In this document: positions 1 to 64,000 of the stretch, piece after piece
Layout: each line of letters opens with the position of its first letter
How positions within the stretch are numbered: the first letter of the stretch is position 1
Assembly: GCF_963853765.1 (NCBI RefSeq)
Contig: NC_088855.1
Span: forward strand, 36,704,001-36,768,000
From: Magallana gigas
Lineage: Eukaryota
Length of the DNA stretch: 64,000 nt
Reading direction: 5' to 3'
The notes under the pieces: generated by a model
The model's input: the letters and a program-made list of their open reading frames with translations, nothing else
What the model was told of the DNA's origin: nothing
The model's database searches: none
Position numbers and translations under genes: made by a program

Positions 1-683
1 TTTCAAAATAAAAAAACAACATTTAATTCGTTCATTCTGTCTATATCGCTTGCCATTCAAGAGACAAATTTGAAATTAAAGCGGGGGCGAACGTCAGCTT
101 TTATCCTACGTGCGGAAAACTGACGTTCAGAACAAATGAGCGGTAATAAAAGATTTCCCTGTGGTTCTTTGTTGAGCATTAAGGTGCATTTTTAGGAGCC
201 GTTGCTTGCGTAATTGATTTTAGCAGTAATTCATGATGTCACCCACCCCACATTCCCACAGGCCACTGCGCTAATCCGTGCATTGGTGGCATTTTTATTT
301 CCACATAAACAATCTCATGTAAAAAAAACATTTAACACAAACGTTGCCTTCATTATGAACTTACAGGTATATTTGTTCCCAATTAGTTAACACATATGTG
401 ATTACAATATTTGCAAACAGATTTATGCATTCCAGATACACATTTCAGTGCATAATCTAAGAGCTGAAAAAACGATTGATTGACACCAATTAAGAGTTTC
501 TGATAAGAAATGGATGTTAAGTATTCATAACAGGTAAGTATTCATGATTTCCTACCAAGGACACCATTCCACTTAACATTAACAGTGGAATGTAAAGCTA
601 CCAAAACATTTGCTTTTAGGGTTTCTTAGCGGATCAAAAGTTATACCATCCCCAATTTTCTTAACAATTTTGATAAGTCTCAC

Positions 684-1415
684 CTGCATTCTAGCCGCTG
701 CCCCGCGGTTTCTGGGTTGTAGGGACCGGTGTTCCGTGCTCCTTGGGGCCCCGTCCTTCAGCAACAACCGGATCATGAAGAAATAAAGAACGGACGATAG
801 GACGAGGGGAACAACATAGAAAACAACAAAATCAAACACATAGTAAATCCCGTAGTAGTAGCGCTCCAAAGTATATGTACAGCTCTGAACCACGGTACCA
901 TTCCGGGTGTGGGGGACTACTTTGGCTAAAGCCAGCCACGGAGAGCAATATAAAATAGCCAGAGTCCACAACACAAAAAGTATCCTCCTTGCACGACTGA
1001 CCGTACAAATTGTTTGAGCTTTTAAGGAATGACATATTCCTATGTATCGTTCAACGGTAAAGGCACCTATTGAAAGGGAGGACACATTGGCGCCCAAATA
1101 TCCCAAGAAAACGCACAACGTGCACATAAAAGATCCGTAAGGCCAATCTTCCGCACGGAGAAGGGGCTCGGGAATTGTGGGAAGGTTTGAGGAGATGAGG
1201 AGGATGCAGTCAGCCACACAGAGGCTAAGAAGGTAACAGTTTGTGGGGGTCTGGAGACTTCTTCTCTTCAGTATCACAGTTATGACCAAAATATTACCAG
1301 CAAAGCCAATGATGAATATCACCAGGGGCAGCCCCACGGCCATGACCGTATATTCCAATGAGGGCCCCGCCCGAGTGTCCAAAGTGACATTTTCGGAGCT
1401 CTCGTCCATCCGCAT
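684..1415 (-). CDS. TRHR: Thyrotropin-releasing hormone receptor-like rhodopsin GPCR, first coding exon (TM1-TM5); remaining exons lie left of the window
   Basis: ORF shows GFAGNILV (TM1), TPTNCYLLSLCVAD (TM2), YLGANVSSLSIGAFTVERYIGICHSLKAQTICTVSRARRI (TM3/ICL2, closely resembling vertebrate TRHR) and TM5 VVFYVVPL. Donor CAG|GTGAGA at 684/683 in ICL3; the ORF-track tail 579-683 is intronic. Start at 1415 or 1409. Confidence 0.88.
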
Positions 1416-2309
1416 TTAAGTTGGGGAAGAATATTTTTTTCTGATATAGCCGCGATGTTTGGCAGTGAACAAAGTTTTCAATAATTTCGCCTATTACGGA
1501 TCAGTGACTGATTTGCAGATAAATTTCCCTGGAGAACTTTGGCATTTTCCGAGCTTCCCTTACCAACGATTCCCGGTATTCCTTCAAGTAGCAAGCAAAT
1601 TCTGATTATAAGTAGCTTTAAGCATCTTAATTTTTACTCTCCATCGCTTACCACGCTAAACCTAAATGCAGGATATAACCGATCAGCACCGCGCGCTCAG
1701 TAACACAATATCGCCTCCTTCACTGTTTCTTAGCTTTAATAAGTAATTGATTTAGCGAATGTTTTAGATATGCAAAACGATTCCGAATAAATTACATCAT
1801 TAATGACTGATTTACCATTCGCAACCAGTGATAGATAGAAATCTGTCGCATACTTGTCGGGAATGGGAAAGCTTAACGTTTTCTTTTTCTCTTTCTAAAC
1901 ACGGAGAAAACTACATCAATAGCATCTTGTATTGACCGTTTTTGTTTAAATATCTCATTAGAATCGCTATATGATGCATCGGAATGTCAATGCTGTCATA
2001 ATCTTCAAAAATATCAACCATCAGACACGTTAAATAGATGCCCTTTGAAAATTGTCCAATCTTTTTTGCGTACAGGTGATGTCATTTTAAAAAAAAACAT
2101 TTTACATGAATAATTTACGATGGAAATTTTTTGAACATCATTGTTTATACATATATTATCTGACAATATTAGTGTTATTCCATGTATGCAATCAGCGTAA
2201 TTAGTTTTACCGAACAGTGCAGCCTATTGTTTGAATAATTTATGTGGTTGTTTTTAACAAGAGACAAATTGCGCTCACAAAGTTGTTTAGGCAGTTTGAA
2301 ATATTAACT

Positions 2310-2348
2310 CAGAGAGAGACAGAGAGACAGAAAGACAGACAGACAGAC
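2310..2348. repeat. (AG)n/(AGAC)n compound microsatellite
   Basis: agagagagacagagagacagaaagacagacagacagac read directly. Confidence 0.85.
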
Positions 2349-2349
2349 A

Positions 2350-2527
2350 CATGCACCAATTTTAATGGAGTCAGGGGGTTCGGACTCCTCCTGGAGAAAA
2401 AAAAATCACACAGTACAGTTACAAAATCATTCTGTAGGCCCAACCCCACCCACCCGAAAACAAAATTACCCCTCAGACGACTACTTCCACCCAGTAAACT
2501 GAAGAAAAAAATCTGGACCTGCGCATG
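2350..2527. mobile_element. Degenerate short non-autonomous element with CATG...GCGCATG ends (same style as 31330-31589)
   Basis: Ends CATGCACC...TGGACCTGCGCATG; internal GGGGGTTCGGAC, CCCCTCAGAC and AAAAATCTGGA segments parallel those at 31330-31589. Confidence 0.5.
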
Positions 2528-2566
2528 AAAATCAATCAATCATGAAGTCCATCAATACCAAATCAG

Positions 2567-2581
2567 CAGGCACGTAGCATC

Positions 2582-2613
<32 letters not shown>

Positions 2614-2974
2614 GGGGGCCCACTTTTTCTCGCAGCAACAATTTTTTTAAAATTTACATATAAAAAATGGAATTATCATGGAGTTGCCCACCCCCCCCCC
2701 CCACTTTTTTGGGAGTATGTAAAAAATTGTTATGAAAATAAGGAAATGAGGAGTGAAATTGAAGGTAAAAATTGATATGAAAATAAGGAAATGAGGAGTG
2801 AAATTGAAGGTATATTATACGCCAGCCCCCCCCCCCCCCCCCCCCCCCCGGATTAGGATTTTGAAGATTTTGGGAAACTTAAAATTTGTCTTTTTGGGGG
2901 GGGGGGGGCTTGTCAAGACTTTTTGGATGAGTCTGCCCCCCCCCCCCCCTTCCAAAAACGATGCTACGTGCCTG
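2567..2974. mobile_element. MITE with perfect 16-bp TIRs, poly-G/poly-C tracts and an internal 45-bp tandem duplication
   Basis: CAGGCACGTAGCATCG (2567-2582) and CGATGCTACGTGCCTG (2959-2974). Unit tatgaaaataaggaaatgaggagtgaaattgaaggta occurs at 2731 and 2776. No clean TSD seen. Confidence 0.85.
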
Positions 2975-3983
2975 GTCAGGGAATGTTCGGCAGAGTTTTT
3001 GGATCTTTGAAGACGATCAAAATTAATCAATCATTAACGAGTAAGCCCGCGGAAATGTCGTCAAAAAAGGATGTATTGTTGCGGCTGTTTATTTCATCTC
3101 CATTCATCACTTGCTGCTTTCTGGGCGACATTTCATTATACTCAGTTTTCGTATCCTTTGGAGGTTTTAGACTTCAAAGGTAAATTAAGATTGGAGATTT
3201 TTTGTATGAAGTTCCTTGCAAAAATTTCGCTAAATCGATTTTATTGACATAAATCGTATCGATGTCGTGACTAAACCCACGATTGTCTGGGCTTAGAGCA
3301 GACTCGCGGGGCTCAATGTCTGTTCTGTTGGTTTGTCAGTGGCTCCTCTGTGTATTTCAATTTGTTTTCTTTTGAAGCTCTAAGAAAAATAAATACTTTT
3401 TACATTTTTGGTAATTAATTCAAAACTCACTGGATATAAATGTCCTGTAGTTTGTTTATTTTAAACAGCCCAATTGTCGCAACATTAAAATCAACCTACT
3501 TCATACATGTATTCAATAACGATAGTCAGATAGCACGTAGACTATTTTACTTGCTCTCAACGTAAGCAAACTATTCAAATGAGGGGTGCTTTCTTGTTGC
3601 AAAACCAGGAGGATAATTGGTATGCTCAGCTGTAAAACGGTTTAACCAGTGCTCTAACGTATCAATATGCCGTGAAGTACTGGGGACGTGGATGCTTCCA
3701 TGTGATAATTAAATTCTTACACCAAATGTGATTTTCATTTCGAAACACTTCAGGTGAAGATAACTTGTGTGACACCTCAATTATCTATAAAATTCGCATA
3801 TATATATAACCCTCCCTTTCACCCTCAAATAGAAAAGTTTGTGACCATGACCTCGACTTTTTAAAGATTTCCTTGAGCAATTGGTCCACAGACAAACTTT
3901 TTCAATAAATATATATCACACATGGTGAATTCCCGCATAGTCAATGAGTAATGACGACTAGCATCTTCTAGGCTGCAGTACCA

Positions 3984-3989
3984 TTTATT
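3984..3989 (-). terminator. Candidate poly(A) signal of the SLC7A9-like gene (3'UTR about 1.65 kb)
   Basis: AATAAA on the - strand, downstream of the stop at 5642; end of transcript not proven. Confidence 0.4.
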
Positions 3990-5641
3990 GAGATCTGTGT
4001 GTTTACACACGTTTGCATAAACCAGATTAGAATCAACAGTCACGCAAAACATAAAACATTTACCAATGAACAAAAATTGATGTGTTACAATAAAAGTTTA
4101 CACTGAAACATTTCAAAATAAGATGGGAACAGACCATGACTGGCGTTATCACTGAAAACTGTCACTTCACCTACACAACGCTAACATAGTGACATAGATA
4201 TAGGACTTGAATGTATAAAACGGTTTGATGTCTTATTGTTATAATATACATGTAAACCAATCATTCTTACCATGATTTCTATTTCCCTTTAATACTATTG
4301 ATGAAATACAAAAACGGTTCTATACAATGACCAGTTTATCTACATTGAAAAATAAAAGCCCTGAAACTTCTGAAGATGAAAGGGGGGAGGGGTTCTAGTC
4401 ATGTTAGTAACAACAACCTAAGTGGGTATGTGTAGATAGATAAATCAGATGCATATGAAAAGTAAATTTTATGGTTTGTGTATATGTAATACTTTTACAT
4501 GCTGAAATAGCTTTACATACTCTGCTACAGAGAATAAAAACTACATTTACTATATGTTCATATCTAATGGGAAATAAATAACACTTTGGTGTAAACAAAT
4601 GTTCTCACAACATTGGTATATGGACATTGTGAAACCAGGTGAAAGCAATTGAAATGCTGACAAACAATAAAATAAATTAAAAACTAAAACACACTGTGCA
4701 ATTTTCAGGATAGAAAATAAAATAAGATATACATGGTATACAAAGCTCACTCACTCTCACACTAATACATGCAAAACTGTTTGTCCAAAGACGGGTACGT
4801 CTCCAGACAAATTGGTCTGTAATGCTGGGTAGAATAAGCTGTAATTATTTTGGCACATCTAGTAATACCCAAACAATGGCTACACATATAAAAGGAACAC
4901 AAGTCTATGCAGCAAGAGAAAGTTCCACAGCGACCATTAGACAAAACGCACAAAGAAAGAAAACCTCATTAAAGCAGACTTTGACAGGTTTGAACAGATT
5001 CCTTGATTCTATATGGAATGTACATTGTATCGACAACACTTGATACTCGATGTAATACTAAACTAAAACCGCAGACCATGTAATGCTGATCTCTGTAAAC
5101 AAACTGTACTATACTCGAATGCTTATACATGTATATATCAACTGTAATGCTAAAGTCTGTGAACAAACTGTACTATACCTGCATGTTTATACATATACAC
5201 AGTCAACTGTGTAAACAAACTGCACTATACATACTACATATAAATACGTGTACACTGTCAATTCTTCACATTAATTACAAAAACTCAACAGTTCTATAAT
5301 AATAATAACAGATTTTATAGCACTCAGTCAACAAAAATAAATAAAAATTTAAAGATATAACAATTAGGTTTTTGTTGACGCATCCACATAAAGAAAAAAA
5401 AATAAATTATAAATATATATGACACTTGAACAATAGTTTTCTTTCTTTCTTAATTTTTTTAAACATACATAATTTATAAAATATCTATACATGCTGCTCT
5501 GTGAAAAACATTTACACTGAAATTTCAACATGATTAAGGTATAAAATATACATTAACACATGTTCATATCAATGTATCATAATAGCACAATATCACAGTA
5601 ACAATATAATAAGATTAAGCTATAATCTTTGATGGACTCCA

Positions 5642-8600
5642 TCAGTCTCCAATGATTTCAGATTCATACTTGCTAGGTGCACACCATAAGACCAACTGGA
5701 TGAATTTAGTCACAGTGTCTAAAAGAGAAAACAATAAATTTAAAAAACCGCGAAAAATACAAATGTGCGAGTTTTTTTTATATATTTCAGAGGTCTCTGA
5801 TAAGAGAGGTAACTCTGACTGGAATATCTGAGTATATCTTAACACCCCCCCCCTCACTAGGTAGAATTGAATTGTATAGAATTCAATTATACTTACCAGT
5901 ATATGGAAGAGATTTCTTCATTACTACAAATGGAACATAGAATACTAGGCCACTGATGACAAAGATGAAGGCATACAGGAACTCGATCCTTGGATCATTG
6001 ATTATTGGGGCTATCACTAGGTATATGGACACACAGAGAACACTTATGGGTAGAATAATGGGCACCTGTCAAAAATAACACACACATTAAAAGGGTAACA
6101 AGGAACTTGCAAATAACTTAATTGTAAAAAGAATCTAACAGGCATGAAAGCCAGTGTTTATTCTGTCAAAATATTTTATATAATAATGCATTATCTCAGT
6201 TTTATATACAATCAATGACTTTTTATGTAAAGCTTATCTCTATGTACGCTCAAATGAAGGAGAAGCTTCCCCACCTTGTAAGGTCTCTCAACATCTTTCA
6301 TGGTGTATCTAAGAACCAACAATGCTGCCATTGTACTGCCGTAAAACATCCAGGCTGTGAAGCTGAAGAAATCAATCAGAGCAAAGATGTCTCCCAATAG
6401 GACCATTAAAGCAGCCAGGAAAGTCTGCAAAACAAGGAGAGGTCAATCAATAGATACTATAAAAGGAAACTTGGCTATGTCAGTTATCACAGTCTTTGAA
6501 GAGTATGTGAACTGTTTACGCTATTTAGTTTTTATCGATGCAATTAATCAGTCTTATAGCCAGAAGTTAGCTGATGTTTTTATCAGAAAGCTGCTTACAG
6601 AAACCAACAGAGATGGGAGAGGGGTGAACTTCTTCAGATGAACGTAGGACAGGACCTGAGGTAGATGACCCTCCCTGGCGGCCACAAATGTTAATCTACA
6701 AACAAACAAAGTGATTCGATGAAAAAATGAAAGAACACGTAGTCCATAACAGGCTACAAGAAACCAAGTCTCATTTTTGTTATGTAACGTTTGTGTTATT
6801 TGCCTGTACAAATAGCAGTACCTCCAAGTTGCTAATATTTGCTACTTTGAACCATTAATGCATGTTAAACCAACATACAAAGTAAATGTACTATATCAAA
6901 AAATTGTCCTAGTTTTCAAACCACTTGATTTGACATAGCTTCAAGTTGGTTTACAATATTCTCTAATAAAAGCTTTGAAATTCAATTTATTTTGGAGACT
7001 GTATAATGTCTTAATACGTTGGCAATTTCTTGATCCTAAAATTTTGTACCTTCCTCCAGTGAAACATGAGCCATTGGCAGCACCAAATGTGGAAAGGGCC
7101 ACAGATATAGGTATAAAGACTGCAGCAACACCCAAAACCCTGTCTCCCCAGGTCTACAAATAACAACACAGAACTCATTCAGTATTCAAGAATAAAATAT
7201 GGAGATGCTTTTGATTTATGATCATACATGTACAATAATGAAGTGAATTTAATGGAGTTATAAGGGTCTTTGAGATATGTATTTATCACAAATCTCAAAC
7301 ATTCCAGAGTCATTATCAGAATGAAGGCTGAAAATTCTTTTCTTTAGGAAGTAAGCGAATGTTGTGTGTTGTGGATGGATTTGAACCACTCACTGCGGCA
7401 ACAGCTGTGGACTGAAGCAGCTCTGCCCGGGTCATCACAGTGAGGTAGGACAGGTTGGTGAACAGGTAACACACCGTCACCAGCGGGATACCAATCATGA
7501 TGGCCAGGGGAAGATTCCTGTCATCAGCAACAAAAACACCCATCAGTTATATTTTGTCTATAGACTGTCCTAAACTTTCATTAAAGCACATCTTCCTTTA
7601 ATCCATGTGAACTTTGTTATTGGGATTGAATCAGGCAATTAAGATCTATCAAATTTATTTGTGTCTTATCATAAGATCAGACGCCACCTATCTTCCATTT
7701 TTTTCTTATCTCTGCAATGTGAAGATTTCCACAACATAATTTCAAAATCATATTTTTGTGTTATATGATCTTTTTCTATTTGGATAAATAGTTTTAATTG
7801 AAAATATAACAACTATACACATTAAATTGCATTTTGCAAGCTATAAAAAGAAAAATTCCAAATATTCTAACTCCAAAAATAGCATGAAAATGCACCCTGA
7901 ATTTCTGGACATGAACAACTGTTTAAATGCTTAAAAAAGAAAAAGAATTTATCAAGGAAAATTATCTTTAATTAACTGAGGAAGTTCGCATTTAAATTGA
8001 AAGATATCACATGTCAACCTATTGCATCGGCTAGAAAATTTGAACAGATAAAATTCAAATTAAATACTGATGATTAAACCTGTTTATTCTTTACAGTAAA
8101 CCCCTGTTTTCTTTCAGTGACTACAGTGAACTTTGTGTTAAACAGAGATGATTAAAGTCTTGACCAACAAATAATTAGAGTTATCTTTCTTCCCATACGT
8201 ACCTTCTTGGGTTCTGAATTTCTTCGGTGATGTAATTTAAGTTATTCCTGCAAAAAACATCAAAACAAATCAGTATTAAAAACTACTTCCACTTCCCCCA
8301 GTATTTTTAAAAAGACTTTTCTGAAAAAGCATACACTCATTTTATTTCAATACATTTGTATTCCAAAATAATTTATAATTACCATCCATCATAAGCCCAA
8401 AGTCCATCATAAAAAGCTAATGCTATTAAGGATGGTGACTGCACAGAATCCTGAAAACCAGTGTTAATTTCCTCTACCTCACCTGTAATATACACATATA
8501 TGTATGCAATCTATTGGTAAAAAAAAAATAAGGTAATAAAATTTCTCAACACGAGATTAAATTTCTGGAGTAAATCAGCGAACATTCTCACCTCTTCCCA

Positions 8601-11600
8601 TGTAGACAAATCCCCCTATGGTTATAACAGCAATAGCGATCAATTTTGCTGCTGTGAAGAAATTCTGTACCTTTGTTGCCAGCTTCACACTGTAGCAATT
8701 GATAGTTGATACAAACACTGAAAAAGATGAGAAAAAATTATGGTATTAAAAATTATTTGCCCAGTGGGAAAACGATATATACCGGTAGATACATTTTAAA
8801 CTTTAATTTTTCTCTATGGTACACTGTACCCAGAGTAAAACTTTCACTTACAAAGACACACGATGGAGACGATTTTGACAAGTACATCAGGGGGTCCACA
8901 CTCAAAGAAAGGCTCAGTGGTGTACAAAGCAAAGCTCATGGATACCACCCCAAATAATGCAGGCTTTAGGATCAGAACAGAGGTCCAGGCAAACAGAAAG
9001 GCAGGAATGGGGCCCAGGGTCTTATGGAATGGTCCAAAGGCCTCGTGAAGATACGCATATTCTGCTCCAGACTTGGTAATCAATGTGCCAAGCTCTGCAT
9101 AGGACAAGGCCCCTGGAAAATAGAAGACTGCAAATGAAAAATCTTAGACTTCATATCTAATATATAATATCTATGTAGGTTTTCTTTAAGGTTTTTTTTT
9201 TTTTGTAAAGTGAGAATACGAAGTGTTTTAATCAAATTAGAAAACAATGCCTACACCGCTAGTTAGTGTGAGTGCATTATATGCTAATACTTACTTTTTT
9301 TGAATGAATCTACTTTGATACATGGTTTATTTTTGCATTTGATACGTGTAAGCTTTTAGAAAGTCATAAACAAAATACATTCCGAAATAAAACAGATTCA
9401 TAGCATATGTTTCAATATACTTCTATAGTGTGTGTGAAAGTAAAAGGATTGGAAAAATCTTGTTGGTTTTCTTTTTTCTTAATGAATATAAAACTACATG
9501 TTTATTACGTGAGTTAGACTAAAAAATAAAAGGCCGTGTAACAGAACAGAATGTGACATTGAAAATAGAATGCTTGAGACTGAGTGATATTAGCACAGTG
9601 GGAGTTATAGGACTGTTCCATGACCAAAGTCCATGCGGAGGGCATCCTGGCACATGGTTCAAGTTCTCCTACAGCCAAAACAAGGGCTTGTCATTGTAGT
9701 CTCTCCAATATGCGAGCATATTGTTGTGTGGAGGACTAAATGGCAAGCTGCCTAACAAGTTAACTGGTCTCCTGAAAAATTCAGTCTCTTTAAATTTTGA
9801 TAAGGATATGCATCTTGATTACATTTATAAAACTGCATCTTTTAGAAAAAAATTCTAAATCTGGAATTGTTTTCTGTTAGTTTATTTTTATTTTTCACAA
9901 ATAAAAAGTTCTGATTTACCAATCTATTCTAGATTCTTTTCTTGATATCAATAAATCTTTGAATGTTTTGATTCGAAATTTCAAACTAAAAATCATTTAT
10001 ATTACTTAATTTCAAATTCTAAGTATGACAGCATTGTATATTTCTGTTTTCCAATTTTGTCTGACATTTCCCAGGAGAGTTAACAAATGAAACCATATGC
10101 GTCACTCCAAGATGTCCGGGAGGATATATATGGCTTCTCTAGAAAATTTCAAGCTAATGTGCCATGGATGTCTCTCCGTGAAGGCCTTTCTGGAACCAGC
10201 CCTTCCTGGAACATAATTCATCACATTTCATATTTCTCAATCAAACATTAACAACATGTCGGCAATCGGATGTCGGCATAGCCTCTGCTTTCCCCATCAT
10301 CTGCTGCTTTACAAGGAACTGTTCCAGAAAGTTTTCTGTGGAGGATTAACTGGCCTACTTAAACCTTAGCAAAAAAAAGGTTTTTAAAAGGAAATAGACC
10401 AGGGGGAATAAAGTTTGAGGTGACATTTTTGTCTCTCCAAGATGTCCGGGAGGGCAAAATGGCACCTATACTCCTATGCTTATGGATGGTATCAAGACTG
10501 AAGCTGATGAAGAAGAAAATGGATAGTGAGGATGATAAAACACAATTTGGTTTTTTGATATGTACATAAAGGACAACAGTCCTTCAGAAACATGGCTTTA
10601 ATGATGTTTTACTGACAAAATGAAGAGCAGATCATACTCTGCAATTATGACATCATCAGCCTCAGTTCGGGCAAGCTTGTAAAATGTGCCAGAGGGTCTC
10701 TCCAACCAGAACCAATGGAGGGCTAACTGGCACTAATGTATGTCACCTATATCAGCCGAGTGCTGCAGTGTCTCTCCACGCACACAGGAGGGCAAGACAG
10801 CACCTGCCAAGCACAAGGGAAGTGCTTAGTCTGATAATCATGTTCATAATCATTATCACAAGAATCTTCTAAATTTTAATTCCCTTATGAACTTCTGAAT
10901 ATAAAATGCAATTTCCCTTCTCTGTAACAATATTTTTTTTATTATCTAAAATAAATGGCCTTATTTATAGGTTCAGCCATGAACATGATTATCAAACAAT
11001 ACACAAAGTGACAGAATGATCAGTTTCCACAGTTTAAAATTCTCTGTTCATGTGTGATAGGTTAAGGAATTTTGATTCATGACCGAATGATTTTGGTTTT
11101 AGTGATGGTGTAAAAGGGTGTGAACTTTCAAATATTCCTTGAATTTCTTTTCAAAAACATTGAGCAAGCAAACAATTTTTCATTCAACATTCCCCAACCC
11201 CCCTAAAACACACACCTACGTAAACAAACATCAAATGTATTAATAAGTAAACAGGCTATCTACTGTCGCATACTCTGTTATTGACAAAAAGATTAAATGA
11301 CAAACAGCAACATAATCTCTCAGGATTAAAACTATCATGCACACAGTGGAAAAAAATCAATCTACATGTTCAAAGCTCGTACAGCAAAAGCCGAGATTGC
11401 ATTCTAATTTTTTTTTTTTCAATCAAGGCTTTGTGATTTCTCTAAAAATTGTATCTATAATTTAAGCTGTCTGGTTTTCAATGCAGTGATCTGTTTTAGT
11501 GACAAAGAATGCATTCAAGCTATCATACTCCTCTACAGATTTTAATGGAAGCACAATGATTCTTAGAAAAAGGATAACATTTTTAAAAAGTTCTTAAGAA

Positions 11601-25698: not shown

Positions 25699-28600
25699 CT
25701 GTATAATACAATACAAAGTGAAAAGTTCAGTGCATCCTGTCAACAACTGAAACTTGCCATTGTCCGCATAAAACCTGCACCACGACCAGGAACATAGGAC
25801 AATGATTCCATTGTTTACACTACTCTGATCCTTAATATAGCTACGTCCTTTATACCGGGTAATTATTAGAAAGCATTCCTTTGAAAGGTATTTAAACAGT
25901 AACACATTACATTCTTATATGTTTTGTCTCAGTTTCATTTTAATTTTTACAGTAAGTAAGTAAACCTTAAGAGGACTCGATGGTCTTGGCCATTTTTAGA
26001 CTATTTTGGTCTCCATTAGAAGAGCTCTATATGATTATAAGGGAAAATACCAAAATTTAAAGATAAAATATATCAAATTTTTCTTTATTAAGTAATAGCT
26101 TATAGCTTAACGAATCATGTCTTAAAATTTTAAGTAGATCTGTATGATATGGTTAGTTTTATTGACCATCCAGCTTCCTAATCAAGAATTATATTTAGAG
26201 GATGCATTTTCGTAATAAAAATTCTGGTGATGCTCTCAACATACAGCACACATATGACGAGTCAAATCTCATCAATGGATAAATACCTTAATTCGTATTA
26301 ATTTCAGTATTTCTCTAAAATATGCATTCCTGCCATTGTAATTTTTTAAAGGTATCCACTGGATTACCGAAAATGTGCCAAAACATTATATTCAATTTTC
26401 CACACATATACCAGTATATAATCAAATACTGCTGACCATAATCAAATGCTGCTGACCAACTGTAATTGCATGGCCTACAAGAAAAATTTCACAAGCTTCT
26501 CATGTAGGAACCTTAATATACCGGTACGGTAGTCAAGAATATCTCTTGCCATGAACAAGTCCTTTTATGTCTCGTGTATTACTTTACAAGTCACAAAAAA
26601 TCATTTAACGCAAAAAATGCTATCACTGCAGGTGAACCCAGATTACAAAGTCATCTCAAACAAAACTTACTTTACAGTATCTGTGAAATATGAAGCTAGA
26701 ATAACTTAATTACCCTAGAAATAAAGAATTTCTAAATACAGGACTAAAAGATTTCTCATTTTTTCTTTTAAAATAACTAAATAAATAACCAACTGACCTA
26801 TACAATAGCTGATGGTTTGGTTTTTCTTTCAAAATAGCCTTGCATATATCCTACACATATGGATTTTTTTTTTTTTGGTCTTATATTATAAAAGTATAAG
26901 TATTTATAAATAGATCAGCCTCATAAACTTTAAAATTCAATTCTCAGAAAAAAGATTGACGGCATCAAATTACATCAGGTAAAGCAGTCACGACTGAGAA
27001 ATAAAGATAAACATATCAGGCAAACGAAATATTAAAAACCAACAAATAAAAATCACATGATCAAATATACTTGCATTTTAGTCAAATTACCTTACTAGCA
27101 AATGTAAATTACCTAGTAAGCCTCCACAAATTTATAATTCCTTCAAAACTGCCAATCAATTCAAGAAGCTGCTGTGAAATCAATAGTCAATGCCAGTTCT
27201 TTATTGTTATATATACTCTATGTTGAAATCTCTTATTTCCCTGTGTGCCTCTTGCTCTTTAAATATAAAGCTACTGTACGGCCAACCAATCCTATTTTGA
27301 AATTTCATCGTCTTGACACTGAAATTGAACTGACTTCTTGCATCAACATTTCTAAAGTTAATTCATTCCTCTTGAATTAAATAAGCTTCAAATTTTTACC
27401 ATCAATCATAAACTATTTGCTTTAATTTATAACAGCTAAAGTGCCATGATGATGTTCACATTTATATTAAGTTATGATGTAATCATAAATTTAACATATT
27501 TACTTATCTACTTGCTGGAGTTGCTGCACTAGGTTTTTGTTTAGTGTTGCTTTTTTGAAGTGGGGTTTGATAAATTTTTCTTTCCTTCTTTTCTATTTTA
27601 GGGTGATTTTTTCCAAGATATGTTTTAAGCACAATCTGTAAGGATTCATTGGCATATATTTATAAATTTAAAGTACATGCACATACTGTATATCAAATGT
27701 TAATGTCCATGCTTCGATTTATTTGCTCTATACTTTTGTAACTAAGAATTGATTTCTTTGGCTTGTACATCATATCTTATTTTATCATGCATCTTATCTT
27801 TACCGTATTTCCTACTGTAATGAAATTAAACATCACCACCAATCCCCTAGCTGATTCACTAGGCGCATAATACAAAGCATGTGCACTCAGTGGAAAATTA
27901 AAGTTATCAATCACATGAAATGTAATTGTCCTCTTTATATAATGAAATAAACAGAACTTTAATCAGTACAGCATCACTTTTCAAATGAATTCATTTACTT
28001 ACAAATTCCTTAGAACTACATCATCTGTAACCTAAATTTAATATGGAGAGCTCTGCAACTCCAAATCAATACACATCAACCAATAGGTGCGTCTTCAGCA
28101 ATATTAAATTTTTTGTTTCTACGTCTTTCTTTTCTTCTTTTTATGATGCTATTAACCTCCTCCTCCTCCTCCTCTTCCAGTATTAGAGAAATGTCAATGT
28201 AATGTATGAACAATTACGTTGACAAAACAACTAAAGGGGAATTTATTTCTTTGTTTATATGAATAATTATACACAATTACTAATAATACATGCTGAAAAC
28301 AAAAAATCTCTGATGTCATATTGTTAAATCTTTGTGCCAGGGACAGACAGATATCAATTTACCAACTTCAACTAATTCCTGTGTGATGCAGGTATCAAAT
28401 AACTTTTTTTATTGATCCATACAGATTCTTTGCATGAAATTTACAACTAATTTAACTATTTGCTGTTCAGTATATTTCAATACTGCTCTAGTTTTATTTA
28501 CAACTGAAATAAAAATTGTCTTACCTTACAATATTTTAATGTACTACGATGTCTGGTACAATATTTACAATTTACAAGTTTATCCAACGGTCTCCCCACA

Positions 28601-31329
28601 TCATTTTGGTACAGTAATATGCATTACTGTATGTATGATTATATATACATGCATGTATATGTAACACTATAACCATTCCCCCCAGAAACTGATGCCTGGA
28701 TGTGCCCCAGGGAGTCCATTACCCAGTTCCCTGTAATTTGTCAGCTGTCAAGTCTGAGTATTACCATATCGGTACAAATGAAAGTAATCTAGTCCATTGT
28801 TTATGTGTGAAATATGATGAAAGAAGCTTACCAGTACACAAAAACCAGGACATCAAATATTCACCCCCCGCCTTCATATCATAACAAAAATCCCTACATT
28901 CTGGGAGGCAAGTCTTTTTTTTCTCCAGAATAACATTTATGTCTATAATATTACATATCTGATTCAGTCCTCTGATTGCATCCTTTTCATCAACGGTCAG
29001 TGACCTGTGATCTTAGAAAAATATACTGTCTGCAAAGGTAATGTCATTTTGAAAATTGTAAAATTCTATACATGTATCATGGACAAAAGTCAACTTCCCC
29101 GTTAAATGAACACCATAACCCAATTTATACTAGTCAAGTAAATACCCAACCATATTCTTATACCAATTTAATGATTGATACAGAGTAAGGGAGGGGAGTT
29201 GCATTTACAATGTAACTCCTATTTCATCTGGATCTCAGTTTTATTTTTGCCATTTCCTAATGAGAAACATACCATTTGTCTTCCTAAAAATTTAACTCAG
29301 ATAATTGAATAGAAAGAAAACCAGTTAACTTGTTACAATATAATATTTACTTCTTTTAATGTCATAATTGTATGGTTTAATAAATCAATAACATATTTCA
29401 ATTTGACTAATTTAAAAAATTTCAACAATTTTCTGAATTAAAAGGAACTAATATATCACCAACGTGCATGCAGTGAGAGTCTGGTATATTCTTTAGGCAT
29501 CAATGTTTCTTAATTTCAGACGTGCAAAATAGTTTTTTCATTTTTCAATATGAATGAAGTCAATCTAATACATTATAGGATCCAACTGATAAAATATTTT
29601 GACCTCTCTAGCAAAGCCTATATAAAAATTTAATCAAATAACAATCTTAGATTCTCCATTGGTATGTCTATAGTGTAAGGTAATGATAAATCTTTTCAAA
29701 TTATTATTGGTGGTAAAAATCTGCATATACTGCATAATTTATTTTTTTTTCACTTTAAATTTATTCATGATTGACCAATTAAGAAATCGATTGCTTGTAT
29801 AACTTTAACGTTATGTGTTTGCATGTGCACTTTAGTCAAGAACTAAAAATAAGAGAAACGTAAGTTGATGGCACATTTTTTCATAGATAACATATATTCC
29901 TATCATTACCACAAAAACTGAACTGTCGATATCATTATTTCTGTACGTGCATGAATACACAGGATCTGAAGTAATATAAACATCTCTTAAGTCTGGTATA
30001 AAGTAAAAATTCCTCCATCAACAAGCTAAAGTTCAAAGATTCAAGCACAATATGTGGCAAAGACATCAGGATTAACATGCCCCATAATCATCCATATGTT
30101 TATGCGATTCCAAAACAACTATAACTCAATTCAAACCACCCTTGGCATTACCATCAGCCAAGAGCTAAGGAAATCATTAATGGTTGCAGTTCATTAATCT
30201 GATTTTGTATAAAAATATTGTTTTGGAAAGATATTTCCAAAGTAAGTGGTGTATCAAAATACATAGGGATGCTGAACATTGAAATAATGCCAGATCCTTT
30301 CTATTTTTAGCATCAAACAAAGTTTCCCAACCCCCTGAACTGTCATGTCCACATTTCAGTGTACCGGGCTTATGCAAGTTCAAGGTCAGACGAAACCTCT
30401 GTTTTATAAAAAATGCCAATCAAAAACAACAAACTAATGTCAACATATCTTGTAAACATAAACATGCATTCAATACTACAATGTTTATATTTTTTTCAGT
30501 CTTACGGTGCTCATGAAAATGGAAAAATAAATACAACTGTATCCAATATATTCATATGACATGTTTGTATCTCTACCTACAACTTGTAGGTACATGTATG
30601 GCTATCGTTAGCTAATAAAAACTTTGGTAAGGAATAATTTTTAAAAATTTGATGAGAGACTGATTCGCCAAGAAGTTTTTGATCTTCTGAGAGGTTTATA
30701 ATATCCAAACTGTAGGGTTAATGTTACAAGACTGAACTTTCTAAAGTGAATTATTTGGAAGATAATTAAATGACGAAGATTTAACAATTGATGTTACATT
30801 GTATTTAATCACTAAACTATCAGTATGTCAATTTGCCCTGCAAAAGCACACACGTTAGTATTAAAAGATGAATGGGTGTTAAAAGTCCAAATAGGCAAAA
30901 ATCTATATATTCTGGGCAATGATGGATTATTATGTTGCCATATAGTTCACACCTCAAAATAAAGACAAAAGGGGTTTTTTTTTTCGGAAAAAACACATTG
31001 TAATGATCTAATGATACAATAACAAAATGTACAAATCTATTGAAAAAATATAAAAAAGACTGAATACATACAATTTGCTGTCCATGGCACATTTCCTCTC
31101 ACTATCTTCTTTACTTCTGCACAGAATCAGCTCACGGCACATTTTACAGTTCAATCAAGTTTTTCACCGTTTGAAATCGACTCCGTAGTCACTTAAAAGA
31201 ATTATCAATTACAAACAATTAATATGCATGAACAAACTTATTTTAACTTTTAATTTTGTTGTTTATGTGCATGCAATCACCATAATCACCAGAGCTCATC
31301 CAAAACATTTCTGTTTCTTACTATGTGAC

Positions 31330-31589
31330 CATTTTGCAGATCTAGAAGGGGGGGGGGGGGGGGGGGGCGGACCTCTCCCTCCCTGCAAATTCAAATTTCT
31401 TTAAATTTACATTATGAAACTAACCCCCCCTCCCCCTATTCTCTTTTGAGAAGTGGACTGGCATAGCCTACATCCATGGATGTAGGCTATGCCTGTCCAC
31501 TTCTCAAAAGAAATACCCCCCCCCCCCCGGAAAACATAAATAACCGTCAGACCCCATCCCCCTGGAAAAATTTTTTTGATCCGCGCATG
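31330..31589. mobile_element. Short G/C-tract non-autonomous element ending GATCCGCGCATG, with a nested palindromic insertion
   Basis: GCAGATCTAGAAGGGGG... left end and GGAAAAATTTTTTTGATCCGCGCATG right end; interrupted at 31439-31513. Confidence 0.65.
31439..31513. mobile_element. TA-flanked spacerless palindromic mini-element
   Basis: 68-bp palindrome at 31443-31510 (cttttgagaagtggac...catcca|tggatg...gtccacttctcaaaag), one T-T mismatch; TA at 31437-38 and 31514-15. Confidence 0.8.
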
Positions 31590-31707
31590 TGCTCGCATCT
31601 ATTGTCTTCCTAGTACAGAATAAAGTGGTCACATAGTAAGAATACAAAAAGTTCGTGACAACCCCCTGTAACGTGTAACAACTAAAAAAACATCCACAAG
31701 GGCCTAC

Positions 31708-31920
31708 CTTGAACTAAATTCGAGCAATTCATATTACAAATTCATTTATAGATATGCAACAGTACACAAAAAAGAATCTAATTGAGCACAGTGTACAGGT
31801 CCAGTGATGTCAGGGATTATCATCTTAGCCTACTCGAATGTGCTGCAATCGAATCCACCCGCCATGCAGCAGCAGCATCAGTGTAAATTCTGAAAATTCC
31901 TTCTATTCGGATACTTCCGG
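31708..31920 (-). promoter_or_regulatory. Candidate distal promoter and first exon of SLC7A9
   Basis: ETS-type CCGGAAGT at 31920-31913, locally GC-richer, donor AAG|GTAGGC at 31708/31707; no other gene seen between here and 14612. Confidence 0.5.
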
Positions 31921-32417
31921 AAAAATTACGAATTTAAATAAAATGAAAAATATCTTAGTGTAGACTTTTAAATCATACGTGAATATTAGCAAACTTATAT
32001 TTACTTTATTTATTATCTATATCACGACAGAAGATAACAGGAAACAGACTTGTGACAGAAAATGCAGGGGTGGCAGGGAGGGAGGGGGGGGGGGGGTTTA
32101 AGAACATATTTATCTTTATATTTGTAAATACATGTAAAACCGTGAAGGTAATGATTTGAACAAACTGATTTTTTTTTATTAAGGACCTGTATACATGTAT
32201 ATGACAATAGTAAGTTTATACTATAAATCTCTTTTTCTATTTGTTAAGCTGAAGAATATCATGGCATGTATGTACACATCAATCATATCCCCGAAATATA
32301 TTTGTATGTTGAAGAGGTCTGTACATAGTGTTATACTTGATGAACAAAATAACTGATATGCTCTGTCCGTGGGTGTTCGGATGTTATTACTTGTTTGTAC
32401 ATGTAAATCACATTCTA

Positions 32418-34445
32418 CGGCCGTTGTAACGAAGAATTTTGACCCAGGTTGAAAATTGACCCGGGGGTCATTTTTCCACGTTGAATATTGAGACCAAAAT
32501 TGTTGAATAAAGACCCTAATCCGTTGAAAATTGACCCGCAACGTGGAATTTTGATCATGGAAACGGTTCAAAATTCAACACCAAAGAAGCGCAAATTGAC
32601 GAATCAATGTTTTTAACTTGAGTTTATCCAATTTAAAATTATCTGTTTTTACTTATTTATTCTGTAGATTTACATGTTAACATGTTCTAACTGGGGGGGG
32701 GTTGTTAAATATGTAATAACTATTTTATTCATAATAAACTTTTCGCATATAATTGCTGTTTTGTGTGATATCCATATATTAAAAAAAATATGATTTAAAA
32801 AAATAATTGTATACATGGTTACACCTTAAACAATTAAATTCAGTAAAACTCCTTTAATTTTTAATTCGCTGAAGAAGTGTACAAATATAATTAATTTTAA
32901 AAAATTACAATACGTCATATTGTTTAATTTTGGTTTTACATTCACCCAGTAAATTGAAACTCTGATATTGTTCGTTGTGAATTTTCTGGGTGGGTATATA
33001 TACACAATTTACAGTATGAGAAGTTTGACACCAGGGAAACTGTCAATATTTGATACAGCATAATTTACAAGAATGATGATATACACAGATTTTACCTTAA
33101 TTAATATTGGATTAACCAAGTTGATAAAAATAAAACAACTTCTTAAAGTTTTAAAAACTTGTTATCTAATCTATTAAATTCAATTTATTTAATGTATTCA
33201 TATATTTTACGGATGAAATGTTTTGTAATTGTGTTAGCTACATGACATATATAATCAGTCTCTGTATACTTCTGTGTTTTTTGGCGATATAGTCCAACCT
33301 TTTGACCCGATTACAACCGTTTTCTAGTGGATCATTTAAGATAAATGTAGGCAAACGGTTTAATGATTTTTTTTTTGGCATTAATTTGGCAGAGTTATTA
33401 ACTACTTACAAGTTGCCAACCAATTGTAATATCAACACTAAAAGTTATAAACAATGGTTGTAATTTTTAATGCACAGTATACCCATATAAGATAAGACAC
33501 TCGATTAATCACAACAATCATGGTTAACTGAGGCTGTGGAAACGTCTTTTGAATAAAATGACTATCATTTTCATGTCTCTGGGATAAATTTATACGATCG
33601 TGAACTCTAAATACAGGGCGACTTCAACTCTTTCGGAGTAAATTCCGGCGAAGTTACATGTACCGATCATAAAGCAAGTATTTCGCCAAAGTTGATGATC
33701 GAGACTATCAAGATGATTGTAAAACGAAAACGTTCTTCAATAAAGTCAGGTTTCTGGTTTCTTTAAAAAAAAAATCTTTTCAATGTGTTAAAAAAAACCA
33801 ATTCAGTCGGCGGGATTTCATTGGGTCGGTCACGAAAGGGAAAACATAGATATTTTTAATTTTGGCCTAAGGACAATATATTTGTTAGACATATTTATCA
33901 GAGATTATGACAAGTTTAAACTTTAAATTCTGTCACACGGGGAATGAAAATCAGTTCTATGTCAAACAGTATTCTAGCCCAACTCGCCTGTTTCATTCCA
34001 AAGCAAACGGTCATCTTCTTAGCTTTATTTACGTATTGTGATAATAAATGGATATCATATTACCAGTCTCAAGATTAAATGATTAATCGGACATATCAAC
34101 CTAAAAAGATACCAGCCACGTCCACATAGGTATCGGACAGTATGAAAATTTTAAAACTGAAACTTTCAAATATATGCATGATCAAACCGTATAGAGTAAG
34201 TTACAGTTTAAATCAAAACTCTGAGGTTGGGGTCAATTCTCAACAGGATCAATTGTCAACGTGTCGTGGTCACCAGAGTTTAGAAAAATCTTTCTCATAA
34301 CGTTGAAAAATGACCCATGGTATAAATTTCACGATTTTGGTCTCAATTTTCAACGTTGAAAAATGACCCCCCGGGTCAATATTCAACGTTGAAAAAAGAC
34401 CCCCGGGTCAATTTTCAACCCGGGTCAATATTCTTCGTTACACCG
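32418..34445. mobile_element. About 2-kb non-autonomous DNA transposon with long TIRs made of tandem palindromic subrepeats, TA-flanked
   Basis: Left TA|CGG(CCGT)TGTAACGAAGAATTTTGACCCAGGTTGAAAATTGACCCGGGGGTC; right GACCCCCGGGTCAATTTTCAACCCGGGTCAATATTCTTCGTTACACCG|TA. No transposase ORF inside. Confidence 0.8.
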
Positions 34446-35880
34446 TAAAGTGTTCTGTTAACTAGATTCTAACCTGATTCTAGTAGTACAAAGATCAAAG
34501 ACCAAAGTCATTTTTAAGAGAAAACATCTTCAAATGATTTTTTTTTATTGTTATAGACTACCTAGACCTTAGATCTAATTCTTGAAATACATGTGTAACG
34601 AAAAGAAAGGTCAGTTATCTCATTAAAGGCCATTTCGTGTCTTTAAGCAATTTGTGTAAATTTTCTGAGTTTATAAACAATTTTCTTTGATGTTTAGTGC
34701 AGGTATGAAGGTATCAAACATTGCAGGATAAAAAAAAATCATTACTCGTGTAAGGATAGTTTGAATCATTAATGGCGGGAAACCTGAGTTTATATTGATA
34801 TACGTCATCTTTTACACGAAGAAACTGACAATAATGAAAAAAAAATCAGCAACACTTTAAAGTGAAAATATTTCTGGCAAATGAGACCCATGTCATTTTA
34901 TTTTTCGATCACAGTTCTTCTAAATTAAACCCAATACAACTATACTTTAATCAGTTTCGTTTCTGAAGAATACAGTGTCATTGTATGTTCTTAAATTTCA
35001 TGAGTCTGACTTCTAGTACCCAGGTTTATATTTGATTTTATACACTTACACTCACGTCAATAAAATAAGTTTGGACATAACTATGTGTTATAAAGTTAAA
35101 TTGAAGTATACTTTATATCAAGAACAATACAATGCACCCCCCCCCCCATCCAAATTGGATTGGATCCGTTTCTTAAGGAAGTGTACAAAAATTTGCAGCG
35201 CATAAAATATTCGTTTACTAGTATGCCGACGAATAACTGTGACAACAAACCCATCACTCCCCTCTCCACCCTCCAACTCTAATTACCAAGTGAGAAAGAA
35301 ATACCCTTTTACGCAAGGACCCTCAATTTATATATTTACCTAAAAATTTACCTAAAAAAATGAATACGTCATCTTCCCCTGTGTCCATTACCAAACAAAC
35401 ATTTGGTGATATGAGATACATATGCATGTTTTGCAATTGCAATGAATCAGAACAGCGTTTTGGTCCAAATATCGCTATTTGTTAGAATGTGTCGAAACGT
35501 TAACTAAGTAATGGGTACATGTTACATATAGTAATATAGTGACCCAGAGAATGATTAATTCTATTTAGAACGTTGACCACTACGTACCGACTTAGTGCTC
35601 AACTACAACTAGGAATTCTAGCAACTGAAATATTTGGCATTATGAAACTAGTATCATTACAAAACTCCAAAAACCATGCCTTCATACACGTGAATGGCCT
35701 GGGGTCCTTCTTAGGGTTGTGTTTGGGGGAGGGTTTGGGGGGAGTTGGTTAAGGTAATGTAACTTAAGGAAATGCTAGAAATTAATCAACTGATCTTGGA
35801 TACGGCGTTAAAATAAATAATGGTTAGAATTTCTGCATGTCTAGTCGACCTCATCCCCCAAGAGCTCCCCCGGGTAGATA

Positions 35881-35888
35881 CATAAATA
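35881..35888 (+). promoter_or_regulatory. TATA-like box (CATAAATA) of the ApoD-like gene
   Basis: About 47 nt upstream of ATG 35935. Confidence 0.45.
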
Positions 35889-35934
35889 GCCACATGTTTG
35901 GGGATATCTTTGTGAATTTGTTCTTGCTTCAACC

Positions 35935-37602
35935 ATGATGTTCCTAGTGATCGCCGCCTCTCTCTTCGCTGTGTCCCAGGCCCAAGTGTTCGGAGGACTT
36001 GGTTGTCCCACCACCAACACTGTGGCCAACTTCAACCTGACCAGGGTAAGACTCTTATTTCGTGTCTTATAATTATTTTCTTATTGTTACAATTTTCTTC
36101 ATTTGAAACACAAACCATGATTTCAAGACAAGAGTTTTAGAAAGTTGCACGCTGTTTTTAATCAAAATGCGCTGCCGCTTGTTACATGTTCATTGTTTGT
36201 CTTTGTTTTTATAGTATCTTGGAACATGGTATGAAATTTACAAATTTAAAGCCAATTTCGAGAACAATCAGAAATGTATCCAGGCCAACTATCAACTGAA
36301 AGCCGACGGACACATCCGAGTAAACAACACCGGAATTTCTATAAGGTACGTCTAATAAATTATCTATGTAGGTCCCTGACCAGACTATTGACCTATATTA
36401 ATATATGCAGAACATGTATCCGACAGCTGGAATAACATTACATGAAACTATATGATATATTTCAAAATTGCCAACGTTGTCAAAATGAGTTCATCTTTTT
36501 CCTCTGTCTTGTGTATAGTGACGGAATGCCCAGTACGGCCATAGGAGACATCTACATTCCTGACGTCAACGACGGGTCCAAACTGAAGGTCAAATTCGCT
36601 TCCGGTAAGATTTTGCATGTACGCTAGAGATGTGCAAAATATAGCTACTGTCCTGAAGATAACTACAATTTGAAGTTTAAAACCAGTTTGAATATATTTT
36701 ACTTTCAAATTTATAAAAGAATTTTAGGGGGCGTTTGAATAGTGATTATTTAAGCTAAAAAATTTGATTGCAATGAAGAAAAGAGATTTTTAATTTTTCT
36801 GAATTTGCAGTGTAAAACAATCACGCTTCTTTTCGAAATCAAATATTAACATCTTCTTTTTAAAAATCTTTTAAAAAAATCGATTGTATTCATAGAGCGA
36901 CAGGCATTAAACGAATGATGAGATTCCATAACATATACATGTCTGCGACCCCTATTGACAAAATAAACTACAGAAAAATATACCATGATTTTGAGTAAAT
37001 AGAATTTGAATTTTCTCATTAATGTCAATAAGTTTGAATCTTTTTTGTTACTGGAAAATTGTCGATATATCTATGATTCTTTAGATTTGATAACAGCAAA
37101 TTGAAACTTGTGAAGTGAATAAATATGTATAGAATATAACTATGGACGAAACAGATGATATATGCATTTAACGAAATATAAAGACCAAACATGACCTCTC
37201 TACACTTGTACATAGGGCAAACCCCTAATTTATATATCCCTATGTGTATCACCAAGGAGAGCATTTTATTGTTTAGTTGCTCTATTGGTATATGCTATTT
37301 TCTAGAAGAGATATAGTTTTAAACTATCAAACAACTTGTTTTGTTAGATGTCATCAGTCAGGATTTTGTATTTTGCAGCTGCACCTTATGGAAACTACTG
37401 GGTTTTAGACACAGATTATGAACACTACACACTCATCTATTCCTGTACCAGCATTCTTGGAATCAGCCATTTTGAATTTGGGTGGATATTGGCGCGAACA
37501 AGAACCATTCCCGATGCAACGACCCAAAAACTGTTCGGTATCATGGAAAATTTCCATATCAACAGCCACCATTTTATGAAGACTGACCAAACCGGCTGTT
37601 AA
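35935..37602 (+). CDS. APOD: Apolipoprotein D-like lipocalin, 4 exons, 183 aa
   Basis: Exons 35935-36045, 36215-36345, 36519-36604, 37379-37602 (552 nt, in frame). Signal peptide MMFLVIAASLFAVSQA; lipocalin SCR1 YLGTWYEI, SCR2 YWVLDTDYEHY, SCR3 WILAR; N-glycosylation sequon NLT; terminal Cys. Confidence 0.92.
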
Positions 37603-39365
37603 ATCCATTCCTTTGTTATGTCGTATTATCATCATCTTTGTGTACATGCTTTGACTGTTACTGCTATTTCTGTTGAGTGCTTTATGGTTATACTTGTTAT
37701 TTTATATAAAATTATGAAAATAAGATAAAAGGTTTGTTGACTTTGTTCTTCTTGGGCCAAAAAATTGGGTTAGATCTAATTTGCACGGTACTTTTTAGAT
37801 GTTACATATATATTAATTTATTTAAGAAGCTGGAACGAGAAGGCGATTAAGAAATTAAATGAAGTCTATTATTGCAACAAAGTGCGAAGTAAAAGTAAGT
37901 GTAAGAAAACAAGAAAAAGTTGTAAAACTGATCAATCTTTAAGAAAACAAAAACAACTTAATTAGGACTCACGACCAAAGTAACTGAATCAGATGTTCAG
38001 TTTTACGTAGTAAAATATTCAATGTATCAGCTCGATGCCGTTTAAACATAAATGACCAACTTGTATACAAATCTTGTGTGTTAGGATAATTTCGTACTTT
38101 TTTGGGGGGGGGGGGGGGGTGGGGGTGGTTAAACGCAGCACCACTAGGCTACCACACACTAGAACAACAATTTAGTCCAATTTTTGAACAATGCAGTACA
38201 GATAGGCAAACTTTTTCCTTTTTAGTGTCTGATATAAACCAAATGCAAAACGGTTCAGTTTCAGTAACAAGAATTAATGCAGTCTTGGAAATCGGCGTGG
38301 CACTTGTCATAGCAGTGTTTCTGGTTGATGATTTCTAAGGTGCCATGACACCCGCCGACACGCAGTACAGTTAAGGCGGTCAATAAAAATACGGGCAAAT
38401 TTTTGTGATGAAAACACGTATACTTTAGTTAAACTGGCATGTCCTTTTTAAAATCAATAACAGTCACTCAAATGCAATATATTTCTAAAATATATATATA
38501 ACAGTACAATATTTTATGTTCATAGTGGTCACGTGATATGGCAGTCGCATGGTACAAGCAGATGTATTTGTGGTTTTGAGGTCATTTAAAAAATTCAATA
38601 TTGCAAGGGCATAATCATGCCAAAATTCACAACTGAATTATGAAATAACTTGATGTTATATCGTAGATTTTGAAAAACGGTGCGAACTTTTTAAGATAAG
38701 AATATTTGTTAGTAGAAACCGTAATTTATAATGCATATGTTGAATAATTTTGAAGGTCACGGGGTTAATTTCATTAAAAAATAATTAATTTGTAAGATTT
38801 TACAAGGATCGTAGAAGTTTTTAAGTTACATAGCATATTTCAAATTCACATGTAAAAGTTTGTCGGGATCAGGTAAGTGTATGCCCTTGCAATTAAGTGA
38901 TTTATTTAGGTACTCAGATTTTAGATATACGATATTTTATACAAAACCGAGGTGGCTTCTTTATACGATGCATACTTTTAACAAAATGAAAATAAGACTA
39001 TATAGGTAGCATTCTACTAATAATAATTTTAAACAAAATATTCATTTATACTTTTCCGTTAATGTATGACATTTATTTTTCTTCACTATAAAACTGCACG
39101 ATAGCCTTCAATGATTTAACTTAATGCGTCATTTTGAAGCATATGACGTCATATTTTGTAGTACAGCGAGAAAGACATCTCGCTTATTTTTCAGTGTGTA
39201 CGATATAACGGACATCAAAATTGTAAGTAATAGCAATTGTTGTTTTTAATTAAAAGATTAGTATAAGTTAATTTTACTAATAAATAGATTAATAAGTACT
39301 TTCGAGGTTTGTAATATACTGTGATGTCATAATGCACATTTCCCGTACTTTTTGTCTGAACGGAG

Positions 39366-39371
39366 TTTATT
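39366..39371 (-). terminator. Poly(A) signal just after the stop of the Cys-rich peptide gene
   Basis: TAA-ggctgtc-AATAAA on the - strand. Confidence 0.5.
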
Positions 39372-39378
39372 GACAGCC

Positions 39379-39942
39379 TTAACTGTGCTGCGCACACATG
39401 TTGTGACACGTGGCCCTGCATCCAATGGAGATGTCCTCACACTCACAGTTACACGACTTCCCCTCATTCCAGACGCTACAAGCCATGGCTACACTGGTCA
39501 CTAGGGCTGTTATCACGATAACTACTAGGGCTAACCTGTGAAAGATTAAACGCACGTTATTGAAAATGAGGACAGTCATTATGCAGTAATGATAAAAAAT
39601 AAAATCATTATAGCTGTTGGGTTCTCTTATTTATAATAATATTGGTTTAGGTCGAGTATCTATGAATACATATTGTACGCTTTTCCTTAAATTGCTTAGA
39701 AGTTTAATCGAATACATGTATTCCCATATATGTTGTCAATTTATCGTTTCAAAACGCCTTTCTTTGCATTTGAAGCAATGAAATAAACAAGCTTAGTTTT
39801 CTTTTAAAAAAATTAATACATGTTAAATAAAACGAAAAATTATGAAAACTTAAAATATGTAAATTGTTAATTGTAAATTTGGATGCTATAAATCAAATGA
39901 ATTATTGAAACAATAGAATAACCTGATGACTCCTTTCCCCAT
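39379..39942 (-). CDS. Small secreted cysteine-rich peptide, 58 aa (MGKGVIRLALVVIVITALVTSVAMA-CSVWNEGKSCNCECEDISIGCRATCHNMCAQHS)
   Basis: Exon 39379-39535 has acceptor TTTCACAG|, a hydrophobic signal core, 7 Cys and a nearby AATAAA. Proposed first coding exon 39923-39942 (ATG...AG|GTTATT, phase 2) is less certain; the same CAG|GTTATT donor is used by ADCK5 exon 4. Confidence 0.7.
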
Positions 39943-41143
39943 TGTTATGGCTGTTTATTTTAAATACCTTGAAGAAATCTAGATAAGACACCAGAGACAT
40001 GTACAAATAGAACAAAGAATCATGCTGAGAACTAAAGACGTCCGACCGTACATGCATCTATACGTACAACAGAATAATGGTATTATTCCTTCTATGGATT
40101 ACTATGGATTACAGGAATTGCAAGAAAAGTTTATTTTGATATTCGGTATAAAATAAATACCAATCACCTTGACAATTTTTAGAACATCAACATTCATGCA
40201 TGCATTGAAAGTGTCCATTGATAATGGGAATTGAGGCCTACATTGCTATAAACTACAAACTATTTTATATTTACTGGCTGGGAGTATTATAAAATATTAT
40301 ATAGTATTTGTATAAATAGAAAATTCAGTTGTCTTGAAAGTACCTTCAAAACAAATTCAATATTTGTAAAACTTGCATTGATTAATATTGAGATAATGAG
40401 GTGGGGGTAAGGTTATTGACATAAACATATATTAGTTTACACCATGATAATTCCCCATTAATATTTGAATTATGTAATCTTATTGAATGTTATGTATAAT
40501 AATTTACATGTATAACATGCAAAGTAGATATTACATGTATACAAATGTTGTACGAGATAAACAACTGAAAAGAAAAAATATTAAAAGGAGTTGGGGACAA
40601 GCCTGATTGATATGACATGACTTAAGTTGTGGTTTATCGCGAAGTCTCGTTACAACTGAGAAATCTCGATGGGACGTTGAACATCACACAATCAATATAG
40701 AGGATGTATAATAATCAATGGTTTAAAAAAAAAGTATACGCATACAAAACACGCATGAAATATAAGTTTACTCTTATATAAAGCAAAAGAAAAAATACAA
40801 AAATTTTATTGTTATTAATCATGCAATATTCTTAAAATAAAAATCTAAGATCTAAAATTTTTCCAATTCCCCAAAAAGGAGACATAGATCTGATATATGT
40901 ACACGTACATGTACATCATATAAAGGATATTTTGGGAATATGCATTTAGAATGTCATCTGTATAATGTGACCGTCTAGAGCTATAAAATACAATACCTTT
41001 TTATTCTATACAGTATTAGATTCTTTAAAAAAAAAATGATAATGTACACAGACATATTATATCAGTATCAAAACGTTTCGAGATGCTTTTACATGTACAA
41101 AAAAATGTAATATATTAAAAGTGATTTTGCGTCATATATTATA

Positions 41144-41287
41144 CAAATATTGACTGGGGTTGAGGGCAACATTGATTATATTAGCCCCCGAGGGACGAAA
41201 TATTGCCCGACGCGAAGCGGAGGGCAATATTTTCGTCCCAAGGGGGCTAATATAATCAATGTTGCCCGAAAACACAGTCAACATTTG
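41144..41287. repeat. About 144-bp imperfect palindrome, probably the end of a non-autonomous element extending to about 41800
   Basis: GGGCAACATTGATTATATTAGCCCC...TATTGCCC-gacgcgaagcgga-GGGCAATA...GGGGCTAATATAATCAATGTTGCCC; second palindrome aaaaatattgaccggtcaatattttt near 41707. Confidence 0.8.
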
Positions 41288-42955
41288 TTTTGTTATATGA
41301 AGAAACAAACCAAAATTTAAGAAAGTAATTGAAAACAGATCGCCGTAATTTTCTCAGCTCAACAAAGAATTCACGAATTCAATTTTGTGCAAAGTTCATT
41401 TCCAAAATATCCTCAGCATAAAACGGTCACTGGTGATATTCCGCCGACCGGAAGAATTAAAATACAGATGTTCTACCTGATTTTACTTCACAGTGATTCG
41501 CAAATCCTTATATCCGTTATGATAGCAAACCGTCGCATTGCGCGTCCGTTGTTTACTTGCCTTGACTGACTGTCTATTATGACGTCACCTTGTTTTGGAG
41601 TCGCGAAGAGTTATTTACGTCATCGTTTACGAATCAACAAATCAGAGGCGATTATTTGAAATAGAGGGAATGTTCTCTAGATATTATTCCTAGCCAGTCA
41701 ATATCAAAAAAATATTGACCGGTCAATATTTTTCGGACGAGCTAATATTACAGTTATTGACTATTTGTCTATATAGAGTTATATAGTGAGAATATACTAC
41801 TGAATATAACAAAATGTTTTATCTTCTAACGTTATATTGGGTATGGCAGGATATATAAATTTCAAACATAGTACTTAGCAAAAATGAGTCGGCGGCGAAT
41901 TTTTTTCATTTATAACACAGAAAATACATGTAAAGAAAAATTTTTAAAAAATGAGAGGAAAAAAATTATCTCCATTAAATACAAATATGAAAAAAACCCC
42001 AATGTGATTTAATTGGCAAATATTTAAATTGTCGATGACTCTCGTGATATTAACAAAATTGGTACCTGCCTACTCCCATCGAACGGCACGAGTTAATGTC
42101 CCTGAGAAGAGTTCTTTTGATAGAGAAGGTTAAAAACGTTGAGGTTATACAACGACGGTCCGAACTCCGATGTCTGTCTGCTTGTGGTTGACCATATCCA
42201 TGAACTGGATCAAGGTAACAATTTTACAAAAAAGGATTTGTGTTATAATGCGAAAAAATGAGAAGCATTCAGAATTTAGAAATAGGCCTAAAACCCACCC
42301 CAAACATACTGATAATAACTGATGAAACAGTGCATACATGCAATGACAAACATATATGGCTAGAAATTAGTCCTGACTCTTGGCCTGTTATATATATATA
42401 TATATACATAATCATGATAATAGAACCAGAAGTAAAAAATCCAAATGTTGCATCTCAAAACCCTTTATTCATTGCTTTGGTTCAAATAATTTCTTTCAAC
42501 ATAGTGAACATACCAGGGACATAATTATGTAATACTAGAATATATAGAGAGTATATAAACAACTGATAAATCCCTGAACATACTTAATTATCCTTTCTCA
42601 AATAATTTTTTACGATAAATTGGTTTATATGGTGATTTAATTGCAAAGATATTATTGATTAATATTTTTGAAAAGCATGCCTTGCTACATGTAATATTGG
42701 GTACATAAATGATAACTAAAAGTCATATTTTGTTCTCCATGCAATATGAATTTATTGAATAATCCACAATCTGAAACTTTAAAAACTTTTAATGACTGTA
42801 TAAATAACTGTATTTGGATGACTTTGATTGATTATTGCCCAAGATTAATTACAATTGTTTAAAACTGATCTCTGATTTTCTAAACCTAAAATTCACAAAT
42901 ACTCTTATTGCTTAACAGACCAACTAAGGAATCATTAATATCTTATGTGTAACAA

Positions 42956-45900
42956 ATGGAGAAACTTGTGCTGAGATCCTGCATCAAATGCCAGTCATTA
43001 AGGTTCTTCTCCTCACCTACTCAACTTTCTACTCATTGGGTCCACACAACCGCATCCTTGAGACAGAAGGCTGGCAGTGGCAAGGTTGGAGGCTGGAGGA
43101 GGATCAGACGTGGTCTGCTCTATGGAATCGGTGGTGCTACAGCCTCTGGTGGTATTCTGTATGCTATAGCAGATGAACCCCAAAGGCGCAAAGTACGGGT
43201 GCTTCTAGGAGGAATTAAAAGATTTTTTAGGTTAGAAATAAATCTACCAGGTAGATTTTGATTGTATACTAGCTGGTACATTTAGATGGGTTTTTGTGAA
43301 GGAAAATTTTAATGTTTTTCAATGAATTTAAAGTATTGGTATATATCAAAGTCTAAATGTAAAATATGCAATGGTGATTATAATTTTGTGGTAGAAATTT
43401 GAGTTGTTATACAATTTAACAATTTTAGCTTACAGGTACCTTGCAGCACATAATTTCAAACTATAAAATATATATATTATATAGTCACCAGGCAGTATCT
43501 ATCTCATCAAAATGCTGTAAGAATATATGCTAATTAAACTCTAGGAAATTATTCCTTTACCATATAGTAATGTAGATAATATTTTATGATTTTCAGGTCA
43601 CTTAAAATAGGAACACTGATTTCTCTTGATTACAAATATAACTTATGGGGCATAGCAGAAGACTCCGAAGAGTATAATGAATTAATAAAGCCTTGTCATA
43701 AGAGAGCGGCCGAGCGTCTACTTGAAGGATGTTTAGCAAATGGAGGCCTTTATGTAAAACTTGGACAAGGACTGGTGTCCATGAACCACATACTGCCCAG
43801 GGAATACCTGGAAACTCTGGTAGTTCTACAAGACAGAGCTCTTCCAAAGAAACCTCATGATGTGAGTTGCATATAGAGGATTAACAAATTTTGAACATCC
43901 TGTAACCCTTTGACTTAAGAATTAATTTGCTGCGCACATCTTCCAATTTTATAAGATTAACTTTTACATTCTCTCATTGTTTTGATCATATTAAACTAGT
44001 CAGACAAAACATAAAATTCCTCTAATAGATTTTCTATCTCTTTGTAAGAATTCATTTTTTTAAAAACTGTTTGTGAAGTGTCTGTGTCAGGAAAGAGATT
44101 TTTAATACTTTAAGTGGAGGAGTCAGACCTGATAGAGATAAAATTCTAATGAGATGAAACGTAGTACTGGTAGTCTGACATGAGCATGTTCTGAAAAAAG
44201 AAATAATTACTTCAAGTGGAGTGTCTGATATAATTTCAGATAGAGCAGCTATTTCAAGAGGACTTTGGAAAACAACCTCAGGAATTTTTCAAGAAATTTG
44301 AAGAGGAGCCAATAGCGGCTGCCAGTCTAGCTCAGGTTCACAGAGCAGAGACTCATGATGGACAGCAAGTGGCTGTCAAGGTTGGTTGATTAATCTTACC
44401 AAGCTTGAAACAAAATAAAAGGCTGATAGTAAACCAGTGTTGAAAATTATAGCAAAAGTGTTCCAAAAATGATTCAGTTACATTGTTTTCCCTTACATCA
44501 GTCATGAAGATAAGGAAAAAATAGATTTTTGTTTTTATTCTGGTAATTTGCCTTGTAGTATTTTTTTGTGACTATATGCTTTATTACATATATTTCACAG
44601 TACGGTACATTTAATATTTTGAACATGAGCACCATGACTTATAAACGAATTGAAAATGTGTAATATTCTGTGAAATACAGGTTCAGTACATAGACCTACA
44701 GGACCGGTTTGCTGGTGATGTCTGGACCTGTGAACAGCTGTTGAAGTTGATTGGTTGGATGCATCCAAAGTTTGCATTTGCCTGGGTTTTGCAGGTTATT
44801 AAGTTTTCAGTTAAAAATAAATTTTACAGTAATATAATTACTGGTTAAAAAGTTGGTAATTCAGTCTTATGCATGTATTTTTCTTTCCTACAGGACTTAA
44901 AAGATACCTTAGTTCAGGAGTTAGACTTTGTGAATGAAGGAAAAAATTCTGAGAGATGTCAGAGCGATTTAAGCCATCTTAAATATGTATATGTGCCAAA
45001 AGTTCACTGGGACAAGACCTCAACTGTACGTACAAATGATTTACAAATTTGGTTTATTGAAATTAAGGTTACCATTTTCTTCTCATCTGCTAATCTATTA
45101 TAATTTCTGTCCATCCTTTTCTCTGCTTTGCTTTTGACCATCTTAATGTTTGGTCCATGATATCATCCTTTCACATCCATTCACCTCTATATATAGTGTC
45201 AGTAAAAGAAAACAAGTGTTTGATCTGTTGGATTTGTTATTTTCAGAGGGTGCTAACTGCAGAATTCATTGATGGGTGCAAGATTAGCAACAAAGATGCC
45301 ATAAAAAAAATGGGGCTTTCATTGTATGATGTAAGTTATTGAAAGATATACCGGTACTTATAACTAGTACTGTAATTAATTAATGCTATAGGTTAGCAGC
45401 AATGTACCCCATCTTTCTCCTGAACTAAAATAACCAGAGATTAAACTACATGTATGTAAAGAATGCAGATCTGTGCATGATAAAGTGTAATTCATGAGTA
45501 GGTTGCCTTATACAAATGTGTGTACAAAATGATTCCAGAATTTTGTTTTCTGTAGGTTGACCAGAAGCTATGCCGGGCGTTTGCCGATCAGATTTTCCTG
45601 TCTGGCTTTGTACACGCAGATCCACATCCAGGAAATGGTAAAAAAGTGTTAACAAATATATTAGTCATCCATTATTCTAATTACAAAAGCTCACTTTCAT
45701 TTTAATATGCCTTTGCTCTAATTATAAGAAATGTTAGTAAAACTTAGAACACAACTTACACAAGTGGAATTTTCCAGTATTGAGACATATTGTTGTCTTT
45801 AATGATGTTAAAAAAAATGTAGTAGTTTAATATTATTTTAATATACACACTCAACTGATATTTTTTCTTTCTTTTTTTTTTAGCAAGTTAAGAAAGCAGT

Positions 45901-48900
45901 GTTTCCTCTTTTTAATTGGGATGCTCAATTTTGACACTACCCTGTATTAAACAAAATATTACTCAAATTCTATAAGTGCCTTGAATTCTTTTTTGTATCC
46001 TTTACAGTGTTTATCAGAAAGGATGTGAAAGGTCAAGCCCAGCTAGTGTTATTGGACCATGGTCTGTACGACAAACTGACACAAGATGATAGACAGTCCC
46101 TGTGTAGTCTGTACAAGGCCATCGTACTCAACAAGGAAGACAACATGCAGAAATTCTCCAAGGCCCTAGGAGTGGATGGTAAATGATAGCTAGGGACAAA
46201 AAGGGCTGGACTATTTCAGATCAAATATCTTTGGGGTTTTCTTATGGGGGTAGGGGTGGATGGGTTTCTGTTTGAGAGTAGAGCGTAGTAGCACATACAT
46301 GTATTGTAAAGTGATAATACAGGGATGGTTTTGGTTGGGTGGTCAAGTACAAAAGCCCCAAAACATTACTGACACATCACAGAGACTGCTGTCTCTATAC
46401 ATGTTATGGGTTTTGGATTACACATATTCTTAAATTTATTGTTTGTTTATATAATTGTAATACATGTATTCATGAAGAATCTGTAATACACTGTAAATGT
46501 GTAATACACGGTATATGACTATTTGATGTACCGGTACAATTGCAAGTTAAGCTCTTACTGATAAATAATGGTATGGTATTACATGTATATGGTAATTGTT
46601 GTAAATATTGTTAATGCAATGTCAGAGAAAATCTTTACTTTTTGTTATAAATATTTCTTGCTTTTGATATACTTTGATATACTATAATTGATGGATGAAG
46701 GGAAACCTTTAGCTTGAAAATCTTATTTTGGCACTACAAGGGAAATAACTTGGGTGAATAGGTTTAGCCAGTGACATACATGCAAATGTATTTTCCTATA
46801 TTCAGTACAATATACAATGTATCTGCAATGTTTGAATATGATAATATATTCTTACTAAGTATATATTCATATGTATTTACCATTTATTTCTGCTTGTTAA
46901 AATATACCATATTTCATTTCAGATCATGGAAAAAATTAAACCACACTTTTACACATGATGAGGCGTACCATCCATCATAAACTAACTTCAATTCTGTTTA
47001 CTTTTATTAGACTACCAGGTATTCTGTCTCCTCACCAAACAAGGTCGGGTGCAGTTTGACAAGGCCCCTCCTTTATTTCGACACAAAATTTTGTCCAAGA
47101 AGGAATATTACGAGCTCTCTCCCGAAGTCAAGGCTGAGTGGCTGGAGGATTACCATGCTCTGCATGAGCGAATCCGTCTAGTGTTAAGACAGATGCCTAC
47201 TGGTCTTTTCTTTATTTTTAGGTATTAAACCATAAAAAAACTCTTCTTCCTGTATAATCCGTAAAATGCCAGATTGAAGTTAACTTACTGTATACAGCTT
47301 TAAATCTTTGCCATCTTTTTTAATTTAAAACTTTTGTTAATTCATGAATTACATCCCTTAAAATTTGAATTTTTTGAGTTTTGAACAACATGTATTTGAA
47401 TTTAAAGACGTTTTTTAAAAAAAAATTTAAGTGCAGTATTATATTAACAAGTGTAATTAATGTACCATCTAAAATGGTAATTGCAATATAAGTAAAGTTG
47501 TATATAGTATTTTATATGTTGATTAAAATCACAATTTTAGTGTGTGTGGTTTTGCAATGCTGTAAATGTGGGATTAAAATTAAAAGATGTAGACTGTATT
47601 CATGGATATTTCCAAGTGCTGTTAATCAAAGGAATCCAAAATGAAAACAATTACCATATACAGGGAGATTATTTATACCTTAATTTACCGGTAGTGCTAT
47701 TTAAATAAATAGCCTCGTGCAGAGTATACCATGTTTATAGTTTGTTAATTAATTTGTTTGTTTTAATTTTAACATATCATTTTAGTTTTTATGCTCATGC
47801 ATGCAAATTAGTAAGCTACCTGGTATAGGTCTCATATCAAACCAGATTTACAGCAATGCAAATACGAAAAATTTTTCTCACTGGTATAATGAAATAAGCA
47901 TTTTTTAAAAATAAGTTTTCATTAAAAGTTTCAGGTCTGCTTGGCGGAATTGCAGAGTTTATTTATTTTAATTAATTAGAGCAAGGACATTAAATTGGAA
48001 ATTATAGTTCATGAATGATGGATTTCAATGCTGTATGTTTTAGATCACGATGTATTTTGTGAAATTCTGGTCCAGCGTCCTGTTAGTAGGTCGTCTACTT
48101 ATTTGCCAAGTCACATGACCAAAGAAGATCTCAAACATATGCAATATATGGCACAGAAACATTTTGATAAAATCATGCAAGTCTTAAAAGATATGCCCAG
48201 GCCTATCATACTTATAATTAGGTTAGTTTTTACACTTGTCTGCTTCTGCAAATTTTGCCCCATTTTGCTGAATGCTTATTTCGTTATATGAAGAGAAATT
48301 TCACTTGCATTAAAAATCTGCCAGTTGTGTGTTGTTTCACATTTCTTTATGCTGCTTGATCTGTATTCTAGGTTATCTGAATTTGCTCATTTTAATTATA
48401 TATAAAAGTAAAACATAATCTTTAAACTCTACCTAAGATATGAGAGCCAACATATTGTAAAATCCACAAATATAATGAATTTATAAGATTTACCATAAAA
48501 AAATTACTTTAAAAATATTTTATCCAATATGCTTTCAAACTATTATTGTTTATGTATTTTATCCAACATCCTATATTCCTAATATATCTTGAATATTTAT
48601 AGGAATATGAACACCATCAGGGCAATTTGTCAAGAACATGGTAATCTCATAGACAGATATGGGATTATGGCAAAAAGGTAAATTTTAGATTCAGCTGCAT
48701 TTTTACTTGTTGCCCTGGTATTTTTTTTAATAAAAACTTACTAAACAAAGAAATTTCAATTGGGTCCAACAATGGATTTTACTATGCAATTGAAAATAAA
48801 CCGAACATATTATCAGACCACTGTTAAAACAATAGTACTGGTATACAGTTCTATGTATCAGATAGCAGATCAACTTGTTGTTTAGAGACACTTAAATGTT

Positions 48901-49282
48901 TTGGATTTATCAGCATTCTTTATTAGATGATTACATGTACATTAAAATGGTAACATTGATGTGTTCAGAAAAAATTTCACTAGGATATCACTGATTTATT
49001 TTTTTCAGTGCCATACGAGGGGCACGGAAATTTGGTATACAGGATATCTCTTGGACGGGGAGGATCAAGGCTTGGCTAGAGATGATGAATTATGATTTCC
49101 GCATAAAAGCTGAAAACTTCAAAATATGGATAGGGATTGTTTATTTGCGTATTCTTGTTTGGTTAGGGAGAGTGCCATCTTTAGAAGAAATTCGATCAGT
49201 CATAGAAAAGGAACAGAAAAGGTATGAGTTCAGCAATAGTCCAAAAAATATAGATAATTTAAATATTAAAGTAAAGATATAA
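42956..49282 (+). CDS. ADCK5: aarF domain-containing kinase 5 (UbiB/ABC1 family), 11 coding exons per isoform; 596 aa (exon 9b) or 607 aa (exon 9a)
   Basis: Exons 42956-43230, 43597-43861, 44240-44380, 44681-44794, 44894-45025, 45247-45330, 45556-45637, 46008-46178, [47011-47221 or 48044-48221], 48603-48677, 49009-49282. Motifs [46 protein letters not shown]. Probable non-coding exon ending at 42214 with acceptor at 42918. Confidence 0.93.
47011..47221 (+). CDS. ADCK5: ADCK5 alternative exon 9a (divergent duplicate)
   Basis: 211 nt, no stop, TTTTATTAG|...AG|GTATT, phase 1 to 2; DYQVFCLL...[10 protein letters not shown]. Confidence 0.8.
48044..48221 (+). CDS. ADCK5: ADCK5 alternative exon 9b (canonical-like)
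   Basis: 178 nt, TTTTAG|...AG|GTTAG, phase 1 to 2; [14 protein letters not shown]...[10 protein letters not shown] resembles vertebrate ADCK5 as I recall it. Confidence 0.9.
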
Positions 49283-49290
49283 GATAGTTC

Positions 49291-49296
49291 AATAAA
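49291..49296 (+). terminator. AATAAA 9 nt after the ADCK5 stop
   Basis: Seen directly; usage unproven. Confidence 0.4.
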
Positions 49297-49301
49297 AATG
49301 C

Positions 49302-49420
49302 TAGCTGCAATAATGTAGCCCTCTTCAATTTTTTATATCTGATGTTTACTGGAGAGATGCTTACTCTCCCCCCCCCCCCCCCAAAAAAAAAATCGGGAGA
49401 GGGCTACATTATTGCAGCTA
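49302..49420. mobile_element. 119-bp MITE with perfect 23-bp TIRs and a near-perfect 9-bp TSD
   Basis: TAGCTGCAATAATGTAGCCCTCT / AGAGGGCTACATTATTGCAGCTA; flanks taaaaatgc and taaaaatgt. Confidence 0.85.
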
Positions 49421-49934
49421 TAAAAATGTATTTAATATGTATATTTACATTTTAGGTTAAATCCAGTGTGAAACAACAATGTAGGAACAAACTGATAAGA
49501 GTTTATTTATTTTATTTTGTGAATTTGTGAATTATTATATTTGTACATATTTTAAGACTGCTGTACTATCGGTATATGACCGAGCTATTTTTAAACATTA
49601 TGTACATGCATATGAATTTTTAATGATCCATGTTAAATCAGGGATAGAAATGACATGTTCTTGCATATCTTTGAAATGTCAGTAGACTGACAATTTCCAA
49701 AATTTTTTTAGTAGCACATGAAATGACTTAAGCCACAGGTCTATAATTATGCAAAATCCATTAACTTTAGCAAAAATTAATTTTTGAATGCTAGTACATT
49801 TTGTTCTCTTAAAAAAGAAAACTTTAAGTTTAGCTAGTAAAGTACTACAATAATTCTAAAAAGTTTTCCGATCAGGATATATTCTCTGTCGTTTATTTTT
49901 AATTTGAAAATTGTTTAAATGCCACAGAGGCATA

Positions 49935-50735
49935 CTGGTACTGTACCAGTTATCGGCTAAGACCAGTTATCGGCTAAACTGAGAGTTCGGGTTTATAGCA
50001 CGCGACTATCCGAGATTTTTCAATTCAGTCGTCTGTTTCGAATAAAGAAAAGTAAGTTTGCTTGAAAACTTTCTTAAATATGATTTAACCATGAGCTTGA
50101 ACGATCATTGTTTACCGCTGATTTACATCTTTGCACTTTCAGCAGTGGGGGAAGTGGCGTAATAAGTTAAAACTAGATTATAGCATCTTTGTGATACGTT
50201 ACCATATACCTTCTTTGATTTAAAATGATATCAATACATATTACATGTCCAAACAAAAGGAATTTATTAAACTCTAAGAGATTCATAGCGCAGTTGAACA
50301 CCTGATTGCACAATATTGTGTATTGAAAAGTCAACGATTTTGTGTACTATCGTATGATAACAAACGAATACCTGGGTAATTTTATGAATTTTGTTAATGT
50401 ATTATAACCCTTGCTACCTTTAGTCTGACCCAAAAAGGGCCATAATTCAAAGTACATTATGCAGAGTATCAAATCAAAATGTACAGGGATTTTACTATGT
50501 TATTATCGCAAAGCCGATAACTGATACAGTAAATTGTAAAACATGGCAAATTCGGGGCGTGCTAAAAAGCACTAAAACAATATGTTTTGAGTTCTTAACA
50601 ATGATATAATCTAACAGATGGATAAACAAGGAAATCACCATTTAACGTATGTCAAGTTTTATCCAAAAATATCAAGAAACAAGGAAATACAAAAAGAAAA
50701 CGTTAAATTTTAGCCAATAAGTGGTACAGTGCCAG
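49935..50735. mobile_element. 801-bp non-autonomous TA-TSD DNA transposon
   Basis: TA|CTGGTACTGTACCAGTTATCGGCTAA ... TTAGCCAATAAGTGGTACAGTGCCAG|TA (26-bp TIR, 3 mismatches). Confidence 0.8.
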
Positions 50736-51381
50736 TAAATTTGAATATAATATATATTTATTCAGAATGTTTGTTTGTTATACTTTGTGCATCTTTATTT
50801 ATAAATAAATTTTATAAGAGTAAAACATGCATACACTTACTTTAACCATCTTTTATCATGTCAGGTAATAAAAGTGATCATATTAAAAACTTGTTATTTT
50901 TGTGATATCATAATAAGAGTTCACATGCTCACAAGCACATGCAAGCACTTGTATGTGTTATGAATATTAACAGTATTCCATTGTATGATAGTGGCCATAT
51001 GATACACTTTACAAAACCGACATTATCACAGAAAAAAGTTCCAGTGTTACAGCATATGAAGCAGTCGGTGGATTGATTTTCATTGAAGTACTGATAATGA
51101 GTACATCTTAGTCATTTATGAAATATTGCATGGGTATGTAAAGTCATATCCACCATTTAAGATACCATGCTGTAAACATTACATTTGGCTATATATTCTA
51201 ATATTTACATTTTCCAGTGTCTTTGCCTGTGATAACGCTACGTGTCGATTTTGTACTACATGTATATAACCCATACCGGTAACTTCAAATGACGCCAAAT
51301 TGAGGTGCCAGCGGGGTTTGCTTATTTATATTTAAATATTTAATCGTACGATGGTTTAAAATAAATTATATAAATATTAGT

Positions 51382-51533
51382 AATAAGAAATCATTCTTTG
51401 AGTATTATGAGGTGATAATTTTGGTCGGGGTGTGATCAAATCTATCATAAAGCCCTAGCTTTTGGCTTTACTGAATTTGATCATGCCCGACCAAAATTAT
51501 CACCTCATAGTACTCAAAGAATGATTCCTTATT
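51382..51533. repeat. 152-bp palindrome of a non-autonomous element
   Basis: AATAAGAAATCATTCTTTGAGTATTATGAGGTGATAATTTTGGTCGGG...CCCGACCAAAATTATCACCTCATAGTACTCAAAGAATGATTCCTTATT. Confidence 0.85.
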
Positions 51534-53516
51534 CCTTAATTAAGCCTTTTTGGCAGAATGCAGCTTAATTCCGCTAAATGAAGGTCATTGCTAAATATCT
51601 TCCATATATATGAGAATAGGAACTTCAGGAAAACATTCAAATCCATGCCAACTTGTTGAAAAACTATTTTGCACCAAATATTGTCCACTGTTCATGCCAC
51701 ATATAATATGTTCACAGCGAATGATTCAAACATATGGATACTGATCATAATGCGTTAGTATGAGGCTATCCAGTCTGTATTAGTGAGTTACATGATATGA
51801 CTCAATCAGTACAATCGTACAGGAAGAAGAAGAAAGAACTGTAGTCATATTTATTGGATTTACATGTAATAACTACTGGTAATAAGGTATAAAAGAACAG
51901 CTCATATACTAGCAACAGAGAAGGCTATTTTGTTTATTTTTTTAACCAAAAAAAGAAAAAAGAGAAGATATTGGATATATATTTTAATTAACCAATAAAC
52001 TTTCCAGTTAATCTACATGGACAAAAAGTTGTGTTACATAAAGATGACAACATTTAATTACAGAGAGAAATGTAAAAAAAAATATATAAAATTGGTACAA
52101 TTCTATACTAGACAAAAACATAGAATTATAGATATAAATATTTTTAGGACCTGAATGACAACACAGTATCTGAAAGATTCACATGAAGGATTCTGTTAAT
52201 ATTTGTTGTGTACCGGTATATGCAAATTAAACTACAAAAGCCATGCATAATAATTATTTTTATCCCAGTTATTAAGTTTCTTCTATGTGATTTACAGAAA
52301 GTTAAAACATTTAAGCTGACATACAACCACATATTCTATTAATATAAAGTATATGCCTGTATTTACATATAATGTAGTACCAGATATCCCATTAAAGATA
52401 TATATAATGTTGGTTTATAAGGATGATGTTATAAAATATCTGTAATTTGCATTGTATAGCAGCAGTATCACCCAATACCAGTTAATCAATCTTGAAATTG
52501 ATTCAAGTGTTTAAAATACCTAACAATCTAGAGCACAGAAAATAAAGCAAACATAACATATTAATACATGTACAGTCATTACAATAATCTCAACAAATAA
52601 AATTTTCTCAATTTATGGATAATGAATTTAGAATTTAACACACAAATCATTTCAATCCAATTTTTACAGTGTTTTAAACATCAGATTTATTTTTAGATTA
52701 GTTTCATACCATAAGAAGATGGCTATTTGCTCAAAAATTATTGAGAGAAAGCCACCAAAAAGCACTATGCATACCGGGAAGACTATCTGTTTTTATCAAC
52801 ATGCATGGTCTTACTGTTGAATTGTAGTCATAAGTACGAAATTTTTAAAGCTGTATCATGCAACTAAATTTTGATTTATTGTTTTAAAAAAAAATTATCA
52901 TTATGTACCAGTATATACAAACACAATTAACATTACTATAATACAAACATTTTTCAAGAGCATATTATTTTTAGAAATGAGGAAGAATTATTAATGGTGC
53001 ATCTTCAGTGAAAAAAATTCACTATGAAAAGTATTGATGTTCTTAACCTGGTATATATGTTTGCTAACGTTAACAGTACAAACCAAAAATAAACATATAA
53101 ATATTTTCTAATGAAACATAACAGGGAGATTTCTTGTTGTTTACAAAGATATTTGTTTTATTAGCTTTCATAACTATAATCTTCCTTGTAGATTTTGTTT
53201 GTTTGTTCTTTTTAAATAACAACTTGCACTTGATATTTTTAATGACTGTGATTCAGTTACATTGTAATGGCAAATTTAATTTATTTCTATGCACTAAAAA
53301 TCTTGAGTATACAGCTTTAACATTTACATCCTACCCTAAAGAAAACAGATATTACACGTAAAACATTTATGTAAATTCGGCAAAAATGAATTTAATTACA
53401 AGTAATAGCCACAGAAATTGTAAATATACATGATTAATCTAGAATTTATTGCTAATGAGATACAATTTGCCAGAAAAGCATGAAATGTTTATTTCTGGAG
53501 TTGTTGGTCAGACAGA

Positions 53517-58780
<5,264 letters not shown>

Positions 58781-58949
58781 TTGTATCGCCTGAAAATTCC
58801 TGCTAGAATATGTTAGTCAACTTAGTGCTGTCGAAACTTTCCTTTTGCGAATGAATAGTCAGGGTTATTTCAGCATAAGGTTTTCTGTATTAGAGTAAGC
58901 GTATAGAAGACTCAATTTTTTTTCGGATTGCCTCGAACGATGTTCTCTG

Positions 58950-58954
58950 ATTGG
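58950..58954. promoter_or_regulatory. CCAAT box (ATTGG) in the shared PDCD6 / divergent-gene promoter region
   Basis: CTCTGATTGGATG between two head-to-head genes. Confidence 0.4.
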
Positions 58955-59248
58955 ATGGTAAACACCCGAAAACAAAGTCCTTAGCAAATCTGTAAACAAT
59001 AATGGATTCCGTATTTTCATAAATGAAAAAGGTATAAGCGTTTACCTCTGATTTCTATCATTACTTTACTGTGTTTGCTACGAACAATCAACTAATGTTT
59101 ATTCAAAAGTAAATTCGCCATTTTTTAATTCCAAACCAAGAAAATGTTTAAAACTCTTTGGGTATAGATTAGAAATACGTAACGCAGTGGTGCATGTACG
59201 TTCACAGTGAAAACTTTATTTTCAAAATTTTAGGAATCTAACAACTAA

Positions 59249-60033
59249 ATGACCATGCCAGGGGAAAGATTATTATATGGAGCTGCGGGGGAGCCCCAGA
59301 ACACCACAGTACTGATGGAGACCATTTACAAGCTGAAACAGGAAATCCAGAAAAGCAATGCAGAGAAACAGGCCTTGGCAGAGCAACTAAACTGTCTCAT
59401 TCTCTTAGTGAAAAGGTACATTTGATTGTCATTACAAATGAGTCTCTGGGAAATTAAATTGGTTAATAGAATTAATATATATATTTTTATTTTTAAAAAA
59501 AGTGTAATATCATATGTCACCTTTTTTAAACGTATATATACAGTTGAAATCGATACGAAGGAAAAATTGTGAGATCTCTTCTTTGACACATCTTCTGTTT
59601 TTAACCCAGAAAGATTAACAAGAAAGAAAACAAATTCCTTACGGAGATTTGAAATGGAAATGGTTTACATCTTTTCTCAATGCGGAATTACTCGGGACAC
59701 CTCACACAATTTTTTTAAGCTAACACTATCATCTAGGTACTTTCATGTCATTTGCAATGCAAAATCCTCATTGACTTTATATATTTAGCCTCATATTGAA
59801 ACCTGACAAGCTAAAGGGAGTGTTATTGATCTGATTGAATAAACATCATTTGAACCCTGGGGTATTTATATAAAGATATCTGCATAAAACTCATGGGACA
59901 GAGTATAGAATTAAATGCTCATCATACAATAGATATCATACCAATATGTTTTTATTTTAAAACAGATCTTGGGATGGAGATCACAATGCTTCACTTCACT
60001 TAAGTAATATTGTAGGTAAGTATCAGGGGTATT

Positions 60034-60105
<72 letters not shown>

Positions 60106-62034
60106 CATCTACAACCTGCAATTTCATTATTTCATTATGTTCTTGAATTATGAGAATAATTTTTTGAGATATTTCAATTTTATTGTAATTAAAATTATTT
60201 TTCATGTGTATTGTGTATACATATTCTTGTTTCATTCAACATATAATTGACTATGAAGTATTTGAAATTAAAATTAATGTTTTGCAGGTGTTCCACCACC
60301 CAATTTCCATCACCCAAATAGCCCTGAGGGTATGACCACAAACACACCTGTACCAGAGAATGAAAGGGTATGAAAATATTTTAATACTCAGATATTTGAG
60401 CGAATACTTTTCTTTGTCTTTTTCATTCGCACAACAAGAGAGATACTCAAAGATCTACATAGAAAATGTAAAAGTTCCTTCCAATTAGTCCAATCATGAA
60501 TTAAAATTCTGCTTTGGATATAATTTTCAAGACAAAGGCTGTCCAGTTATGGGAGCGTTTAGCTATCAAACTTCTGGAGCAAGACAACATGAAGATCCAA
60601 CAGGAGATTCATCATCGTCAGCAGCTGTATATGGAGCGACGACAGATGTACATGGATGAACTCCTGGAATCCCATAAAAAGGAAATGTCTCAGCTTCCTG
60701 CCTCTCGCAGCAAGAAAAGTTTGGAGGAAGTAGACAAAAAGTTCATGAAAGTTTACAATAAGGTACAGATCTATCAGTAGTATCTTTCAGTGACCTGCAG
60801 ATTTTATAAATAAGATTTCAATAATTTAAAGCAATATGAGCTGTATTTTTTTAAATTTTATTTTGCTGCATTTTGCTGCAAAAACCTGCTAGTATGCTTA
60901 GTCTACATATAACTTAAACAATTTATGATAAATAAGTTTTGAAAAAAATCAATTTTTTTTTGTCAAAAAAAAGATTTATCTTCTAAGGGTATATAGCAGT
61001 TCAATTTTGTAGAGGATGACAATAATTCAATTTTGCTTCAATTAAAGCTTCTTGACGGCTTTCCTCACAAAGATAAGGCTAACAGAAATTTAAAAACCAT
61101 GATATTTTTTGTTATTTTAGTAGAAAATAACAGTTTGTAAAAAAAAAAATTCAGCATGAAAATTGCAGCTTATATTGCTTTAAAAGTAGAATTCCGGTCA
61201 TAAACACAATCAAGTAATCATTCGATAAGCTTAAATTTTGAATGTTTTTCTGCAGGGTTCCAATATCAACAGACCCTCTAGTGGAACAAGCACAACACAA
61301 GCTCGAGCAAAGAGCGCAGTCACCAGAACTAGAAAAGACAGTTCAAATGGAATTGAGTTAACCATAAATGACATACTCCATCCAGAGCATGCTCATCTAA
61401 GACAAGAGACTAACACTGTATGTAAAATGATAACAATTTATAAAAATTAGATCAATCTCAATACTAAATACATTTCCATGCCATGTACATATTAAAGTTT
61501 CATTTGAGTGAATATATATATATTTTTTTAATCTTATGAGCAGGCCTTCTCCGGACTATACAAGTTGGACAAGGAGAATACCAGGCACCAGTCCCACAGT
61601 CGACTGGACTATGACGACCCAGACAGATACAAACCCGCTGTAAGTAACACACCATTTCTAGCCATCCTTAGTTATATAATGTATCTAATTTGATGATAGA
61701 AACTTTCAAATTTAAAAAATCAAGAGAAAACACCTAAATTGACATTAATGTTCATTTATCTTGACAAGATCCTTTTAAGTACACCAAATTGTACTTAGTC
61801 AATTTATAGAGTATTTTTGGGACTTAAAAAAAATTATTTTCAATTTGATGATCTCAATCTTAATATTTTGCATTTTTAGCATGCCTTTTTTAATGTTTCT
61901 TAACCAGGGTAATCTCTTTGACCTGGATTCGGTGTTTGGACCAGATGACCAAGTACCAGCTTCCAAGCGACCAATCAGTGCATTCCTTCCAAATAGCTTG
62001 GAGAGACAGAAACAGAGGCCAAAGAGTGCAGGAG
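59249..62034 (+). CDS. Uncharacterised coiled-coil protein, 5' part; continues rightwards (possible further exon 63597-63621)
   Basis: Exons 59249-59415, 59966-60015, 60288-60367, 60532-60762, 61256-61417, 61544-61639, 61908-62034 join in frame with GT-AG. Heptad-rich segments LKQEIQKSNAEKQALAEQL and LEQDNMKIQQEIHHRQQLYMERR. Family not recognised. Confidence 0.85.
59544..59907. repeat. Dispersed repeat copy B (see 23565-23970), in intron of the coiled-coil gene
   Basis: Collinear similarity with copy A. Confidence 0.8.
60038..60103. repeat. (GA)33 microsatellite
   Basis: Read directly; source of the SLSLSL ORF artefacts. Confidence 0.95.
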
Positions 62035-62090
62035 GTTTGTTGATTAGCTGGTCGAGAATACGAAGTGCATTAATGCCTGTATTTATCATA

Positions 62091-62287
62091 CTGTACACAG
62101 GGAAATATTATCCCCATTTATTTTGCATCTCATTTAGCCGCGTTGTCAGCGGGAGAATTTAAGACTGGGCGAATTACACTGTCTCAAACCATCTCTCTTT
62201 AAATACAACCATATCTGGGCGAATTCAAAACGTTTGCAAGTGAAGAAGGGCAAAAATAATGTGGGGTGTAAATAAACCTGAATACAG
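62091..62287. mobile_element. TA-TSD MITE (CTGTA...TACAG)
   Basis: TA|CTGTACACAGGGAAATATTATCCCC ... GGGGTGTAAATAAACCTGAATACAG|TA. Confidence 0.75.
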
Positions 62288-62449
62288 TACATGTATCTGG
62301 ATTGCTATTGGATGCTTGGATCACCCATTTAATATTTTTGGATGCTATTCAATGAGTTTTAGACAGTGCTACTGTAATTAGGATATATAAATGTGCCAAA
62401 CAAATTTAATTATCAGACAGAGGGTATATAAAAAAATTAACCGTAGATA

Positions 62450-62825
62450 CAGTAAAACTTGGTTATATCGCAATTCTAGTGACCATTTGATTTACTTTTG
62501 CTTTATCTGTAATTTGTTAGTACTGTACGTGTAACAAATTTTTAATAATAAACAAAGCAAATTCGTTTTATACATGTTTTCTTCTACATAACCACCATTT
62601 ATGTTTATTAAGGCATTAATATTTCAAAAGTACATTTTAGGAAACTGAAACTAATCTAATTGGTTACTGAAAAATAAATTTATTTATACTATTATATCAA
62701 TTAGTATTTCTAACTTCAACAATTTTAAACCATTCATTAAAAACGATGAAAATTTTTATATTTTATACCTATACGAAGCTCAAAATCAGCATTGCTACAA
62801 CTGTAAATCCATTATAACCAAGTTT
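62450..62825. mobile_element. Degenerate Tc1/mariner-type MITE
   Basis: CAGTAAAACTTGGTTATA at the left; TATAACCAAGTTT at the right, with the extreme right end decayed. Confidence 0.45.
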
Positions 62826-64000
62826 GTTTTTAACCATAAAATTTCACAAGGATTAGTGAAGAAGACTGCCGGGGACTTTGCAAAACTTTGCTACATAAGA
62901 TATTTCGCTATATTTGTGTTTGTACTAAACTGTATAATGTTTATTCAACTTTTGAGTCATTTTACCCAAAAGCACTGACACAGAGAATACAGGTCATGTC
63001 CTTATCATTTTCTCATTGGGATTTACCTGGTAAACAATGAAAATAAATTTGGATTTTCCAGTTATAAAATTGAGTTAATCAGTATATTAGCTTTATAGTC
63101 ATAAGAGGAAGCAATAGATGTTCTTTAATGACCTGTATTATAGAGAGGCCCATGGAATGACTCTAACTTGATAAGGAAATTCATCTAAAAGTGGTTAATA
63201 TGACATTTTATAAATTTGATTCAAGATCCATCATTATACATTCATATCAAGGGTCTGAAGCCCTCTTTAGCAATTGCCAATGCAATTTTGCTCTCCTGCC
63301 TTCTTATTCGTAAGATTCTGCCTTGTTTTTTAATAAAACATTTCTCATAAAAACAAAGTTAAAAGTTTATTAAAATTTTATGAACATACATTTTATGAAT
63401 ATGTGTACCAGGTCCAAAGTTGATGAGCATTTCGTTAATTTATATTTCATGAATAGTCCAAAGTTTATTAGAATACATAACTTTGAACTGGAACTCAAAT
63501 AAGCACTTAATGTAATTGAGAACTCTTATACTTTTATCACTCAGAGAATTCATTCTATAACTGTTAACATGAATTAATAATCATGTTTTTCTACAGATTC
63601 AAAAATTCATTATATCTGCAGGTATCCTTAGTCTGTTATTCAGTGGGCCAACTGATTATTGCATCAAAACTGTTATTGTAAAGAAATTCTATTCTACAAT
63701 CTATAGTTAATGTGAATCTACATGTATTTACTTTCTTTATGATGATGAATTGAATAAGTATATAATTGGCTTCACATGAATTGCTTATATCTATTCTTTC
63801 AACAAAATAAAATTGAATCATCACTGGAACATTTTCCCAAAATGTATGATTATTTTAGGTAAAATGGGTCTTTATTTTATTGACAAGAAAAGACTATTAA
63901 ACAGGATGTGCAAGTTATATATAAGTCAAGTAATACATGTATCTATCTAAATTTGGTTTTTTTGGTCAGATACTGTATGGACTTGTATCACAGTATCAGT

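Follow-up and report, generated by a model that had tools for sequence, protein, structure and literature searches.

The second intron of a gene resembling b(0,+)AT/SLC7A9 in the oyster Magallana gigas carries an array of structured RNA elements that is lineage-specific, stands under strong purifying selection and matches no RNA family described in Rfam; the intron itself is selectively retained in processed RNA. The array lies in a 64,000-nt stretch of genomic DNA that was analysed as a whole (NC_088855.1, positions 36,704,001 to 36,768,000; hereafter the window). With roughly even confidence, we read it as a multivalent protein-binding RNA platform that would act in cis on the retained intron.

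Open reading frames and splice joints placed the host gene on the minus strand, and the exon peptide had its best PDB matches in b(0,+)-type amino acid transporter 1 (E = 2e-19). The initial annotation of this DNA had correctly assigned the hairpins to intron 2 of an SLC7A9-like gene and had missed that the host strand is opposite to the one on which it wrote the motif; the retention of the intron in RNA and the conservation of the array between species had likewise gone unnoticed. With the host on the minus strand, the motif as written there is therefore antisense to the host. The coordinates of all features are listed in Table 1.

Table 1. Hairpin units, conserved blocks and host-gene features in the window. 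Energies and z values are from folding; R1 scores are from the covariance model of the type-1 family.
Feature	Position	Strand	Description	Folding or score
Unit F, variant type-1	9618-9657		3' arm GGAGGGCATCCTGGCAC; 5' arm truncated, without CTCTCC arm	z -0.2 alone
Unit A, type-1 hairpin	9686-9748 (hairpin 9687-9747)		23-nt loop; 3' arm GGAGGAC	-31.9 kcal/mol, z -6.5; R1 41.4 bits
Possible weak type-2 relic	10055-10088		TTTCCCAGGAGA, versus TTCCCAGTGA in other species	weak fold, z -0.9
Unit B, type-1 hairpin	10089-10137		bulged A (GTCACTCC); 3' arm GGAGGAT	z -3.3; R1 38.2 bits
Unit G+H, one long type-1 unit	10160-10353		5' half 10160-10195, 3' half 10324-10353	
Unit C, type-1 hairpin	10418-10467		top score against the family model	z -3.6; R1 53.2 bits
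Unit D, type-1 hairpin	10686-10733		lower stem GTGCCAG/CTGGCAC	z -3.6; R1 37.7 bits
Unit E, type-1 hairpin	10760-10803		lower stem GTGCTG/CAGCAC	z -1.3; R1 37.4 bits
Conserved block 1	9522-9784		holds F and A	
Conserved block 2	10066-10525		holds B, G+H and C	
Conserved block 3	10648-10812		holds D and E	
Host exons	8587-8717, 8852-9111, 13322-13427	-	all joints CT..AC	
Host exon 3	8852-9111	-	from splice joints; query for the orthologue search	
Host intron 2	9112-13321	-	4.2 kb, holds the hairpins; joint 9111>13322, CT..AC ends	

The array had been described as eight hairpins of one geometry, with a possible ninth near 10055-10088. The sequences are present where they had been placed, and folding of the nine stretches gave five stand-alone hairpins (units A, B, C, D and E). 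Three further stretches (9618-9657, 10160-10195 and 10324-10353) were weak when folded alone (z ~0). The second and third of these are the two halves of a single unit, G+H, and the first is a variant, F; thus, the window holds six type-1 units and one variant instead of eight or nine equal hairpins. The minimum free energy structure of unit G+H pairs both halves (-53.9 kcal/mol), and an extra perfect 11-bp helix (CUUUCUGGAAC/GUUCCAGAAAG) closes its apical domain of ~125 nt. A search within the window for a distant partner of the 5' part of unit F found none.

Units A-E share an invariant upper stem, GUC-U-CUCC/GGAG-GGC, of 7 bp plus one bulged base, and are built alike: the lower stem is followed by a small internal loop (2-4 nt), GUC, the bulged base (U, or A in unit B), CUCC and an apical loop (9-23 nt), after which come GGAG, G(G/A)C and the return strand of the lower stem. 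Four matches to the pattern GTCTCTCC-N2-30-GGAGGR were counted in the window, compared with 0.00 expected. The lower stems differ in sequence and always pair, with GUGCCAG/CUGGCAC, GGUGGCAUUU/AAAUGCCGACC and AAGACCCCUG/CAGGGGUCUU as examples of their variety.

This pairing despite sequence change is genuine, and the covariation is statistically significant. When the 5' flank of each unit was grafted onto the 3' flank of every other unit, true partners paired with -23.6 kcal/mol versus a mean of -16.9 kcal/mol for swapped ones (z = -9.6, 0/20000 permutations). The alignment to the type-1 model gave a covariation score of 0.287 versus 0.141 for shuffles (0/500), and slid partners reached at most 0.150. 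The earlier claim that the lower stems differ yet still pair was thereby borne out. RNAalifold independently recovered the core of the type-1 hairpins as well as that of a second family, type 2, which is described below. A single compensatory exchange, G-C to A-U, could be followed in unit E, where the window has GUGCUG/CAGCAC and the nearest species (L015) has GUGCUA/UAGCAC.

The motif is a feature of this one locus. A pattern search of the whole 564-Mb genome for the motif with its 3' extension found copies only at the window locus; separate searches with the full motif, with a relaxed version and with just the 3' arm gave matches essentially confined to it, and reversed-pattern controls had a similar or higher background. 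A genome-wide search with the covariance model R1, in which the best candidates were scored and E-values are rough owing to a shortened calibration, returned the five stand-alone units and two weak isolated matches (26.7 and 20.4 bits) on other chromosomes (contigs C5 and C7). These two have no SLC7 gene nearby, look like chance and were rejected as family members. Two weak single matches aside, a motif unique to its locus in 564 Mb speaks against a dispersed transposable element, a MITE or a satellite, and TRF found no tandem repeat array; the scattered copies of a young transposable element or minisatellite, which the initial annotation had named as grounds for abandoning its reading, did not appear. 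A coding repeat, which had already been argued against, was likewise rejected, with the longest open reading frame at most 74 amino acids in any frame and loop lengths that break the frame.

For the orthologue search, the peptide of host exon 3 was used as the query; it matched fragment proteins of other bivalve assemblies, whose contigs were then analysed. The orthologous introns of seven assemblies (L015, L016, L019, L020, L021, L022 and L034) carry type-1 hairpins upstream of the same exon and in the same orientation, antisense to the host. The search of bivalve genomes that had been proposed as a check thus recovered the array in seven further assemblies. Exon amino acid identity to these loci is 71-95%, and the closest paralogue in the window's genome is just 54% identical; therefore, the seven loci are orthologues. 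Judged by the pairwise exon identities, they represent together with the window eight distinct taxa. Two more distant loci (60% and 66% exon identity) contained no type-1 hairpins. Beyond the nearest species, alignment is confined to the hairpins, the exons and two short segments close to a cassette exon. Unit E orthologues in L019 and L022 have wholly different yet paired stems.

Selection on the hairpins was evident from the comparison with L015. Hairpin positions are identical at 343/360 sites (95%) versus 926/1263 (73%) for the spacers, which also contain many indels (Fisher p = 4e-23), and the adjacent coding exon, with 82.6% nucleotide identity, lies below the hairpins. Units that look decayed are 96-100% identical; unit F differs at 1/50 positions (98% conserved), and the region around unit G+H (10066-10371) is 94-95% identical. 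An orthologue of unit A is present in L015; unit B shows one difference, unit C is identical across 59 nt, and unit D has unchanged stems with a diverged loop and internal loop. At a threshold of at least 90% identity in 30-nt windows, three conserved blocks were obtained (Table 1), separated by AT-rich, far less conserved sequence; unit D itself, on account of its loop, stays just short of 90%.

The units have clearly arisen from one another by local duplication, as would also be expected if they were remnants, evolving neutrally and homogenised by gene conversion, of a local palindromic repeat or a transposable element. We consider such an origin hardly credible: it would have left no further copies in 564 Mb, it would have kept orthologous copies in eight taxa despite the loss of alignable spacers, and it would have to account for hairpins that are better conserved than the coding exon. 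With its significant covariation and the purifying selection seen at orthologous positions, the array probably belongs to the generic class of conserved cis-regulatory RNA structures.

The arrays of L019, L020, L021, L022 and L034 each contain, in addition, four copies of a type-2 hairpin, which on the host-sense strand presents an invariant 10-nt loop, UCACUGGGAAG, on a covarying stem of ~14 bp (covariation score 0.481 versus 0.243 for shuffles, 0/500). The family was not found in the window's genome, in L015 or in L016; the type-2 hairpin is an addition of a related clade. The ninth hairpin suspected near 10055-10088 folds weakly and holds the only occurrence of TTCCCAG on the written strand of the window, which is the sole word that it has in common with type 2; the type-2 model R2 gave no match to it. 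On our reading, it may be a weak relic of the type-2 family.

Evidence for the retention of intron 2 came from assembled RNA contigs of three runs (X16, X17 and X20), which belong to two studies and carry three organism labels. The contigs of all three runs cover intron 2 in full. In X17, record 16 has the next (downstream) intron removed and intron 2 kept, and record 20 reads from exon 2 into intron 2, and the sequence at the loose end, 13427, is that of exon 1. The RNA contigs stop short of the upstream and downstream introns. The contigs of X17 with spliced neighbours, together with the lack of run-on into the flanking introns, thus indicate true retention. The contigs are unstranded; they show the presence of retention, not its level, and are compatible with antisense RNA.

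The strand on which the hairpins function was approached through their wobble pairs, which, as had been noted earlier, do not settle it. The invariant U.G or U-A of the type-1 upper stem, as read on the antisense strand, becomes a C.A mismatch or U-A on the host-sense strand, and whole type-1 hairpins fold better antisense by 2.1 kcal/mol (17/23 cases, Wilcoxon p = 0.004). The type-1 lower stems are neutral, with 11 versus 12 by energy and wobble counts of 6 versus 9. Type-2 hairpins fold better in the host-sense orientation in 16/16 copies, by a mean of 6 kcal/mol, with 22 G.U cells versus 2 A.C. Within unit C, positions 10428/10429 carry a T>C change common to the three RNA runs. It turns two A-U pairs into G.U on the host-sense strand and into C.A on the other, so that pairing is kept on the host-sense strand only; A-to-I editing and a shared haplotype both fit the assembled contigs as its source. 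We lean to the host-sense strand as the functional one because host-sense RNA demonstrably exists.

It is possible, if rather doubtful, that the hairpins instead belong to an independent non-coding transcript of the plus strand and serve, like the Xist A-repeat or the roX boxes, as a multivalent scaffold acting in trans or on the host locus. Such a transcript would explain why the invariant U.G/U-A and a G.U in unit B pair on the plus strand only, why type-1 hairpins fold better on that strand, and why one lower-stem position shows a series of C-G, U.G and U-A. Against it, the RNA contigs contain neither a GT..AG joint on the plus strand nor a separate contig or a depth step across the array, there was no sign of a conserved promoter or terminator, the lower stems prefer neither strand, and the type-2 hairpins of the same arrays favour host sense in every copy.

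The near-equal wobble-type mismatches of both polarities in the lower stems (6 versus 9) are also what symmetric DNA complementarity would give, and the inverted repeats of a silencer, enhancer or origin might then form cruciforms or be bound by protein as palindromes, with RNA structure incidental. We regard this as very unlikely: the half-sites lie between 9 and ~160 nt apart, both a bulged base and a G.T pair have been kept, compensatory change has exchanged whole stems around a fixed core, and the type-2 helices show a strong strand bias. The initial annotation had argued against a dimeric DNA site from the loop lengths, and all of these features are better explained by single-stranded folding than by recognition of duplex DNA.

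In line with the earlier statement that no RNA family was recognisable, Rfam 15 searched over positions 8500-12000 of the window gave a best match of 20.8 bits versus a gathering score of 50, outside the hairpins, and the arrays of L016, L021 and L022 gave no matches. The motif words, arm sequences and run accessions had no useful match in the searched literature. Several known classes were considered individually and rejected. A box C/D or H/ACA snoRNA would have to rely on a lone, weak C/D-like match at 10580-10661(-), with 20.8 bits versus 50, in a polymorphic stretch, and the units are not H/ACA-like because their internal loops of 2-4 nt are not pseudouridylation pockets. A METTL16 substrate hairpin was dismissed on account of the nonamer UACAGAGAA, which is absent from all units; the one host-sense copy, at 10918-10926, falls outside the hairpins and has no counterpart at any of the seven orthologous loci. 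Iron-responsive elements were judged by a CAGUGN loop, a 5-bp upper stem and an unpaired C five pairs below; there was no Rfam match to them, and the flanks CUUCC/AAAAG of the type-2 CAGUGA give 3/5 pairs.

A novel small-RNA cluster had been offered earlier as one of two readings. Hairpins clustered within 1.2 kb, with a conserved 7-8-nt core by the loop, variable loops and compensated arms, do resemble miRNA paralogues, and small RNAs with a common conserved seed (GGAGGGC or GGAGAGA), as from a miRNA-like cluster, could in principle be processed out of the intron. When 16 units were folded on both strands with 25 nt of flank per side, stems of 18-25 bp without a basal helix or any consistent basal extension were obtained on either strand. 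Canonical Microprocessor substrates need about 33-35 bp, including a basal helix beneath the miRNA duplex of roughly 22 bp. Canonical animal pri-miRNAs were therefore rejected on stem length and basal structure, and small-RNA precursors in general are, in our estimate, quite improbable: there is no Rfam miRNA match, the arm sequences were not found in the searched literature, and one unit has an apical domain of 125 nt. Intronic miRNA clusters share with the array the clustering of intronic hairpins, a conserved arm core and variable loops; they differ from it in that the stems of the array are too short, lack a basal stem and match nothing in Rfam.

The other of those two readings, a multivalent protein-binding RNA scaffold, still appears the best account of the array. 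We favour a docking platform because a fixed bulged stem or loop is combined with free lower stems and spacers, many copies and a position in a retained intron. The units would work in cis, on the host pre-mRNA, by docking one or two RNA-binding proteins multivalently, with the bulged upper stem of type 1 and the loop of type 2 as the putative recognition features. Binding would set the balance between splicing and detention of the 4.2-kb intron and, through it, the amount of productive transporter mRNA. The link between hairpins and retention is inferred from their co-occurrence in intron 2.

The closest precedent for such an arrangement is MAT2A, in which METTL16 binds six conserved 3'-UTR hairpins and thereby controls a detained intron (PMC10578476). 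Both systems combine several conserved hairpins, a fixed core on variable stems and a metabolic gene with a detained intron, and would use them as a multivalent platform in cis. The arrays described here have a core other than UACAGAGAA and occupy the retained intron itself instead of the 3' UTR; what stays constant is a bulged stem in type 1 and a loop unlike that of MAT2A in type 2. Iron-responsive elements, such as the five in the transferrin receptor 3' UTR, are likewise short hairpin arrays with a conserved bulge and loop, covarying stems and one reader protein. CAGUGA does occur in the type-2 loop on the antisense strand, but it lacks an iron-responsive element's five flanking pairs and bulged C, and the type-2 helix folds better on the opposite strand. 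The Xist A-repeat and the roX-box, with six to eight short conserved hairpin cores, unconserved spacers and multivalent protein recruitment, may also be likened to the array. They lie in dedicated non-coding RNAs, whereas the array is in the intron of a protein-coding gene and has no sequence similarity to them.

A more far-reaching proposal, which we consider unlikely, is that the two families form a clade-specific riboregulatory switch in which a sensor protein, or the RNA itself, couples amino-acid or redox status to detained-intron splicing in a cystine/dibasic transporter gene. If true, the MAT2A-METTL16 circuit would have an equivalent in an invertebrate, with entirely different motifs and placed inside the detained intron. 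Should the link between the hairpins and retention hold, hairpin arrays that dock proteins and govern detained introns would have more than one evolutionary origin. Evidence as clean as this is rare for intronic RNA structures outside vertebrates and flies, and the array offers two new RNA motifs, a bulged stem and a fixed loop, and allows structure-guided intron detention to be tested directly in a nutrient-transporter gene of a mollusc.

In a comparison of the two closest species, the coding exon of the transporter gene at 8852-9111 is 95% identical in protein and only 82.6% identical in nucleotides to its counterpart at 1968-2225 in L015, the nearest of the other bivalve assemblies. The intronic hairpins, compared between the same two loci, are 95-100% identical. 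Judged from these alignments, conservation of the hairpins is well above the synonymous-site level. Two adjacent positions within the stem of unit C, 10428 and 10429, were both changed from T to C in three out of three RNA runs; the reference, L015 and the DNA run X1 carry neither change. Read in the host-sense direction, both are A>G changes, and they could stem from a common haplotype or from A-to-I editing, which look alike in assembled contigs.

In a second family of hairpins, referred to as type 2, covarying stems are capped by the invariant loop UCACUGGGAAG. This family occurs in four copies per species, with type-1 units (the hairpins with the invariant upper stem) interspersed among them. 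It was not found in the window's genome.

Features in the window, in orthologous introns of other bivalves (L numbers) and elsewhere in the window's genome (G000)
Feature	Location	Strand	Remark
Type-2 hairpins	L019 7323-7688
Type-2 hairpins	L020 8852-9174
Type-2 hairpins	L021 6431-7828
Type-2 hairpins	L022 4439-4792
Type-2 hairpins	L034 2126-2682
Box C/D snoRNA-like Rfam match (snoU83), weak	window 10580-10661	- (host-sense)	between units C and D
METTL16 nonamer UACAGAGAA, one copy	window 10918-10926	- (host-sense)	~115 nt from unit E
Cassette exon, 56 nt	window 12878-12933	-	inside same intron as hairpin array
Type-1 model match, weak, isolated, 26.7 bits	G000:C5:26428961-26429017	-
Type-1 model match, weak, isolated, 20.4 bits	G000:C7:29322121-29322178	-

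The snoU83 match scored 20.8 bits versus an Rfam gathering score of 50 (E 4.4), and it is probably due to chance because the RNA contigs carry SNPs and indels in this stretch. The METTL16 nonamer occurs four times in the window versus 0.57 copies expected; across all orthologous loci, zero copies were found. For neither of the two genomic matches to the type-1 covariance model was an SLC7 gene found nearby, and the one on contig C7 is intronic, within a gene encoding EGF-like repeats.

In the RNA contigs, the cassette exon is joined at 9111>12878 and 12933>13321, both with CT..AC ends, and these joints were present in run X16 only. As its length is not divisible by three, it may represent a poison exon. 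Only a few parts of the intron can still be aligned to the orthologous intron L016, and the flanks of this exon (12934-12979 and 12460-12561) belong to them. Downstream of the transporter gene and on the same strand (-), an intronless open frame at 582-1415 encodes 278 amino acids and looks like a rhodopsin-type GPCR.

What the first reader, a model, noticed from the sequence alone, without database searches (positions are those of the whole stretch)
39379..39942. Small secreted 7-cysteine peptide with a truncated ShKT-like scaffold
After a 25-aa signal ending A-M-A, the 33-aa mature part is C-x8-C-x-C-x-C-x6-C-x3-C-x3-C. CSVWNEGKSC resembles the ShKT C-x2-W-x3-G-x-C segment and CRATCHNMC resembles the ShKT C-x2-T-C-x2-C end. 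The first ShKT Cys is missing and two extra Cys (NCEC) are present. The odd Cys count suggests dimerisation or metal binding. It also inverts the CxxxC/CxC order of CS-alpha-beta defensins. It matches no bivalve defence-peptide pattern I know and is small enough to escape annotation. Possible toxin-like, antimicrobial or signalling peptide (inference).
Basis: partly seen in the sequence, partly recalled or inferred. Interest (0 to 1): 0.7.

Follow-up and report, generated by a model that had tools for sequence, protein, structure and literature searches.

The report
Transposon-truncated oyster 12-cysteine peptide gene
The "7-cysteine peptide" is the front half of an oyster gene for a secreted 12-cysteine peptide, cut short in this genome copy by a 1-kb transposon; the gene belongs to an unnamed peptide family shared by oysters and scallops and is not ShK-like.

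Summary
They lie in the terminal inverted repeat of a 1032-bp transposon (38361-39392) inserted in the coding exon. Eleven unconverted and three bisulfite-converted contigs from other oyster samples lack the insertion. Ten unconverted ones read on to a 61-residue, 12-cysteine peptide; the eleventh has a frameshift. The missing half is intact in the window at 38359-38261.

Real homologues exist in other oyster-like samples and in the scallop Mizuhopecten yessoensis, where one is annotated "hypothetical protein". They share the cysteine frame and evolve under purifying selection (dN/dS about 0.2). No Pfam family (including ShK), no solved structure and no paper matches. AlphaFold predicts two long antiparallel helices. 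The cysteine spacing fits a four-rung disulfide ladder plus two further bridges (inferred).

Relatives start at an ATG just after a conserved splice acceptor, and in this oyster that ATG is gone, so the start codon is unknown. No transcripts could be checked. Function is unknown; a secreted defence or binding peptide is my best guess. The family is moderately interesting; this allele is most likely a null.

The parts
39923..39942 (-).
   Evidence: One of 101 phase-compatible ATG...GT candidates in the 3.4 kb upstream. It ranks 15th on a rough donor score, log-odds about -0.4. The TATA-like motif 16-24 nt upstream is too close to place this ATG inside a transcript (read; inference).
39577..39579 (-). 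Alternative in-frame ATG (leader MTVLIFNNVRLIFHR-), present in all alleles seen. It would be intronic if the conserved acceptor is used.
39591..39657 (-). 67-bp segment present in the window but absent from the other haplotype contigs (indel just upstream of the coding exon)
39536..39555 (-). Pyrimidine tract plus CAG 3' splice acceptor, conserved in position across the family. In relatives the ATG follows within 0-7 nt; here it is replaced by AGG/TTA.
   Evidence: L020, L021, L006 and both L005 genes compared with the window and L010
39481..39535 (-). Hydrophobic signal-peptide segment (R)LALVVIVITALVTSVAMA, with predicted cleavage after A-M-A
   Evidence: It aligns with the signal peptides of the relatives. 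The -3/-1 rule was applied by eye; no SignalP was available.
39394..39480 (-). N-terminal half of the mature peptide, Cys1-Cys7 (29 aa)
   Evidence: HMM of relatives, positions 1-31, E=2e-12. phmmer against 1.8 billion proteins finds P0130 at 4e-6 and P0131 at 8e-6.
39379..39393 (-). Transposon-derived tail AQHS plus TAA stop. The AATAAA at 39366-39371 also lies in the inverted repeat.
38361..39392 (.). 1032-bp non-autonomous, MITE-like insertion (GC 29%) with 27-nt terminal inverted repeats at 39366-39392 and 38361-38387 (25 of 27 complementary). The flanking duplication is 'TG' or none. Superfamily not determined.
   Evidence: I1; 2 matches, 0 expected. It is absent from L001-L004 and L010-L019. 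No other copy is in the window or in the fetched loci.
38261..38359 (-). C-terminal half of the mature peptide, Cys8-Cys12 (32 aa, VGGCHG...INSCY) plus TGA stop; still an open frame
   Evidence: HMM of relatives, positions 28-60, E=6e-7. 96% identical to the uninterrupted alleles. Translation.

Best explanation
The finding is the 5' part of a single-coding-exon gene for a secreted 12-cysteine peptide of about 61 residues, in an oyster (Magallana/Crassostrea gigas or a very close relative).

What happened in this window (shown): a 1032-bp transposon with terminal inverted repeats sits inside the coding exon just after Cys7. The frame therefore runs four codons into the transposon's terminal repeat and stops. 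That produces the 33-residue, 7-Cys 'peptide'. The remaining 32 codons (Cys8-Cys12 and the stop) lie intact 1 kb downstream.

The family (shown): the gene belongs to an unnamed, taxonomically restricted family found in oyster-like samples and in a scallop. Its cysteine frame is C-8-C-1-C-1-C-6-C-3-C-3-C-3/4-C-10/11-C-3-C-6-C-3-C.

How it most likely works (inferred):
- The signal peptide is cut just before the conserved 'CS.W'.
- The mature peptide folds into two antiparallel helices.
- Both cysteine sets Cys2/4/5/6 and Cys9/10/11/12 are spaced 4-7-4. This fits a four-rung disulfide ladder: C2-C12, C4-C11, C5-C10, C6-C9.
- C7-C8 close the loop between the helices. Both scallop genes lack exactly these two cysteines.
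- C1-C3 tie down the N-terminal arm.
- The result would be a very stable extracellular peptide that acts by binding a target. My best guess is host defence (microbe, protease or channel binding), but no activity is shown.

The allele in this window would lose five of the six inferred bridges, so it is most likely a null allele. Whether and from which start codon the intact allele is translated in this species is unresolved, because the ancestral ATG is missing in every allele seen.
For: Insertion:
- 27-nt inverted terminal repeats exactly bound the segment that other samples lack.
- Eleven unconverted contigs (L004, L010-L019) and three bisulfite-converted contigs (L001-L003) jump from 39394 to 38364.

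Intact alleles:
- P0129 and 14 listed members of its 61-member cluster all read the 12-Cys peptide.

Both halves are in the window:
- An HMM built without this locus gives E=2e-12 (positions 1-31) and E=6e-7 (positions 28-60). The next hit is 0.34.

Family:
- P0130, P0131, P0132, P0135, P0150, P0151 and scallop P0134 (OWF50617.1) share 12 invariant columns, 9 of them Cys.
- A second, unannotated scallop paralogue lies 3.7 kb from the first.

Constraint:
- dN/dS is 0.20 for the scallop pair and 0.25 for L006/L021.
- Among 15 distinct protein variants of this locus, amino-acid diversity is 0.0066 in the mature region and 0.033 in the pseudo-translated 3' flank.

Fold:
- AlphaFold2 on P0130 gives pLDDT 78.8 with helices 28-48 and 55-77.
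- AlphaFold2 on the oyster allele gives helices 43-62 and 69-92 at pLDDT about 80. The non-coding read-through scores below 50, which serves as an internal control.

Gene structure:
- The scallop CDS is a single exon.
- An acceptor lies directly before the ATG in five relatives.
Against: - No transcript or peptide evidence was available for any family member.
- In this oyster the ancestral ATG is absent from all alleles, and the gene is not annotated in the databases searched.
- One allele (L004) has a single-base frameshift. Some relatives have lost one or two ladder cysteines (P0132, P0135). Members of the family therefore decay easily.
- The disulfide map is inferred from spacing and from one co-loss. 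I could not inspect model coordinates.
- The alignments behind the structure models are shallow (8 and 11 rows).
- Net charge ranges from -4 to +4.6, so the peptides are not uniformly cationic as classic antimicrobial peptides are.
- Foldseek found no significant structural match.
Confidence: 0.85

Rival explanations
1. The whole locus is a pseudogene, or is becoming one, in this oyster species. The start codon was lost, the exon is no longer translated as a secreted precursor, and the transposon and frameshift alleles are neutral decay.
For: - The ancestral ATG directly after the conserved acceptor is replaced in the window and in all 15 alleles seen.
- No annotated protein or gene call other than raw ORFs exists for this locus.
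- There is an insertion allele (this window) and a frameshift allele (L004).
Against: - All 12 Cys and the open frame are kept in every uninterrupted allele listed.
- Amino-acid diversity is five times lower in the mature region than in the adjoining pseudo-translated flank, and the changes are singletons only.
- The coding block is 99.5% identical between haplotypes whose 3' flank is only 82-90% identical.
- An in-frame ATG 15 codons upstream (39579) is present in all alleles.
- The cluster sample is biased towards intact frames, so this evidence is moderate.
Confidence: 0.25
2. One reading: a complete two-exon gene encoding an intact 33-residue, 7-Cys, ShKT-like mini-peptide that works as such, with the odd Cys used for dimerisation or metal binding.
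For: The ORF exists as written, has GT..AG ends, and an AATAAA follows the stop.
Against: - The stop, the last four residues and the AATAAA are transposon repeat sequence that 14 other contigs lack.
- Relatives all continue to 10-12 Cys.
- No ShK match at any threshold tried.
- The predicted fold is helical.
- Five of the seven cysteines lose their inferred partners.
- The 66-aa ORF with the transposon tail is on record in no other assembly.
Confidence: 0.03
3. The exon is an internal or terminal exon of a larger multi-exon protein. The conserved acceptor would join it to upstream coding exons, and the hydrophobic stretch would not be a signal peptide.
For: - A well-formed, conserved 3' splice acceptor directly precedes the exon.
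- This species has no ATG after it.
- An EF-hand gene lies upstream on the same strand.
Against: - In five relatives the ATG follows the acceptor within 0-7 nt and begins a typical 18-19-residue signal peptide.
- The annotated scallop gene is a 231-nt single-exon CDS.
- All relatives stop 1-2 residues after Cys12, except one with a Pro/Thr-rich tail.
- The EF-hand exons are more than 16 kb away.
Confidence: 0.07
4. A chance cysteine-rich ORF in T-rich non-coding DNA.
For: Stretches with 7-8 Cys per 40 aa occur six times in this window.
Against: - Significant homologues with the same cysteine frame in oysters and a scallop.
- dN/dS about 0.2.
Confidence: 0.01

Closest known systems
Disulfide-laddered helical-hairpin peptides (CS-alpha/alpha fold): Cerebratulus neurotoxin B-IV (PDB 1VIB), scorpion kappa-KTx/Om-toxins, plant alpha-hairpinins and vicilin-buried peptides
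   Same: - Small secreted peptide predicted as helix-loop-helix.
- Paired CXXXC motifs on facing helices. Known members have ladder-like I-IV/II-III bridges and 0, 2 or 4 disulfides (bioRxiv 10.1101/2020.05.26.118075).
- B-IV is 55 residues with four disulfides and a helical hairpin (PMC6410017). It is the top Foldseek hit.
   Different: - The Foldseek hit is not significant (E=4.1, TM 0.42/0.57).
- A family profile finds no PDB chain by sequence.
- This family has 12 Cys (six bridges inferred) and an extra N-terminal C-x8-C-x-C-x-C arm.
- The likeness is of fold type only, probably convergent. No activity is known.
   Same: Small, cysteine-rich and secreted; a short C-x2-W-x3-G-x-C-like string.
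   Different: - No PF01549 match for the window peptide or for any of 8 relatives.
- 12 conserved Cys rather than 6.
- Predicted as two long helices.
MEROPS family I84 mollusc serine-protease inhibitors (cvSI-1 and others)
   Same: Mollusc-restricted, signal peptide, mature peptide of about 7-8 kDa with 12 conserved Cys, tandem duplication, role in defence (PMC9198434).
   Different: - I84 genes have three exons with six Cys each in exons 2 and 3, and their motifs are unrelated (for example C-T-C cores; PMC9198434).
- Here all 12 Cys are in one exon and the frame is different.
- I could not fetch I84 sequences, so no direct alignment was made.
Mytimycins (mussel antifungal peptides)
   Same: Bivalve; signal peptide plus a mature peptide of about 54 aa with 12 Cys; a non-coding first exon (PMC8004829).
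   Different: - Mytimycin cysteine arrays begin CC-C-C..., carry a C-terminal EF-hand extension and are restricted to Mytilida (PMC8004829).
- This family begins C-x8-C-x-C-x-C, has no extension, and is found in oysters and scallops.

Membership tests
ShKT (PF01549) | Match to the Pfam ShK profile | tested here: not met
   No hit at E<=10 for the window peptide or its pieces. No hit at E<=1 for any of 8 family members.
ShKT (PF01549) | Six conserved Cys in the ShKT frame, forming three disulfides | tested here: not met
   The family frame has 12 Cys (10 in scallop). The first ShKT Cys is absent and extra Cys are present.
CS-alpha-beta defensins | A helix carrying CXXXC, pinned to a beta-strand carrying CXC | tested here: not met
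   AlphaFold2 models contain helices only and no strands. The models have moderate confidence.
Disulfide-laddered helical hairpins (CS-alpha/alpha; B-IV, kappa-KTx, alpha-hairpinins) | Helix-loop-helix fold | tested here: met
   Two antiparallel-length helices are predicted in two independent targets. This is prediction only.
Disulfide-laddered helical hairpins (CS-alpha/alpha; B-IV, kappa-KTx, alpha-hairpinins) | Paired CXXXC motifs bridged in a ladder | tested here: inconclusive
   The spacing 4-7-4 on both helices fits a ladder, and the scallop genes have lost C7 and C8 together. The connectivity was not observed.
Disulfide-laddered helical hairpins (CS-alpha/alpha; B-IV, kappa-KTx, alpha-hairpinins) | Homology (sequence or significant structural match) to a known member | tested here: not met
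   The PDB profile search found nothing relevant. Foldseek 1VIB scored E=4.1.
MEROPS I84 inhibitors | Three-exon gene with six Cys in exon 2 and six in exon 3 | tested here: not met
   All Cys are in one exon, compared with PMC9198434.
MEROPS I84 inhibitors | Sequence similarity to cvSI/scSI members | not tested
   No tool could fetch I84 sequences. The published motifs (PMC9198434) show no resemblance by eye.
Mytimycins | Cysteine array starting CC-, C-terminal EF-hand extension, Mytilida only | tested here: not met
   The frame is, relatives stop right after Cys12, and the hosts are oyster and scallop, compared with PMC8004829.
New pteriomorph 12-Cys family (this report) | Signal peptide; 'CS.W' start; frame C-8-C-1-C-1-C-6-C-3-C-(3-C-3/4-C-10/11 or 15)-C-3-C-6-C-3-C; invariant C.C.CED | tested here: met
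   The two window pieces match an HMM of the relatives at E=2e-12 and 6e-7.

The most novel reading that the evidence does not exclude
The family is a previously unrecognised class of bivalve effector peptides: six-disulfide helical hairpins, more heavily cross-linked than any described member of that fold. It would have been kept since oysters and scallops diverged. In oysters it would be carried as a presence/null polymorphism (transposon, frameshift and cysteine-loss alleles) of the kind seen for fast-evolving immune or toxin-like genes.
Probability: 0.25. Interest if true: 0.6.

Novelty: new variant of a known kind. Interest (0 to 1): 0.4.

Why it matters
For genome scanning, the result is a caution. 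An odd cysteine count and a neat stop plus poly-A signal can be made by a transposon's terminal repeat. Bisulfite-converted assemblies can also pass for 77%-identical "homologues".

For bivalve biology, it exposes a small secreted-peptide family that has no name, no Pfam model and almost no annotation, although it is conserved under purifying selection between oysters and scallops. The predicted scaffold is unusual: a helical hairpin with a four-rung disulfide ladder plus two further bridges. Very stable scaffolds of this kind are of interest as defence molecules and as peptide frameworks. The null alleles at this locus add to the picture of presence/absence variation in bivalve effector genes.

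None of this is established functionally.

Tried and rejected
- **Word-indexed protein searches.** The 58-aa model and the uninterrupted 55-aa piece found only the same locus. The apparent 77% "homologue" P0001 is bisulfite-converted DNA. P0002 is a frameshifted allele.
- **Family and structure libraries.** Pfam, PDB sequence and PDB profile searches gave nothing. The weak Connexin, DUF249, tick anticoagulant and TSP-repeat lines are noise.
- **Foldseek.** Nothing significant against PDB or BFVD.
- **Literature.** Searches by run accession and by peptide strings returned no papers.
- **Exact look-ups.** The window ORF with the transposon tail and a junction-spanning ORF are not on record. Look-ups of P0009 and P0150 also found nothing.
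- **Paralogues and further transposon copies.** None in the window or the fetched loci.
- **Diversity among L010-L019.** Uninformative, because those contigs were selected for an identical protein.
- **Bacterial promoter/terminator scan.** Irrelevant here.
- **I84 and mytimycin membership.** Considered because both have 12 Cys; rejected on gene structure and cysteine array.
- **Not attempted.** The two window halves were never joined. The uninterrupted sequence was always taken from natural alleles (L004, the P0129 cluster).

Full report
**1. The observation**

On the minus strand, 39942..39923 joined to 39535..39379 translates to 58 residues. The window is 33% GC and has no N.

Cysteine richness alone means little here. 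Six stop-free stretches of the window reach 7-8 Cys per 40 aa.

**2. The end of the ORF is a transposon**

The first protein search returned only two clusters from raw-read assemblies.
- The contigs of the first cluster (L001-L003) differ from the window almost only by C>T changes (139-168 of about 200 differences). They are bisulfite-converted DNA of the same locus, not homologues.
- L004 is ordinary DNA, 99% identical.

All four leave the window at 39394 and resume at 38364. Ten more contigs from other samples (L010-L019) do the same.

The skipped segment, 38361..39392 (1032 bp, 29% GC), is bounded by 27-nt terminal inverted repeats with 25 of 27 positions complementary. There are two matches in the window against none expected. 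The flanking duplication is 'TG' or none, and I did not assign a superfamily.

No second copy of the element is in the window or in the fetched loci.

**3. The uninterrupted gene**

In the empty-site alleles the frame continues to ...CHNMC-IGGCHGTLEIINQKHCYDKCHADFQDCFNSCY-stop. That is a 61-residue mature peptide with 12 Cys. The window keeps this second half as an open frame at 38359..38261.

Every analysis of the whole peptide used natural uninterrupted alleles.

**4. It is a real gene family**

A full HMMER scan of 1.8 billion representatives with the 48 genuine residues of the exon gave:
- the uninterrupted allele (P0129, 98% identity);
- true relatives P0130, P0131, P0132, P0135 and P0134 at E=4e-6 to 9e-4;
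- one spurious repeat protein, P0133.

P0134 is OWF50617.1, "hypothetical protein KP79_PYT22775" of the scallop Mizuhopecten yessoensis. Its CDS is a single 231-nt exon. An unannotated paralogue lies 3.7 kb upstream of it.

The alignment has 12 invariant columns, nine of them Cys, plus S, W and the ED of C.C.CED. The cysteine frame is C-8-C-1-C-1-C-6-C-3-C-3-C-3/4-C-10/11-C-3-C-6-C-3-C. Both scallop genes lack Cys7 and Cys8.

An HMM built without this locus hits the two window pieces at E=2e-12 (positions 1-31) and E=6e-7 (positions 28-60). The next best hit is 0.34.

Evidence of constraint:
- Where synonymous sites are not saturated, dN/dS is 0.20-0.30.
- Among 15 distinct protein variants of this locus, amino-acid diversity is 0.0066 in the mature region. 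It is 0.033 in the adjoining pseudo-translated 3' flank and 0.036 in the leader.
- This sample is biased towards intact frames, so I treat it as moderate evidence.

The host is an oyster. A neighbouring GPCR exon is 95% identical to Magallana gigas TRH receptor and 82% identical to the Ostrea and Saccostrea proteins.

**5. The gene start is unresolved**

In five relatives a pyrimidine tract and a (C/T)AG acceptor lie 0-7 nt before the ATG that opens an 18-19-residue signal peptide. This implies a non-coding first exon and one coding exon.

The window and all alleles of this species keep the acceptor (CTTTCACAG|G), but the ATG position reads AGG/TTA. Three possibilities remain:
- An ATG supplied by an upstream exon. 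Its donor, CAG|GTTATT, scores at background on a rough textbook matrix.
- The in-frame ATG at 39579, which would be intronic if the acceptor is used.
- No translation at all, meaning a pseudogene.

No transcript data could be queried. A 67-bp indel (39591-39657) separates the window from the other haplotypes just upstream.

**6. Fold and likely mechanism**

AlphaFold2 with the family alignment predicts the following for P0130 (mean pLDDT 78.8):
- a signal helix;
- a short N-terminal arm;
- two long helices, residues 28-48 and 55-77.

For the oyster allele the same two helices (43-62 and 69-92) have pLDDT of about 80. The read-through of non-coding sequence scores below 50, a useful internal control.

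Cys2/4/5/6 and Cys9/10/11/12 are both spaced 4-7-4, so each set lies on one helix face. From this I infer:
- a four-rung antiparallel ladder: C2-C12, C4-C11, C5-C10, C6-C9;
- C7-C8 closing the loop, supported by their joint loss in both scallop genes;
- C1-C3 fixing the N-terminal arm.

This connectivity is an inference, not an observation.

The peptide would be a very stable secreted binder. Net charge ranges from -4 (this locus) to +4.6, so a classic cationic membrane-active mechanism is not general for the family. My best guess is a defence or binding effector, held with low confidence.

The allele in the window would keep only one of the six inferred bridges. It is most likely a null.

**7. 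Comparison with known families**

- **ShKT.** No Pfam match for the peptide, its pieces or any relative. The cysteine number is wrong and the predicted fold is wrong.
- **CS-alpha-beta defensins.** No strands are predicted.
- **MEROPS I84 inhibitors and mytimycins.** Both are bivalve 12-Cys peptides, but they differ in exon structure, cysteine array, extensions and taxonomic range (PMC9198434, PMC8004829).
- **Disulfide-laddered helical hairpins.** This is the nearest structural class. Examples are Cerebratulus neurotoxin B-IV, scorpion kappa-KTx and plant alpha-hairpinins or vicilin-buried peptides. These are described with 0, 2 or 4 ladder disulfides (bioRxiv 10.1101/2020.05.26.118075; PMC6410017). 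B-IV (1VIB) is the top Foldseek hit but is not significant (E=4.1), and there is no sequence match. The relationship is therefore "works like / folds like", not membership.

**8. Verdict**

That was a good catch. However, the features that made it look special come from a transposon insertion: seven cysteines, a truncated ShKT-like frame and a tidy 3' end. Exon 1 is unsupported.

The family itself is a modestly novel variant of a known kind. The allele in this window is an ordinary insertion-disrupted copy.

Slips: none that I am aware of.

Noticed in passing
window 579..1415 (-): First coding exon of a rhodopsin-type GPCR. It is 95% identical to Magallana gigas thyrotropin-releasing-hormone receptor isoform X6, which identifies the host as an oyster.
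   Followed up: partly
window 56060..56419 and 57830..58207 (-): Two exons with EF-hand motifs (Pfam EF-hand_1/5/6/7), probably a penta-EF-hand-type calcium-binding gene. It lies upstream of the peptide gene on the same strand.
   Followed up: partly
L005:6263-6490 (+): Unannotated second copy of the family in the scallop scaffold, 3.7 kb upstream of OWF50617.1. It has 10 Cys and a CAG acceptor directly before its ATG.
   Followed up: yes
L001-L003 (whole contigs): Logan contigs from bisulfite-converted DNA. Their predicted proteins (P0001 cluster) look like 77%-identical homologues but are the same locus with C>T conversion.
   Followed up: yes
P0129 cluster (61 members); L010-L019, gene call at 72-554: The gene caller read the TGA stop as Trp. 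This gave 160-aa 'proteins' that run 66 codons into the 3' flank. These artefactual tails served as a neutral control.
   Followed up: yes
L004 (SRR6063090): An otherwise uninterrupted allele carries a single-base deletion that shifts the frame within the mature-peptide region. It could be a real null allele or an assembly error.
   Followed up: partly
window 39591..39657: A 67-bp segment just upstream of the coding exon is present in the window but absent from the 11 other unconverted haplotype contigs. It contains a TATAAATA motif.
   Followed up: partly
window 37289..38093 compared with L010-L019: The 3' flank is only 82-90% identical between haplotypes, whereas the coding block is 99.5% identical. 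Either haplotype divergence is very high or the flank is repeat-derived.
   Followed up: no
L020:1121-1351 (+): One oyster-type relative (P0131) carries a Pro/Thr-rich tail after Cys12. This could be a mucin-like O-glycosylated extension.
   Followed up: no
P0132, P0135 (ENA metagenome-assembly contigs, e.g. L021): Relatives that have lost one or two of the ladder cysteines, while cluster-mates P0150 and P0151 keep all 12. These may be decaying copies.
   Followed up: no

Follow-up and report, generated by a model that had tools for sequence, protein, structure and literature searches.

The locus and its exons

We have analyzed a stretch of 64,000 nucleotides from Magallana gigas, which we call the window. 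It contains an ADCK5-like gene of mollusc type on the forward strand, ADCK5 being a mitochondrial protein. The exons of this gene are listed in Table 1 together with two pairs of complementary intronic segments. Judging from its translation, the gene is a member of the UbiB/ABC1 kinase-like family. Matches to the Pfam ABC1 profile (PF03109) are collinear over exons 3–8: of the 244 profile positions, exon 3 covers 13–61, exon 5 covers 96–142, exon 6 covers 137–172, exon 7 covers 171–197 and exon 8 covers 201–242. The ABC1 domain is accompanied by a KxGQ-type motif, YVKLGQG, in exon 2 and by the kinase-like motifs given in the Table for exons 7 and 8, all read from the translation. The gene is putatively assigned to ADCK5 rather than ADCK1, from its likeness to human ADCK5. 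The genome contains at least two further ABC1 loci. Few UbiB proteins are as poorly understood as ADCK5, which has no reported structure (PMC12193262).

Table 1. Features of the ADCK5-like gene (window positions). Modelled: open frame and GT/AG sites, no RNA support.
Feature	Positions	Strand	Remarks
ADCK5-like (UbiB/ABC1 family) gene	42956..49282	+	about 12 exon slots; open frames, frame-consistent splice model
Exon 1	42956-43230	+	modelled
Exon 2	43597-43861	+	modelled
Exon 3	44240-44380	+	modelled
Exon 4	44681-44794	+	modelled
Exon 5	44894-45025	+	modelled
Exon 6	45247-45330	+	modelled
Exon 7	45556..45637	+	catalytic-loop-like HADPHPGN; joint 45637-46008 in four runs
Exon 8, constitutive	46008..46178	+	DFG-like motif LLDHG; phase 1 at its end; donor for 9a and 9b
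Stem A arm 1 (weaker candidate)	46584..46600	+	perfect 17-nt complement of 47646-47662
Exon 9a, probable derived copy	47011..47221	+	211 nt, 71 codons including split codons, phase 1 to 2
Stem A arm 2 (weaker candidate)	47646..47662	+	flanks exon 9a with arm 1
Stem B arm 1	47885..47902	+	9a-9b intron, about 142 nt upstream of 9b; 18/18 identical to L013/L014
Exon 9b, probable ancestral-type copy	48044..48221	+	178 nt, 60 codons, phase 1 to 2
Stem B arm 2	48271..48288	+	50 nt downstream of 9b; 16/18 identical to L013/L014
Exon 10, constitutive	48603..48677	+	acceptor for both 9a and 9b
Exon 11	49009..49282	+	stop codon in the window's frame; joint 48677-49009 in three runs, plus loose ends

The slot of exon 9 lies directly after the Pfam ABC1 domain, past the HxDxxxxN and DHG motifs, which places it in the C-lobe of the kinase-like fold, as had been proposed in an earlier sequence-only reading of this DNA. 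This slot is occupied by two exons, 9a and 9b. Exon 9a is single copy in the genome.

We should also note that the available RNA contigs part from the window sequence in exon 11, after about 49209-49223. Their 3' loose-end sequences were absent when searched in the whole genome.

Use of exons 9a and 9b

Both exons have ordinary splice sites: the acceptor and donor are ...ttattAG| and |GTattaa in 9a, ...ttttAG| and |GTtagt in 9b. In each of them only the frame that enters in phase 1 and leaves in phase 2 is open. The peptides share their ends (DYQVFC in 9a and DHDVFC in 9b at the beginning) and have 71 and 60 residues, respectively. The difference of 33 nt corresponds to an insertion of 11 residues in 9a. 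The sequence-only reading had given the same coordinates, lengths, phases, stop-free frames and common ends, and they stand when sequence and frame are checked.

The reading frame is preserved with 9a alone or with 9b alone. Computation of the frames confirms the earlier claim that including both exons or skipping both causes a frameshift, with a premature stop in each case. These stops are found 234 nt (both exons) or 67 nt (neither exon) upstream of the junction between exons 10 and 11, which is the last one. Both distances exceed 50 nt, the position expected of NMD targets.

The RNA data are assembled contigs from four public runs (X9, X27, X36 and X37), which correspond to four studies with four organism labels. 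For three of these runs we can only guess that they represent RNA, and the contigs inform about presence only, not about amounts, tissues or conditions. All four junctions suggested for checking by the sequence-only reading are found in these contigs. The joints of 9a with exon 8 (46178-47011) and with exon 10 (47221-48603) are present in 4/4 runs, and a 1229-nt contig from X27 contains exons 7, 8, 9a, 10 and 11 in this order. The joint between exons 8 and 9b (46178-48044) is found in X9, with a matching loose end in X36; the joint between 9b and exon 10 (48221-48603) is found in X36, also with matching loose ends. The sides supporting the 9b junctions have only 28–29 nt, plus the loose ends. 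Both forms are present in X9 and X36, while the depth of 9b is zero in X27 and X37. Exon 9a is a major form, not a relic.

Neither a joint between 9a and 9b (47221-48044) nor one between exons 8 and 10 is seen in the contigs of the four runs, from which rare variants drop out, so that low-level exceptions of both kinds are possible. In the mRNA contigs seen, 9a and 9b are mutually exclusive and form a tandem pair of mutually exclusive exons, in agreement with the sequence-only reading.

Two other possible causes of exclusivity have been rejected. The intron between 9a and 9b has 822 nt and is not too short to be spliced, so steric hindrance does not apply. Incompatibility between U2 and U12 splicing would involve AT-AC or GTATCCTT sites, and every donor and acceptor is an ordinary GT-AG site in a U2-like context.

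Origin and conservation of the two copies

Exons 9a and 9b are distant homologues, which appear to derive from an old tandem duplication. Their similarity is weak, with an identity of about 22%, but above chance. Their global alignment reaches z = 6.3, with none of 2000 shuffles as high. When the profile of 9a orthologues is aligned with that of 9b orthologues (hhalign), they match over their full length in one collinear piece, with 91% probability and E 9.2e-7. In searches of other species, the 9a HMM matches 9b exons at E 1e-5 to 3e-4, and a 9b query matches 9a in L006 at E 3.5e-4. In a tree, a branch with 99/96 support parts 9a from 9b. These results bear out the earlier description of the pair as a duplicated exon.

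The arrangement of exons 8, 9a, 9b and 10, with intact sites, is found in at least ten other animal genome contigs (L001, L002, L004-L007, L013-L016), and the pair spans at least three lineages. Additional open frames of 9a are present in P0028, P0030 and P0031. The 9a orthologues always have 211 nt, are stop-free and keep their splice sites intact. In the third lineage (L016, P0031), 9a has only 27–30% identity to the others. The 9b type is found alone, without 9a, in two other species (L009-L012), which indicates that 9b is the ancestral form and 9a the derived copy.

The values of dN/dS are 0.07 for 9a, 0.07 for 9b and 0.09 for exon 8, with dS >1. The pair is kept, with the phases unchanged, under strong purifying selection in several distant lineages. 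Each copy has motifs of its own which are invariant across lineages, for example K.GP.K...PP.FR in 9a and FCEIL.QRP in 9b. Among 1.84 billion representative proteins, the search for 9a has given two genomic ORF fragments only and no annotated full-length protein.

Could 9a be an unrelated sequence, recruited as an exon, whose ends came to resemble those of 9b by convergence, driven by the needs of the fold and of the splice sites? A pairwise BLASTP of 9a against 9b gives no significant match, and the terminal residues are partly set by the splice consensus. Such an origin is nevertheless very unlikely: the profile-profile match is collinear over the full length, the HMM and query searches retrieve the other copy in both directions, in several species for the 9a HMM, and the phases are identical. 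The predicted helix layout is also alike in both exons, according to AF2 models of the isolated exon peptides, which are of low confidence (pLDDT 63–66). Another suggestion is that the duplicate 9a is unproductive or in decay: as a relic or poison exon, it would be included through splicing noise and have no function at the protein level. The divergence of 9a, both from 9b and between lineages, would fit this suggestion, but we consider its probability to be next to negligible. In 2/4 runs the contigs contain no form other than 9a, which preserves the frame when used alone; its length and splice sites are fixed in the genome contigs mentioned above, and its dN/dS is on a level with that of the constitutive exon 8. 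The sequence-only reading had named the lack of 9a junctions, together with broken 9a orthologues, as what would speak against it: the junctions exist and the orthologues are intact.

Regulation, function and known systems

We give a probability of about 0.82 to the following explanation. An old tandem duplication of exon 9 would have led to two full-length proteins, which differ only in a segment of 60 or 71 residues directly after the ABC1 domain. NMD would remove the transcripts with both exons or with neither, and intronic RNA pairing would bias the choice between them.

The candidate regulator of this choice is stem B, a pairing of 17–18 bp around exon 9b that takes in its acceptor and donor as well. 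Its two arms are the only conserved islands in 1.2 kb of intron which otherwise cannot be aligned between the window and L013/L014; the background identity is 8.2/18 on average. All three sequences retain 17 of the pairs, and the sole change inside the core is compatible with pairing (U.G versus U-A). Only two lineages, independent of each other, support stem B (the window on one side, L013/L014 on the other), with only this one pairing-compatible core change. In both species the MFE fold and the centroid fold are closed by the stem, and its first arm is unique in the genome. If stem B is formed, 9b would be hidden and the donor of 9a drawn towards the acceptor of exon 10, so 9a would be favoured.

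Stem A is a weaker candidate, although none of 300 shuffles reaches its 17 nt. In L013, the middle-intron box of stem B, the hub, can pair with intron 8 instead (dG -42.7, 0/200 shuffles); this pairing would loop out 9a, which may result in a competing switch. The corresponding pairing of the window's hub with intron 8 is reached by 19/200 shuffles and is not significant, the separate stem A being found there instead. The long inverted repeats of L004 and L015, which like L001 and L002 belong to the distant group, were rejected as regulatory stems: they look repeat-derived and may be transposon copies. An Rfam search of the region gave no family.

It is also possible, although we regard it as doubtful, that RNA structure plays no role, and that frame incompatibility, NMD and splice-site competition are enough for exclusivity. 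The boxes would then be conserved for other reasons, for example as protein-binding enhancers, or by chance. In principle, the premature stop caused by both exons or by neither would suffice; no flanking stems above chance are found in L001 and L002, stem A has not been conserved in L008, a close relative, and stem B in the window alone, with z 1.9 against shuffles, is not exceptional. On the other hand, the two best conserved intronic windows are exactly the complementary arms, the one change in the core preserves the pair, and the folds of both species contain it. A different objection concerns the proteins: the two isoforms might be functionally interchangeable, and the pair might persist by neutral subfunctionalisation of expression between tissues or stages. 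The runs do differ, some having 9a only and others both forms. We think that interchangeable isoforms are unlikely, since the invariant motifs of each copy and the 11-residue insertion of 9a argue that each is constrained for its own structure.

In the protein, the fold would be maintained by the first helix, which is conserved, together with the terminal helix, MP..L..I(I/F)R. The replaced loop and long helix would alter the surface of the C-lobe, and so the interaction with a partner or a lipid. The 9a isoform may be neofunctionalised, as the sequence-only reading had suggested. Searches of PDB sequences, made with exon 8 and with the profiles of 9a and 9b, gave only chance matches (a MIT-domain protein, eL28 and LRR repeats) and did not place the exon on the COQ8A structure. 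A Foldseek search of AFDB Swiss-Prot with the AF2 exon-peptide models, whose low confidence is given above, found nothing meaningful.

The exon pair is a natural experiment: two versions of one C-lobe segment, with the remainder of the protein in common, have been maintained long enough for synonymous-site saturation. The variable segment points to the surface which carries the specific function, and the two isoforms offer natural variants whose ATPase activity, binding of lipids or quinones, and partners can be compared biochemically. The stem around 9b is a candidate for a simple two-exon case of mutually exclusive splicing controlled by RNA structure, outside insects and mammals.

This pair is reported in no paper of the literature library we have searched. 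No alternative exon pair of ADCK5 is described there either, the only events given for this gene being a retained intron and an alternative 3' site in rodents. Several known systems are related. The UbiB proteins COQ8A/B, yeast Cqd1 and Cqd2/Mcp2 and human ADCK1/5 have the ABC1 domain and the KxGQ-type and kinase-like motifs in common with this gene (PMC8346625, PMC12193262). Yeast Cqd2, a putative counterpart of the ADCK1/5-type protein, controls the distribution of coenzyme Q (PMC8346625).

Exons 6a and 6e of coq-2, a mitochondrial quinone-related gene, are also a mutually exclusive homologous pair. This a/e switch is only found in rhodoquinone-making animals, which include molluscs (PMC7434440). 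In both genes an ancestral-like copy stands beside one that is restricted to some lineages. In coq-2 a substrate switch between ubiquinone and rhodoquinone has been shown genetically, whereas the quinone link of ADCK5 in animals is a thematic parallel only. By analogy, the 9a/9b switch might adapt an ADCK1/5-type UbiB protein to two quinone pools, ubiquinone and rhodoquinone, in facultatively anaerobic molluscs. We consider this quite improbable, and any tie of 9a to quinone handling is speculative. If it were true, 9a would mark an isoform specific for rhodoquinone or hypoxia, with the stem around 9b as its regulatory handle. If the distribution of 9a tracks rhodoquinone-making lineages, an ADCK1/5-type protein would be tied to quinone handling in animals. 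UbiA-family loci are found in the genome; the coq-2 exon pair was not resolved among them.

As regards regulation, conserved complementary boxes in introns beside tandem-duplicated exons are also found in the insect docking-site/selector systems of Dscam1 and 14-3-3 zeta (PMC4691838, PMC6071210). In contrast to these, ADCK5 has only two exons, and its stem encloses an exon, which would be looped out, instead of acting as a selector which activates the adjacent one. Mammalian ATE1 (PMC7797038), with its competing intronic RNA structures, likewise has two tandem homologous exons, 7a and 7b, used one at a time. Its middle-intron box has two alternative partners, one upstream of exon 7a and the other downstream of exon 7b. 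L013 presents this full scheme; in the window, conservation is limited to the downstream pairing, stem B. The gene and the phylum are different, and the ADCK5 stems are known from sequence and folding alone. Moreover, the lengths of the two ADCK5 exons are 33 nt apart, and, unlike in ATE1, the frame rule also enforces exclusivity.

The doubled exon and its reading frame

The window consists of AT-rich eukaryotic DNA. Between about 42.9 and 49.3 kb, open frames on the + strand can be joined into a frame-consistent GT/AG model with eleven exon slots, of which slot 9 is doubled (exons 9a and 9b). Matches to Pfam ABC1 (PF03109) are found in order in exons 3, 5, 6, 7 and 8, and the translated exons carry the UbiB KxGQ motif, a catalytic-loop motif and the DFG-like LLDHG, all upstream of exon 9. 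Since the ABC1 match ends inside exon 8, at profile position 242 of 244, exon 9 is the segment directly after this domain, in the C-lobe, where the sequence-only reading had placed it. The gene is a putative ADCK5 rather than ADCK1, from its likeness to the human protein. At least two further ABC1 loci are found in the genome. Since 9a and 9b each occur there only once, 9a has not come from a paralogue.

Coordinates of the two copies of exon 9 and of the conserved intronic islands
Feature	Position in window	Strand	Description
Exon 9a	47011-47221	+	211 nt, peptide of 71 residues; AG before, GT after
Exon 9b	48044-48221	+	178 nt, peptide of 60 residues; AG before, GT after
Conserved island 1 (stem B arm)	47886-47903		18/18 identical to L013/L014
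Conserved island 2 (stem B arm)	48272-48289		16/18 identical to L013/L014

Each copy has a single open frame: Exon 8, with G at 46178 as its last base, leads into it in phase 1, and it continues in phase 2 into exon 10, whose first base is the G at 48603. Splice sites and translation read from the sequence agree with the exon limits, phases, stop-free frames and common peptide ends that had been proposed. Both lengths are 1 modulo 3, and the computed translation bears out the claim that using both exons or neither breaks the frame. With both, a stop appears five codons into 9b, 234 nt upstream of the last junction; with neither, exon 10 has one at its third codon, 67 nt upstream of this junction. 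By the usual rule, such transcripts would be subject to NMD. Two other causes of exclusive use are excluded: All sites are U2-type, so there is no U2/U12 spliceosome incompatibility, and the 9a-9b intron of 822 nt leaves no room for steric hindrance.

Origin and distribution of the two copies

Exons 9a and 9b are old duplicates, as had been suspected. BLASTP gives no match between them. Their global alignment has a z of 6.3 (0 of 2000 shuffles as high), and a profile-profile comparison including orthologues aligns residues 2-71 of 9a with 2-60 of 9b (probability 91%, E 9.2e-7), with an 11-residue insertion in 9a. Cross-matches are also found: The 9a HMM detects the 9b exons of five other species (E 1e-5 to 3e-4), and 9b as query matched the 9a exon of contig L006. 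AF2 models of the isolated peptides are of low confidence (pLDDT 63-66) and show the same order in both: a short helix, a long loop, a long helix and a short terminal helix. The first helix is retained in both copies, as is the terminal MP..L..I(I/F)R motif; the copies differ in the loop and long helix between these two elements. Motifs invariant across lineages are K.GP.K and PP.FR in 9a, and FCEIL.QRP and HFD in 9b. This pattern of kept ends and changed middle would fit a scaffold that is conserved and a surface that has been exchanged. We have also observed a weak match of the 9a profile to ribosomal protein eL28 in PDB (E 0.003), in a basic stretch in the middle of 9a (47049-47150), probably a chance likeness of basic helices.

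Among 1.84 billion representative proteins, 9a matched two, both ORF fragments from genomic contigs of other animals, and profile searches added more 9a-like ORFs. When these contigs were mapped with the exons of the window, the order e7, e8, 9a, 9b was found to be common to the relatives, followed by e10 and e11 where the contig extends that far. The close relatives L013/L014 have the pair, with 89-92% identity in 9a; in another one, L008, only 9a is visible, because its contig is short (dN 0.025, dS 0.20 against the window). A distant group (L001, L002, L004-L007, L015) also has the pair, with identities of 48-54% for 9a and 55-65% for 9b. In a third lineage (L016, with P0031 as a second species) the 9a-like exon is 27-30% identical, and 9b 62%. 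All 9a orthologues have 211 nt, no stops, and AG and GT sites. The distant group has dS above 1, with dN/dS of 0.07 in both 9a and 9b and of 0.09 in exon 8. Thus, the proposed checks by orthologue search and dN/dS have found 9a intact across lineages, with no frame-disrupting changes. When all exon-9 peptides are placed in one tree, a branch with 99/96 support divides the 9a set from the 9b set, compatible with a single duplication.

Two animal species represented by JGI metagenome contigs (L009/L010 and L011/L012) have exon 8 followed by a 9b-type exon, after an intron of 642 nt in one of them, and no 9a-like frame anywhere on these contigs. Since these species have the 9b type alone, this type is the general one, and 9a has been added in certain lineages only. 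Against the window, their 9b is 75% identical, although exons 7 and 10 have diverged further (about 60%).

Transcripts with either exon

Numerous small assemblies made from public runs contain the complete exon 9a. We mapped four (X9, X27, X36 and X37), each from a different study and with its own organism label, onto 45500-49400. The 9a joints, 46178-47011 and 47221-48603, are found in contigs of all four runs; in X27, a single 1229-nt contig runs unbroken through exons 7-8-9a-10-11. Joint 46178-48044 is found in X9 and joint 48221-48603 in X36, in each case with a matching loose end that spells the adjoining exon in the other run. Neither a 9a-9b joint nor an exon 8-exon 10 joint occurs among the contigs of the four runs; together with the 9a joints, this upholds the proposal that 9a is expressed and that each transcript uses one exon. 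The depth of 9b is zero in X27 and X37. Contigs tell the presence of a form, not its quantity. The short joint sides in X9 and X36 (26-29 nt) are those expected at a branch point of a 31-mer graph, and fit the presence of both forms in these runs. RNA status was guessed for three of the four runs; nevertheless, the joints cannot stem from genomic DNA, since they are spliced GT..AG joints at a single-copy locus.

In exon 11, five differences from the window in 49123-49223 are common to RNA contigs from three or four runs; four lie at third codon positions. The contigs then depart from the window after 49209 or 49223, beside a GT at 49222. No match to their continuing sequences was found in the genome assembly; a diverged allele or a missing terminal exon could account for this.

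Intronic pairings and comparison with known systems

The introns of the window and L013/L014 are unalignable (mean identity 8.2 of 18 per segment compared, 13 in the third-best segment), apart from the two islands in the table. These are mutually complementary, and exon 9b lies between them together with its acceptor and donor (stem B). In both species, the MFE and centroid folds are closed by stem B. RNAalifold retains 17 consecutive pairs in 3 of 3 sequences, with one U-A changed to U.G and one outer pair altered on both sides. The arm sequence occurs once in the genome, and no Rfam family was found at this region. Stem B is a well-supported candidate regulator; the remaining pairings are leads. 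In L013, intron 8 pairs also with the same middle-intron box (dG -42.7, 0 of 200 shuffles); in the window this pairing is not significant (19 of 200). Around 9a, the window has a perfect 17-nt pair, 46584-46600 with 47646-47662 (0 of 300 shuffles as long), whose upstream arm is not conserved in L008. Flanking stems give mixed results in the distant group, and species without 9a show no pairing above chance.

Some other features were noticed in these introns. One RNA contig (X9) has a 6-nt deletion beside the upstream arm of the 17-nt inverted repeat. The 24-nt stretches before the acceptors of 9a and 9b (46970-46993 and 48000-48023) are 75% complementary, with a core of AUCCAUCAU with AUGAUGGAU; L013 has UCCUUU and AAAGGA there, which would be compensatory changes, both read by eye. 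L004 has inverted repeats of about 157 nt around 9a (9376-9532 and 14828-14985) and about 62 nt around 9b (10395-10457 and 19159-19220); they occupy the intron pairs in which the window has its short stems, and are probably inverted copies of repeat elements.

In summary, the exon pair is real: It is expressed, of ancient origin and maintained by selection, and a conserved RNA switch is plausible. Both isoforms may already be present in automated genome annotations. In the literature searched, no such pair is described for ADCK5: Co-occurrences concern intron retention and an alternative 3' site, both in rodents. In molluscs, an exon switch of proven function in coq-2 is tied to rhodoquinone (PMC7434440), and yeast Cqd2, a putative ADCK1/5 counterpart, influences coenzyme Q distribution (PMC8346625), which makes a quinone-related role of the two isoforms an attractive hypothesis. 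Mutually exclusive exons that arose by tandem duplication are well known, and so is their control by competing intronic pairings (PMC6071210, PMC4691838, PMC7797038). For example, ATE1 has a competing arrangement like that of the middle-intron box of L013 with its two partners (PMC7797038). The ADCK5 pair adds a member to this class, not a new class.
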